Numbered from the whole stretch's first letter, positions 1 through 63,731 are shown. The stretch: 63,731 nucleotides of DNA, filler included, from Reticulomyxa filosa (GCA_000512085.1; 24 parts of 24 records of this genome joined end to end with filler, not necessarily neighbours in it), one strand, 5' to 3'. Made by a program: numbers and translations. Notes: generated by a model not told the origin, from the letters alone.

Positions 1-3000
1 GGCCATACATAGCTTATAATCAAAAATTCAAATATTAAAATTCAGAAATTTGTGATAGAAGTTTAATTGAATAGAAAGATATCATCTGGAGACTTGGAAA
101 TATTAAGATTATTATTCCAAAAAGACAGACATTTTTTGAGCAAAAAATTTGAGGCAAGTGTCAATACTTGCAATCGAATATGCCACCACTTGGCGTTGTT
201 GGAACTTTGCTGCACCGCAACCACAACAGCCACTTTCCAATTGCTCGACAGACAGTTATTGGATTCTTTGGAACACTATGTTATATACATGTGTATTGAT
301 CATACGTGTTTCAAGTGTTTTTCAATCACATTATAAAAAAAAGATTATAACTTGGAAACACAGGTTGCGCAGTTCACTATCTTCAATCAATCATGAGCAC
401 ATTTACACGGATATGGACCACCAATTTTTTTCCCCCAAATTATACGTTATCCAAAGTACAATATGATGATTTATAATTGATGTATGTCATTGTAATTACT
501 ATTACTATTTTTGCTGAGGATTCACTTCAGCACCAATAGCAATGTTAACAGCGACAGCTTGTCTATCTCCATTTGCACGTCTTTAAAGATCTATTCAAAA
601 AGTTCAAGCAACATTATACGTCAAATATATAAAGAAATAATAAATATACATTATAAAGATGTTATATATGAAATATGTACACTAAAAAAACTTTTTCAAG
701 CATGGACCCAAGCACAAATTATAGCATCATGAAAGGAAAGAGACAGGCGCACATATTACCAACAAAATAACTTAGTTCTTGTGTCGGAACGTGCGCATGT
801 TGAATTCAATAATAATGTTCCCCATTATTTGAAACAATTGAACTGATTTGGGGGAAACTTGTATCATTGAAAGGCTCTTTTCTCTTAGAGCTACCATTTT
901 TTTTTTTAAGTGGCGGTCTTGTCGATGGCAGACCCTTCCACTTTTCGAGTTCGAGTGATTTGGTTTTTGATAATCGAAAAATTCGTTCATATCCACAGCG
1001 GCGACTTCTTTGAGAGAGTAGAGAGAGAGGGGCCCGACTGCTGATACAAAATATTGCTTACGTATTCACTCAGCGCCATCAACACATTGCCAATATCCAA
1101 GCTTTGTTTTCACTTGTCAAATAATGGAGCGACTTTTGAATAGTTGATCCAATTATCGATTGGCGTGACGTTGTTGCTTTTTGCAATAAATGGCGCAACA
1201 GCACTAACTTTTTCCCACGCACACCAAGCAGAGGCACCCAAACGTTGGTGTACACAACACCAGTCCAATGTCCTGAAATAATTGACAGATTAATAGAGGA
1301 GAACATGGACTATATTTCATCGTTGTCATCATCGTTGGTACTGCTTTTGATATTGTCACACCTATCCAGTAACTTCCATTGAGGGGGAGGGGGGCGCATT
1401 ATGTGAAATTGGTTCATGTTTAAAAAATGCGCAAAGTCGCCATTTGTGTGCATACAAACGATATTTTCTTTTCTTTTTAAAACAAATCCAACGATGGTAT
1501 GGCTTTGGAGTAATCTTTTTCTTTTTCTTTTTCTTTTTCTTTTTCTTTATAATCAAATCTCCTCATCATCTTTTTCTTCTTGTTTGCTGATGGCCTATAA
1601 CTTGAGTTTCACAAAACTCATCTACCAACTTGGAGCCACAGCATCGGAAGAATAGTTCCATGTAAGAGTGGCTTACGCGATCGCCGTATGTGATTGTCTT
1701 CTATAACGCCATCATCCACATCCTTATTTATCTTCTATTTGTTCCATTTCTTCGAACAATCCAGTCGCTGCTGCTGTTTCGATACCGCAATGTCTATATC
1801 GTCTTTTTTTTTTTTATTTCGCGGTATTTTCACGCTTTTTTCTTTCTGGATTTTGGTGCTGCCCGACTATGAACGAAAGCAAACCTACCAAGAAAAAAGA
1901 TTGTCCTTGATTGAACTGGGATAACTATTTCAATGCCATCATATGATGAATATTTTCAAAATGCGATATTCATCCACTATTGCCGCCGTTATGATGGTGG
2001 ACACATATATTGGTGTTGGATTACGGCCAATATTAAAAATTTCTGCATCCATCACCATGATTGTCCATTCGATAATATTTGGCTTGGCGATCCAATGATG
2101 GAGGGAGAGTGCAATTCGTATTTCTTCTTCATTATTGAATGTATTCGTTCTGAGTGTAACGATCCAACGATTTTTTTATCACTATCCAATTCACAATTTA
2201 AAATTCACGTCGGCCTGAATTCAACTTAAGAAAATACAAATCGGCTATCTTTACTTCATTTTTCTTCAAGTGCTGGGGGATAATGCAACGAATACAAAGT
2301 ATTGTGTCGCATCCAACACGTCATTTGTAATCAATAGTCGAGCCAGGGGACTGCCGAACAAGCGCCAAACAACGCAATGCACGAGACTTTCGCAGTGATG
2401 AGCCCAGAAAATGCAACTAGCTTTCTTTCTCTTTTTATTAGTCACAGACAATCAATACTTATGTCAATCGCAAGCTCATCATTACTCACATTAGCAGCGC
2501 ACGTACTATTCGGAATCCAAAGTTGCGACTGTGCGCACGCACACTACACGTTTTGACGCGAACAGTTGGTATCATTTCTATAACGACCTTGTTCATTGGA
2601 GCCAATAAATTGCAGTTCGACGCAGTCTGGAAACACAAAATCTACACTAGCGGTCGTGAAGAGCAAATAACCAAACTCAGAAAATCTGCCAGAATATTTT
2701 TTTTTTTTTTTAAATATTCTCTTTCTTATCTTCATCATCCTCCGCATCATCATTATCTTTTTCTTCTTGTTTGCCGACGTGTTGACGGAGTTTCGCAAAA
2801 CTCCTCCATTAAATTGAACCACTCTAATGGAACGATTCTCCTGATGTGGTAGTTTTTCTTGATAGTCATAGTGGGTATTTTTTAACGACTTCTTCGCTTT
2901 CCACTTTTTCTCTATCGCCGTTGCGACACCATAATGTTGGTGTCTATACTTTGCGAGTATTACAACATCTTTCTTTTTTTTCTTCTTGGTAGGCTTGCTT

Positions 3001-4250
3001 TCGTCATTTGGCGGCTAAGATCTCTATTCTTCGGTATTGATCTGATTGAGTTTGTATTTGAAAACATAATTGCCATTGTAATGAAAGACACAGCTTGATA
3101 GGGTATTTTCAATCTATCCAAAGTTTCAAGCGAAGAAGTTAGTACCATGACAATTTTTTTTCTTGGGAGTGTTTGTTGATTCTTTCGGCATATGCACGAT
3201 CCAAACTCCAAATTTGCGGATGTGCGCACGCATACAAAGTATCTATTATTATTATTATTTTTTGCGCTAATAACAATTCAGTGTTAATTGTTTTTTTGCG
3301 CAGGCAGATCAAAGTTCAGCATACTCTTTGGCGATGTGCAAGTCAGCAATTATTTGCAGAGACTTGCATGCTGATCGCGAGCAAATTCTTTACAATTCTT
3401 CGGGTTGCCAACGATATAATTTCCACTCGTTCTGCGCTTTTCACTGGAGCACGCTATGGTAAGTTAGTTCACGCCCTCGAGTGGCGACTTTGCGCGTTTC
3501 CAGACGTAAAGGATAATTTTCATAACTAAGCTCAAAGAGCTGCCGGACGTATTGTCTTTTAAAAAAACAAATCAATGCAATATAACTTCTGGATTTTTTT
3601 ACTATCTTTAGCCTCCTCTTCTTCATAATCTTCATCTTCTTGCTGGCAGGTGTCTTGATTTAGTTTCGCCAACTCCTCCACCACTTTGTACGATATTTCT
3701 ACTTTTTTTTCTTGGCAGCACCAACGACTCCTTCTATCAGCACATACACAATAAAGTTGTGAATGTGCACAACACATAACTATTTTCTATTGTTTCAATT
3801 CATTAATTAACTTAGAGGTATTTTCATAACGAACAATTTTTACTTGTTTTTTGGCATGTTAGATCGCATTTCGACGTCGTTTTTGATGATCAAAACAATA
3901 ATTATTTGACATACTTGTATGCGCAGACGTTGTTGGAGAGCGAGTTTTTCAAATGTTTCTATTTTGCCACACTCGTTTTGCACTTTCATTGGCGCTCGCA
4001 ATGTGAAGGTAGCACACGCATGTGATTGACGACTTTGATACTAAAACAAAAGTTGCGCATACGCGCACGTACACGATATGATAGACAAGTCTCCACCATT
4101 CGATTTTTCTTCCACTTACTAAAACTGGAGCAAATTCCACATTGTCAAGTTTTACTTGATATTCCATTACGATCTGCTTGCACCGACGATTCCATTTGGC
4201 ACTTTGCCACCATACAAGCCGCTGTCGTTGTTGTGGCTATTCTTCTTTTT
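1..4250 (-). pseudogene. Degenerate repeat-family pseudogene with three internal tandem units; product unknown
   Basis: No long ORF. Related minus-strand peptide remnants recur at ~1500-1650, ~2700-2830 and ~3560-3700 ((M/V)EE(F/L)AKL...QEE.D.E pattern, frameshifted). Positions ~130-2230 are homologous to the reverse complement of 38418-40260. Confidence 0.65.
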
Positions 4251-4637
4251 CTTCAAAATTCTTCTTATTTTTCTTATTAATAATTTTAATCTACTTTTTC
4301 CTTTTAATTTTTTGCTCTTTTTTTTATCTTTTTATCTTTTTTTTGCATTGTCATTTTTTTTTTTTAACATTTTTTTCATTTTTTTAATTTTATCATTCTT
4401 TTTTAATTTTTTCTTCTTCTTAAATAAAAATTTTTTCAAACTTTTTTCCTTCTTTTTTTCCACAATCTTTTTTTTCAATTCATTTTTTCCCCAACCTTTT
4501 TTCTCTTCATTTTTTCCCCAAACCTTTTTCTTCTTCATTTTTCCCCAACTATTTTTTATCTTCATTTTTTCTCCCAACATATTTTCCCTATCCCTATCAC
4601 TAAATAAAAAATAAAAAAATAAAAAATAAAAAATTTT

Positions 4638-4995
4638 CAAATTGGTTGATCTTGACTCCTATCAACATTCACAAAGAGTAAACAATTTTTCATTTTTTTT
4701 TAAAGAAAAAACAAATAAACAAAACTTGGCTTCCGAGCTAAAAGCTCCAATTCCATTCTTACTATAATTTTTTTTTCTTTTGCACGGGGATGGGGATGAT
4801 GAGGACAAACATTTACTTTTTATTGATGGGGGCATGCCTATTCACAATAACACGTATAATTTTTATTAAAAAATAAAATAAAATAAAATAATAAACCTTT
4901 TAGTTTTTGTTTGCACACGGGGTTGGCTTCGACCCCGAAGTTTTTCTTTGGAGGGTACGTATAATTTTTTTTTGGACAGATGGCTTTGGCTGTTA
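4638..4995 (-). CDS. Possible 3' end of a multi-exon gene of unknown function
   Basis: Four short GT-AG-bounded segments splice in frame: NSQSHLSKKKLYVPSKEKLRGRSQPRVQTKTKR / HAPINK / KNGIGAFSSEA / SQDQPI*. No recognisable domain. Confidence 0.35.
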
Positions 4996-5036
4996 CTGCA
5001 AAACACATACATTAGTTATATCAAAAAAAAAAAAAA

Positions 5037-5136
5037 NNNNNNNNNNNNNNNNNNNNNNNNNNNNNNNNNNNNNNNNNNNNTTAATTAATTAANNNNNNNN
5101 NNNNNNNNNNNNNNNNNNNNNNNNNNNNNNNNNNNN
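5037..5136. other. Artificial contig-joining linker (first of 23 identical copies)
   Basis: 44 N + TTAATTAATTAA (stops in all six frames) + 44 N. Copies start at 5037, 6250, 11195, 12979, 14504, 16728, 22579, 27120, 28342, 32561, 33671, 35021, 37218, 38318, 40381, 42050, 43286, 48995, 54250, 57254, 59643, 60931 and 62226. Confidence 0.99.
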
Positions 5137-5646
5137 AAGCGTTGCAGCATTTCTTCAACCGTGGGAGCATCTTTTCTCCAAAAATTTGACCCAAAAAAAA
5201 ATAATATATATATATACATATACATATATATATATGTATAAGTTTTAAAAACAACAACAACAACAAATAGAAATAACCGGTGGGACTGTCCAAAAAAGCA
5301 AGTGCATATTTGATAAAGTCTTGAACTTTTGAAGACAACTGTTGCTCTTCCATAAGTCGGACAAACGACTTTTCTTCCAACTGATCTCGATCCAACTTAG
5401 ATTCGCTGTTATTATTATTGTTATTAGTCGTAATTGCTTTGTTTGTTGCATCGACAACAGAGCTGTTGCCGTGCGTTGGATTGGACGAGTTTGAACACTT
5501 TTGCAAAATCACTTGCATGAATTTCATTAGCTGTCTTTTCTCGCTTATGCTCAGCTCTTTGCTGGCAAGCACTTCACCTTTGGATAAGGGCACCTGGATT
5601 ATTTTATTCGCAATTATGTAGCATACAACAAAGAATTCACACATTC

Positions 5647-5691
<45 letters not shown>

Positions 5692-6199
5692 TATATGTTT
5701 GTAACTTTGGAGGCATTGACTCCATCAAAATACACAAAATGATTAATAATTCCTCGGAACTCGACATAACGTGACACCTCGGACCTCACTAAAATGTCGA
5801 TAAAAGACTCATTGGAATAAATGACATTTGGAATTAAATCGACCAAAATTTGTCGATATTTGTTTTCGTAAATGGTCAGCACTTGTTGCAAGTGTTCCAA
5901 ATATTGGATTTCTTCAACATCTTCTTTTTCTTTTTCTGTATTATCTTCTTCTTCTTCTTCTTCTTCTCTTTTCTTTTCATCTTCATTGTCATTCCCATTG
6001 TCCCTCTTATATTCATTCACATACTTATTGTTATTGTTATTGTTATCATCATTGCCATTGTCTCTCTTGCACATCAGGTATTGAACCAACTCACTAGCTC
6101 TATCCTCGTATTCAAAGTTACCATACAAATTTTGCTCTGACTTTGAGTCACTCAAATATTTTATTGGAATAAATTGGGCCTCATTGTCGCCAACCAAAC
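5137..6199 (-). CDS. Rab escort protein (REP/CHM, GDI superfamily), internal fragment
   Basis: VDLIPNVIYSNESFIDILVRSEVSRYVEFR and VPLSKGEVLASKELSISEKRQLMKF match REP1 conserved blocks. Exons ~6199-5706 and 5593-~5279 have GT-AG boundaries. Confidence 0.88.
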
Positions 6200-6349
6200 C
6201 TTTGTCATTATCATTATTATTATATCTTTATTTTAAAAAAAAAAAAAAANNNNNNNNNNNNNNNNNNNNNNNNNNNNNNNNNNNNNNNNNNNNTTAATTA
6301 ATTAANNNNNNNNNNNNNNNNNNNNNNNNNNNNNNNNNNNNNNNNNNNN

Positions 6350-8786
6350 GGGGAAAACACCAACGACGACAAACTGCAGAAAAAGAACTGCGAGCGTTTC
6401 TGCAGCAACGAGTCGTACCAGTGACCCAAGTGATGTGTTTTTTTTTGTTTGTTTGTTTGTTTTTTGAATGACTTACAAAACATTAATAAATAAATTAAAA
6501 AAATAAATAAATACATAAAACATATCCACGGATGTCGTGATCGAATATTGATATCACTGTCAATAACAATGTCAAATATCAAATGTCAAATGTCAATGGA
6601 TAAATTACTCAGTTACAACCCATGTTTGTAATTCCCACGCAAATGTCTGTGCCCCCTGGGCCGGAGGAAGATCTGGAAAGCGTGCTTTTGTTGCAGACGG
6701 AATACACAATGTTGCCGGCACCTTTCCCGATGGCGCCGAGTATTCGCGAACAACAGCGACAACAACAACAACAACAACAAGGCACTGCGCAATTCAATTC
6801 CAACAAAGCCTTGTCTGCGCCCGAGGACCCGACAAAAAAACGATACAGCGAAAGTGGACTGCCGCCGCGACCACAAGACGACGATGACGAAGAAGATTCA
6901 CAGATTCAAATGCAATCGCACGCACAATCGCAACATGCTAATCCAAATACTCTGCCTCTTAAAAATCGCACAAAAAAGCATTCGCGAGAGAAGTCCAATA
7001 TTGGATTGCTTGGGACGGTGTATGATGTCGACGGTGGCGAGAACGAAGAAACAAGTAACCAAGTAGGGCTTGTTCCTGGTATTTTGACCGAAGCAAGTCT
7101 AAGTGGAGATTTGTACGCGCCGCTGGTTGAACGGCTGCGATTGGAGAAGATCACTGTTGAGTTGCAAAAAGGGCTACGTCTTAGCCAAACACATCTCACA
7201 TCCGAACAGCAAGAAGTATTTGCTGAACTCCTCAAAGAGTATCAATTGGTACGAAGAGAATTCTTATCTACTATGGCGATCTTACAGTTTTATTTTTTTT
7301 TTTTCCCTCCTTCCCCCCCCCCCCCCCCTCCTCCTCCCTATGTCTTGTTTAACTTTTGAATACAAAGCAAAAAAAATAAAATAAAAATACGTATACATCT
7401 TTTTACACATTATGGTATTTTAAAATGCTTAGACACGAAAAAAAGAACTGTGCACGAAATTGGTGGAAAGTGAGAGAGAGGAAAAAAATGCGATTGAGTT
7501 CCTACAACAGATATCTTCTAATCATGCCTCTTTGGAAAATCGCATTCGTCCGCAAATGAAACAACTATTGTACCAACAGACGAGATTGGAATACTTTCTC
7601 AACTGTAAATTGGAACAGTTATCAGAAAGACAACTCAACGGCATGATGAATGATTTATCCTATTATCAGAAATATATCAAAGAGTTAAATCAAACTTTAC
7701 AAGCTATGAACACTGTGCGAAGCAAGTGTGAAACGTCCATTCGCCAGTGTTTGCAGACCAGAGTTTCTTATGAAACTGCCATCCGTCAAAACCGTGATAA
7801 AACTGAACAGCTTCAACAAAAGATGCAAACTCAAATGAACCAATTTGTTTCAGAGATCAAAAAACTGCTTCCAGAAACGAAAGTATGGTCGGATAAGGAA
7901 AAAAAAAAAAAAAAGGATTTCGTCAAAAACTCTATTGGTGAACAATTCAACTGGCTAAATGTTTTTGTTTGATCTTTTTTATTTATTGTATAGAATATAT
8001 TAAGTGATTTTGAAAAATCAACAGTGGCGAAAAGTGGGGATTCCTTGGTGAATGTGTTAAGCGCAGAAGACGAAAGACTAACCCACGAGTTTGGATTGTT
8101 GGCATTTCGTTTGTCCACTATTCCTACCTTTGATTATGTAAATCGCTTAACTGAGATATTCCAACTTTCGTATATATATCAACACGACAAGTTGAAGGAA
8201 TTCTTCCAGTATTTTGTCCGCTTCGCGATTCAAACTTTCATTGAATTATCGTATGCGCATTCTTGCTTTGTCGAAAACAATCAAAAAGTTTTGTAAGTGA
8301 ATGAATATGGAAAACCTAAAAAAATATACATTTTTTGTGTGCTTGGACAAACAACAGGCAATAACAGAACAATTACCACGGATGGAAACAATAAAGTATA
8401 TTGCAGAATTGACACATAATCAATCGAAAAATAATCAATCAGGATTGCAAAAAGAATTGGCTATAATTCAACAATACTTGGAGAAGCTACCTGATAGAGA
8501 TGCCGTTGTGGGCCAAGTTGGCAGGCATCTCACTGCTGATGTCACCGTCGCTGCTCAAATTAATGCTGCTCAAGAATTACAAATACCTATTCTGGCCAAA
8601 CAACGGGTCAAAGACTGGATTGCTGCGATTGTTGGAGGCTTTGATAAGCAAACTAAAAATGGTAAAGACGAAAAGAGCGCAAGTAAACTGTTACAAAATA
8701 CTAATGATGATACAATGGCACATATCGATGTAAATCGTGCCACAGGCATTGTCTTAAATCAGGTGTTTGGGATCAGTGCCATATGA
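6350..8786 (+). CDS. Multi-exon coiled-coil protein of unknown function, 5'-truncated
   Basis: Successive long ORFs (6622-7359, 7460-7972, 8024-8296, 8301-8786) separated by T/A-rich intron-like gaps. Poly-Q tract and heptad-rich helical segments; stop at 8786. Confidence 0.75.
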
Positions 8787-9405
8787 AGAAATCGAAACGA
8801 CTCAATGATTTTTTCCTTGAAATCATTTGTTTGTATTTTTTTATGTTGATCTTTTTGGTTGCAGAATTTGTTGATTACATGTTTGGATGTGTTTGTAAAT
8901 GTATGTATGACTTTCGCACAAACTGACCAACCCCAAAATACACAAAATTACTGTCCAAAGTAATCGTAAGGTCAGTTTACTGCAGTGTCAATTTTTTCTG
9001 TTCAGTCATAAAAATTATTTTGATACGTGGATCACACGATTCAATATACCGGATTTAATACAACAAAAAAAATGAAGAACATGAACCCAATTTTAAACTA
9101 TTTTTTCAGCACAAAAATATAATAAATGGAATAGTAGCGGATAAACGTTGAAGAAAATTCTTAGAGTTCACTATCATCCATCTATTTTATTTTCCGGTTT
9201 GCAAAAAGTTAAAGATGGAATTATTGGTCAAAAAAGAAAGAAGTACATTATTTTATGCCAAAATAATGAGATACGTAATGCAGAGTGAGCATTTATTGAT
9301 CACACAAATATCTTTCAGCTTTTTTTCCGATTCAATCAGAAAGTCGAACAGCAAACAAATGAACCAATCCACAAAAAAAGGGTAGAAAAAACACCAAAAA
9401 GCTCT

Positions 9406-9865
9406 TTAAAATTCTTTCCTAACAGCAAATTCACGTTGCGTAAATCGCAAAGGTGTTTCAATGGCATTAGCACAACATAGTCCTGTCATCAATAGTGGGA
9501 ACATCACTAATACCACCACCAAAACTCCAAATAATGAGTATTGCGTGAAACATGGTTCATGATCTGTATGTTTTTGTTTATTTTATTCGATGATTTTTCT
9601 CTTTGTCTTATATGAGATTGCTCATACCTGAGCCATTCTTGTTGCAGGTGTATTTTAAGCTGTAGGCGGTTGAATTGGTACTATTGCTTCCATTGCTTGC
9701 AAGAAGGGAACGAGACGCAATGAAATCAATATCATTGGAAACACTATCCTATTTGAAACAAAAAGAAGGAGAACTGCCAAACAGTTTTTATTGTGCGAAA
9801 ATTCGTTCACTTACTGCTTGTATCGCGACAAACAACACGAATAATAACAAAAGAAGTGTTCTCAT
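9406..9865 (-). CDS. 109-aa single-pass membrane protein, V-ATPase accessory subunit Ac45/VOA1-like C-terminus
   Basis: Exons 9865-9815, 9748-9628 and 9563-9406 (GTAAGT..TAG; GTATGA..CAG) splice in frame. Signal peptide MRTLLLLLFVLFVAIQA, N-glycosylation sequons (NGS, NST), TM helix, and tail GLCCANAIETPLRF..RKEF*. Confidence 0.8.
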
Positions 9866-10477
9866 TTCAAATGGTCTTTCAATAAATGCAAGATTCCTTG
9901 GTAATGCTCCACGCTTTCAAATGAATTTTCTCTTCCCCAAAAGTTCAAACCCTTGCTCCTTTTTTCGTCGAAGACTCTAGTAAAAACGTAAAAGAAAATG
10001 AAAATCAAATATTATCATTCCAAAGATTTTTGTTTGTACCGTACGGTATTGTCATAAAAATACTGCAACAAAATAGTACTAGTTCCTAAATTATAATTCA
10101 TAAGCAAATTGTATATTGATATTTGAAACCAATATTTTTGTATTGTTGTCAAGCAAAATCCAATAGATAAAAAATTAGAAATTCTGAATGAAACGTGCAG
10201 CTTGAAGAATAAAAATAAACATGAATTTATTTATGACCTATAAAAAAAACAAAAACTAACAAACGAAAGTACGGAACAACTCTTTCGAAAAAACAAATCT
10301 TTTATCTTTTGAAAAAAATCATTGTTCGAATTGATTCGCAAGTCCAATATTCTATGTTATGGATGTGTATCCCTATTTTCTTTTCTTTATTCTAGGAGAT
10401 GATTCAAAAGTGAAAAGAAAGAAAAAGGGGAGTGAAAGTAACCTTTCTCCAACTGACATACCAAGAGAAGAAAAAAA

Positions 10478-11111
10478 TTAGTCGGACAGACTGAATCTTG
10501 TAAGCGATTGTCGCATAAAGACATACATTTGTGAGATACAGTCATCAAAAATGTGAAACAATTGCGGATAGTTTTCAACCTTTGACACGATAGAAACCAT
10601 TTCGATAACTCCAGATCGAGGTGAGCTGACTGAAGAAGATTCTCTGTAGTCATCGAGAAGCCATTTGAGTTTGTTTTGCATTAAGTCAGACAGTTTTTTC
10701 CTTTCAGCATATGCTAGGTTAATCTCATATCTATCGTATAAGCACAGATTGAAAAAAAAAAAAAAGGGAAAAGAAGAACACATGATTGACGACGAAAGGG
10801 GAGAAAAAAAAGGGTACATAATTAATAACATAACTCAGCACCAACCCGAACATATTTTTGAAAAAGATTGAACGCGACAATTTTGAAATACAGCCAATTG
10901 CGTGGAAAAGTCGCAAGCGTTGCATATTGGCGAATGCACTCCTCGATTTTGGAATTAATGCCTTGTTCATCAAACACTAACACCGATTTCGGCAAGTTCT
11001 CTGGCAACTGTGCGATCCGTTTGTTGATAGTTTCATTTTGCAATTCATTGACACAAATTTTTTTCATATAAAATTGGAACTGGCCCATTTCAATAAAGGA
11101 TAGTAATATTT
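10478..11111 (-). CDS. RGS-domain protein, C-terminal part
   Basis: Spliced LFQKYVRVGAE/YEINLAYAER...LFHIFDDCISQMYVFMRQSLTRF matches the RGS pattern (Y+..GA..EIN+...R...FD......+M..S..RF). Confidence 0.8.
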
Positions 11112-11150
11112 CTGTTGAGTATGTGTGTACGGTACATAGATTGCGAAAAG

Positions 11151-11194
<44 letters not shown>

Positions 11195-11694
11195 NNNNNN
11201 NNNNNNNNNNNNNNNNNNNNNNNNNNNNNNNNNNNNNNTTAATTAATTAANNNNNNNNNNNNNNNNNNNNNNNNNNNNNNNNNNNNNNNNNNNNATTTGT
11301 TTTTCTTTTTTATGTTTCGTTTTTAATAAAGAACATCACTTGTACATAACTATTTTCAAAAGAAGAAAATAACTCGGCCTCTAATTTGGTCAAAATAAAC
11401 TGTCTTTATCTGGCTGAGATTCACTACTTCAATTGAATCATTTTTACACTTCAAACGAAAATTGTTTGGATGATTGATTATCAATGAAAAAAAAAATTGG
11501 AAAATAATCATTGTGTTATTTTCTGATAAATCCCCATTTTTACTTCATCTATTATCACTTAATTTGAATTTTTTTCAAATATTTGTATTTAGAGAAAATA
11601 TATGTTCGTCTTTTACACAAAACTATTTAAAAAGGATTTTCAATGAAATAATAACCTTTTAAAACAAACAAAATAAAATCCTGTTAATAATATA

Positions 11695-12934
11695 CTATAT
11701 AAGCATTTTAGGAGTTGACATTGTAAAGATATGTTTATAAGTTCTCAAAGTTTGGATTGTTGGAGCAATGCTATCGTGATCAAAGGCAATGCATTGCTGA
11801 ATGGATCGACACACACTTTTTTGATGCCAAGCCACATGCTGACTTATATATTGCAACTCTGACCACACAGTGTCCATTGTGTCGTTGTGTGCAAAAGACA
11901 AGCGAAGCATTGTTTCAATGCCACGACCATTGAAATAAAAGATGGAGGGAGTGGTATTATATGTTGGAGTAAAGTATTGTACAATAACAGTTGCATAACC
12001 ATTACCACCGCAGACCACTTGATCCTTGGGATTGAGTTTACCAATGATCTGGAGGCCATAAGGATTGAAATAGGGTCTCTTTCCAGACAACAGCATGGAA
12101 ATCCAAAACGTTTCTTTATCTCCAACCATCTTTTCATACAAGTTACGTCTCCAACGCGTTTTTTGGTGCATATCTCGAAGTATATTCATTACATCTCTGT
12201 GTTGTCCCATGTTCATTACAATCGTGGCTGATTCCCCGACCCAATCTGTTTGAAGTATTTGCGGAATTTGTTGTAACCAATGTCGTCTTTGCTTTATTGC
12301 CAATTCGATCTCACTTGCATTCGTTCCATCTGAATACGTTATTATCATAATCATTAAAAAAGTAAATATATTAAATTTATTATTATATATATACATATAT
12401 ATATATATATAACTGGGAAAAAGTCTTGCAGTTGCATAAGGAATATATGTACGATTGAGAAAATCAATAAATCCTTGAAAGATATTCAATTGATCGCGAA
12501 AGAAGATATGTCCATGTTGTTGATAAGGTTCGGACATAAGCAAGTGAAAGGGATTTTGTTGAAAAATAACATCGTCGTCAATAAGCAATACGTGATCGGT
12601 GTGTGCATGCTGTGTCACTGTGGACAGGCACAAAGGTTTGCACGGAAAGCCTCGGAAAAAAGATAGTTCGGAGCGTACTTGATCTTGTACTTCGCGCGGA
12701 TATTGGCGGAGTTGTTGCAAATCATTGCCTACTTGGTTCCACTCACTCAAAATATTCACACTCAAATCTCTTATTGTCACATTCTCGAGCTGAGCTTCCA
12801 ACATAGATACTGTCTTTTCGCTTAGCTCTCGCACGTGGCATATCTCATAACGAATGTCGTAGCGTAACTTCACATCCCCCGTTACATACTGCTGTGCAAG
12901 ATGTCGAAATTGAGCAAATGCTAAACCGATATTT
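11695..12934 (-). CDS. GT71-family (MNN1/MNN2-like) alpha-mannosyltransferase, 5'-truncated
   Basis: KP motif, HVLLIDDDVIF..NP (DxD), GHIFFRD, ESATIV and GDKETFW motifs. 84-nt intron at 12413-12330. Confidence 0.85.
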
Positions 12935-13302
12935 CTGTATTTGTGTTTGTGTTATTTGTACATTTTTTTTTTTTTTTTNNNNNNNNNNNNNNNNNNNNNN
13001 NNNNNNNNNNNNNNNNNNNNNNTTAATTAATTAANNNNNNNNNNNNNNNNNNNNNNNNNNNNNNNNNNNNNNNNNNNNGGCATTTTAGGTGTTCAGTTTT
13101 TTTTGCAACATACTGTATAAAGCACTTAATAACTCAATGTGCAAAACCACAATCATTATATTATATCGCCAATGATCGCAATAAAAGCACGTGTGATCAG
13201 TATCAATATCATCTAGTGTGGAACATTTATATGTCATAAACACAAAGTATGTTTAAAGTTTTTTTTAAAAAGTTATTACAAATTTTTTAGTTTTATTATT
13301 AA

Positions 13303-13618
13303 TGGAGGTGGTGGGATTAGAACCCACATATCCGCTATTTTAAAGTGAGTTACCTCATTGCTCGGACGCCCAATACTGATATTGCTACTAGCAATGTAGG
13401 ACATCCGTGTGCCAGTATGTAGGCAAGTATACTTATCAATCTGAGACTTCGTGTATAAATACATAAGACGCACTCCTACATACTAGCCAACCAAACAACC
13501 CTTTTGATGCTGTACCATCCCCAAAAAGTTCCGAAGAACTTTCCAAACATGGATTGGCCCTAATGCTGACAAGCCACTTAAATTCGGCTGGCTTTACACA
13601 TTAAGCTACGGCCACCTC
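13303..13618 (-). ncRNA. Candidate ~316-nt structured RNA with tRNA-like termini and a large insert in place of the anticodon loop
   Basis: GAGGTG/CACCTC acceptor-like stem followed by CA (3' end reads CCA), D arm TAGCTTAATGTGTAAAGC, T arm GTGGG-TTCTAAT-CCCAC. Internal 13-, 9- and 7-bp helices with G-U pairs and a C(UUCG)G tetraloop. Confidence 0.7.
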
Positions 13619-15699
13619 AGAATTTTGTAAGCTTGTCCCATTCATCCCCTCCCCAACTCCCAACGATAAATTATTTTTATAATAATAAAAACGCTTTCAG
13701 GTAATCTTTTTTATATAAAAACACATAGTCCGAATGAACGAATGTTTTCGGAGTTTAAAAAAATTTAAACTAACTTTGACCGGTATCAGCAGTAGAATCT
13801 ATATTCAATAAAAAAAAAAACTTTTAAAAAAATTTTTTCCAGAATAAAGAAAAACTTTTTGGCTTGTTGTTCTTCGATACAAGTCCGAAGTAACAAAGCT
13901 AAAAAGCTTTAAATAAATAAAGCCTAGCTTTTGCTTTCTTTTTTGATAAATCAATAAGAAAGTAATTTGCAAAAAACAAACGAAAACAAAAGAAAGTGAC
14001 AGACAAAAAAAAAAAAGGGGGTTACTCAGAACTTTGGTTATAACTCAGAAATATCAGATTTTATGTCATTTCTTTTGTAGTTTTTTCGAATTGCGATTCC
14101 GCATTTAGCTACTGCTAATCTCTTTCAGTAAAAAATTGTATTACAAATTATTGAACAAAAATTAATTGAACTTGCAAAAACTATTGGAAAAAAAACAACA
14201 ACGATTATTTATTTAAATGTCAAGCCTTTTTTAATGTGTAGTTAATGTTATTTGATAATATTGTTGAAAATGTGATTTTGGAGTATATGTGCATTTGATA
14301 ATTATATTGCAATTTTTGTAATATTTTTTTCAGTTGTTGCTATTCAATATATGAACATTTTGTATTCAATTAGACATTATCAAGAAAGCAAACAATAAAA
14401 TCAAGGATTAATTGCATTAATTGCAAGAAACATATGATATGCAATTAAATATTACAATAATAAATTCGTAAAAAAAGAATTTTAAACACATACTTGTGCA
14501 ATTNNNNNNNNNNNNNNNNNNNNNNNNNNNNNNNNNNNNNNNNNNNNTTAATTAATTAANNNNNNNNNNNNNNNNNNNNNNNNNNNNNNNNNNNNNNNNN
14601 NNNATTGTAGAAATGATGAAAACTTTCAAGAAATTCATAAAATATATTTTTTTCACATCCCAACAAAGAAAATTACTGTCATAGATAAAATTTTTAAGGG
14701 TCCAACCAACCCAATTGAAGAAAACAAAAACAAAATATTCTGCAACATTTTTCTGCTTACTGATCGCTTTTTCTCACGCTAAACTTTTTTTTACCAATTA
14801 GCTTCGTTTTCAGCTGCGACGGAAACTTCTTACTCAATAAAAGTTTTTACATATGCAATGAGAAGATGAATGAAATAGAAACAACATTATCACAGTAAAT
14901 AAGTTAAAGAAGGCCGAGTAAGCTCAAATTAAAACGTTGGGCGACAATACAGTATTGAAATGGATAAAAATACAACGTTACAAACTCACATACAACACCT
15001 CCCACATATTAAACGTTCTTATTGTACACCATACTTGAGCCCGCCCTAAAGAAATCTTCGCAAAGAAAACAAAATGACAATTGATTATTCTCCCGAAAAT
15101 TCGTTCAGCGAAAAAACAGATACACTATGCAGACAGTAGCCAAATGTACAGGTAAACCTGACTACTGAAAGTTTATATGCATACAGGATAGCCATGTATC
15201 ACTGTCGAATGTCACAAATTATCCACTTATTCTCGTCGAGTATAGCAAGCAGCGTGCGAACACATAATAGAATCATACCAGGCGAACACGTTTACCAATC
15301 ACTCTCATGCAGAGCCTGCCCACATGCCACCAGTACATCGCACTACATCAACGCAGACACCGCAGCCCACCAATACTGCAAGACAAATCGACAGTGTATT
15401 ACAACTCGAAATCGAAACAGTCAGTAGAAGAAAAGATATTATATCATCAAGCGAGGAGTCCTCCAATGACAAGAAAGATTCAGTGAAAAAAGAAGTTTCC
15501 ACACCAACTATCACAAACAAACGAGACGATCCATCGGAAGCCCAGATTGAAGTCAGCAGAGGAAGAGATTATATTATTTCATCATCTAACGGTAAAAAGA
15601 GACAACCAAAAAACGAATTTTCAATGTCGAACTCCGCTACGTCCCCTTTTTTACCATTTAAACTTCAGGGGCAACGAATACACCTACAACCCCGTGCTG

Positions 15700-16290
15700 C
15701 ACTGGCAAGAAAGTCACAAAATTGACCAAAAACTCCTGCCGAATAAAATAGAAACAATACACTATCCTCGTACCTTCAAAAGCCACAGCAAATATCAGAA
15801 TCGAACAAGCCGAAATCAGTCCAATCGATGCGATAATGATATCAATTCGCAATATTTCACTGCATACAAAATGCTACTACTGCTGCCAAACGACATCAGT
15901 CAACTTCGCGATCCAAGGCATGCACCCAAAGTGCCACAAAGTAGTAAATCGTCCACAACAACTGTCCGACGTGAAATCTGACTTCAGCATACCAGGCGTG
16001 ACAGACGAAAAACACCAATCGATATTGGCCCCAAACCTGAAGAAATAGCGCCATACCCAGCTAAAATTATAGCCAGTGTGGCTAAGGCTGCAAGAAGTCA
16101 CTTTGCGTCGATCACCAGTCTTACCCTCCAAGATATCGCCAACTGCAACAACAAAAAAGCCTTCCAAATGGATGGCCCTGGTGAGAACGATCCTTGGGCC
16201 CCCACCAAACAGGCAACATCACCTCAAAAATAAAAGATGTATATAATACGCAGCAACGAAAAACTTTAAAAGCTTTCAAGTTTTTGGTCC
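15700..16290 (+). mobile_element. Possible degraded DDE (rve-type) integrase remnant
   Basis: Frameshifted motifs in the expected order: CDNDINSQYFTA (cf. SDNG.QF.S), HPKCHKVVNRPQQL (cf. HPQ.NG.VER.NQ.L), then a GPY/F-like module KK..KW..GP(W)...NITSKIKDV...TLKAFK. Confidence 0.4.
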
Positions 16291-17039
16291 CTTCACCGTC
16301 CACGGAATACAATGATTGCGTAATTGCAGAATCCAAATAAGTATCGATGAATCACCTACACTCGACGTGGCCACACCATTCATTCGAAATACTGACCTAC
16401 TTACATCCGATCCCACATTACTATCGAAAAAACAACAAAATAAATCAACAAATTGAATATAGAGTCGTCCGGTAGTATAAACCTTTTCAAGGACAAACAT
16501 TTTAATAAACTTGGAACAGTATCAAGCAGAATAAAATACACGTGAAATTGAGCAAAAGTGGCATAACTAATGACTGAAATAAAAGTCTGCAATGTGGCGC
16601 GAGCAATTTCCTATGGAGCCAGATTGACAGCAATTATCACGACAGATTGCAGTGGGATATCTTTTTCGTCGCTAAGCAGGCAAAATCAACTTTTACTCGA
16701 TACATTTGGGATTTCAAAAGATACACCNNNNNNNNNNNNNNNNNNNNNNNNNNNNNNNNNNNNNNNNNNNNTTAATTAATTAANNNNNNNNNNNNNNNNN
16801 NNNNNNNNNNNNNNNNNNNNNNNNNNNCAACATTAAAGGACTTCATAGTAATGTGTCTTTTTTTTTTTTTTCTTCAATCGTCGCAATTTCGCTTAAACTT
16901 TTGCACACATACACATTACCCCCCCTTTTTTTTTTTTAAGAAAAAAAAAACAACATACATACAAACAACATTGAATTAATTGTTGCAATGTAATCATATT
17001 GGATATTATTATTTATTTATTTGTTTGAAAAAAAAAAAG

Positions 17040-18484
17040 GCGGATGGCGCTTTGATGGTGGTCGACTCGTCGAGACCATGTCCGGGACCTCAGACAGTTC
17101 AACACACGAACGCTGCATATGTGTTGGGAGTGCTGACGAACGATTACACTGACCAACCCAAAGTGAACAACTACGAAAAGTATACGAAGGTAATCGTATC
17201 ACAGAACAAGATCGACCTGGTTGAAGAAAAGGAAGCCTGCTTGCATTACGAGTCGATCAAAAACTTTTTGCGAAGCTATTCGAATCATTTGGCCATTGAG
17301 ACGCCCATTTTGCCGATCTCGGCACAATCGAAACTCAACATCGATGCTCTGTTGATGATTATCACCAAGCGCCTCCCTCCTTACAGCGCACGCCTAATAC
17401 CAAGACAACAAACCAAGTCGGTGGTTCCTCTTCTAACCATCTCCAACAAATTTGCAAAAAGCCCTTTGGACGACCAAGAATTGCGAATCAATATCATTCG
17501 AAGCTTTGATGTCAATCGGGGTATGGAATTGAAGGAGGCCACAGACGTAGATAAAATCCAAGGTTAATAAAAAAGATACACATATATGCATACAATGTTG
17601 TTCACTTTTATTATTTATTTATTTATTACTTTATTATTATTTTTTTTTTAAAATGTGTGGAACGTCCTCAGGTGGAGTCGTCGGAGGTGTGATTTTGTCC
17701 GGTGTTTTGCGATTAGGCCAGGTAGTTGAAATTAGACCTGGCCTCATCTTGAACGATGATGACGGAAATTTTGTTGTTTATCCCATCCGATCACATGTCC
17801 ATCATATTCAATGTGGTGTGCAAGCTTTGCCCGAAGTTTATCCTGGCGCAAATGTTGGAGTGCAGTTGAATATTGATCCATTTTTGACCAAAGGAGACCG
17901 AATGGTGGGACATGTCATGATCGCTGTGAACTTGGATCAAAATGAAAATACTAGTGAAAGACGTCTTGAGGAAGACGATATCGATGAAAAAATCAATCAA
18001 AAACCCTTTGAAAAAAAACCACCAGTGTTTTACAAATGCATATTAACTTATGTGCTTTTGGAAGGATACGAAAAAGCACCTTTCTCTAAAGGTGAAACAT
18101 TGCGCTTGAATGTGGGATCTGTCAAAGTGGTATGTTTAATTTTTGTTTTGTTTCCCTCAAATATATACATATACATATGAAAGAAAGTGTTTTCTTAGTG
18201 AAAGGGAAAAAAAAAGCAATTTCTATCCCTTATTTCTTATTTTGTATGTATATGTAATTGTCACGAAGAACGGAACAGTGACCAAGCCCAAAATGAAAAT
18301 CACTGATGGCAAAGGTGAACATAAAGTAGCCATATCTGTGGAATTGACCTCACCAATATGCGCAGATGTAGGAAGCTTATGTGCAATCACTCGTAATATA
18401 AAAAAGAAATGGGTTTTAGCTGCTGGTGCTGTCATTCAAAGTGTTCAGTCAATGACTTTGCAACATGTCGGCTCGCATGTGTGA
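17040..18484 (+). CDS. Divergent eIF2-gamma-like translational GTPase, 5'-truncated
   Basis: DGALMVV...CPGPQT..H, QNKIDLV (G4), PISAQ, IRSFDVN, GGVVGG, VEIRPG and IDPFLTKGDRMVG. Exons 17040-17562, 17672-18129 and 18269-18484. Confidence 0.88.
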
Positions 18485-20417
18485 TCAAACACAAAACTGA
18501 TTCTTGAATTTATCATTTTTTTTGGGGTTATTTTTTATTTCAACTAGCGTTGAATTGATTTTTATTTTACACTAAAATTTTTGTTTTTTTTTGAATAAAA
18601 AAAAGATTGTCTTTATCTTCCGTTCAAATAATATATCATTTCAATAAGCTGTTACTCCGTATCTTTTATCATAAAATCAATGAATCTGTTTTGAAAATTG
18701 GTAAACTGTACGCTTAAGCCGTTTACCAAGATTTAAAAAAGCCAGCAAACTAATTATTACAAAAAAAAGTGTAATAATGAATAAAATTTTGGAGTATATA
18801 TAACATATTGTATAATATAATTATCAACTAGTAGTCGCACTCTTTATGCTTTTATATGAAATTGATCATACCAAAAGCACTAGATTTTGTTATAGATTAT
18901 GTGGCACGAGAGCGTGTGTTGCCTGCTATATATTGAAAATGATGTTCAATAATATAACAACAGTCTAAGTCCATATCACAAGGCACATTATAGCGATAAA
19001 TATGTTGTTATTCGATATTCTTCTGTGAGGACTTAACTGTAACTAGCTATTAATCAAGGGTATATGGATATATATTAAATCACAATCATAATCTTTTTTT
19101 ATATATTATATATATTATTTCATATATCATTTAAACTGACTTTGTGATTACTGTCAATCGTGATTATTCAGTTCATTATATTATTTGATAATTTTTTCAT
19201 ATTTATGTCATGTTGCATTATCTTGGTGAAAAGACAAATAATTTTTAACAATATTCTTTCAAGATAAAAAATATTAATGTGAGAAATTTGAAACTGTACT
19301 TTAGAAGAATGTGCACTTATTTTTCAATTTCTGATTGAATTAATGTAATTAAGATTTTATTACTAGTTGAAAATTCATAGAATGACAAAAGCTAAAACTT
19401 ATATCAGTAATTTCGCAAGTAACAATCCAAAGTTATTAAAATAGTTTAATTCTTTATTGCCTCAGTAGGCTGCAAAAAAAAACATACTTTTCTAAAAAAT
19501 TATATTTAACTTATGTTTTTCATGGAGAAAATCCATCATCTTCATAAGGTAGCATTTTATGAGTTCACTTTTTTTTATAAAAAACAACAATAAAACATTA
19601 TAATCATTTGTGAATTCTTTCAAAAATTTATTTAATTATTCGAATAACTTTGTCTCACAATAACAATTTTTGACTAAAATAATTGCATCAATAACTACAA
19701 TTAACGCACAAACACAATTGAACAATTTTTTTGTATCACCTGTTCTTATTTTTATAATATAATGGAAATTATTTGAAATCGTTTTTGTGCTACTCCGAAC
19801 AATTTTCTCAAGTTAATTAACAGATTTTGTTAAATTTCACACTCAAATAGCATATTTCAGTCAGCGACATTAACAAATATCCCTATGCAGAACCTAAAAT
19901 AAATACAATTAAATATTTTTTAACAAATTCAATGAATTACATTCATTTAGTGTCTGAATTACATATTTTTTAGCGATCAAATAGAATGAATAAGTTTGTC
20001 GAATTTGATTGCTTGAAAAATTGATTTTTTTTGTTTTTATCCCATTTGATTCAAAAAAATTGTAGGAGACTGCAGGAAGAAAAATTAAGATATTTTTTGA
20101 TTTGTGTGAAACAAAAAAAAGTTGGTCATACGCACGACATCAATAATAAAACAAATAAACCATGTTTTGGTTTTTTATTGTTGGCCATGTTTGAAATTTC
20201 ATAATGTTTGATGATAAGTTTTGGAATTAAAATTGAAACTGCGGACAAGAGAAAAATCGAGCCATTTGTTCACAAAGACAAGTCCAATGAGATGTACGAT
20301 TATGCTGTTCACAAAAGTAATTGTAGTGATCCCTCTTGATATCTCTGGTAGGGTCGTTTTATTTTTTTGTAATTCTTCAAGCTCTTGTGGAAAAGCCAAT
20401 GAAGAAAAAATGCAATC

Positions 20418-21186
20418 TCATTCTTCTTCTAATTTCTGTTTTTGTACTTTTTTTTCTTCTTCAATTTGACGCTCAATAATTTGTTCGCGCAGCTTCGCCA
20501 CTTTCTTACGCTCTTTTTCAGTTTCCTTTCGCTTTTCACTCTTCTCTCTTTGATAATACAACACCACTAAATATCTCCCATTTACCATAAAACCTGACAA
20601 AGCCTCAAGAGCTGCTTTTGCCTCGAATATGTCTTCATATATGACAAAAGCTGTTCCTCGAGTTTCGTTCGTTACACCTCTTTAGTACGACGGATAAATT
20701 TTTTTTTTATACATGGATAAAAAAAAACAAATCAATTTGTATTTTGATTTGGTTATGATTTAATTTAAGTCTTTGTTTTTTAGGTTTAAGTCTAAAATCA
20801 AAACTTTCTTATTTGGTGAATTGCACCATACCGCCCAAAAATCTCGAACAGATTTTCGTCGGTTATTTTGAAGGGAAGGTTCCTATGTTATTTTATTTTG
20901 CAATACTTCTATCTTTTTTTATCCACCGTTAGTTATCTCTTTCCCTCTCTCCCTTTTGTCGTTTTGTTATCTCTAATTTTTTTTCACAAATTGGTGTAGA
21001 TAATGAACAAATGCAAAATAGAACTTAATTCACTTGACATAAAGAATACGATTGACTTCAGGCGGTAATCTCTCCTATGTAACGTCAAACTAAGTCAATT
21101 CAAAGTATAAAAAAACAAGATTTGATATTCCTTACATTTCGGCTTTTAAACGCCGGCGATGCCAAAAGTTCCATGGAATCATTCAT
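20418..21186 (-). CDS. SF3B6: Splicing factor 3B subunit 6 (p14), complete, four exons
   Basis: Exons 21186-21136, 21074-21034, 20882-20805 and 20679-20418 give [20 protein letters not shown]...[13 protein letters not shown]...[17 protein letters not shown]...[14 protein letters not shown]. Confidence 0.96.
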
Positions 21187-21560
21187 TGCTTCTTTTTATT
21201 ATGTATTTGTGATGGCCTTGTCCCAAAAAATAATGAACTAAACCCCTTGACTTTGCAAACTCCACTTCACTAATCTTTCATGGCATTGAAGAATAATGAA
21301 AAAAGAGCATTTACTAGAAGAACTAACTTCATATTTAGCGATAATGCTGGCAGCTATCGTTACTGATTTGGATCTGAGTTAGATGCTGCAATGATGACTA
21401 CACGATTATTTTGTTATTTCTTGAAATGATGTGGACGTTTTGAAGAACATTGGCATTTTAAAAAAAAGTAAGTCAACTGCACCCAAACACATTTTACAAG
21501 CGTGGCCTACTAAAAAAAATTACAACAAAAGAGGAATAAAAAAAAAGTGATACATGGCGA

Positions 21561-22578
21561 TCAAAGCCAAATGTTTTTCTTCTTCAAGCGATACTTGAAC
21601 CACTTATAAATGGCAATAGGAACAAGTGCTCCCATTGCGGAAGCAATGGTCCAAAAGGCATAGGGATTATGTTCAAGATGTGAGTCTAAGTTCATCCCAA
21701 ACATGGACGTGACTAAAGCGCAGTAGCTGAAGCCCATGGTCAGAACAGTGAGCTTGGCAGTGACACGCATGATTTCGTTACGATTTCGGTTCAAAGCATA
21801 GTTGCTTGTTTTCTCGTGCGTTTCGACTTCGTCGAGTAACAAGCGCATGCGATGTTGAATTTCCTCGAATTGCCATAAGTAGTTTTCCATGATCAGCTCA
21901 ATTTGATCGTATCTACGCGAATCGGGTGATGTGGAATCCCATCCTCCAAGAGCTGTATTGTCTTCATACTTGAAGGGTGTTGCCACGGGCCACTCGTTGC
22001 TGCCAGTGGAAAACTCTTCCAACAGTCTGGCGTTTTTGCGATCGGTCAAATGCATGCTTCGCAAATCATGATGATTGCCGAGAACAGTTCCAAACTCGCG
22101 AATTAGCGCTGTCATATCGTTGATTGCTATGTTCAAATCCGTCTTTATTTTCGGAATGTCGAAAGCGGTAGTACTGGTTTCGGACGTCTTTTTGGTCTGT
22201 CCCTCTTCCTTCGCACTTGGGCTAGAAGATGAAGGGGGATTTGTCGATGTGTTTTCTGTTGTGTTTTTGGGCACACTAAGTTTTGCAAGGTTCAAATACA
22301 CCGGTTCAGTAAAACCCATTTTTTGCTGACTTTCAAAGTATTGTAAAATTTGCTTGCACTTGCTTTGCAGCACGTACATGCGTCGACGGCGTACCGATAC
22401 AACCGATTTACACAACGCATCCAAACATTGTATTTCGAAAGCTAGTGGCGCTTTTTTTAATTTTTCGGCTGTTTCTTTCGCTGAAGTACTACGTATACTA
22501 CTACTCTCACTATTCGTAGTATTAGTATTATTATCATTGCTATTACTATTACTATTACTATCACTATTACTATTACTA
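21561..22578 (-). CDS. MRS2/CorA-family Mg2+ transporter, C-terminal part
   Basis: IELIMENY, LNRNRNEIM, and two C-terminal TM helices with the FGMNL signature. Confidence 0.92.
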
Positions 22579-22678
22579 NNNNNNNNNNNNNNNNNNNNNN
22601 NNNNNNNNNNNNNNNNNNNNNNTTAATTAATTAANNNNNNNNNNNNNNNNNNNNNNNNNNNNNNNNNNNNNNNNNNNN

Positions 22679-22682
<4 letters not shown>

Positions 22683-22733
<51 letters not shown>
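22683..22733. repeat. (TA)n microsatellite
   Basis: About 25 TA units at a contig edge. Similar runs occur in many introns and contig ends. Confidence 0.9.
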
Positions 22734-22737
<4 letters not shown>

Positions 22738-22768
22738 ACATGCATGTGTATATGTATACGTATTATAG

Positions 22769-23026
22769 CACGTGCGGCTTTAATTTTTGAGTTCATTCGT
22801 CCTGAACATAAGTTATGGTGTCTTCCTGATTTCACGGATAAACACATGAACGACGTGCTGACGTTGATATTTGACCTGCTGTTGACCTTGCCCAATACGA
22901 CGGATTCAACAAATCAAACGTATTTGCAAGATAGCCTCGAGTTGGTGGATACGTTGATGAAGCAGCTGAACAAATGTCTGTTCCGGTCCGACAGCGAAGA
23001 AAATCGTCCCAATGATAACAACAATC

Positions 23027-23070
<44 letters not shown>

Positions 23071-24306
23071 GACGACAATGTAGACGAAAAGATACCATTG
23101 CAATCTTTGCAACAAAAAGGAAAAGAAAAAGGAAATTGGAATTTGCGTGTATGCAAAGAGCTGTTAGACACCCCTGCCAATCTCTTGTACCAAGTGTTGG
23201 TAGAGTCCGTTCGAATACGCAACGGAACTGACATCACCCAGCAAAATGTGAGAAGCGACATGCTCCTCTCGCCGTCCTTTATGTACTACTTGTTTGGAGT
23301 CGCTTGCTTGCATCTGAGCGCCCTAACATCCGACCGTGACCAGTCTTTGGCGCTGTCCAACACCGCCACGACCTACTTGTCCCATTGCAAAGGAAATGAG
23401 GGCGGCGGGAGACTGGTCGACAGCGACTTGAGTATGGCCTATGGCGTCTGTCAGTGGGACCACGTCCAAGCCTTGCGCTATGTAAAACAAGCCAATCAAG
23501 GGGCTCATCCGTTTGAGTACTTTTTTTTTTGTTTTTTTGGTGACATGATAAATGTACGTATACTAATATGTATGGGGGGGGGGGCGGGCGGCAAAATAGA
23601 AGCAATTATGACAAAGTAATGCTTGCAGTGGTACTGTGCCATGTGTTCAGCTCACATGTGCAAAGGACGATAATCGAGGCAGTGTATGCGAGCAGGGAAC
23701 AGCAGAACTGCGATCGAGACGAGCTGCAAATGTGCTGTCGTCAGTTTGAGGACATTTGCTGGAATGCGGAATTGGCGATGCAATATTATTTGAACCACTT
23801 AGATACCACTACAATTGAACACAACTTCGAATTGGACCAAGAATGGATCGAGTCATTTCAGTACCCACCTGCAGCTCAAAAACGCTTGAGAGAGGCGAGG
23901 CCGAGGGAATACAGTAATAAAAATCTCGCTGCGACACTCGACAAATTGGTAGAGCTCACGTTTGCGTTTCATTATAATCGATGGCTGATTCTTCAATCCA
24001 TTCAACGCCACAAAATCATCAACTGCTTCGCTTTGGCTGCTGCTATCACCCAAGAGGAATTCGCCCAGGTCGAGAAAGCCTTGTCTCCATTCGTCAGGTC
24101 CTTGGAGGATGATTCTGATTTCAATCAAATATATAATGCTGTCCTGCGCACCATCACTCCCGAGAAGATCAACAAAAAGTCAAATAAGAAAAAGAAAATT
24201 TCTGATGCTGATGACAACCATAGCAATACAGATAACGCCAATCGCAATGATGACGATGATGATGATAATGATGATGATGATAATGATGATGATGATAATG
24301 ATGATA

Positions 24307-24340
<34 letters not shown>

Positions 24341-24458
24341 AAAGTCTATTGATTCGGATGTTCCAGATAATAATGATAACTCGTCCGACTGCCATTGTGG
24401 ATGTTCTAGCGGTTGTGAAGTCGATCGTGATTCTGACCAGGAATCAGATATCGATTGA
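22769..24458 (+). CDS. Protein of unknown function with poly-Asn and Asp-rich tracts, 5'-truncated, two exons visible
   Basis: Two long higher-GC ORFs (22732-23619 and 23568-24458) joined across an intron-like T/G-run gap at ~23517-23600. (AAT)n at ~23027-23069 and (GAT/AAT)n at ~24247-24340. Confidence 0.75.
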
Positions 24459-24901
24459 CGATCGCTAAAGAAAAAGGAGGAGGGAGAGAAGAGAATAAAT
24501 ACACAACTACTTTTTTTCTTTTTTAATGGTCTTTAAAAGTAGATACATTGTCACACATAAATATAAAAGCAGAAACATTTTTTGAGATTTTCAAATGGAA
24601 AGCGGGATTTCATTTATTATTTGTAAACTCGACTCAATTTTTTACTTTGTTTCTTCAGTGTTGCTGTTTTAAAATTTAAATTTGCACTGCGAATAGTGTC
24701 ATTCGCCAAAACTTAATATGGAAAAATACTGCAGTCTCCAGTTTTCTTCCACCTGAACAAGAGGAAAATACAAACACATCTTAGAGTTTAAATACAAAAG
24801 TAAACAGTCGATCAGAACGTGTCGTTCATTTACAAAAACTCAAGGTATATCGTTATCATCGGACATTTCGGTGTGAAAACCTATTTGCGTTTGAGAAGAA
24901 A

Positions 24902-25234
24902 ATGTATGAAAAATTGATTAGCTTGGCTTTTAACAAGGATATTGTGGCTTATCCTGCTTTAAGATACGGGCTGGGTTTCTCTTACCTAGGGATAGCAGGT
25001 CTTAGTATTATCCCTGCCATGATGAGTCCAATGGTGTATGATAGCCCTAAAAGTGGTGGCTACTGGACATCTTGTTTTTTTCTCTCGATATTTTTGTCAC
25101 CCGTGGTAATGACAATAAGTGGGATTGGTGTTTTGAGCGGCTTCACGTCTTTTGCGTATATTCCATTGGTGTGGCTTGGCTTTGGCGCTCATGCTATTAT
25201 TGGGATGCAAGTGTTTAAACAAGGTAATTTTTAG
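24902..25234 (+). CDS. Small intronless membrane protein (110 aa, about three TM helices)
   Basis: ATG-to-TAG ORF with three hydrophobic segments and a PAMMSPMVYDSPKS loop. Confidence 0.7.
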   Translation: MYEKLISLAFNKDIVAYPALRYGLGFSYLGIAGLSIIPAMMSPMVYDSPKSGGYWTSCFFLSIFLSPVVMTISGIGVLSGFTSFAYIPLVWLGFGAHAIIGMQVFKQGNF

Positions 25235-25634
25235 TCCCAAATATTGTGCTGCATACATAAAGATAAGCCCTTCTAAAGAAACTAAACAACGAATAAATGA
25301 AAAACTTTTTTCTTTTAATTGAAACACTCTTATATTTCTGAATCGGTCATCATCGAAAACATGTATTTGTTTCTAGACAATTCTTCACTATTAATTTTAC
25401 AATTCGAGTTCGGCGATAAAAACAAAATTCGGCTTGTTAAATAAGTGAACATAATTTAAATTTAATAAATAACCAACTTCAACAACTATTTATAGTTTGA
25501 TTCACAATTCCAACAAAAATTAGTCAAATACTTTTTTAAAAAGATTAAATGAATAACTTTTGCTTGTTTCGAGTTTTAATGTTTGCAGAGAAAAAGGTGC
25601 GTCAAATATTAGAAATAAAGATCAAACCTCAATA

Positions 25635-26463
25635 ATGGCCGAAGAATCAAATAAACAGAAATTGCCGAATATATTAGTCAGCGGAACACCAGGAGTTGGC
25701 AAAACAACATTTTGTGAAAGCATCGCAGAACAGACAGGGCTGAAACACATGCGTGTTAACGACGTCATTTTAGAAAAAAAATTTCATGAAGGTAAAGATG
25801 AGGAAAGGGACTGTTTGATCGTTGATGAAGACAAGGTTTGTAAGCAAAACTTTCAATATTTATGTATTGTGTTTTTTTCACTTATGTTTCCAATTCATTT
25901 GCTTTTTGTAAAACAAATACAGTTATGTGATTATTTGGAAGATGAATTACAAGGTGGTGGATATGTTGTAGACACTCATTTATGTGGAACTTTTCCACCA
26001 GAATGGTTCGATTTGGTGATTGTTTTGAGATGTGATAATACCGTTCTTTATGACAGATTGCAACAAAGGTATTTGAATCTTTTCAAGAGAGGAAACAAAT
26101 GATACAAACAAAAACCTATTTATTTGTGCTGATAGAGGCTATTCGCAGAGCAAAATTGGAGAAAATGTTGAAGCAGAAATCATGCAAGTTGTGCTTGACG
26201 AAGCTTTGGAAGAATATGGCAATGGGAAAGTCATTGAATTACAAAATGACACAATTGAGCATATGGAAAAAAATATACAAAAATTTGTGGATTGGCTTTC
26301 AAACTGGCAAAAACACCAAAATGACTCTATATTTGACAATGAAAATGACAATGAGCATGAAAATGGGAATACAAATGAACACAAGGATGACAAACACAGT
26401 GACAACCTCAATGAAATGCAACATCCTGATAAAGATGTAGAAATGTTCGTTGAAGTGGATTGA
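25635..26463 (+). CDS. AK6: Adenylate kinase isoenzyme 6 (Fap7/CINAP), complete, three exons
   Basis: PNILVSGTPGVGKTT, DEDK, VDTH, FDLVIVLRCDNTVLYDRL..RGY...KI.ENVEAEIMQV. Exons 25635-25835, 25923-26068 and 26136-26463. Confidence 0.95.
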
Positions 26464-27315
26464 TTTTTGTATTGTTTTTGACCGCTTATGTTGCTTATCA
26501 CCAATTTGTGTTAAAGTAGTTTTTTAAAGTTGTTATTATGTCAAACTCTGTCACTAACATTTGGTCATTTAGTTATCTCAATGGATCTTTTGTTTTTTGT
26601 TGAGATCGAATGGCAAGAACAAATAGTTTTACACCAATTACTGTGTCTTTAAACAAATTTACACACAAAGCGCATTATTGGAAGTATAAAGCAACTTGTC
26701 AGAATTTTTACTGTGCAAATTAAAACCCTTGTATGTGAGAGAAGGGTAAATCGATTAAGGCATCTAAAAAAAAAGGGGGAAAATATAATAGGGGGTTGAA
26801 ATCGTTGCAATGTTCATAATATCAGTGGACCTAAATGTCCTTTTTGTAATGCAAACCACCAGTTGTATGGCTGATTGACACCGAACTGTAAACGGATTGA
26901 TGTTATTGACTTATTTGATTTGCTGCTATAAACAACGGAAGAATAGTTTGCACAACACCTTTTGTTTTAGAACAAAAAAAGAACAGAGGTCATTAATGTG
27001 AACGAGAGTGGCGCTGCCAGAGCTTACATCTCTTTATATGCAAAGAGTGATAATGATACACAAAGAAAAAACCGACTTTGTGCAATCATTCGTAATCCGA
27101 TGTTTCTTAGATATATGCTNNNNNNNNNNNNNNNNNNNNNNNNNNNNNNNNNNNNNNNNNNNNTTAATTAATTAANNNNNNNNNNNNNNNNNNNNNNNNN
27201 NNNNNNNNNNNNNNNNNNNTATATATATATATATATATATGTATATGTATATATGTATATGTAAAAAAATATATAAATGAGCAAGTGATATGAAAAAAAA
27301 AAAAAAAAAAAAAAG

Positions 27316-28287
27316 ATTCGAGTGCCTTATGCAATAGCATTTGATATCAGCTTGGAAGATTATAGAACAGTGTGGTTCGTATCCGATCGTTCGGTGGATA
27401 TAATCTTTGGGATGGACATGCTTTTGATGTTTATCACAGCGATCCCAAATGGTCGCATGTTGATAATAAAAAAAAAAGAAATAGCATGGATTTATGCAAA
27501 AGGATGGTTTATTCCCGACCTTATTGCGACGGTCCCTATCGACTTGCTCGTGATGTTCTGCACCAACTCCAGACAGATAAATTTGGAGCGCTCCGCAAAG
27601 TTGCTACGTATCGCCAAGTCAGCAAGACTGTTCCGCGTGATGCGCTTACTGCGTTTGAAGCGTGTGTTAATTGAGCTGGAGATCTTATTGGGTCTGTCGT
27701 TTAGCATTTTAAACATTGTGAAATTCGCAATGCTAATTATCGCATTGGTGCATTTGCTGGCGTGCGGATATTTGGCCGTCGCCAGAGCCAACGTGAATGA
27801 TTCGTGGATCTACACTCTCAGTCTCACACACAATCTGGAGACCAGAAAGGACGAATATATCGCGGCTCTATATTGGGCATTGCAGACCATGATCACCATT
27901 GGCTACGGCGATGTGCCTCCAGTGAGAATGGAGGAACGTATCTTTGCCATCGTCTGCATGATCATTGGAGGCTTTTTGTTTACGTACGGACTCACACGCA
28001 TTGTCAATCTGGTCAGCACCTTAAACCAAAATGACACGCATTTGATCAGCGTCCTCGACAGCATCAACGACTGGGCACATTATTATAAACTGCCCAACCA
28101 ACTCACTCAAGACATTCGCGCCTATATTTATTTCCAATCTCATCATCGATATGTCGCTGAAAAAGAGGTCTTCAACTCCTTGTCCGACTCCATTAAACGA
28201 AAAGTGCAAGGAATCACCTTTGGTCCGCTCATCCAAAATATTGCTTTCTTTCATGGAGTGTCAGATGCTTTTTTCTCGTTGCGTTAA
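27316..28287 (+). CDS. Cyclic-nucleotide-binding-domain K+ channel (EAG/KCNH/HCN-like), internal exon
   Basis: Arg-rich S4 (RIAKSARLFRVMRLLRLKR), pore YWALQTMITIGYGD, and a C-linker leading to the start of a CNBD. Confidence 0.93.
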   Translation: MRVPYAIAFDISLEDYRTVWFVSDRSVDIIFGMDMLLMFITAIPNGRMLIIKKKEIAWIYAKGWFIPDLIATVPIDLLVMFCTNSRQINLERSAKLLRIAKSARLFRVMRLLRLKRVLIELEILLGLSFSILNIVKFAMLIIALVHLLACGYLAVARANVNDSWIYTLSLTHNLETRKDEYIAALYWALQTMITIGYGDVPPVRMEERIFAIVCMIIGGFLFTYGLTRIVNLVSTLNQNDTHLISVLDSINDWAHYYKLPNQLTQDIRAYIYFQSHHRYVAEKEVFNSLSDSIKRKVQGITFGPLIQNIAFFHGVSDAFFSLR

Positions 28288-28441
28288 CAGACTTATTAAA
28301 AAAAAAAAAATATATATATATATATATATTTTTTTTTTTTTNNNNNNNNNNNNNNNNNNNNNNNNNNNNNNNNNNNNNNNNNNNNTTAATTAATTAANNN
28401 NNNNNNNNNNNNNNNNNNNNNNNNNNNNNNNNNNNNNNNNN

Positions 28442-31400
28442 ATTACATTAGGTTATGAATCGTGTTGGGTCGAAATCAGCTGTCCAGGGCAAAGAAAATC
28501 GATTATGTTTTGTAGTTTTTACAGGAGTTTACATAAAACGAACGTCAAGTATAAATTAAAACCAGAAGATGATGTAGTTCCGACACTCTTGTGTTTTAAT
28601 TTGGATATATTTGAACAAGAAGTTGCAGCTGCAAGAAAAGTCACCGAACTTATTATTATTGGTGGTGATTGGAATGCCCACCACCCAGCCTGGTTGGATG
28701 AAAATATTGACAACATTGGTGAAAATGTTTTGTATTTCATTGTTCAAAATGGACTCCAAATCTTAAATTCCAGTCCATTTAATCATACATTTGAAAAAAA
28801 TAACGGTAAATCATCTATTGATATCTCCCTATGTTCCCATTCTATTTTAAACTTGTGCAGTAATTGGAGAACTGACAACGATGAATTGGACCTAGATTCA
28901 GATCATTTGCCAATTACATTTAGCATCCGTGCCGATTGGTCATCATCAACCATCAAAAAACAAAAAATTGAAACATGGAACCTGAGAAATAATAACTGGG
29001 AATTATTTCGACAGATTCTGAAATATAACTTAGAAAAATGGTATGAATCACTGACTCCATATCTCCCAAATAATCCAGAGTTCCTGGATGCTGCTGTAGA
29101 GTCATGGACAGAGTGTGTTGTAGATGCAGGGAAAAGATCCATTGGAATGAAGACAATTTGGAAAGGTAACAAGCCGTGGTGGAGCGATTCCTTACACAGA
29201 AAGCGTAAACAAGTTCATCGACTCAAGCGCGAATTCCGCCGATGTCGCACTCCATACTTTTACAATAAATATAAAGAGGCTGCTGCTGAACTGAAAAGAA
29301 AACTTAGATGCGAAAAACAAGAGTATTTGGTTCGAAGTATCCAGTCGCTCCAGGAAGGAAACTCGAGACAATTGTTTTCACAATTTAGATCAATGAATTC
29401 AAATAAGATTGGAGTCATTCCTGCTCTTTTTTGTCCCACGACAAATTATGCAGCCAAAACAGATAATGAAAAAGCAGAATTATTGATCTCATGGTTCGCA
29501 CAACCACCACAGCCTCCAAACTTCTCAGACGACACAAAAGAACATTACCAGTCGGTGGAGGACGAAATTGTTTCTGCAGTTGAAATGAAAAGAGAAAGTG
29601 AGATAAATAATTGTGATGAATTTTTGGAACCTCACCAAGAAACGATTACGGAAGTAGAAATCATTGAGGCATTGAGACACATTTCGGCATACAAGGCTCA
29701 AGGTCCTGATAGCATACACAACCAGATGTTAAAAAATGGAGGACAATCAATGATTGACTCCATGTCATTACTTTTTGATTGGAGTTTCAAAATTGGATAT
29801 GTTCCTAAGCTGTGGAAACGTGCCAATATTATTCCAATCCCAAAACCAGACCGTGATCACAGTATGTGCAAAAATTACAGGCCTATCGCTTTGCTATCTA
29901 GTGTTGGCAAATTATTGGAAAGAATTATCACGATGAGGTTGATGTGGTACTTGAATGAGAACCAGTTATTACATCAATGTCAAGCAGGTTTCCAATCCTG
30001 GCACAATACATCGGAGCTATTATTGCGTATAACAGAGTCGATTCATGCTTCGTTTGACAATAATTCAGTTACATATGCAACTTTTCTCGACATTTCATCT
30101 GCCTATGACAGTGTATGGAGAGATGGACTACGATACAAGATGAGAAGAGAGTTTGGACTCAACGGAAGGATGTACTGGTGGTTGGACAGCTTCCTAAAAG
30201 ATAGAGTCGGTCAAGTGGTGCTGAATGGAGTCAGTTCCAATGAAAAAAAATTTGATACAGGTGTTCCACAAGGGTCAGCATTATCACCACTGCTTTTCCT
30301 TTTGTACATCAATGATATCACCCAAACAGTGCAAGATCCAATCCAATGTGGTATGTTTGCAGATGATGTGGCACTATGGACCTCAATTTACACCAGTGAT
30401 CAACAGGAAATGCAAAGGCAATTGAATTTATTGCAGCAGAGCCTGAATAATGTATCTTTGTGGGCATCCAGATGGAAAATGCTTCTGGCTCCAGACAAGA
30501 CACAGTCCATTACCTTTCGAATGAAAAACAAAGCCAAATATCCAAAAATGCAATTAACATTGAATAACATTCCAATCCAAGATACAGAACAAGTAAAGTA
30601 TTTGGGATTGATAATGGACTCCAATCTCACCTATCAACGACATATCAATTATGTATATGGGAAAACAGCCAAGAAACTTGGATATTTGACATTCCTGTGT
30701 TCATATAAAGGAATTCGTCCCAGTTTGTCAGTGTATAACTTGTTATACAAAGCCATAATCAGGCCGTCATTGGAGTACGCGTGTGCATTCTGGAATGGCG
30801 CAGCACAGTCTCACAAATGTCGTCTTGAAAGAATTCAAAGATTGGCGATGTGCAGGATTCTTGGAGTTATGAACAGCACAGCATATGATACAGTAAATAT
30901 GATTACTCAACTTCCCCCATTGGAATTGCGACGACAACAAGAAGAAGTGAAATTATACCACAAATGTATTCGGTGGTCAACCAAATTTCCAAATCATAAC
31001 CTGACTCTAGGTTTCCTCTTGTGGAAAAGAAATCACGACATTCAACCAGGTGAAAAATTCTGTTGGCTTGGAAAATTGTCGACATTATCAAGGGCATATA
31101 TCCATGCAAAAGAAGTTGGAGTTCCAAAAGTGGAGCCAGATCAACACTCATTCCATAACAGACCACCAATGCACGTGGAAAAAATTCCTCATCCTAAAAA
31201 TTCTCCCTTTGAAGAGTGGATGGAGCCAACTCCAGGTCAAATTTTGGAGTCTTTTGATGACAATACAGTGGTAATTTTTGCAGATGGAAGTACCAAACCA
31301 GAACCAGGGATTGGTGGTGCAGGATTGGGAATACAAGATCAATCACTTCCAAATTGGTTGGAATTAGAGTTCCCAATCAAAGGCATTACAACGGCAATTG

Positions 31401-32227
31401 GAAGTGAAATTGAGGCAGTTCGCCAAGGTCTAGAATATATAACGAATAATTATAAAGACACTGGGAAAAGATTGGTAATACTTTCTGATTGTAAATTTGC
31501 TGTGAATACAATTCTCAACAAATTTAATTCAGAGTCATATAATTTTCCTGTCTCAGAGTGCCAACAAATAATGAAAAATCTTGGATCAAGTAATGTACCC
31601 GAAATTTATTGGATAAAAGGACATTCAGGTATTCCAGGAAATGAACGTGCTGATGCAGTGGCAAAAAGGGCAAGATTCAAAGCAGAGTTGAATCAACCAG
31701 ATCTTTTTCGAAGACCAGATAGAACAGCCCCATTCCTCAACTTCCATGATCTGAATCCATCCTTTACAGCAGAATGGAATCGGCATTGGACAAATGAAGG
31801 AAATGAAATGAAACCTCACAAACATGCTAAACGATTTTTACGCAATTTGATAGAGTCCCAATCATTTGAAAAGATTGTGCTCCATAATCTGGATGTACAC
31901 GAACGTAGATTTGTGTGCAGAATAATAACTGGTAAAGTGGGATTGAATGCATTCCTGTTCAAAATTAAAAGGTCCCATACACCATACTGTAAATGGTGTG
32001 AAGGAGAAGAGGAAACTGTGGAACATTTTTTGATGAAATGCCCACACTATGAAGAAATTAGGGATGCATGGCGTGTGGCAGTGAAAACACTGCTACCGCT
32101 TCTTCTATTTACAACATCAAACCTGAGAAGTTTGGTGGTGGGAGACAAGACATGGGAACCTGCAGTGAGAATCAAAATTGTCAAGCAACTTGCAAAGTTT
32201 GTTTTGGCAACAGAGAGGAAAATTTAG
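28442..32227 (+). CDS. LINE ORF2: APE endonuclease, reverse transcriptase, RNase H, CCHC Zn knuckle
   Basis: APE: GDWNAHH, SIDISL, SDHLPI. RT: GPDSI, YRPIALLS, FLDISSAYD, GVPQGSALSP, FADD, KYLG. RNase H: ADGS, EIEA, SDC, WIKGHSGIPGNERAD. Zn knuckle: CKWC...ETVEHFLMKC. The frame is open from the contig start. Confidence 0.97.
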   Translation: MTLGYESCWVEISCPGQRKSIMFCSFYRSLHKTNVKYKLKPEDDVVPTLLCFNLDIFEQEVAAARKVTELIIIGGDWNAHHPAWLDENIDNIGENVLYFIVQNGLQILNSSPFNHTFEKNNGKSSIDISLCSHSILNLCSNWRTDNDELDLDSDHLPITFSIRADWSSSTIKKQKIETWNLRNNNWELFRQILKYNLEKWYESLTPYLPNNPEFLDAAVESWTECVVDAGKRSIGMKTIWKGNKPWWSDSLHRKRKQVHRLKREFRRCRTPYFYNKYKEAAAELKRKLRCEKQEYLVRSIQSLQEGNSRQLFSQFRSMNSNKIGVIPALFCPTTNYAAKTDNEKAELLISWFAQPPQPPNFSDDTKEHYQSVEDEIVSAVEMKRESEINNCDEFLEPHQETITEVEIIEALRHISAYKAQGPDSIHNQMLKNGGQSMIDSMSLLFDWSFKIGYVPKLWKRANIIPIPKPDRDHSMCKNYRPIALLSSVGKLLERIITMRLMWYLNENQLLHQCQAGFQSWHNTSELLLRITESIHASFDNNSVTYATFLDISSAYDSVWRDGLRYKMRREFGLNGRMYWWLDSFLKDRVGQVVLNGVSSNEKKFDTGVPQGSALSPLLFLLYINDITQTVQDPIQCGMFADDVALWTSIYTSDQQEMQRQLNLLQQSLNNVSLWASRWKMLLAPDKTQSITFRMKNKAKYPKMQLTLNNIPIQDTEQVKYLGLIMDSNLTYQRHINYVYGKTAKKLGYLTFLCSYKGIRPSLSVYNLLYKAIIRPSLEYACAFWNGAAQSHKCRLERIQRLAMCRILGVMNSTAYDTVNMITQLPPLELRRQQEEVKLYHKCIRWSTKFPNHNLTLGFLLWKRNHDIQPGEKFCWLGKLSTLSRAYIHAKEVGVPKVEPDQHSFHNRPPMHVEKIPHPKNSPFEEWMEPTPGQILESFDDNTVVIFADGSTKPEPGIGGAGLGIQDQSLPNWLELEFPIKGITTAIGSEIEAVRQGLEYITNNYKDTGKRLVILSDCKFAVNTILNKFNSESYNFPVSECQQIMKNLGSSNVPEIYWIKGHSGIPGNERADAVAKRARFKAELNQPDLFRRPDRTAPFLNFHDLNPSFTAEWNRHWTNEGNEMKPHKHAKRFLRNLIESQSFEKIVLHNLDVHERRFVCRIITGKVGLNAFLFKIKRSHTPYCKWCEGEEETVEHFLMKCPHYEEIRDAWRVAVKTLLPLLLFTTSNLRSLVVGDKTWEPAVRIKIVKQLAKFVLATERKI

Positions 32228-32560
32228 AGCTGATGGTGCATGAAAAATTATGAAGAGTAGAGTTTCATGGATGACTCCAAAATAAAAATTTGGACGCCTT
32301 TGAAATGTTGACAAAATCTTTCAAAATATAAAACATGACACAGACCTCTTGCAATTTTATTGTGATTGTGTGACAACTTGTGACTCTTTTCTTTTTATTT
32401 GTGCTATGACCTTTTGGTCAAGGTACTCTAACTTGCTTTTGTTGCATTTTGGGACAGTTTGGGCGCAAAATCAGTGAGTTGTGAATGACGAAGTAAGGAG
32501 TAGTCAAACACACTCACGCCCACCCAAAATGCAAAGCTTTAAAAAAAAAAAAAAAAAAAA
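28442..32560 (+). mobile_element. Non-LTR retrotransposon (LINE) with RNase H, 5'-truncated by the contig edge
   Basis: Single intronless ORF, ~310-nt 3' UTR, terminal hairpin, and poly(A) at 32541-32560. Confidence 0.97.
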
Positions 32561-32660
32561 NNNNNNNNNNNNNNNNNNNNNNNNNNNNNNNNNNNNNNNN
32601 NNNNTTAATTAATTAANNNNNNNNNNNNNNNNNNNNNNNNNNNNNNNNNNNNNNNNNNNN

Positions 32661-33528
32661 TAAACAATATGACAAAGCTATTGAATACTATGAAAAAGCA
32701 TTGACTACTTTTAAAACAAGTCACAAGGAGATTGCTTTGTTGTACAGTGATTTAGCAAATTCCTATTACAAGAATGATCAGTGGGGTAATGCTATTAAAA
32801 ATTATGAAAATGCATTCAAACATGGATTAAATAATTCCAAGTCAGCACGAGTTAATGTTGCTAACTCATACAATAACTTAGAGGATTTCTTTTATAAGAA
32901 AAATCAATACGATCAAGCTATTGAAAATTACGAAAATGCATTAAAACATGGATTAGATGATGCTAAATCAAATCAAATTAATTTTGCTAACTTATATAAT
33001 AATTTAGGAAATTCCTATTACAATAATAAGCAATATGACAAAGCCATTGAATATTATGAAAAAGAATTGAAGATAACTCTGAACATTTTTGGGACAAATC
33101 ATTCAGATGTTGCCAATTCCTATAATGGTTTAGGAGTTTCCTATTACCGTAATGATCAATATGACAAAGCAATTGAACATCATGAAAAAGCATTGAAGAT
33201 AAGTCTGGATATTTTTGGGACAAATCATTCAAATGTTGCCGATTTCTATCATAATTTAGGACTTTCCTATCACCATAATAAACAACATGACAAAGCAATT
33301 GAACATTATGAAAAAGCATTGAAGATAAGGAAGGAACTATTTGGAGACACAGATAGATCAGTTGGGGATTCCAATTGGAATTTGGGAGTATCATTCCGAA
33401 TCAAAAAAAAAATGAAAATAGCTTTGAATTATTATAAAGAAGCATATAAAATTTACAGTAAGGTATTGGGAGAGTCACACGTAGAAACAATGCAAGCAAA
33501 AATAACGGTCAGGGAGATGGTTGGATGA
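32661..33528 (+). CDS. TPR-repeat protein (kinesin-light-chain/nephrocystin-3-like repeats of ~42 aa), 5'-truncated
   Basis: Repeated VA.SYNNLG.SY....QYDKAIEYYEKALKI...IFG.NH units. Confidence 0.93.
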
Positions 33529-33792
33529 TTAAAATATGATAAAATAAATGAACTATGTTTGTGCTGATTTTTTCTTAAAGTAAGATTATCTTCATCATTT
33601 TGTGTAGTCCCTTACTTAAAAAAAACGAATTAATAATCACTCAAATTTCACTTTTTCTTTTGAGTTTAATNNNNNNNNNNNNNNNNNNNNNNNNNNNNNN
33701 NNNNNNNNNNNNNNTTAATTAATTAANNNNNNNNNNNNNNNNNNNNNNNNNNNNNNNNNNNNNNNNNNNNTTTTTTTTTTTTTTGTTGACAG

Positions 33793-34886
33793 ATCATTAA
33801 ATTGCTGGATGTAATCCCTCCAGAATACAATGAGATCGACACTTTTGCAGACGTGTATGATTTTGTTTTCTGTACACGTGTATACTTATATTTTGATATA
33901 TGTATATATGTAAATGTGTATATGGGTTCGATTGTGAAAACAAAAAAGCTACTTGGTCGTTCCAAAAATGGAAACGAGCCTGAAAGATGTGATCAAGTCG
34001 AAACAACCTTTGACGAACGAACACTATTTGTTCTTCATGTATCAAATAGCACGGGGATTGATGTACATGCACTCTGCGGGAGTGGCCCATCGTGACCTCG
34101 TTTCGTGTGTTTGTGTTTTGAATGTTCATTCAAGAGTTGTTTTTTTTTAAAAAAAAAAAGAGAGGCTCAAATTGGAGTGGTTTATTTGTTTATTAATTAA
34201 TTTTGTTTTGTTTTTAATGTGTTGGATGACACAAAAGAAACCGGAAAATATCTTGGTGAATGGTGGTAATTGCAATGTAAAAATCTGTGACTTTGGGTTA
34301 GCGCGAGATTTGAATGACAATAGTGACCTAACCGAATATGTGGTGACTCGGTGGTATAGAGCGCCAGAGATTATGCTGTCCACCCAAAAATATGATCTCC
34401 AAGTTGACATGTGGGCTCTCGGTTGTATTTTTGCAGAGTTGATATTACGCACTCCATTATTTCCTGGAGATAACCGTTACGTGAAGCTCTGTTTCTTCTC
34501 TCTTTCTTTTTCTATCGGCTTTTTTTTTTTTTTTTTTTTATTTTTAAAAAAAAAAAAAAAAGTAAACAAATGGATGGATCAAATAACTCGAGCAATGGCA
34601 AACAAAATAAAAATCAGATTTCGAGATGCTACTCCTAATATTCTCTGTACTAGGCATTCCTGAAGAGGACGACCGAGAGTGGATCACTAATAAAGAGGCC
34701 ATAGCATGGGTCCAAGGTTTGGAGCTCCAACCGCCCGTTGACTTAAATTGTATGTTTCGAAATGCTGTACCCGAAGCCCGGGATTTGATTCGACAAATGT
34801 TGGCATTGAACCCACGAAAGCGAATCACAGCTGTCGACACCTTGGCCCATCCCTATTTTGTTAAATTGCATAATACAAAGAAGGAG
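33793..34886 (+). CDS. MAP kinase (TEY activation loop), internal fragment, at least four exons
   Basis: [42 protein letters not shown] and PRKRITA..LAHPYF. Confidence 0.96.
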
Positions 34887-35120
34887 GTACGTCTTCCTTT
34901 TCTTCTTCTAGAGTCTCTCTCTTGAGTATTTTTATATGACTCTACTAGTTTTTTTTTTTTTTTTGTCAAAAAAAAAAGAGTTTATTATATCATTCACTTA
35001 ACCGTGTAATAGAAAACATGNNNNNNNNNNNNNNNNNNNNNNNNNNNNNNNNNNNNNNNNNNNNTTAATTAATTAANNNNNNNNNNNNNNNNNNNNNNNN
35101 NNNNNNNNNNNNNNNNNNNN

Positions 35121-35384
35121 AATTTTCATCAAAGATTTAATGAAAAAGGTGCAACATTAACAATTGTACGAGACGAAACCGGTCATGTATTTGGAGGTTT
35201 TACAAATATGAATTGGAGAAGCAGTAGACATATTAGTACTTTAAACGATATAGAAGCGTTCGTATATTTGTTGATAGCTAAAAATCACATTTCACAAAAA
35301 TAGTGTATTAAATCTAGAGAACAGGCTGCAATTTGTAATTATGATGAATATGGTCCATGCTTTGGTATTGCAAAAAAAAAATGA
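35121..35384 (+). pseudogene. TLDc-domain fragment with an in-frame stop
   Basis: FHQRFNEKGATLTIVRDETGHVFGGFT...W...D.EAFVY...YGPCFG. TAG at 35301-35303, and the domain breaks off after GPCFG. Confidence 0.8.
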
Positions 35385-35398
35385 AAAGATTGCTTGTG

Positions 35399-35683
35399 TC
35401 ACCCTTGTCCTCCAAATGACAACAACATGATGTCTTTCTTTTCATCGTTATTGTTGTCCATTTCTTGTGACACTACACAATGACCCCATAGGAATACCTC
35501 TTTAAAATAATCACATATCCATCGGCAATTGTTTTTCGTCGTATGATACGAATAACAACTTCGCTGCTCGTAGCTTCCACAAATCAGTATCTCGTCTTTA
35601 TATATGATACATTGAGTATGTTGGATAGGCCGCGGCAATGCAAATATTGATTCATAACCAAGAGAAGCATTTGCGTTGCCCAT
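35399..35683 (-). pseudogene. Truncated kelch-like beta-propeller gene (N-terminal part only)
   Basis: LPRPIQHTQCIIYKDEILICG...CYSYH...IC...GHCVV...LLSFGG, then an immediate stop. Paralogous to 59743-59975. Confidence 0.7.
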
Positions 35684-36149
35684 TTTGATTGTTGGAAAAT
35701 TAGCTCTGTAATATGTAAACAATCTCATTTTTCTTTTGGCAAAGCCTTTTCTTGGTTTTAACGAATTTTTTTTTTACTTGCAATAAAAATTATTTGCTTG
35801 TGTTATACTGCAATCTAATAACAAAATGTTTGCAGTGAAGCCCAGAAAGTAAACGGACCTTAAGTAGTTTTTTTTGTTAATAAAGCAAATATATACATGT
35901 TGATATTGATATTTGGAAAAAGAAGAATGTTGGATTCAAAGTCAAAAGTAGCTCTATTGCTTGGAGGATCAAGTACATTAAGTGAAAAGCGAATAAATGC
36001 TGCGAACTTGCCATTGTGGCAGCACTGGACACCGAGATTGTTGATGTTGATATTTTTGCTGTCGTCGTTGATAGCGCTGTACCTGTACACGACATCAGTG
36101 AGCAAGTGGATACAAATCCAGTCGACGCAGTTGATGCGCAGCCAAAAGA

Positions 36150-36930
36150 CATGAGTTTTGAAGCGCAAAATGATGGACGACAAAAAGATCACCTTGGCAT
36201 TTGCATCGAGACAGAAGCGTGTCGAAGGTTAAAAAGTATTGGCATATACGTATATATATGTATACATATATATGTTTATATGCATATGATAAAAAAAAAG
36301 TTTCACGAGGAAATGAAAGAAATATCGGACCCGTCATCTCCAAAGTACGCACGAGATGTTGAAGCCGGATTCGTTGTCCTTCGAAGTGAAGAGACAATGG
36401 CTGCGATCGTTTGGAGTGAGCGACGATGAGCACGTGATATCGAATGGAGATTTTGTGTGCATGACAGTGACAGTGGGCGATGTTGCGCACCGAGTACTGA
36501 AAGTGATAGCATGCGGAGACGAAGCAAGGAATGGGCGCAGCGTGAAAGACACGTATCAAGTGCCAGTGTAAATGCGCGACCACGTCGACATTGCGTTTTT
36601 CAATGACCAAACACGGCAAGTTTGTGCAAATGATCACCATCCAAGGCAATGGAAATTATGAAGGGTAAGTATATCCGGAGATGTTGTGGAAGCTTTATCG
36701 CATGGTGGATAGCAATGGCAACATGTATTATACCCATCAACAACAACAAAAGCATTATCAAGTAGTCGCTTCGTTTTTGGAAGAATGATACGACCGACAA
36801 AGATTTGCAAAGTTTTTGGACCGAGTTTGGTGTGAAGAAGATAAAACCAACGTGATGCGCTATCCCGACCGCCATTGGCCAGTCATTAAACACGATTGTA
36901 TGGGACACGGAAGACGATACGTACTTTTAA
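36150..36930 (+). pseudogene. S53 peptidase (TPP1/sedolisin-like) pseudogene, pro-domain and start of the catalytic domain
   Basis: EISDPSSPKY, V.RQWLRSFGV...GDFV, YQVP.*MRDHVD and DLQSFW motifs distributed over different frames with stops. Confidence 0.7.
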
Positions 36931-37859
36931 TTCCTACTTGATCAAATGTCATCATCATAATTCTTTGATATCACTTGGTTTGCGATTTCTTGTGCCTTGG
37001 AATGAAATGCATTGCAATAGTTTCACATTGAAATTGAATTGATTATCTTTCAACTTTTGATGGAACTATTTAATATTGCGATGGGACAATGTATCAAGCA
37101 TAATCTGTAAAGATAGAGTTTTGGAAGTGACAGGCCTACCAACTAATATCATTGGTGTTGATGTAACTACACAAAAAAACAATATGAATAAATTTTTTTT
37201 TAGAGTATTGTGCAATGNNNNNNNNNNNNNNNNNNNNNNNNNNNNNNNNNNNNNNNNNNNNTTAATTAATTAANNNNNNNNNNNNNNNNNNNNNNNNNNN
37301 NNNNNNNNNNNNNNNNNAAAAAATGATCGAACTTTTTTTTTAGATCGACAAAGAGGAATGAAAAATTGAATTGAACTTTCTATTTAATGAATTAAACAAT
37401 TTTAATGAGAATCTTTTTAAAAAAATTCAATTAAATTTCATTTTAGAGTTCCTTTTTTCATTGCAAGCAATCATTGTAGAATAAACCAAATTTAAAAAGC
37501 GATTATGTAGCTGAGGTAATTGGAGAATAGTGGGCAAAAAAAAATTAACTCAAAACAAAATTTCTACTCATTGATTTTCACTTATTCCCAAACACAAATT
37601 GGTCTTTGACTGAACTATAGCATAAATTAACATTACTTTTACTGTTGTTATTGCTTTGCATTGATGAAATAAAATTGAATTGAATAAAGACTTGAATTGT
37701 CTTTGTTAAATATTCAAAAAAAAATTGTTAATATTTTATAAGACAAAAAAAATGACAATATCAATTTTCTGCTCACTTTATAAAGAACAGTAAGGAGAAG
37801 TGAAACTTGAATTTTATTAATTAAAAAAATTACAAATTTTTAATGTTGAATAAATTATG

Positions 37860-38317
37860 CTACCCCCAAATACGAACAGGGCCATTGTCAGAGCCATAAC
37901 ATAGACTGATATTACTATTACTTTTGGTTTTCTTCTTTGACTCTAAAAATTTAAGACATATTATTCCACGACTTTCTTTGATTACATACAATTCTTTCTT
38001 ATTTGATCGAATATCCCAAAAACGAATTGTATTATCCAATGATCCAGAACATATCACATTAGAAATACCACCAATTTCGCTATTATCTACTACAAATGGT
38101 GAATATCCAACAGACATTATACTATGTAAATGTCCATTAAATAATCGAATTTGTTGACCAGATCGAATATCCCATAAACGAACAGTTGTGTCTTGTGATC
38201 CAGATAATATCATATCTCTTAATTCACTTGATCCATACTTTACACTAAACACAAAACCATTATGTCCTTTGAATAAAATAAATTGTTTAGTTGTTTCAAT
38301 ATCCCATAAACGAATAC
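37860..38317 (-). CDS. WD40-repeat protein, C-terminal fragment
   Basis: SGSQDTTVRLWD, GH...SVGYSP, SGSLDNTIRFWD, ending LCYGSDNGPVRIWG*. Paralog of 53126-53473. Confidence 0.93.
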
Positions 38318-38417
38318 NNNNNNNNNNNNNNNNNNNNNNNNNNNNNNNNNNNNNNNNNNNNTTAATTAATTAANNNNNNNNNNNNNNNNNNNNNNNNNNN
38401 NNNNNNNNNNNNNNNNN

Positions 38418-40260
38418 CAATTTGAGTGGATTCGAGTCGACGTGGTTTTAAATTGTGAATCGCATAGTGACTTTGGCGTACTCAAAAATCGCTGAACCAT
38501 GGCATCAAGAACGAATAGTCCAATAGTGAAAAAGAAAATACGAGTGGTATATTCTATCATTAAATCACCAATTCGAATATTGTCGAATGAGCACGTGAGG
38601 ATGGATGCAGAAATTTTTAATCACAGCCATTATCCAACGCCAAAGTGTATCCATCATTACAAGGACGACAGAGTGGATGAATTTCGTATTTAGAAAATAC
38701 CCAATCATATGAGGCATGGAATAATTTTAAAAAATTGTCCAGTTCAATCGTGAACAACATTATTTTTGGTAAGCTTGCTTTCGTAGTCTGGCAGCACCAA
38801 GATCCAGACAGAAAGACGTTGCGCAAAAGAAAAGCGATATCGGCATCACGATTGGATGGATCGAAGAAATTGAAGACAAAGAAAGAGAAAACAATCAAAT
38901 AAGCCATCTCGAAACAATTTTCCGATGTTGTGACTCCAATTTGGTGGGCTCGGTTTGCGATACTCAAGTCAAGATCATTGGCAAATAAGAAGTGAAGAAG
39001 ATTAGAAAAAGATGAGTCAAGGCCATATCGTCGTTGGATTTGTTTTTTTTAAAAAAAATCATTTGCCGACGTTATTTTGATAATGGATTGGCTCTGTCAC
39101 GCCCACATTAGCGATTTTGCGCATCTTAACATGGACTAATTTCACATAGTGTATCTCTCAATGGAAGCTACTTGATAAGTGTGATAATGCCAAGTACAGT
39201 CCAATGATAACGACAACATTAACGCAGTCCATGTTCCTTCTATTATTTGTCAATGATTCAATACATCGGACTGGTGTTCTAATATTTGGTCCACTGCTGT
39301 TGGAGTCGCAGAAGAGAGGTAATGTTGTTGCAACATTTATTACAAAAAGCAACAAGCTGTGCCAATCGATAAATGGATCGACGATTCAAAAGTCGCTCCA
39401 TCATTTGCCAAACGAAATAAAAGCTTGGATATTTGCAATGCGTTTGTGGCTCTGGTCCATGCTGAGTGCAATATTTTATGTCAGCAGTCGAGCCCCTCTA
39501 AGTCATAGCTCAATTGTTCCAAATAACGGAGTAATTGATTGAAGCATTATCGTTGAAACCAACGCGTGCATTCTAAAACAAGAGTCCAAGGTATTTTGTT
39601 GGTAATTTGTGCGCCTATCTCTTTCATGTGATCTAGATACTATAATTCGTGATTGGATCCATTGCCTGAAAAGTTTTTGTTTTATGTGTATATATTTAAT
39701 ATAAAACATCTTTATAACGTATATTTATTATTTATTTATATATGTATTATGTGTTGCTTGAACTTTGAATATATCTTTAAGGTGTGCAAATGGAAATGGG
39801 AAGTTGTTGTCAATATCTCCATTGGTACTGAAGTGAATCCCCAGCAGTAATGGTAATTGTAATAGCGACTGTTCATCGATTATGGATCATGATGTTATTC
39901 TTTGAATAACGTATAATTTGGAAAAAAAAATTAAGTGTCCATATTCGTGTACTGTGCTCATGATTGATTGAAAATGGTGAGCTGCGCAACCTGTATTCCA
40001 AGTTATAATATTTTTTTATAATGTGATTGTAAAAGTATTTAAAACATGTATGATGGATACACACGTATATAACATAGGTCCCAAAGAATACAACACATAT
40101 CAATCGAACATTGAAAAGTGGTTGCGGTGCCAGCAAGCAAGTTGGAATAAAGTCAAATAATGCCAAGTTTTGGCATGTCCGATTGCAAGTATTGATACTT
40201 GCCTCAAATGTTGTTTGTTTGTCCGTTGGAAGTTCTTTTGATTTTTTTTTAAATAACAAC
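38418..40260 (+). pseudogene. Second copy of the degenerate family seen at 1-2230
   Basis: Shared remnants, e.g. QSINGSTIQKSLHHL.NE.KAWI.AM vs QSIIGSTIQKSLHYL.SE.KAWILAM, and FEASINTCNR vs FEASVNTCNR. Colinear in the opposite orientation. Confidence 0.75.
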
Positions 40261-40514
40261 GTTAATGTCTCTCCAGCTCACCTAATTTCTTTCGCATCAA
40301 ATCATATCAATTGTAAAAAATTTCTGAATTTTCGTTTTCACTTTTGCCTTGAAAAAACTGATAATTGGAATTAGTTGCACNNNNNNNNNNNNNNNNNNNN
40401 NNNNNNNNNNNNNNNNNNNNNNNNTTAATTAATTAANNNNNNNNNNNNNNNNNNNNNNNNNNNNNNNNNNNNNNNNNNNNTTTTTTTTTTTTTTTAAAAA
40501 AAAAAAAAATTTAG

Positions 40515-40921
40515 GGAAGCTATCTGAATCCACGCCGCTCAATGCGACAGCGAAAAATCGAGATTGGGCTCTTCACAGTACAACCAATCGAGCTACAGTA
40601 ATAACATTTGTGAGTTCGTTAAGCTTATGGATATTCGTTTTTGTCGGAGACCTGATTTGGGCCGACTTGTCTTGGTTCATTCCCTTGGACTGTGTCGTTT
40701 GTAGCATTTGCTCATTTTGTATGTTCAAATTTGGGAGCGATGTGTACACCAAGTGCTGTTGGCCTTGGTCATTGTGTTTTTATCGTCTCAGCCAAAAACA
40801 GCTCTATGATCATGCCTTGATCAAAGGCATTCTGCTGACACATCACACTGCTTCTCCTTCTCCAAACTCGCCAATTTCTGTTGACAATTCGAGTAAGCCA
40901 TCAAAATCACAGGACGTATGA
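40515..40921 (+). CDS. C-terminal exon of a multi-pass (7TM/GPCR-like) membrane protein
   Basis: AG acceptor at 40513-40514, two TM segments, and PLDCVVCSICSFCMFKF...YTKCC resembling TM7/helix 8. Family assignment is inference. Confidence 0.6.
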
Positions 40922-41668
40922 AACACTTTTTTAGGTCTATTAAAAGAGTGTTCATTTCCTTTTCTTTTCTTTTTTTTTTTTCTCCCGTTTTTCGACTTTG
41001 GTGAATTTTAGATTAATATCCTTGCTCTTTCCAATTTGCATATCTATTTCCCTATACTTGCTCCTTTCTTCAAGTATCTTCTGCTCCTTCATGTACCTTT
41101 CATTTTTATTTCTGACTCTGCTTTCTGAAGAGATGTACCACCGATTTCGTACAAGCACACACTAGCCAGAACCGATGCGAGGATCTCACTTTCTTTTTTT
41201 TCTGTTACTTCTTTTTCACTTCATTGCTTATTATATTTATTCATTTTGTTTATTTGTTTTTGTTTTACAACATTTTTTTCATATGATGCACTTTTCACGG
41301 ATTAATCAGAAATAAACGTTACAACAGATGTCATTAGCTTTTACTTCAAGAAAAAAAGTATCTTTTTGACATGTCAAACGTTGAAACTGCTAATACCAAG
41401 TATATATGCAAGAGGCGTACTTTTCAAAAAGTTTAAACTTTTTCACTTATTATATACGACCTCTCCAAGAGTGAAAACGAAATTGCTCAAGTGAGAGTTG
41501 GGAAATAAACTCCATGTAACAGTAGCATATCCATAATATCACATCACTATTGAAGCTCTTGCATTTTTTGCAGAATAGCAAGTACTCAACAAACTAGTGA
41601 CGAAAAAAAATTACGCAGATATCCTTTTTTTTTTTAATTGAAGAATAGAATTGCACAAATAGTCAACC

Positions 41669-41963
41669 ATGTTTGTAGCAGCAACCACAATATTGTGCTT
41701 GTGGCTCGTTCTGTCAGTATACCTGATAAAACAAATGTATCATTTTTTTTATGTCCAAGATGGAGCTATCGTGAAGCCACGAAACCCGGTCTTAACATTA
41801 ATATTTTGTGGACTTGTGCTCCTTCGAACAATTGCAGTAGTATCAATCGTCATTTTATCTTACCTAAAAATAGGAGATAACTATGTGTTACAAATGAGCC
41901 TGCCTTGGCAAAATGCAGTATTTGACTTATTTGGAATTGTGTTAACACAAATATTTTTAGCAA
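41669..41963 (+). CDS. N-terminal exon of a multi-pass membrane protein (7TM-like)
   Basis: Three hydrophobic segments with an IVKPRNP loop; ends at the FLAR/GTAC donor. Confidence 0.55.
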
Positions 41964-42149
41964 GGTACAAAATGTGTCATTTATTCCAAAAAAAAAAAAA
42001 AAGAAAGCTATTATGACAGCAAACACCCAATCAAAAAAAAAAAAAAAAANNNNNNNNNNNNNNNNNNNNNNNNNNNNNNNNNNNNNNNNNNNNTTAATTA
42101 ATTAANNNNNNNNNNNNNNNNNNNNNNNNNNNNNNNNNNNNNNNNNNNN

Positions 42150-42192
<43 letters not shown>

Positions 42193-42800
42193 GAAAGGGA
42201 AAGACTTGTTGTTGCTTTCGGAAGATGGAAACGAAGAACAGAAGAAATTGCAGTGCACTATTTACATTGGTAATTTAAATCCGGCGACTCAAGAACACCA
42301 TTTGCGAGATTTTTTACGACCTGTTGGACACATAAAGCATTTTAAATTTGCTGGCACTCAAGTTTTAAAAACTCCATCTCCTTTCATCATATAATTGGGC
42401 ACATTTACAGTCGACATTGCTCGATTTTTCTTTTGTTTTGAAACGCACAAACGGAAAAAGGGATGCCCTGTTTTTTTTTTTTGTGTTTGCTTGTTTAGGA
42501 AGTGAGATACGCATTTGTGGAATTTGACGACATTGAGCCAGCCCAAATCGCGCTAAGTTTAAATGGGCAAATGTTGTTAGATCGTTTGGTCAAGATATGC
42601 CCTGCTAGTACTCCTATTCGCTATCCTGACACTCCCAAATGGAGTGTTCCAGAAATTGTTTTGTTTTTTTTTTTTTTTTGTTTTGTTTTGAATTTGTGTT
42701 ATTTGTTTGTTCTGGTCTTTTTAACATATTACAGACAGCAGCAGATCCACTGGCGAAAGTAAAGTCAATTGCACAGCAGCTACAGTCGAAATACAAGTTT
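42150..42800 (+). CDS. RRM-domain RNA-binding protein fragment preceded by a (CAA)n tract
   Basis: RNP2 TIYIGNL and RNP1 RYAFVEF, followed by ALSLNGQMLLDRLVKI. Confidence 0.85.
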
Positions 42801-43483
42801 GGTGTGCATATCCATTATTTAGTGTGTTGAATGAAAAAGGGAAATGGGGAGGGAGACGGAGCGAGTAGAAATAAAAAATAAATAAAAAAAAAAACTGTTG
42901 CTATTTTTGAGAATATAATAAGTAATAAAACAAAGAGGTAAACTGGAGCAGTTTCCCTCTTTGCTGTCATTTTTTTTTCTCTTTTTTGCTTTCCCTACTG
43001 CGTCATACCTCCATTTTCTAATGAAAGTGAGAGATGTTTTTAAACTTCATCTACGAATTTGAAGAATGAAGGTCAAGGAAAAAAAAAAAAAACAAGTTTT
43101 TTGTTGTTTCATTTTCTGCTTGCGAAATGTGTGCACTTTTTTTTTGACAATTAATAGACGCAGTGCAATTCGGTTACTGCTGACAAAATCATTTGGGTTT
43201 ATTTTTGATTGATAATAACACAATGTTTGTATTCACCAAAACAAAAGGAAAAAAAAAAAAAAAAAAAAAAACAGATCGTAAAAAANNNNNNNNNNNNNNN
43301 NNNNNNNNNNNNNNNNNNNNNNNNNNNNNTTAATTAATTAANNNNNNNNNNNNNNNNNNNNNNNNNNNNNNNNNNNNNNNNNNNNTTTTTTTTTTTTTTT
43401 TGCTTATTCATTTGAAAATTTATTTATTGCATGTACGTATACATACGCACATAATGTTAACAAAAAAAAAAAAAAAAAAAAAG

Positions 43484-46400
43484 ATCAGCGACGTTGAGCA
43501 AATGTGTAGACAACCATTGCGAAATCTTTTCCAACGAATTGAACAAAAGTAAGGCTGCTCTACCACATCGCCAAGGCATTCAATGGACGTTCTGTGGACA
43601 CGCAGTGCATTTTTATTGCTATGTCACCTATGTGAACCAACTGCATGAAAAAGACGTCAACGAAGAGTATTACCTTGGCAAGTCCACTTTGCGTTTGTCT
43701 CATGGCGAATTTGTGTGTCCCTATTGCAAGGTTGGATCATTGCTACACTTTTCTTTTTTTATTTGTTTTTTTTTAAAAAAAAATTATTAATATTGATAAT
43801 AATAATAATAATAAATAAAACAAAACCTGTTTGTTTGTTGATTCGTTTGAATAGAGCCTGTCAAATATTTTGGTACCACTTCAACCCGTGTATCAAAATG
43901 ATCATTTAGCAGAGAGACCATTGCAGGTCTGCGGTGAAATGGGTATTCTCGTTGCACAAGAAAACTTTTTCGAACATATCTCGCAATACACAACTTTCGC
44001 CCCCATTGCCTCGATTAATAATCAACACATTTCAAAAGATGGTCCCAAATTATTCATACCACATATATACAATAATATATATATATTATATACATACAGA
44101 GCTTTTTATTATTTGAAATCCTTGAATTTGAATGCTTGACACAATAGAACACATGTCCGACCACTCGGTTGAGGACGAAAAGGAGCTGAAGACGTTGCTG
44201 TCGAACCAAATAACAAGCAAGCATCAACACGTGGTGAAAGACTTTTCTTCGCGCATGAACGCGTTGTCGTATTACTTGAACGAGGAAGAATCGGACGCAA
44301 AAGAGTTTAGATGGACGGCCAAACGCAACATGAGCAAGGAGACGCAAAATAATCTGCTCCCAATTGTGTTGTGCGAGGTGTTGAGCTACAACATCAGTTC
44401 CTTGGAAACCCGTTTCCGCAGTTATTCTCGCCAGGAAATTTCCGACAAGTTACCGAGGGCGTTGCAGTTGAACAACACTGTCATTTCCAATTTGTGGAGA
44501 ATGTTCCATTTGCATTGTCTACAACAAAAATTCACTACCCTCTCGGCCAAAGGGCATGGACGCTTTTTCAAATGGGCAAACCTTTTCAACTTTTTCAAAA
44601 GTTGTTTTTATTTTTTATTTTATGCAAAGGGGGAATGGAGGAGGGAGGAGGGAGGGAAACAACTTATTGTATGTTGAGTTATAGACATGTTTGCTTGTTT
44701 GTTTATTTGTGGGTTAAGAAACTCCCAGCAATGATACCATAGAGATATTTTCCGACAAAGGAATGGAATTGCTTTATCGCCATTGCTGGTGCCACTTGGC
44801 AAAGCTTTTTGGTAGTCCATCACACGAACAAAAAAACAAGAAAAAGAAGTCGCTGTTGTAACACAAACACACACGCCATCGCCCATTCACGATTCGGCAA
44901 CAACCACAGTCCCCACTTCTCACAAGACATTGAAACGAAAAAGACTCTCTTCATTTGTATGTGTACTTATCTTATATACGTATATAAGTACATATACATA
45001 TATATATGTAATCTGTTTAAACCCAAATTCAAAGAATATAGTGTGCTTGTAACAAACGATGTCTGTTTTGTTATGTGAATGCAGATAAATGAGAGCACGG
45101 GCAATGAAACGAAGGAAACAGAGGAATATTCCACCGTTTCTCCCCCTTTAAAAAAGAGGAAAGTTCAATCCAATAAAGTACGTCTCCGCAATGGTTCTAC
45201 TTCTCCGTTTATTCGTTTTTATATTTTTGTGTTGTGTTGTTGTTTTTTTTAAAAAAAAAAAAGGAAAGAAGAAAGAAATACAAGTAGAAAAGAAGAAGAA
45301 GAAGAAGAAGAAGAAGAAAAAGACAAAAATCCAATCGCCAATGAGGAGGAACTGGCAAAGACACAAGAGCCATTCAATATTGTCGTCCGAGCATTGCTCA
45401 CTCACCCGGACATATTTGTGCTGACTAAAAAGGCATCCTCTTCCAATACCCGGTCAGAAACAGCGACGGAGGAGGCATTGCAAAAGCTTGACAACGTATC
45501 TGTTTCGGCGTCGGAAACCACTGTGAATGAAATGTATCATGTTCTACTGAGTTGCTATGTGTGGAAGATGTTGCAAGTGCTCATTAGCAGTGTGTTGGCC
45601 AGGGGTCCATCGCCTTCTTTCCACAAACCTGTCTATCATCATTTGATCCAAGCATTTCACACACTCACTGCCTCGCAACCCAATCTCGATCATTTATCTT
45701 CTCACGTCCTTCCATTCTTGCGAAAATGCTATATCTTATTTCATTCCTGTGGAATGGTATGTTTTTTTTTCTCTCCCCTACACACTTGCTTTTTGTTTGT
45801 TTGTTCATTTGTTGTTTTACAAAAAAAAAAAAAAAAACAAACAAAAAACAATGCAAATCAGATAACATTGGATAATGACGTGTTGTGGAGCAGCGTCCCT
45901 GCGGAAAAATCAGCTTTGGTCGATTCTCTGACCAAAGTGGACCACTTTTACGACCCTGTACAAGTTTTACAAGAGTGTGACAGCATTTGTGAAAAATTGT
46001 TTTTACCGACCTTAAAAGAATACATGACAGCACTGTTGGAAGAGGATCAGACCGAAATGCGAGAAATATCAGATGATCGGCCTGTTACCGACACTAAAAA
46101 AGAGTCGGTTTTGCTAGTGATGAGAGTTTATACTAAACGATATTTGGAACAGCTGAATGAAGGGGAATTAAAATATATCCTCTCCACTCATAGAACTGAC
46201 TCCATCCGTCCTGTTTTGTTGGCCACTCTGCCAACCCACTTTGACCCAATTCTTAAAGTTTTGCTTTTTCTTGTTTATTTATTTGTTTGTTTGTTTTATT
46301 CTATGTATTTGTGTAATCTGCTGGTTCGCCAATCTTTGGATGCAGAAAGCATGCAAAGAAACCTGCCCAGGTGGAGTGATTCCGGAAAAGAGTGCAGTGT

Positions 46401-46738
46401 GCCTATTCTGCGGAAAATTCTTGTGCATTCGCTGTTGCCTTTCCAGAGGGAAAGGTGCTTTGACAGTACATTCAAAGTCCTGTGGCCAGGGTAAGGGATT
46501 GTTTCTACGATTGCAAACTTCTACTATCATATTGATGTATGAACACGCTGCGGCAGTGTTCAGCAGTCCCTATTTGGACAGTCACGGAGAAGAAGATCAT
46601 GAGTTGAAGAGGGGAAATTTACTGTCGTTGAACGATGTCCGCTTTTATGAATTGTGCAAGTTGGTTGCTGATGAAGGCATTCCTAACAAAGTTTGTGAAA
46701 TGAGACATGACAAGCATCAAGGCAGGAATTGGTTCTAA
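43484..46738 (+). CDS. UBR1/2/3-type N-recognin E3 ubiquitin ligase, C-terminal half, multi-exon
   Basis: RING-H2 remnant CGHAVHFYC...GEFVCPYCK. C-terminal domain AVCLFCG, HSKSCGQGKGLFL and SPYLDSHGEEDHELKRG. Confidence 0.93.
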
Positions 46739-47265
46739 ATTGTTGTATTTCATTTTCCCTCTGTTTTATTTTGTTTTTTATTGGCAAATTAATATACTTT
46801 TGAGCAATTGATCATTATTTAGAAGAAAAAAAAAAGGTGAGATATGCACTTTTCCTCATGCCTAAATTTTTTTTCGTACGATGCACAATAACTGCAATTT
46901 TCTCCCTCCCCCTTTGCCGGATAGCAACTACTATCAAAAACAAGAGCTTGTCCAACAAATCATTACTATTTTTAAAATTTTCTCTCAAACAAAGTTACTT
47001 TGAATTTGAGAGAACTTACATCCGAAATACTAATCCATAAATTGCTAATACCCTGTACAAAACGCTTGCACATTCATGAAACAACAAAACAAAGAAAAAA
47101 TTGAAGCTGAAAATATACCTACAATTGCTAACAGATATTCATTGCAAATAAAATTACAATTTAAAAATTTTTTTGTCCCCACAATAATGTCCATTTTACA
47201 ATCCTCCCTCCCGTCTCCTCCACACCTTTTTCTCAAAAAATTTTTTGTGTAAACAGCAAAATCGT

Positions 47266-48198
47266 TCACGAGTTTTTTCTTGGAAGAGAATAAATGACTT
47301 GATTGATTGAGTCAATCATCTTTGGAATGTCGTTAACTCCAGTTTTAATGTGGAAGTCAATGAGCTGAAACCAATCCAATTGTTTCATATAGTGCTCCTC
47401 AATGGGTTCAGTTTCGTCTCGAAATACCTTTAAACGTTTGACAATGGTTTCATAGTTATCATCCAGTCTTTGGGTCAGCGTTCCATCTTCACAATCATCA
47501 CAACGAGATAAATCACCATTCGTTGGTGCCATAGATGGCATGACAATCTCTCGTTTTTCGTCATTGATTGTACATAAATTATAATTGCGAGCACATTTGT
47601 TACATACTCGTCGACCCAATATTTTGGCGATTAGAATATCCTCTGGCAAGTTGATCTTTAAAATACAATCAAAACTTATCAATGCCGCTTGTTTTACCGT
47701 TCGAGGGAACCCATCCCATAATACCATTTTACAATTGGACACTTCGACAATGCTTGAGTATTCTTGGGATACCAAATTCACTACTATGTCGTCATCGACC
47801 ATACGGCCTGACGCAAGACAGTTCGATATGTGATGTGTTTGCGATTTCTCGGACGACACCGAGACTGTCTGATGAAATGCGCGAATTATATTCCCCGAAG
47901 ATATTATTGGAGCACTGAAATGCTTACTCAGCAAATTCCCGTAAATGCTTTTTCCACTTCCAGGAGGACCGAGTAATAAAATGTTGCGTATTTCATTCTT
48001 ATTGAACAAATTCGTCTGTTCTTGTAACTCCTCTGTCATTGCAAACTTTTGCTTCCTCTCATTTCCGTTTGTCTCCCAGAGACCTTTATTATTACACAAC
48101 CCTTTTGAAACAAGCCTACTTGAGGTATTGTTTCGACGGATTGCAAGTGTTCTTTGAAAGAATCCTGTTGAAAGCACGCAAGACTTATGTTTCAACAT
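47266..48198 (-). CDS. Adenylate kinase (long, Zn-binding LID type), probable mitochondrial presequence, intronless
   Basis: LLGPPGSGKS, WDGFPRT..QA, GRRVCNKC...CDDC...QRLDD. Basic, Ser-rich N-terminal extension. Confidence 0.93.
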   Translation of the reverse strand: MLKHKSCVLSTGFFQRTLAIRRNNTSSRLVSKGLCNNKGLWETNGNERKQKFAMTEELQEQTNLFNKNEIRNILLLGPPGSGKSIYGNLLSKHFSAPIISSGNIIRAFHQTVSVSSEKSQTHHISNCLASGRMVDDDIVVNLVSQEYSSIVEVSNCKMVLWDGFPRTVKQAALISFDCILKINLPEDILIAKILGRRVCNKCARNYNLCTINDEKREIVMPSMAPTNGDLSRCDDCEDGTLTQRLDDNYETIVKRLKVFRDETEPIEEHYMKQLDWFQLIDFHIKTGVNDIPKMIDSINQVIYSLPRKNS

Positions 48199-48463
48199 AG
48201 TCAAAGATCCTTTTAAGTAAGGAGACTTTTTTTCGGGAGAGGGGAGGAAAAAAGCTCAGCCAATTTTTTTTTTTGTAGTTGACCCCCCTTGTTTTGAAAA
48301 ATATAAACAAGTTTCAAAAAAAAAGATGTATTTGCTTTAAAATTGAATACAATTTCACATTTTTTTATTCACGAGCCGTAAAAGAAGCCGTTTTTCGAAA
48401 AAACTTTTTTCCCTTTTTAAATATTTTTATTAAAAAGCAAAAAAAAAAAAAGCAGAAAGCTGG

Positions 48464-48917
48464 ATGGCAAGTCCAACCACTGAAGAATTTTCAAGTGCTG
48501 CAGATGTGCAACCTTCGATAGTTTCAGCAAATGCTGACACAGAGGTGAAAAAGGAAGAATCGGCACAAAAAAAAACAGAGACGGAAGCAGCAGCAGTTGT
48601 CTATTGTTACACGGACACAGACAAGCCACTGACGGAAGAGCACTTGCAGCTATTGCGTCAACTGAAAGAATACGTGGACAATGTGATAAACCACCGCGAC
48701 AAATACGAGTGGAAATACGATAGAAACGAGAACATGTTATTCGAACTTCATAAAAAAAGTACCTCGCAATCGTGGGGTCCACGGGCGAAGAAGATGACAA
48801 AAAAGAGGAATCAATCGAACAGATATGCTTGAAGAAGTGGTTAGACCACATCCAAAAAGTGGACGAAAACATCTTTTCTGCCACCGATGAACATCGAAAT
48901 CCGTCCATTCCAGACCC
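48464..48917 (+). CDS. First exon of an unknown protein with an apparent frameshift at an A7 run
   Basis: The ORF from ATG 48464 continues in another frame after 48752-48758 (KYLAIVGSTGEEDDKKEESIEQICLKKWLDHIQK...) up to a GT donor followed by a T run. Confidence 0.6.
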
Positions 48918-49217
48918 AGTTCAGTTTTTTTTTTTTTTTTGAAAAAAAAAGGGGGGAAAATTTTTTTTTTTTGGAAATTTCTATATTTATAGTANNNNNN
49001 NNNNNNNNNNNNNNNNNNNNNNNNNNNNNNNNNNNNNNTTAATTAATTAANNNNNNNNNNNNNNNNNNNNNNNNNNNNNNNNNNNNNNNNNNNNTTTTCC
49101 CCCCCCCCCGCCGCCGCCATTGAATGCATGTACACATAATAACAACAACAAAAAAAGGGGCCTTTATATATATATATATAAAGATTTTCACAAAAAAAAA
49201 AAGCATTGAACGCAACT

Positions 49218-50360
49218 TCTTCTTTTTTCAACCAAGTCATCTGCAGTGCAAAACTGCACAATGTGCAAGAAGCGTAGGAGCCAGCACCAATATTGCGGAC
49301 GAATATCCCCAGTGGAGGAGTCAACAGCATGAGAGAGAAAGGCATAGCGATAGCGATGGTGATAGGAAGAGGAAGAGGAAGAGGAAGAGGAAGTAGATGC
49401 AAATGGAGTGACAAGAGTGAGATTAAAAAAGTGCTCCATTTGTTGAATGACTTTGGAAAAGGATAATTTTTTTTCGCGAAGCATGGCATTGAGAAACAGA
49501 CAAATGTGATCGACGGTGTAGAATTGGGTAAAGTACTTGCGATCCAAATCGACCTTCCAATGAAAAGGCAGTCCCCAGCTGCGAATGTTCGTGTCATCGA
49601 TTGGGTCGACGCCGATGGTGTCACTCAGCTCGTTGTTCATTAAGGCAATGGAGTGGATATTATTAGTGGCTTGAAAGGTCTTGTACAGCTCCTCCACTAG
49701 CAGACGTCGATATTCTTTCAGCATGCGCAAGATCGAGTTTTCCACACTCTGTTGTTCGATCACTTGCGACAGATTATTGGTCACGAGTCCATATGCCGAT
49801 TGAATCCCGATTTCTTTTTGCACGTTGCAAACGTTCCCATGTGCTGCCAATAGTAATAATATTCCACTGGGATCATATGATGATGATGATGATGATAATG
49901 ATGATGATGATAATGATAATGATAATGATTGCTCCATTAATAACTTTGTAATCACACGCAATCGATTCTTAGTCTTCACACTCACACTCGGATTACTCTC
50001 TGCATACTCGATCACTGTCGCCAACTTCTTTCTTGTACTCGCTTCGTCAGTCAATGCTCTTGTCGTGTCTCCATATCCTGCCCACATCTCCAACTGCTCA
50101 CTTGTCACTTTTATGCTGTCGTATATCTTCAACAACTTCTCACTATTGTGCTCTTCCGTCACCTCCAACAACTCACTCCATTCTTCTGTCGCTTTGTCCA
50201 AGTGGCTCAGGTCTAACTCATACTTTGCCGTCTCAAACTCTGTAAAGTCAAACTTTTCCGAGTCACAAGCATCTTCCACCACCACCACCAAGGTTGGAGA
50301 TAACACTACGGGCAAGGAGGAAGAGTGAACTGAGGCTTCGGAATTAATCAGTACTTCCAT
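49218..50360 (-). CDS. Helical protein of unknown function, 3'-truncated
   Basis: About 380-codon open frame with Ser tracts and a LAAHGNVCNVQKE motif. Confidence 0.8.
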
Positions 50361-51077
50361 GCCTTTCTTCAGATTGTAGTAAAATTTTTTTTTTTTTTTT
50401 TTTTTTAGTAGGTCCAACCGCACAAAATTAATTTGATAATTTTTTACTTTGTCTTAAAGTTTTACAAAAAAATTGCAATCTTTGCCAAATGTCGCTGTTA
50501 AGTATCATATACAGTTCGCAAAATTGCATTGTCTTCTTTTTTTTTAATACAATTTTTTTTTTTTAAGACAGTGAAGGCTAAAAATAAAAACACTTCCAAG
50601 TTAAAAAAAAATAAACAACTAGCCAAAGAATTTAACACCACTTCACAAAAAACAAAAACAAAGAAAAGCATCAATATTTTCAACATTACAGCCATGCAGC
50701 ACAAAGTGATACAGCCAAACGAAAAGGAATTGATTTAGAAATTGACAGAAAACGTTCGTCGGGGTCGTTGCAACTTTGTGTTATTGAATCCTTTCATTGA
50801 CCTAGTTTTGAAAAAGATTTTTACTTAAAGATAGACACTTTGCATATGATGTTCGACAACCAAACTTGTACTCTTACTTCAACTAACAACGTATAAAATC
50901 AGTATTCTAAACTTTGAAAAAAAGCCAAAAGAAATAAAAATGCTGAAAAAATATAATCCATTTAATCTCAATTATGCAAAGATATGCAAGATTCTCAGTA
51001 AATGACTTAGTAGGTGGCACTATTTTCCACTCTAATTTAAGAAAAAAAACTTGAAAAAATTATATTTGGGATTAATC

Positions 51078-53473
51078 ATGCTAATATTGGATGAGGAAGA
51101 ATGCCAAGCAGTAAAAGTAAAAAGTTTAAAAGCTTTGTTATTTGAAGGCTGCTATGACAAAGACTGGATGGCAGCCTCGAACAAACAAAGTCTATTAAAA
51201 AGTTTACAGTGTTTACTGTGTAACCAAATCGCAAGTAATGCAATGGAACTAACTTGCAATGAGCACGAAGATCATAAAGATACACTATTAGTTGGAGAAC
51301 AATGTTTAATGAAATATTTACATAAACATAACAATCAATGCCCTATTGGGAAACACGGACTTTGTAGCTATGTGAAAGGACGAGCAGTGCGAAGGATTGT
51401 TAGTGAATTAAAGATTACATGTCCTCGACAATTTATAAACCATTTCAATCAAAATGCAAATAACCGAACAAAAGAGGGTAACATAATTACAGAAGTTGAA
51501 CATGTCTGTAAATTTAAAGGAAATCCTGAAGAAATGAAAGAGCATTTAGAAAATACGTGTCCTTTGAAACCTTTGGGATGTAAATTTAAGGAATTTGGAT
51601 GTCACGATATTTTGTCTGATTTTAATTTTGAACAACACTTGCAATTGCAAATGAAAAAACACTTGGATTTGTTGTTGGAGTATGTTGCCACTCTTCAAAA
51701 TAAAATGAAACAAATTCAATTCAATGAATTTAATCCAGTTGTTTATTGCATTTCATTTATTTGTTTATTTATAGATTGTGTATTTTTTTTTTAAAAAAAA
51801 ATACACAAATGCATTGGTTGTGTAATTTTGTACAAAATGAAACATTTAGGAGGAAATAAAACAACTAAAATTGAAAATTAAAGAACAAGAAAATGAAATT
51901 CAATTGCTGAAAGCAAATAATGATAATAACAGTTTACAATGGGATGAAAAGGAAAAAGAAATGAAAAAGCTACAAAATCATCTCCAACAAGAATCACTCA
52001 AATATCGAGAAGACTTTGAGTCATCGAAATTGAAAATTGATGAGTCAAATCGCAAATTAAATAAAAATAATACCAAAATTAATCAATTGAAGAAAAAAAT
52101 TCAAAACAAAGACAATGAAATTAATGCATTACACCAAGATATTCAATTGAAAGATAAACAAATTATTGATAAAGAAAAGTTAATTCAACAAATGAAAAGA
52201 GATTTCAATGACAAAGAAAGACAGTCACAGTCTCACTATGAGCAATCAATTAAATTATTAAAAGATAAACATTTACAATTAATACAAGATTTTCACAAAT
52301 TATCAAAAAAAGAAAGTGATCAAAATAAAGAAGAAGAAAAAAATCAATCAAATTCCAAAGTAATTCTTCATCTTCTATGTCATTAACAACAGTTCCTACA
52401 ATTCATTTTGATAAATTCCGCTCATCATACAAATTAATCAATACACTCACTGGACATACTAGCATTGTGTGGAATATTGATTATTCAACATTTGATGATT
52501 GTCAATTCATTTGTTCTGGATCACTTGATAAAACAGTTTGTGTATGGGATATTGATAACAATAGACAAATTCAATCATTCAATAGGCACTTATATCATGT
52601 GTATTGTGCGAAATTTTCACAATACCATCATTATAACACTAATCGTAATGTAATTTGTTCTTCGTCATATGACAAAACCATTCGTTTTTGGGATTTCAAA
52701 AACAATCAACAATTGCAGGTATTAAATGGACACACTAGTGGTGTTTGGGGCGTTATATTTTCAACATTTAGTGGTGGTAGATATTTGTGTTCTGGATCGT
52801 TTGATTGGACTATTCGCTTATGGGATGTTGAAACATCCAAATCATTACTTTGCTTCAATGGACACACAGGAACTGTTAGATGTATGGATATTTCACCATT
52901 ACAAAATAGTAATAATAATAAAAGTAATAATATTGGTGTGATTGGTGGTAATGGATATACAATTTGCTCTGGATCACGTGATAATACCATTCGGATATGG
53001 GATATTGAAACAGCCAAACAGCTTATTGTATTCAAAGGACATAAACATTGGGTTACAAGTGTAAAATATGGATCAAATGAATTATTAAAACAATATTATC
53101 TGGATCAATTGATAAAAGCGTTCGTTTGTGGGATATTCGAACTGAACAACAAATTCAAATTTTCAAAGGACATACAGATAATGTGTGGACTGTTGAATAT
53201 TCACCATTTATAATAAATAATATCGAAATTGGTGGTAGTTCAAATGTGATATGTTCTGGATCAGCTGATAATACAATTCGTTTTTGGGATATTCGATCAA
53301 ATAGGGAGAAATTATATTTAATTAAAGGAAATAAAACTGAAGATAATGGAATAACATGTCTTACATTTTTGCCATTGAAAGAAAAAAAAAAGAGAATTGA
53401 AAATAAAAAGAATAATTTCGGCTTCAGCTTGTGCTATGGTTCAGACAAAGGTTCCATTCGTATTTGGGGATAA
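51078..53473 (+). CDS. Degenerate RING/TRAF zinc finger + coiled coil + WD40 protein with one frameshift
   Basis: CLLC...CPIG.H, C.FKG...HL...CP...C.F...GC (TRAF-type), a coiled-coil exon, then seven WD repeats. The frame breaks at ~53087-53090. Confidence 0.85.
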
Positions 53474-54421
53474 TATACATTTTCCAACAAGAAAAAAATC
53501 TACTTTCGAATAGTAGAAGCACGAAAGAGATTAATTATTATGACAATCATTTTTGTTTTTGGACAAATTAGTGAAAATACTAGTTGTCGGTTTTTTTATG
53601 TTTAGAATATAAAGGACAATTATGCGTTTTAGCTGACAAATTCTCATATGGTTGTTTTTCATATAACACGGATCCATTTGCTCATCCTGAAATTCTTTAA
53701 AGAATATGCACAAATATTGAAAAGGATGTAACAAAATAAATTATATTTTATATGGTTTTTGTCAATATCAATTAATAAAATTTTATTTTGTTTGGGAGGA
53801 ATAAATCTGCAAAAAAAAATTGCTCAAAATGTGAATGTGCTTAAAAAAAGAATTGGCAAATTTCATGAATACGAGAAAAACGCGACAATTTTTTTTTGAA
53901 AATTTCAAAAAATCAAATTTCGAAAAGATAAAATAAAAACCAAAAACGATATTTAAAACTACATAACTCGTAGATATTTTTCAAAAGAGTTTTGATTAAA
54001 GGCTATTTTTTCATTTAGAAAATTAATCATCTTCATAGGTGTCAACCTTTTTTCTACTGTGACAAATACATTTGAACAATTACAAATTGAAAGTTTAATA
54101 AGAAAATAGAATACTTGAAATATACCTTTATCAGTTGAGAAGATTGTCTCGTTCAATTTACTAAAAAAATCGGCTGCTCAAGGATTTTTGCTGTTGGAAA
54201 GATGTACGAATACAGTAGATTGCAAAAAAAACTGACATACCTAAATGGCNNNNNNNNNNNNNNNNNNNNNNNNNNNNNNNNNNNNNNNNNNNNTTAATTA
54301 ATTAANNNNNNNNNNNNNNNNNNNNNNNNNNNNNNNNNNNNNNNNNNNNTTTTTTTTTTTTTGCATGTTCAAATTGAAATTGAAATTAATAAAAAAAAAC
54401 ACACACATGTTACTGGCACAG

Positions 54422-55212
54422 GTTCGCAGAGTTACGATTGCACCAATGCAGTATTTACGGGCTTAGATGTGGATGAACTGACAATAACGTGTGGCAACGA
54501 GCTGCTCTCTGAAGGCAATGGCAACTGCCTTGGCGTATTGTTTGACATCAACGTAGACACCAATTTAAATTTGCAATGCAGTGGCGCGAGTTCATGCCTT
54601 AATACCAAGATTTACTACAATGCGGATATCGATATGCCGATCCTTGGCTCGTGCTATGTGTATTGCACGGTGGATACACAACACCCTTATTATCCAAGTT
54701 GCCAAAACATGACCATCACCGTTGAGGATAATCCCATCGGATATGATTTCATCGAGTTGTCTTGTGAAATTGCTCAAGGGTATCAAGCTTGCAAAAATAT
54801 CGTTGTTCAATGTGGCGATTCTAGTACCATGTGCCAATGTCCAGTTTTATACGACCCAGCTTCTAGTCAATGGAATTGCGAAGGCAAGTGTGGCACAAGC
54901 TATTGCGAGGAAGACGACGATTACTACTCTGATGTATCCACGGCTGTCATTGTTGCTGTTATTGTATCCTCATGTGGATTGATTGCCGCCTTGAATGTCA
55001 TGATTTATCTGTCCAAAAGAAGAAAAAAAGACAGACTCTTGCCCTCTTCCACTCCTAATACACCTACTACCGCTAATACACCTACTACCGCTAATACACC
55101 TACTACCGCTAATACCACTAATACCGCTAATACCACTGATACAACCGCCAAAGTCAAACCTGTTTCTCCGAAAGACATTCAATACGTTCATAAGACTTAT
55201 CAAAGCTTGTAA
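54422..55212 (+). CDS. Cys-rich surface protein with a C-terminal TM helix and TPTTAN repeats, 5'-truncated
   Basis: Repeated C....C....I.C spacing, then TM AVIVAVIVSSCGLIAALNVMIYL followed by KRRKK. Confidence 0.8.
55055..55140 (+). repeat. 18-bp coding minisatellite
   Basis: CTAATACACCTACTACCG x3 followed by degenerate copies. Confidence 0.9.
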
Positions 55213-55528
55213 ACACACGGTGTTCTTTATTTTTATCAATTCCATACAAATGTTAAATATTGTCTAATTAATCGAGTTTGCTTTTTTAGTTCTAATTACA
55301 AAATAAGTTTCGTTTTTTCGTTTTCACAAAATTTTCTTTTCATCAGCACATAGTTGCATATATATGCAGCATTGCCTTAAAGTTTCCAGATATTTTTTTA
55401 TAATTTTTTTTTATCAAGGACTAACAAAAAACAAAAATACGATGGTTCAATAAATGTGTATACAATAATTTTTAAAAACAATGCAAACGAACATTAGCGA
55501 TAATCTTAATGTGAAAACGCAATACTAA

Positions 55529-56431
55529 TTTATCATGACAAATAATAATTTTTAAATTATAAGTTATTTTAAAAAGTGTGATGTATGTGTAATTTTCTGA
55601 ACAGTCACACATATATATTTATATTTCAAAATTGAATTTATTGTTGGTAAAAGTCAAGAGAATTTGATTTTATACATTTATTTTTTTTTATTGACAGTAT
55701 AAAAAAACGAAATAAACGTACATAGTATTATAATATAATATGCATGACACTTTTTATTTTGAAAAAAAGAAAAAAATGAAGATTTTTTATTTCTAAAATA
55801 ATGATCATTTCAGTTATTTGGAACGAACGAGGTAAGCAACGCAATATTGAGACATATTTATGTTGTTCTCAGTTTGTACAATGAAAATGAATTGTACTTT
55901 TGATTTCAAATTACTTTTTCGGACCTGATCAATTACAAATGTAAACAAGGCAATCTTCATAAGCTAATGGGCGTTTCAATTTAGATTTTAAAAGAAAATT
56001 ATACTGGAATCAACATCAATGTTCTCTTTGATTGCATTTTGTCAATAGTAAAATATAAGTACTAGTACAAAACTTTTTGCAACTATTGAAGCAGTTAACA
56101 TTTCTGAATTTGTGCAATCCTAAATGTATTGCCCATCATCAAAATTGCTCATAGAAACTTTGAAATTTCCTCATTACATGAGAAAGTGCTTGAACATAGA
56201 CTTAGCATTTTTTTCTGTGTTAGGCAATGCTTTTGAATTTCATAAGTCATAACTTTATGAAATAAAAAAAATTTAAATTCCTTTTTTTAAATATTAACAT
56301 TTATCACGACAAAATAATAATTTTTAAATTAAAAATACGATAACAACTATTTTTAAAAAGTGTTATGCATGTGTAATTTTTCGGGACCACAACATATATA
56401 TTTATATTTCAAAAAATTAAATATATTGTTA
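55529..56431 (+). repeat. Pair of ~125-bp imperfect direct repeats (~55529-55645 and ~56300-56430)
   Basis: Shared TTTATCAYGACAAA(A)TAATAATTTTTAAATT...TTTTAAAAAGTGT...TGTGTAATTTT...ATATATTTATATTTCAAAA. Confidence 0.75.
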
Positions 56432-58942
56432 CACGCATTATCCAAAACGACATATAGTGCTAAAATAAAGTAAAAAAAAAAAATAAGACAAACTAGACTT
56501 ACACTTACAATAGTAAACATAGCTTAACAGAATAAAACAAAGCAATAATCAATTTAACAAAGACCTAAAAAAATTCAGTATATATAAGAGCAAAAAGTAA
56601 AAGGAGAATCATCATTATGAGCTCCACAATATATGCATATCTTCATTCTGCTATAACCAAGCATTTTCCAATCTTGCCATAATGCACGAAAATAAAAAAA
56701 TGTATTTAAATTAAACCAAAAAAAGGCACTACAATGTGTAAGTATGTTATGTAAATAGAGATAATAAAGAGAAACCAATATAATTTAAGCGTTTGTAAAC
56801 ATGAACAAATAAATGAATTATTAGAGAAGAAAACTAGGCTATGTAGAATTATGACCAGTATCAAATTGAAGAAATTTGTATTGAGCAGATGTTGTAGATT
56901 AAATATTTAATGTGATGTATATATTGCTAATATATTCGTTTTTTTTGGCGATATATGTCAGCTTTAAATATAATTATAAATTGGAAAATATGCAGTAGGT
57001 TGCAAAAAAAATGGCAAACGTAATATGCAACTTATGAAGATAATAGATTTCGTCCATGAAAATCAAACGTTTAATTTTAATTTTTTTAAAACGCTATTGT
57101 AGTATTAATCATTATCAGAAATCCAAGTGAACCTCAGAACTCCCTTTTTTCTGGTCCAAACTCATTTCACTACTCAGTCTTTTGTTCTTCTTGCTTTGCT
57201 TGTTTGTTTTAGATCATTATTTTCTCATTATTTAACAAATTTCGTTTTTGTTGNNNNNNNNNNNNNNNNNNNNNNNNNNNNNNNNNNNNNNNNNNNNTTA
57301 ATTAATTAANNNNNNNNNNNNNNNNNNNNNNNNNNNNNNNNNNNNNNNNNNNNGTAGTTGGCTGAGGAAGTTTAGCCTACTAGGGATTCATCAGTTCTAT
57401 TTGTGTTCAAGTATTTATAGTAGGGACTTGTCCTACAAACGACACAAAACTGTAAACTATCTTTATTCCTTCAAAATAAAAAAGTTGTATCACACAACGA
57501 AGTATATTGACATTGAACAAAAACCTATTGCTTCGAACAAAATCATTAATTATTCAATAACAAATAGTAATCTTGGTTCCCAAACATCAGCGTAACAAAA
57601 ACTCTTGTAGGGTAAGACCTAGCAACCGTAAGGGAAATCGATCTGGACTTAGGACCCAAGATTATCGTCATTTTAACTGGTACTAGTTTTGAACACTAAA
57701 AAAAACGCAAAATTTCGCATGTGCACGAGAAATCTTTCTCATATTCCTTAACAAAAACAACAGGTATTGTTTGTTGTCAACATACAAACGCTAAACATAC
57801 AGAAAAAAACGGAACTACGCTCCCCCTTGTAGCACGTTTTTTAACTGACTATCTACTTGTGGTTTGATAGATAGCTCAATAAACCTAATTCCAATGAATA
57901 AATAGCAAGATTTTTTTAATTGGAAATACGAAATTGAAGATTGTAAAAAAAGTAAAATTAAGAAAATATTACTGTTCAAAGTTTTTTTGTGTAAATACAA
58001 TAACACGGTTTTCGCGAGTTATTAAACACTTTGCCTAGAAATCAACCTATACGTTTCAAATAACTTTTGTTCACTAATACTTATGTCAATGTAAGGATGT
58101 TAATTTGCTAATAGTATTGAACTAAAGTTCCGGTTATGTTTTTGTTAACAAAAAACTTCTTTTTTTGACAAAGTAATAATCTTGCCTAAAGGAATCGCTC
58201 AATCATCAAGTAGCATAGCTAAAACCATGAACAATAACTCTAATGCTACTTCTTCAAAAGGCCACGGTCGTTTCCAGACAAGTTACGAAAAGAAGAAACT
58301 TGCAGGCACCATAACAAACCCTCAACTCGACAAACAAAGTAAACAAACCCAAGAAACAAATCAAAATAAAGGGCCAGAAATACAACCTAAAGAACCCATT
58401 TCAGGTGATAAAGAGAAATAACATAGTGAGAAGAAGTAAAGCGCTGTGTAATGAGAAAAAGACAAAAAATGTGTGTATGTTAAAATATTTCGCCAAAGTT
58501 TTTGTTTATGATCCGGTTCACTTAATCCTACAAAATTTTTTTTCTTGAAAAGAAGCACTGTTCGGTGAAGAATCACTGACAGATAAAAATGACCGGAACA
58601 GAATTTGTTGGGAACAAATTTAAAAGAAAAAGTTTTTGTTTTTATTTTTTATTTTGCAAGGGATTGTATTTCCAAAGTGTGGACACAATTCAAACGTCTG
58701 CTGGTAGAACACTCTCAATGTTTCTAAGTGGAGAGTAAATGAAAAAAACTTATAACTACAAATATCTTCTAAGGTCAATGAAACGACTTACAATTTTTAA
58801 CAAATAGCGTGTTAGAATAGCAATCAAGGAAAGGAGGGGTGCTGCACTGGTGAGTGAACCTTTATTTGAATGCCGCATTTGTGGCTTTGGAAGAAGCAGA
58901 AATTCGTTAGATAATTGGGTAAGCCGATCCACGATCGCACAA

Positions 58943-59594
58943 ATGTCTCGTATTTTTAAGATTTCGGTTTCATTGTTGAAGCGAGCAAATCCGAGTACGC
59001 GTTCTGTAAAAAGGTTGTCTGTTATTTGCCCCCCTTGTATTTGGATAGTACTTTCTAAGTAGTTACTTCAAAAAAAAAAAAAAAAAAAAATGTTTTTTTG
59101 GAAAACGCAAAACAACTAAAAAAAAGAAAAAAAAAACAGGATAACATCATTGACAAATCCATATTTAATATCTCCCAACAAAGAGTTGGTCCCACTGCAC
59201 GAAGTGGAGACAAGAGGAGATGATGAGAATGACAATACTAATAACAATGACGACGATGACAATAATAACAATAATAACAACGAAGGAGAAAATTCATTAA
59301 TGAAAGAAAATAATAGTGATAAAAATAGAAAGAAAATTCGAATTGAAGATTACTTTGACGACGTCCATATTTCATTGGAGAATGTGATAGCCGCAGGAAA
59401 AGGTTGGTTGGTCCTCAACAAGCCTCCGTGTCTGACGCTGACGACCCCATCGCAGCAATGCGCACACTCTCTCAAAGACGAGCTTGTGTGCTTCCTGCAA
59501 AAGCCCGAGCAAGATTTTATTGTCCAAAGGACGGGCTTGACATCCGATTGGTTTCAATCCCCAACGATGTTTTTCCCACATCCACTTGGCGAAG
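58943..59594 (+). CDS. RluA/RPUSD-like pseudouridine synthase family protein, N-terminal part
   Basis: Exons 58943-59013 (presequence-like MSRIFKISVSLLKRA) and 59140-59594 splice in frame. Motif I WLVLNKPP; the motif II position reads FPHPLGE. Confidence 0.65.
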
Positions 59595-59742
59595 GTTTCC
59601 ATCCCCCCTCCCCTTTTTTTTTTCACAAAAAAAAAAAAAAAANNNNNNNNNNNNNNNNNNNNNNNNNNNNNNNNNNNNNNNNNNNNTTAATTAATTAANN
59701 NNNNNNNNNNNNNNNNNNNNNNNNNNNNNNNNNNNNNNNNNN

Positions 59743-59975
59743 TTGGTTTGTGAATCAATCAATTGTACAACACAATGCCCATCCATATTAACATCATTAG
59801 GATAAGAGCAGATGTATTTATATTGTTTTTTCAGAGTATGATAGGAATAACAGTCGTTAGTTTCATCGCCTCCACAAATAAGGAGTTCATCCTTGAACAA
59901 AAGACATTGTGAATTCTTTAGTGGCTTGGGTAAGTCAGGCAAAATTTGATAGATGTTATTGAGTTGAGCAGACAT
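59743..59975 (-). CDS. Kelch-like beta-propeller protein, N-terminus (cut by contig end)
   Basis: LPKPLKNSQCLLFKDELLICGG...CYSYH..KKQYKYICSYP...GHCVV. Confidence 0.8.
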
Positions 59976-60574
59976 GTCAGATGTCCTTTTTTTTTTGAAG
60001 TGTTCTGACAGCCCCTTTTTTTTAGGAAGAATATTGTGCCGAAAGAAAAAAGAAAAAGGAATTGACTATTGAGGCAGAAGAGTGAGGAAAAAAAAGGGGA
60101 TTTTATTTTAAAAAATTTTTCAAGAGGAGAGACAAAACCAAACTCAAGTACGCTTAAATTACAAATGATTTCTTTGTGAAAGAATAAATGTATTAATAGA
60201 AAAAAAAAGCAAAAAAATGTAGTAAATACGGTCTTTTTAAGTTTGGGTCGTAATTCAATACGTATTACTTTGTTCATTTATTAGACAGTTGTTTTCACGG
60301 CAAAAGTATGATAAAAATGTGTTTTTAAGACAGCTCGGATTTGTTGATTTTCACACGACGAAAAATAAAAAAATTAACAACTCAGCATTGTACATGCCAC
60401 ATAATAATGTATTCGAAAATTAATTTCGCTGAAAAAGAGATAAAAAAACTGGGGCGTTAGATAGAATTTTTTTTTGTGTTTGAAGAACCAAAGAAATTTC
60501 CAAATTGGAGACTTGAAACAATAAAAAAATCATCCAGCTTATGTTTTCATCAAAATAAATAAATAAACAAATCA

Positions 60575-60930
60575 CTTTTCATTTTTGCCATTCGATCCTC
60601 CAATAATATGCACATATGTGTTATCTTCATTCAATATTGCAACACAACTATCTAATGGGCTGGGTAAAGTACTTTGAAATGTCATCCATTTGCTTTCTCG
60701 AATTGAATATTTGTGCAATGATTTCGAAACAACACTCCTACGTAAATACTTACCATTCCATCCACCAAAGAACCAGATGGATCATTGACACACAATAAGC
60801 ACATTGAAATAAGTTTGTATAATCAACAAATAGCTCATGAAATTAAAAAGTATTGTTAATGTTCGTCATATTGAATTGACAAATCTTGTACACCTACAAA
60901 ACTAACAACATTTCACTATTCCTTTCTTTC
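60575..60930 (-). pseudogene. Kelch-repeat pseudogene, C-terminal blades
   Basis: FGGWNG...SKSLHKYSIRESKWMTFQSTLPSPLDSCVAILNEDNTYVHIIGG, preceded by stops and frameshifts. Confidence 0.75.
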
Positions 60931-61610
60931 NNNNNNNNNNNNNNNNNNNNNNNNNNNNNNNNNNNNNNNNNNNNTTAATTAATTAANNNNNNNNNNNNNN
61001 NNNNNNNNNNNNNNNNNNNNNNNNNNNNNNAATTGCAATATGGAGTGCATTGATTTTTCAAACAATTCTTGCGACAATCTCAAGAAGTTTACGTTACAAG
61101 TGGATATACTCATGAAAGATACTCTTAACAATATATTGAAAAGATGTTAGAAGATACTAATCTAAAAGAAGAAAAGAAAAGAAGTAGCTTTGTCTGCAAC
61201 AACTGTTGCTAAAAGAAAAAAGGGATTTTCTTTAAACTTTTTTGTTGGTCGTTCAACAACAATTCTTTTTTTTACACAATATATTTATTATTCAATAATT
61301 TTTTCATTTATTTACTTTGTCCAAAAATATTGCATGAATTGATTTTTTTCACAAAGCAACGGAGGTATAAGCTTTGACAAAGTTGGGATATTAGTATGTT
61401 GAGAATTTTTTGTTAATTTGTGCTTCATATATTTGAGTTTTGCTACATTGAAAAAATTTATTATGCTTAAAGAGAACACTGTTTTACATTTGCAATAAAT
61501 CTAAATTGAAAATTGGAACATTAAAATAAGTCTTATATTATCTTTGTTTCATTGAAATAATGGAATGAAGAAATTGCAAAAGCGAAGAGAACAGTATAAA
61601 AATAATGAAA

Positions 61611-62225
61611 TTATTTTTTGAATTGAATTAAAAAAGCATGAATATCAGATTTGTGATGATATAATAACATATCAGGATATAGACTGACAATTTTGGGATT
61701 TGGAATTTGTGCACATAACAAATGTTTGGCATAACCAGACACTATTTACAAAATGAAATAATTGATTTAATTGTTATAAGAAAATATAAATAAAATAAAA
61801 AAATATATAAAAATATATTAAACTAGAAACAGGTCTACGTGATTCACGACATCTTAAAACAGATTTGACAAAAATATCATCCAATATTAAAGTTAGAATT
61901 TGTCCATTTTTGGGTGCTGTAATAAACATGATACAATTACCATTCCAATCAAATTGATTTTGATTTTGATTTTGATTTTGATTTTCTAATGGTATATTTT
62001 GATTTGTCCATGATAAAGTATCATATTCTTTTTCATTATCATGTTGAGCAATACCACTAATATTTGATTTGATTGTTGTATTTGTATATAATCCTTTTTC
62101 TTTTTCTTCAATTAAAAGAGCGTGGCTGTGACTTGTATAATGTGAGGTATAATCAAAGGAAGATTTAGCAGGAATAGTATTAGAAGAATTAGAAGAAGAA
62201 GCAGAAGAAGAAGAAGAAGAAGAAG
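61611..62225 (-). CDS. 3' end of a gene of unknown function (two exons)
   Basis: Open frame from the contig edge (poly-Ser, NQ repeats, ...VLRCRES) splices GT-AG to LSGYAKHLLCAQIP...LIQFKK*. Confidence 0.5.
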
Positions 62226-62325
62226 NNNNNNNNNNNNNNNNNNNNNNNNNNNNNNNNNNNNNNNNNNNNTTAATTAATTAANNNNNNNNNNNNNNNNNNN
62301 NNNNNNNNNNNNNNNNNNNNNNNNN

Positions 62326-62367
<42 letters not shown>

Positions 62368-62416
62368 GAGAGAAAAAAATAAATATATTATTGCATGACA
62401 AATAACAATGAAAAGG

Positions 62417-63328
62417 CACTGAAACACCCTCGCATTTTCACATATTTGCACATTCCAGTACAATCAGGAAGCAACCAAGTTCTGTTTGATATGAAACGTA
62501 AATACAACATCGAAGACTTCAACAATTTGTGCGAAATCATGACGTCGGAACTCCCTGATATCCAATTGTGCACTGACATTATTGCCGGTTTCCCAACTGA
62601 AACGGCTGAAGACTGGCACAAAACAATGCAAGTGGTCAGACAATGGAAATTTCCCTCGGTTTTCATTAGTCCATTTTTTCCGAGACCAGGGACTCCAGCT
62701 GCTAAAATGGAGTATGTTTATGGAAAAGACAAAGTTTTGATTCATTGATATGTGTATATGTATGTATTCATTTGTAATATAAAAATAAATAATAACACTT
62801 GCATTTGTGATGTTGTTTGTGCAGCAAGAAATTGATCAGGCCAAAAAAGAAAGAGTGGCTGAAATGACTCGATTGTGCAAATCCTTCCGCTGCTATGACC
62901 GACGATTGAATACGAGACAGTTTTGGATTTGCACAAACGATATCACCAAAGACGGCGTGCACTTTGTTGGATTAAACAAATTTGCTGAAAAAATTTGTAT
63001 CAAATCGCCCAAATTTGATGAAAAATTACTTTCCAAATACAAATCCAACAAATATATTCCAGACATCAATTTGAAAGGAAAAATCTTGGAAGTTGTTGTC
63101 TTTGAATGTGGTCAAAAATACATGTATGGAAACATCTGCGATGAGTATATACCCTTGTTGTTTGATTATCCAAATGAAAAAAATTACGTTCAATTGTACA
63201 AAGAGCTATCTGTATCCAATCCCACTTTGTCCTCCTCCTACAAAAAATTCAACGAAAAAACTTGGTTTTTTATATCTTGTTTTTTTTTGGCTTTAGCTGG
63301 TATTATTACTGCAATTTATGCATTATGA
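62417..63328 (+). CDS. CDKAL1: tRNA t6A37 methylthiotransferase (CDKAL1/eMtaB), C-terminal part
   Basis: HPRIFTYLHIPVQSGS, TDIIAGFPTET, FFPRPGTPAAKM, TRAM-like region and a C-terminal TM anchor. Confidence 0.93.
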
Positions 63329-63665
63329 AATTGTTTTTGCTATTTTTGTTTTCCTTTTTTCCCTCATTTCATTTTTTACAATTGGGAACAAACACACTCC
63401 TAATGTTTCGAGCGTTCATTAATATAAGTCAATTTTTGAAAATGTTCATAGCTACTGATAAAGTTACTGCACACGAAACTCAATTATTTTTTTTTTATTG
63501 CGAATAACTGGATCATAGAGAATAAATAAAGAAATATGATTTACTTTTATTGATAAGAATATAAGAAGTATTGAACATGAAAATATTATTATAAAAAAAT
63601 CATAGATAAGCAATTTCCAATATTCATTGTTCACAGTTTATAGATCTTTAAAAAAAACATTATTT

Positions 63666-63731
63666 AGTCAGTGGCAGGATTTGAACATGCAATCTCATCA
63701 GTTAAGAGCTGCCGTTACCATTGGGCCACAC
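63666..63731 (-). tRNA. tRNA-like sequence, probably a pseudogene, 5' end cut by the window edge
   Basis: Minus strand reads GTG TGGCCCAATGGTAACGGC (A box/D arm) ... GCATG-TTCAAAT-CCTGC (T arm, one mismatch) CACTGAC T. The anticodon arm is irregular, so no isotype is assigned. Confidence 0.65.

Follow-up and report, generated by a model that had tools for sequence, protein, structure and literature searches.

A candidate tRNA-derived structured RNA gene in a GC-richer island of an AT-rich contig

What kind of gene, if any, lies behind a 316-nt stretch whose two ends resemble those of a tRNA and whose middle folds into several long helices? The element sits on the minus strand of the window, by which we mean the whole 63,731-nt stretch of DNA that was analysed, and an earlier note had described it as tRNA ends enclosing a structured insert. 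That description is fair for the part that looks like an acceptor helix and T arm; the D arm and anticodon stem that went with it are not supported by the folding ensemble. From the sequence of this single locus, we consider a new tRNA-derived RNA gene to be a plausible identification.

The element occupies most of an island (approximately 13303-13665) in which the GC fraction is 0.35-0.48 (about 45%), as against roughly 0.15-0.30 (about 23%) in the flanks, within a 1425-nt piece (13079-14503) of 29.6% GC overall. No protein-coding gene is evident in this piece: under the standard code there is no open reading frame of more than 68 codons, and the longest stretch free of stops under code 4 is a single, low-complexity run of 101 codons. 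The picture of a GC-richer island in an otherwise empty AT-rich contig therefore holds. A scan for sigma-70 promoters and intrinsic terminators returned nothing beyond the expectation from shuffles. The island extends upstream of the element into a G-rich flank (Table 1), and cleavage of the RNA at 13618 would make this flank a 5' leader.

Fold of the minus strand

The MFE of the minus strand is -107.6 kcal/mol, compared with -85.5 +/- 5.5 kcal/mol for dinucleotide shuffles (z = -4.0, with none of 100 shuffles as good), and that of the complement strand is -80.8 (z = -2.2). The same bias appears when four sub-domains are folded alone, each z value being lower for the minus strand (-2.74, -2.75, -2.95, -4.52) than for the plus strand (-2.03, -1.07, -1.99, -1.79, in the same order). 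The MFE structure contains 109 pairs, 16 of them G-U, has no A.C single mismatches in its helices and displays two hallmark tetraloops, cUUCGg at 13536-13531 and gGUAAc at 13354-13349. On the basis of the comparison with shuffles, the strand asymmetry of every sub-domain, the G-U pairs and the tetraloops, we conclude that RNA-level structure on the minus strand has been selected or is at least present, in agreement with the strand-specific RNA structure claimed earlier from the G-U pairs. Asymmetry of folding between strands is partly expected when a strand is rich in G and U.

The element is closed by an acceptor-like helix, for which the ensemble gives a pair probability of 0.995 over the 6-bp core (GAGGTG 13618-13613 with CACCTC 13310-13305, both strings lying where the earlier note had read them) and of 0.93 over all seven pairs. 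Adjoining its 3' strand is the T arm, previously called perfect and indeed found at 13327-13311, with a 5-bp stem and a 7-nt loop of the form UUCRANY; it holds the B-box-like sequence GGTTCTAATCC (10 of 11 positions match), and its sole departure is position 57, which is U instead of a purine. The element also ends in CCA at 13303, as had been claimed, but these letters do not form a CCA tail: in an alignment with a genuine tRNA, CACCUCC at 13304-13310 falls on the acceptor strand, to which the CC belongs, and the A at 13303 is left as the discriminator. In that tRNA register, the 5' strand reads UGAGGUG, so that the first pair is a U.C mismatch and the third is A-U. The four extra nucleotides (GCCG) reported before U8 are present in the sequence, and three of the four are predicted to lengthen the terminal helix beyond the T-arm branch by pairing of CCG (element positions 8-10) with CGG (285-287); the pairing segment CCGU also takes in U8.

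The interior of the element departs more from the proposed frame. The GCTT/AAGC strings of the claimed D arm, within the A-box-like TAGCTTAATGTG, are in the sequence, but the stem has a probability of only 0.001, and the ensemble favours instead a 5' stem-loop at element positions 14-60. The long irregular stem proposed for the anticodon region (CCG/CGG with 32-34, TTTAAGTG/CACTTTAAA and CATT/AATG) is likewise unsupported, its pairs having probabilities of about 0.000-0.001. Imposing the whole of this earlier fold gives -95.4 rather than -107.6 kcal/mol, a penalty of 12 kcal/mol, and the cloverleaf-like frame of D arm plus extended anticodon stem is accordingly predicted to be thermodynamically disfavoured. 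The CAUU/AAUG and GUG/CAC pairs of the long stem are also incompatible with a GNRA-capped hairpin at 13357-13346 that had gone unremarked. Complementarity between the unpaired segment 13339-13345 and the 12-nt loop that caps the 5' stem-loop (at 13578-13584) could allow the long stem to form as a pseudoknot.

The three domains proposed for the body fared better. In the first, the GAAAGTTC-TTCG-GAACTTT hairpin is there (13547-13520, 12 bp of which five are G-U, probability 0.98, with the cUUCGg tetraloop), although the outer helix is GCCAA/UUGGU and not GCCAATC/GGTTGGC. The 13-bp helix GCTAGTATGTAGG/CCTACATACTGGC of the second domain, a domain whose fold none of 200 shuffles equals, and the 9-bp helix CGGATGTCC/GGGCGTCCG of the third, with its ATTGCT/AGCAAT cap, are both in the sequence and both have a predicted probability of 0.99. 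Taken together, the modelled ensemble makes the acceptor/T-arm 'top half' the robust tRNA-like part, because it backs the terminal helix and T arm and neither the D stem nor the long stem, and it renders the remainder as a junction of about five stem-loops.

Table 1. Coordinates of the candidate RNA, its predicted structural parts and neighbouring signals (element position p = 13619 - window coordinate).
Feature	Window coordinates	Strand	Pairing, support and remarks
Whole candidate RNA	13303..13618	-	316 nt
G-rich 5' flank	13619..13663	-	part of GC island; four-tract G-quadruplex motif 13661-13637
Acceptor-like helix, 5' strand GAGGUGG	13612..13618	-	pairs with 13305-13311
CCGU	13608..13611	-	predicted to pair with GCGG 13332-13335, probability 0.95
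UA + GCUU-AAUGUGUA-AAGC, D-arm-like / A-box-like	13591..13608	-	sequence present; D stem probability 0.001; D loop without GG
5' stem-loop, CUUAAUGU/GCAUUAGG + AAGCCA/UGGCUU, 12-nt loop GCCGAAUUUAAG	13559..13605	-	predicted, probabilities 0.93 and 0.97; z -2.74 alone
Domain 1, GCCAA/UUGGU closing CCAU/AUGG, 12-bp UUCG hairpin and small hairpin	13490..13558	-	predicted; z -2.75 vs -1.07 on the other strand
Internal T5 run	13523..13527	-	element 92-96; on 3' side of UUCG hairpin; absent from the earlier note
Domain 2, 13-bp helix GCUAGUAUGUAGG/CCUACAUACUGGC enclosing 51 nt that pair in part	13408..13489	-	predicted, probability 0.99; z -2.95
Domain 3, 9-bp helix CGGAUGUCC/GGGCGUCCG + UAC/GUA + AUUGCU/AGCAAU	13363..13407	-	predicted, probability 0.99; z -4.52 vs -1.79 on the other strand
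Hairpin UGAG-GUAA-CUCA, GNRA tetraloop	13346..13357	-	predicted, probability 0.79
T arm GUGGG-UUCUAAU-CCCAC	13311..13327	-	pair probability 0.83-0.93
Acceptor-like helix, 3' strand CCACCUC	13305..13311	-	pairs with 13612-13618; in the tRNA register CACCUCC (13304-13310), then discriminator A at 13303
Downstream T5 run	13267..13271	-	32-36 nt past the 3' end

Likeness to tRNA, database searches and transcription signals

The resemblance to tRNA was gauged with ARAGORN on 4485 constructs, each lacking one continuous internal segment of the element, with 30 dinucleotide shuffles as controls. A tRNA was called in 94 of the constructs and in none for any of the 30 shuffles, from which it follows that the tRNA likeness is real and well above chance. 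When the threshold was raised, a single construct passed at 103-106% and none at 109%, and hence no clean excision yields a good tRNA. The intact sequence gave neither a tRNA nor a tmRNA at default settings, even with introns of up to 3000 nt allowed; across the tRNA, intron, tmRNA and mitochondrial modes at thresholds of 70-80%, a single poor model emerged, tRNA-Leu(UAA) carrying an intron of 240 nt, at 80%.

The likeness is readily traced along the 3' half, whose last 41 nt share about 83% identity with a 74-nt tRNA of a T5-like phage (63.8 bits with the Rfam tRNA model), itself a weak match at E 0.1-0.4. The two align at normal spacing from the anticodon loop onwards, through UAGCG (the 3' anticodon strand), GAUAU (the variable loop), the T arm, CACCUCC and the discriminator A. 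The element as a whole nevertheless departs from cloverleaf spacing, with the four extra nucleotides before U8 and either a loop of 8 or 12 nt or a stem with three of five pairs. Its possible tRNA helices are perfect Watson-Crick duplexes in the acceptor (6-7 of 7 pairs), T (5/5) and D (4/4) arms, whereas the anticodon stem is broken and four bases are inserted at the 7/8 junction. Given the silence of ARAGORN at default, the extra bases and the mismatched anticodon stem, the earlier verdict that this is not a normal tRNA stands.

Searches with Rfam models at E up to 10 found no specific match in the whole 1425-nt piece, the best being the tmRNA model with 8 bits on the T arm. With the element alone (331 nt), truncated hits appeared at 21.7 bits (E 3e-4) for cyano_tmRNA and at 18 bits for tmRNA_permuted; as a control, the phage tRNA cut to its 3' half scored 22.4 bits for tmRNA and 20.5 bits for tmRNA_permuted. 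The hits of the element are thus generic to any tRNA-like 3' end, and we rejected them as an identification of tmRNA. Models for SRP RNA, RNase P, RNase MRP, group I introns, vault RNA and rRNA gave no hit at E up to 10 with either the piece or the element. The claim that no tmRNA, SRP RNA, RNase P/MRP or group I intron is recognisable here is consistent with these searches and with the tmRNA mode of ARAGORN, and the element fits no described family among those tested.

Relatives were sought in several collections. Against phage and plasmid sequences, the sole blastn matches were to phage tRNA 3' halves and were weak (E 0.1-0.4), and a two-anchor pattern scan of metagenome, viral and genome contigs found nothing. 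A metagenome search with the T-arm 17-mer gave 120 loci, none of which is alike past the T arm; a 22-mer scan of genomes gave zero matches; and further viral patterns revealed no relative, two viral matches to a 20-nt hairpin being due to chance. Translations of spurious reading frames across the element, used as probes for related DNA, led to no candidates and no encoding contigs. Two apparent hits of that search in a representative library were discarded as summed weak matches to highly repetitive proteins.

The A-box-like sequence agrees with box A at seven of the nine specified positions of TRGCNNAGTGG (two being N), and it lies about 270 nt from the B-box-like sequence, which agrees with box B at 10 of 11. 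T runs act as terminators for Pol III. The T5 run that had been placed about 32 nt downstream is found at +32 to +36 (13271-13267), and a run of the same length inside the element, at 13527-13523, could terminate Pol III before the transcript is complete. The suggestion of a Pol III RNA retains its box A- and box B-like sequences and is weakened by this internal run, which makes simple Pol III transcription of the whole unit doubtful. The objection falls away if the contig is organellar. Foraminiferal mitogenomes have 21-23% GC with 17-33% coding sequence, their rRNAs are fragmented and hard to recognise, and tRNA genes are nearly absent from them, one planktonic species having just trnK (PMC10127745, PMC13421374); such features would fit the look of this contig.

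Preferred reading and rival explanations

Our preferred reading, to which we assign a probability of roughly 0.4 and which is therefore tentative, is that the element encodes a stable, structured RNA, some 316 nt long, that is tRNA-derived, protected at its ends and non-decoding. The tRNA 'top half' would have been kept, as an acceptor helix stacked on the T arm, and the D and anticodon part swapped for a body of about five stem-loops. The smallest substrate that RNase P, tRNase Z and the CCA-adding enzyme require is a tRNA minihelix. In a primary transcript with a G-rich leader and an AT-rich trailer, the acceptor/T-arm minihelix would be recognised by the tRNA end-processing enzymes: RNase P would cut at or beside G13618 and tRNase Z after the discriminator A13303, CCA would perhaps be added, and the RNA would emerge with defined, protected ends. 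The body, with its two hallmark tetraloops and several long helices, would be the functional or protein-binding part. In this scheme the sequence features, fold statistics and tRNA likeness are observed, and the transcription, processing and body function are inferred.

What recommends a tRNA-derived RNA with processed ends is the pattern of damage, which fits an RNA that needs the minihelix alone. The acceptor, T and D helices are intact, the anticodon stem is mismatched and the 7/8 junction bears an insertion, and this combination suggests that only the minihelix function was retained. Also in its favour are the strand-biased fold of the whole element and of its four sub-domains, the G-U pairs free of A.C mismatches, the two tetraloops, the GC contrast with the flanks, the 94 tRNA calls against none, the alignable 3' end and the predicted pairing of three of the four extra bases. 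Counting against the reading are the restriction to a single locus, no homologue having turned up in the metagenome, genome, viral, phage and plasmid searches, together with the internal T5 run, U57, the D loop without GG, the U.C first acceptor pair and the part of the strand asymmetry that a G/U-rich strand would show anyway. A recent insertion into a tRNA gene could give a similar look.

A more specific version is speculative and on balance unlikely: a natural 'tRNA-scaffolded', lineage-specific stable RNA, possibly organellar, in which the minihelix would serve end-processing, CCA addition and perhaps the binding of a factor or the ribosome, and in which the five-stem body would have gained a new function. 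It might, for instance, act in rescue as tmRNA does, though lacking alanine identity, or form part of a new ribonucleoprotein where mitochondria have lost their tRNA genes. If the element proves to be expressed and conserved, it would represent a new RNA class built on the tRNA 'top half', of which we know few natural designs, namely tmRNA and viral tRNA-like structures. It would also mirror the engineers' tRNA scaffold, suggesting that nature reached the same solution. If it is mitochondrial and foraminiferal, it would bear on how RNAs are processed and stabilised in mitochondria nearly devoid of tRNA genes. A disrupted tRNA pseudogene, in turn, would be of little interest.

Such a pseudogene is the main rival, less probable than the preferred reading but to be taken seriously. 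It supposes that a mitochondrial-like tRNA gene or pseudogene was broken up by an insertion, hairpin-rich and some 240 nt long (a mobile palindromic element, a MITE-like sequence or a local expansion), the tRNA-like ends being leftovers of a whole without function. AT-rich organelle genomes can carry GC-rich mobile hairpins, both halves of the element resemble tRNA halves, no excision restores a good tRNA, as decay would predict, and the ends of the insert are inverted (GUG...CAC) with UUUAA adjoining on both sides. These inverted termini, however, comprise just 8+4 bp across a 9x8 loop, and the mismatch-free acceptor, T and D helices, with 45% GC in an AT-rich setting, are unlike the products of neutral decay. 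Strand-specific stability in four separate domains also argues against this origin, as does the absence of a second copy of the insert from the public metagenome, genome, viral, phage and plasmid collections searched. A TTTAA target duplication of the kind left by transposition was considered and rejected, the repeat being simply the product of a helix with a palindromic TTTAAA core.

The remaining explanations are all improbable. One is a very diverged organellar rRNA fragment, or another known RNA (RNase P/MRP, SRP or a vault-like Pol III RNA), in which the tRNA-like hairpin is incidental. Vault RNAs join box A/B-like elements with a terminal helix, which counts in its favour. To the eye, a number of short stretches look like conserved parts of 23S and 16S rRNA, and the traits of foraminiferal mitogenomes would suit the contig if it is foraminiferal (PMC10127745, PMC13421374). 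The rRNA fragment was rejected when chained matches to E. coli 16S and 23S fell within the distribution for shuffles, no better than theirs, and the Rfam models for all of these families were silent as described above. In the case of RNase P, CR-I/CR-V-like strings occur in the wrong order and the GGAAAGUUC string makes a local hairpin; the likeness to tRNA is too strong to be incidental. We are slightly more sceptical that there is no RNA gene here at all, the locus then being a palindromic island, whether due to chance or at the DNA level, or else an artefact of assembly. A single copy on a short contig would be in keeping with this, but the fold surpasses every one of 100 shuffles (z = -4.0), the tRNA-like constructs number 94 against 0, and the asymmetry is consistent across domains.

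Very unlikely, in our judgement, is a functional tRNA with an intron of about 240 nt, spliced by an endonuclease or by itself, that would decode as Lys-UUU, Leu-UAA or a UUA suppressor. The element does share features with canonical and intron-containing tRNAs, namely the acceptor helix, a T arm whose loop reads UUC..A, U8-A9 ahead of a D-arm-like hairpin, and an alignable 3' half; UUU, UAA and UUA triplets stand in loop-like contexts on both sides, and the tRNA-Leu(UAA) call at the 80% threshold is of this type. Against it are the lack of a default call and the ceiling of 106% (none at 109%) among the 4485 constructs, the four extra bases between the acceptor and U8, U57, and the D loop without GG. 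The anticodon stem ought to survive in an intron-bearing tRNA that decodes, and this reading is disfavoured on that account, since here no intact anticodon stem-loop exists: the stem has at best three of five pairs, or else the variable loop is reduced to 2 nt, and position 33 would be A if the tRNA read Lys. No bulge-helix-bulge motif can be seen by eye, and the Rfam search with E up to 10 gave nothing for group I introns. A review already describes nuclear tRNA introns of around 64 nt as 'unusually long' (PMC13578239), and the insert is about four times that length.

The least probable of the explanations weighed is a strongly diverged tmRNA (ssrA) in one piece, belonging to an organelle or an endosymbiont, with an acceptor/T-arm module that would be charged and a body that would contain pseudoknots and a tag frame. 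The general architecture invites the comparison: at 316 nt the element belongs to the same length class, it has acceptor-helix and T-arm ends with a discriminator A, the T arm branches from the 3' side and the helix continues past the branch, and the place of the anticodon arm is taken by a multi-domain body. Position 70, in the acceptor 3' strand CACCUCC-A, is U, the partial Rfam hits (21.7 bits, E 3e-4, and 18 bits) point the same way, and domain 2 contains a short frame GCG...UGA UAA (ASYVFIHEVSD followed by two stops). The invariants of tmRNA, mitochondrial forms included, are a G-U third acceptor pair conferring alanine identity and a GAC motif 5' of helix P2 (PMC3590771, PMC10352661). 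The third acceptor pair of the element is A-U (UGAGGUG/CACCUCC) or G-C (GAGGUGG/CCACCUC) depending on register, which upholds the earlier remark that G3-U70 is absent, and GAC does not occur in element positions 1-60. No frame ends in the usual hydrophobic or Ala-rich residues and none is canonical or convincing as a tag, the flanks contain no genes, the tmRNA mode of ARAGORN is blank even at the 80% threshold, the full tmRNA model scores 8 bits, and a cut phage tRNA 3' half does as well as the element (22.4 and 20.5 bits), so that the partial hits are generic and not specific.

Comparison with tRNA-like RNAs of other kinds

Beyond tRNA and tmRNA, several tRNA-derived or tRNA-like Pol III RNAs and processing modules bear comparison with the element, including vault RNA, adenovirus VA RNA, BC1, mascRNA from MALAT1 and the tRNA-miRNA units of gammaherpesviruses. 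The likeness lies in box A/B-like sequences, a T-arm-like hairpin, a terminal helix and, perhaps, the use of tRNA end-processing enzymes. The element differs from them in that its boxes are about 270 nt apart with a T5 run between, its tRNA-like strands enclose the payload instead of preceding or following it, and the Rfam Vault model gives no hit.

The topology of our preferred reading of an end-processed, tRNA-derived RNA is shared by the engineered 'tRNA scaffold' RNAs, in which the acceptor and T (and D) parts of a tRNA enclose a foreign structured RNA (PMC3753655). Those constructs are man-made and have a full, correctly spaced tRNA frame, whereas the element occurs in nature and has neither a D arm nor an anticodon stem that the folding ensemble supports. 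The bacterial Y RNA YrlA is likewise structured and non-coding and imitates a portion of a tRNA, but its tRNA-like part is internal and its ends form the Ro-binding stem (PMC4201824); in the element, the tRNA-like part is made by the two ends themselves.

Sequence motifs of the GC island and its borders

The GC island, which comprises the element and its putative G-rich 5' leader, is flanked in its entirety by the two arms of an 11-nt inverted repeat, which may be a chance product of AT-rich DNA. A G-quadruplex motif lies within the island, 19–43 nt upstream of the 5' end of the element, and the remainder of the contig is AT-rich. Within the element, the UUCG hairpin of domain 1 and the U-run that follows it look like a terminator, and an identical 20-nt hairpin, again followed by a T-run, is present in a viral contig (L124, 9026–9045). 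Within the loop that the 13-bp helix of domain 2 closes lies a short frame which begins with an Ala codon and ends with two stop codons; its resemblance to a tag is one of form only.

Positions of sequence features in and around the element
Feature	Position	Strand	Sequence or detail
Inverted repeat, 11 nt, perfect	13291-13301 and 13680-13690		TTTTATTATTA / TAATAATAAAA
G-quadruplex motif, four-tract, canonical	13637-13661	minus	GGG-AGUU-GGGG-A-GGGG-AUGAAU-GGG
T5 run inside element	13523-13527	minus	immediately 3' of UUCG hairpin
Short frame	13433-13471 (element 148-186)	minus	GCG UCU UAU GUA UUU AUA CAC GAA GUC UCA GAU UGA UAA

Metagenome contigs sharing the T arm

A single repetitive tRNA-derived unit of ~90 nt (...GGTCCCAGTGGCCGCGCGGTCTAAGGCGTAGGTCTGCGGCCGCTCGCCTGCTGAGATCGTGGGTTCTAATCCCACCGGGGGCATGGA) is found in the majority of metagenome contigs that contain the T-arm 17-mer. 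These loci (L002, L004, L005, L009–L011 and about 90 others) come from termite-gut metagenomes, and the unit probably represents a host-insect SINE. Apart from the T arm, it shows no relationship to the element. Two metagenome contigs, L043 and L094, contain tandem units of ~40 nt, each with a T-arm-like GGGTTCTAATCCCA hairpin.

Profile search with a spurious ORF

When a spurious ORF was used in a profile search, the two proteins retrieved (P0001 and P0002) were very long and highly repetitive; their low E-values arise because a single weak match of 20–47 residues is summed across dozens of repeats. Both are artefacts of the search and not homologues.
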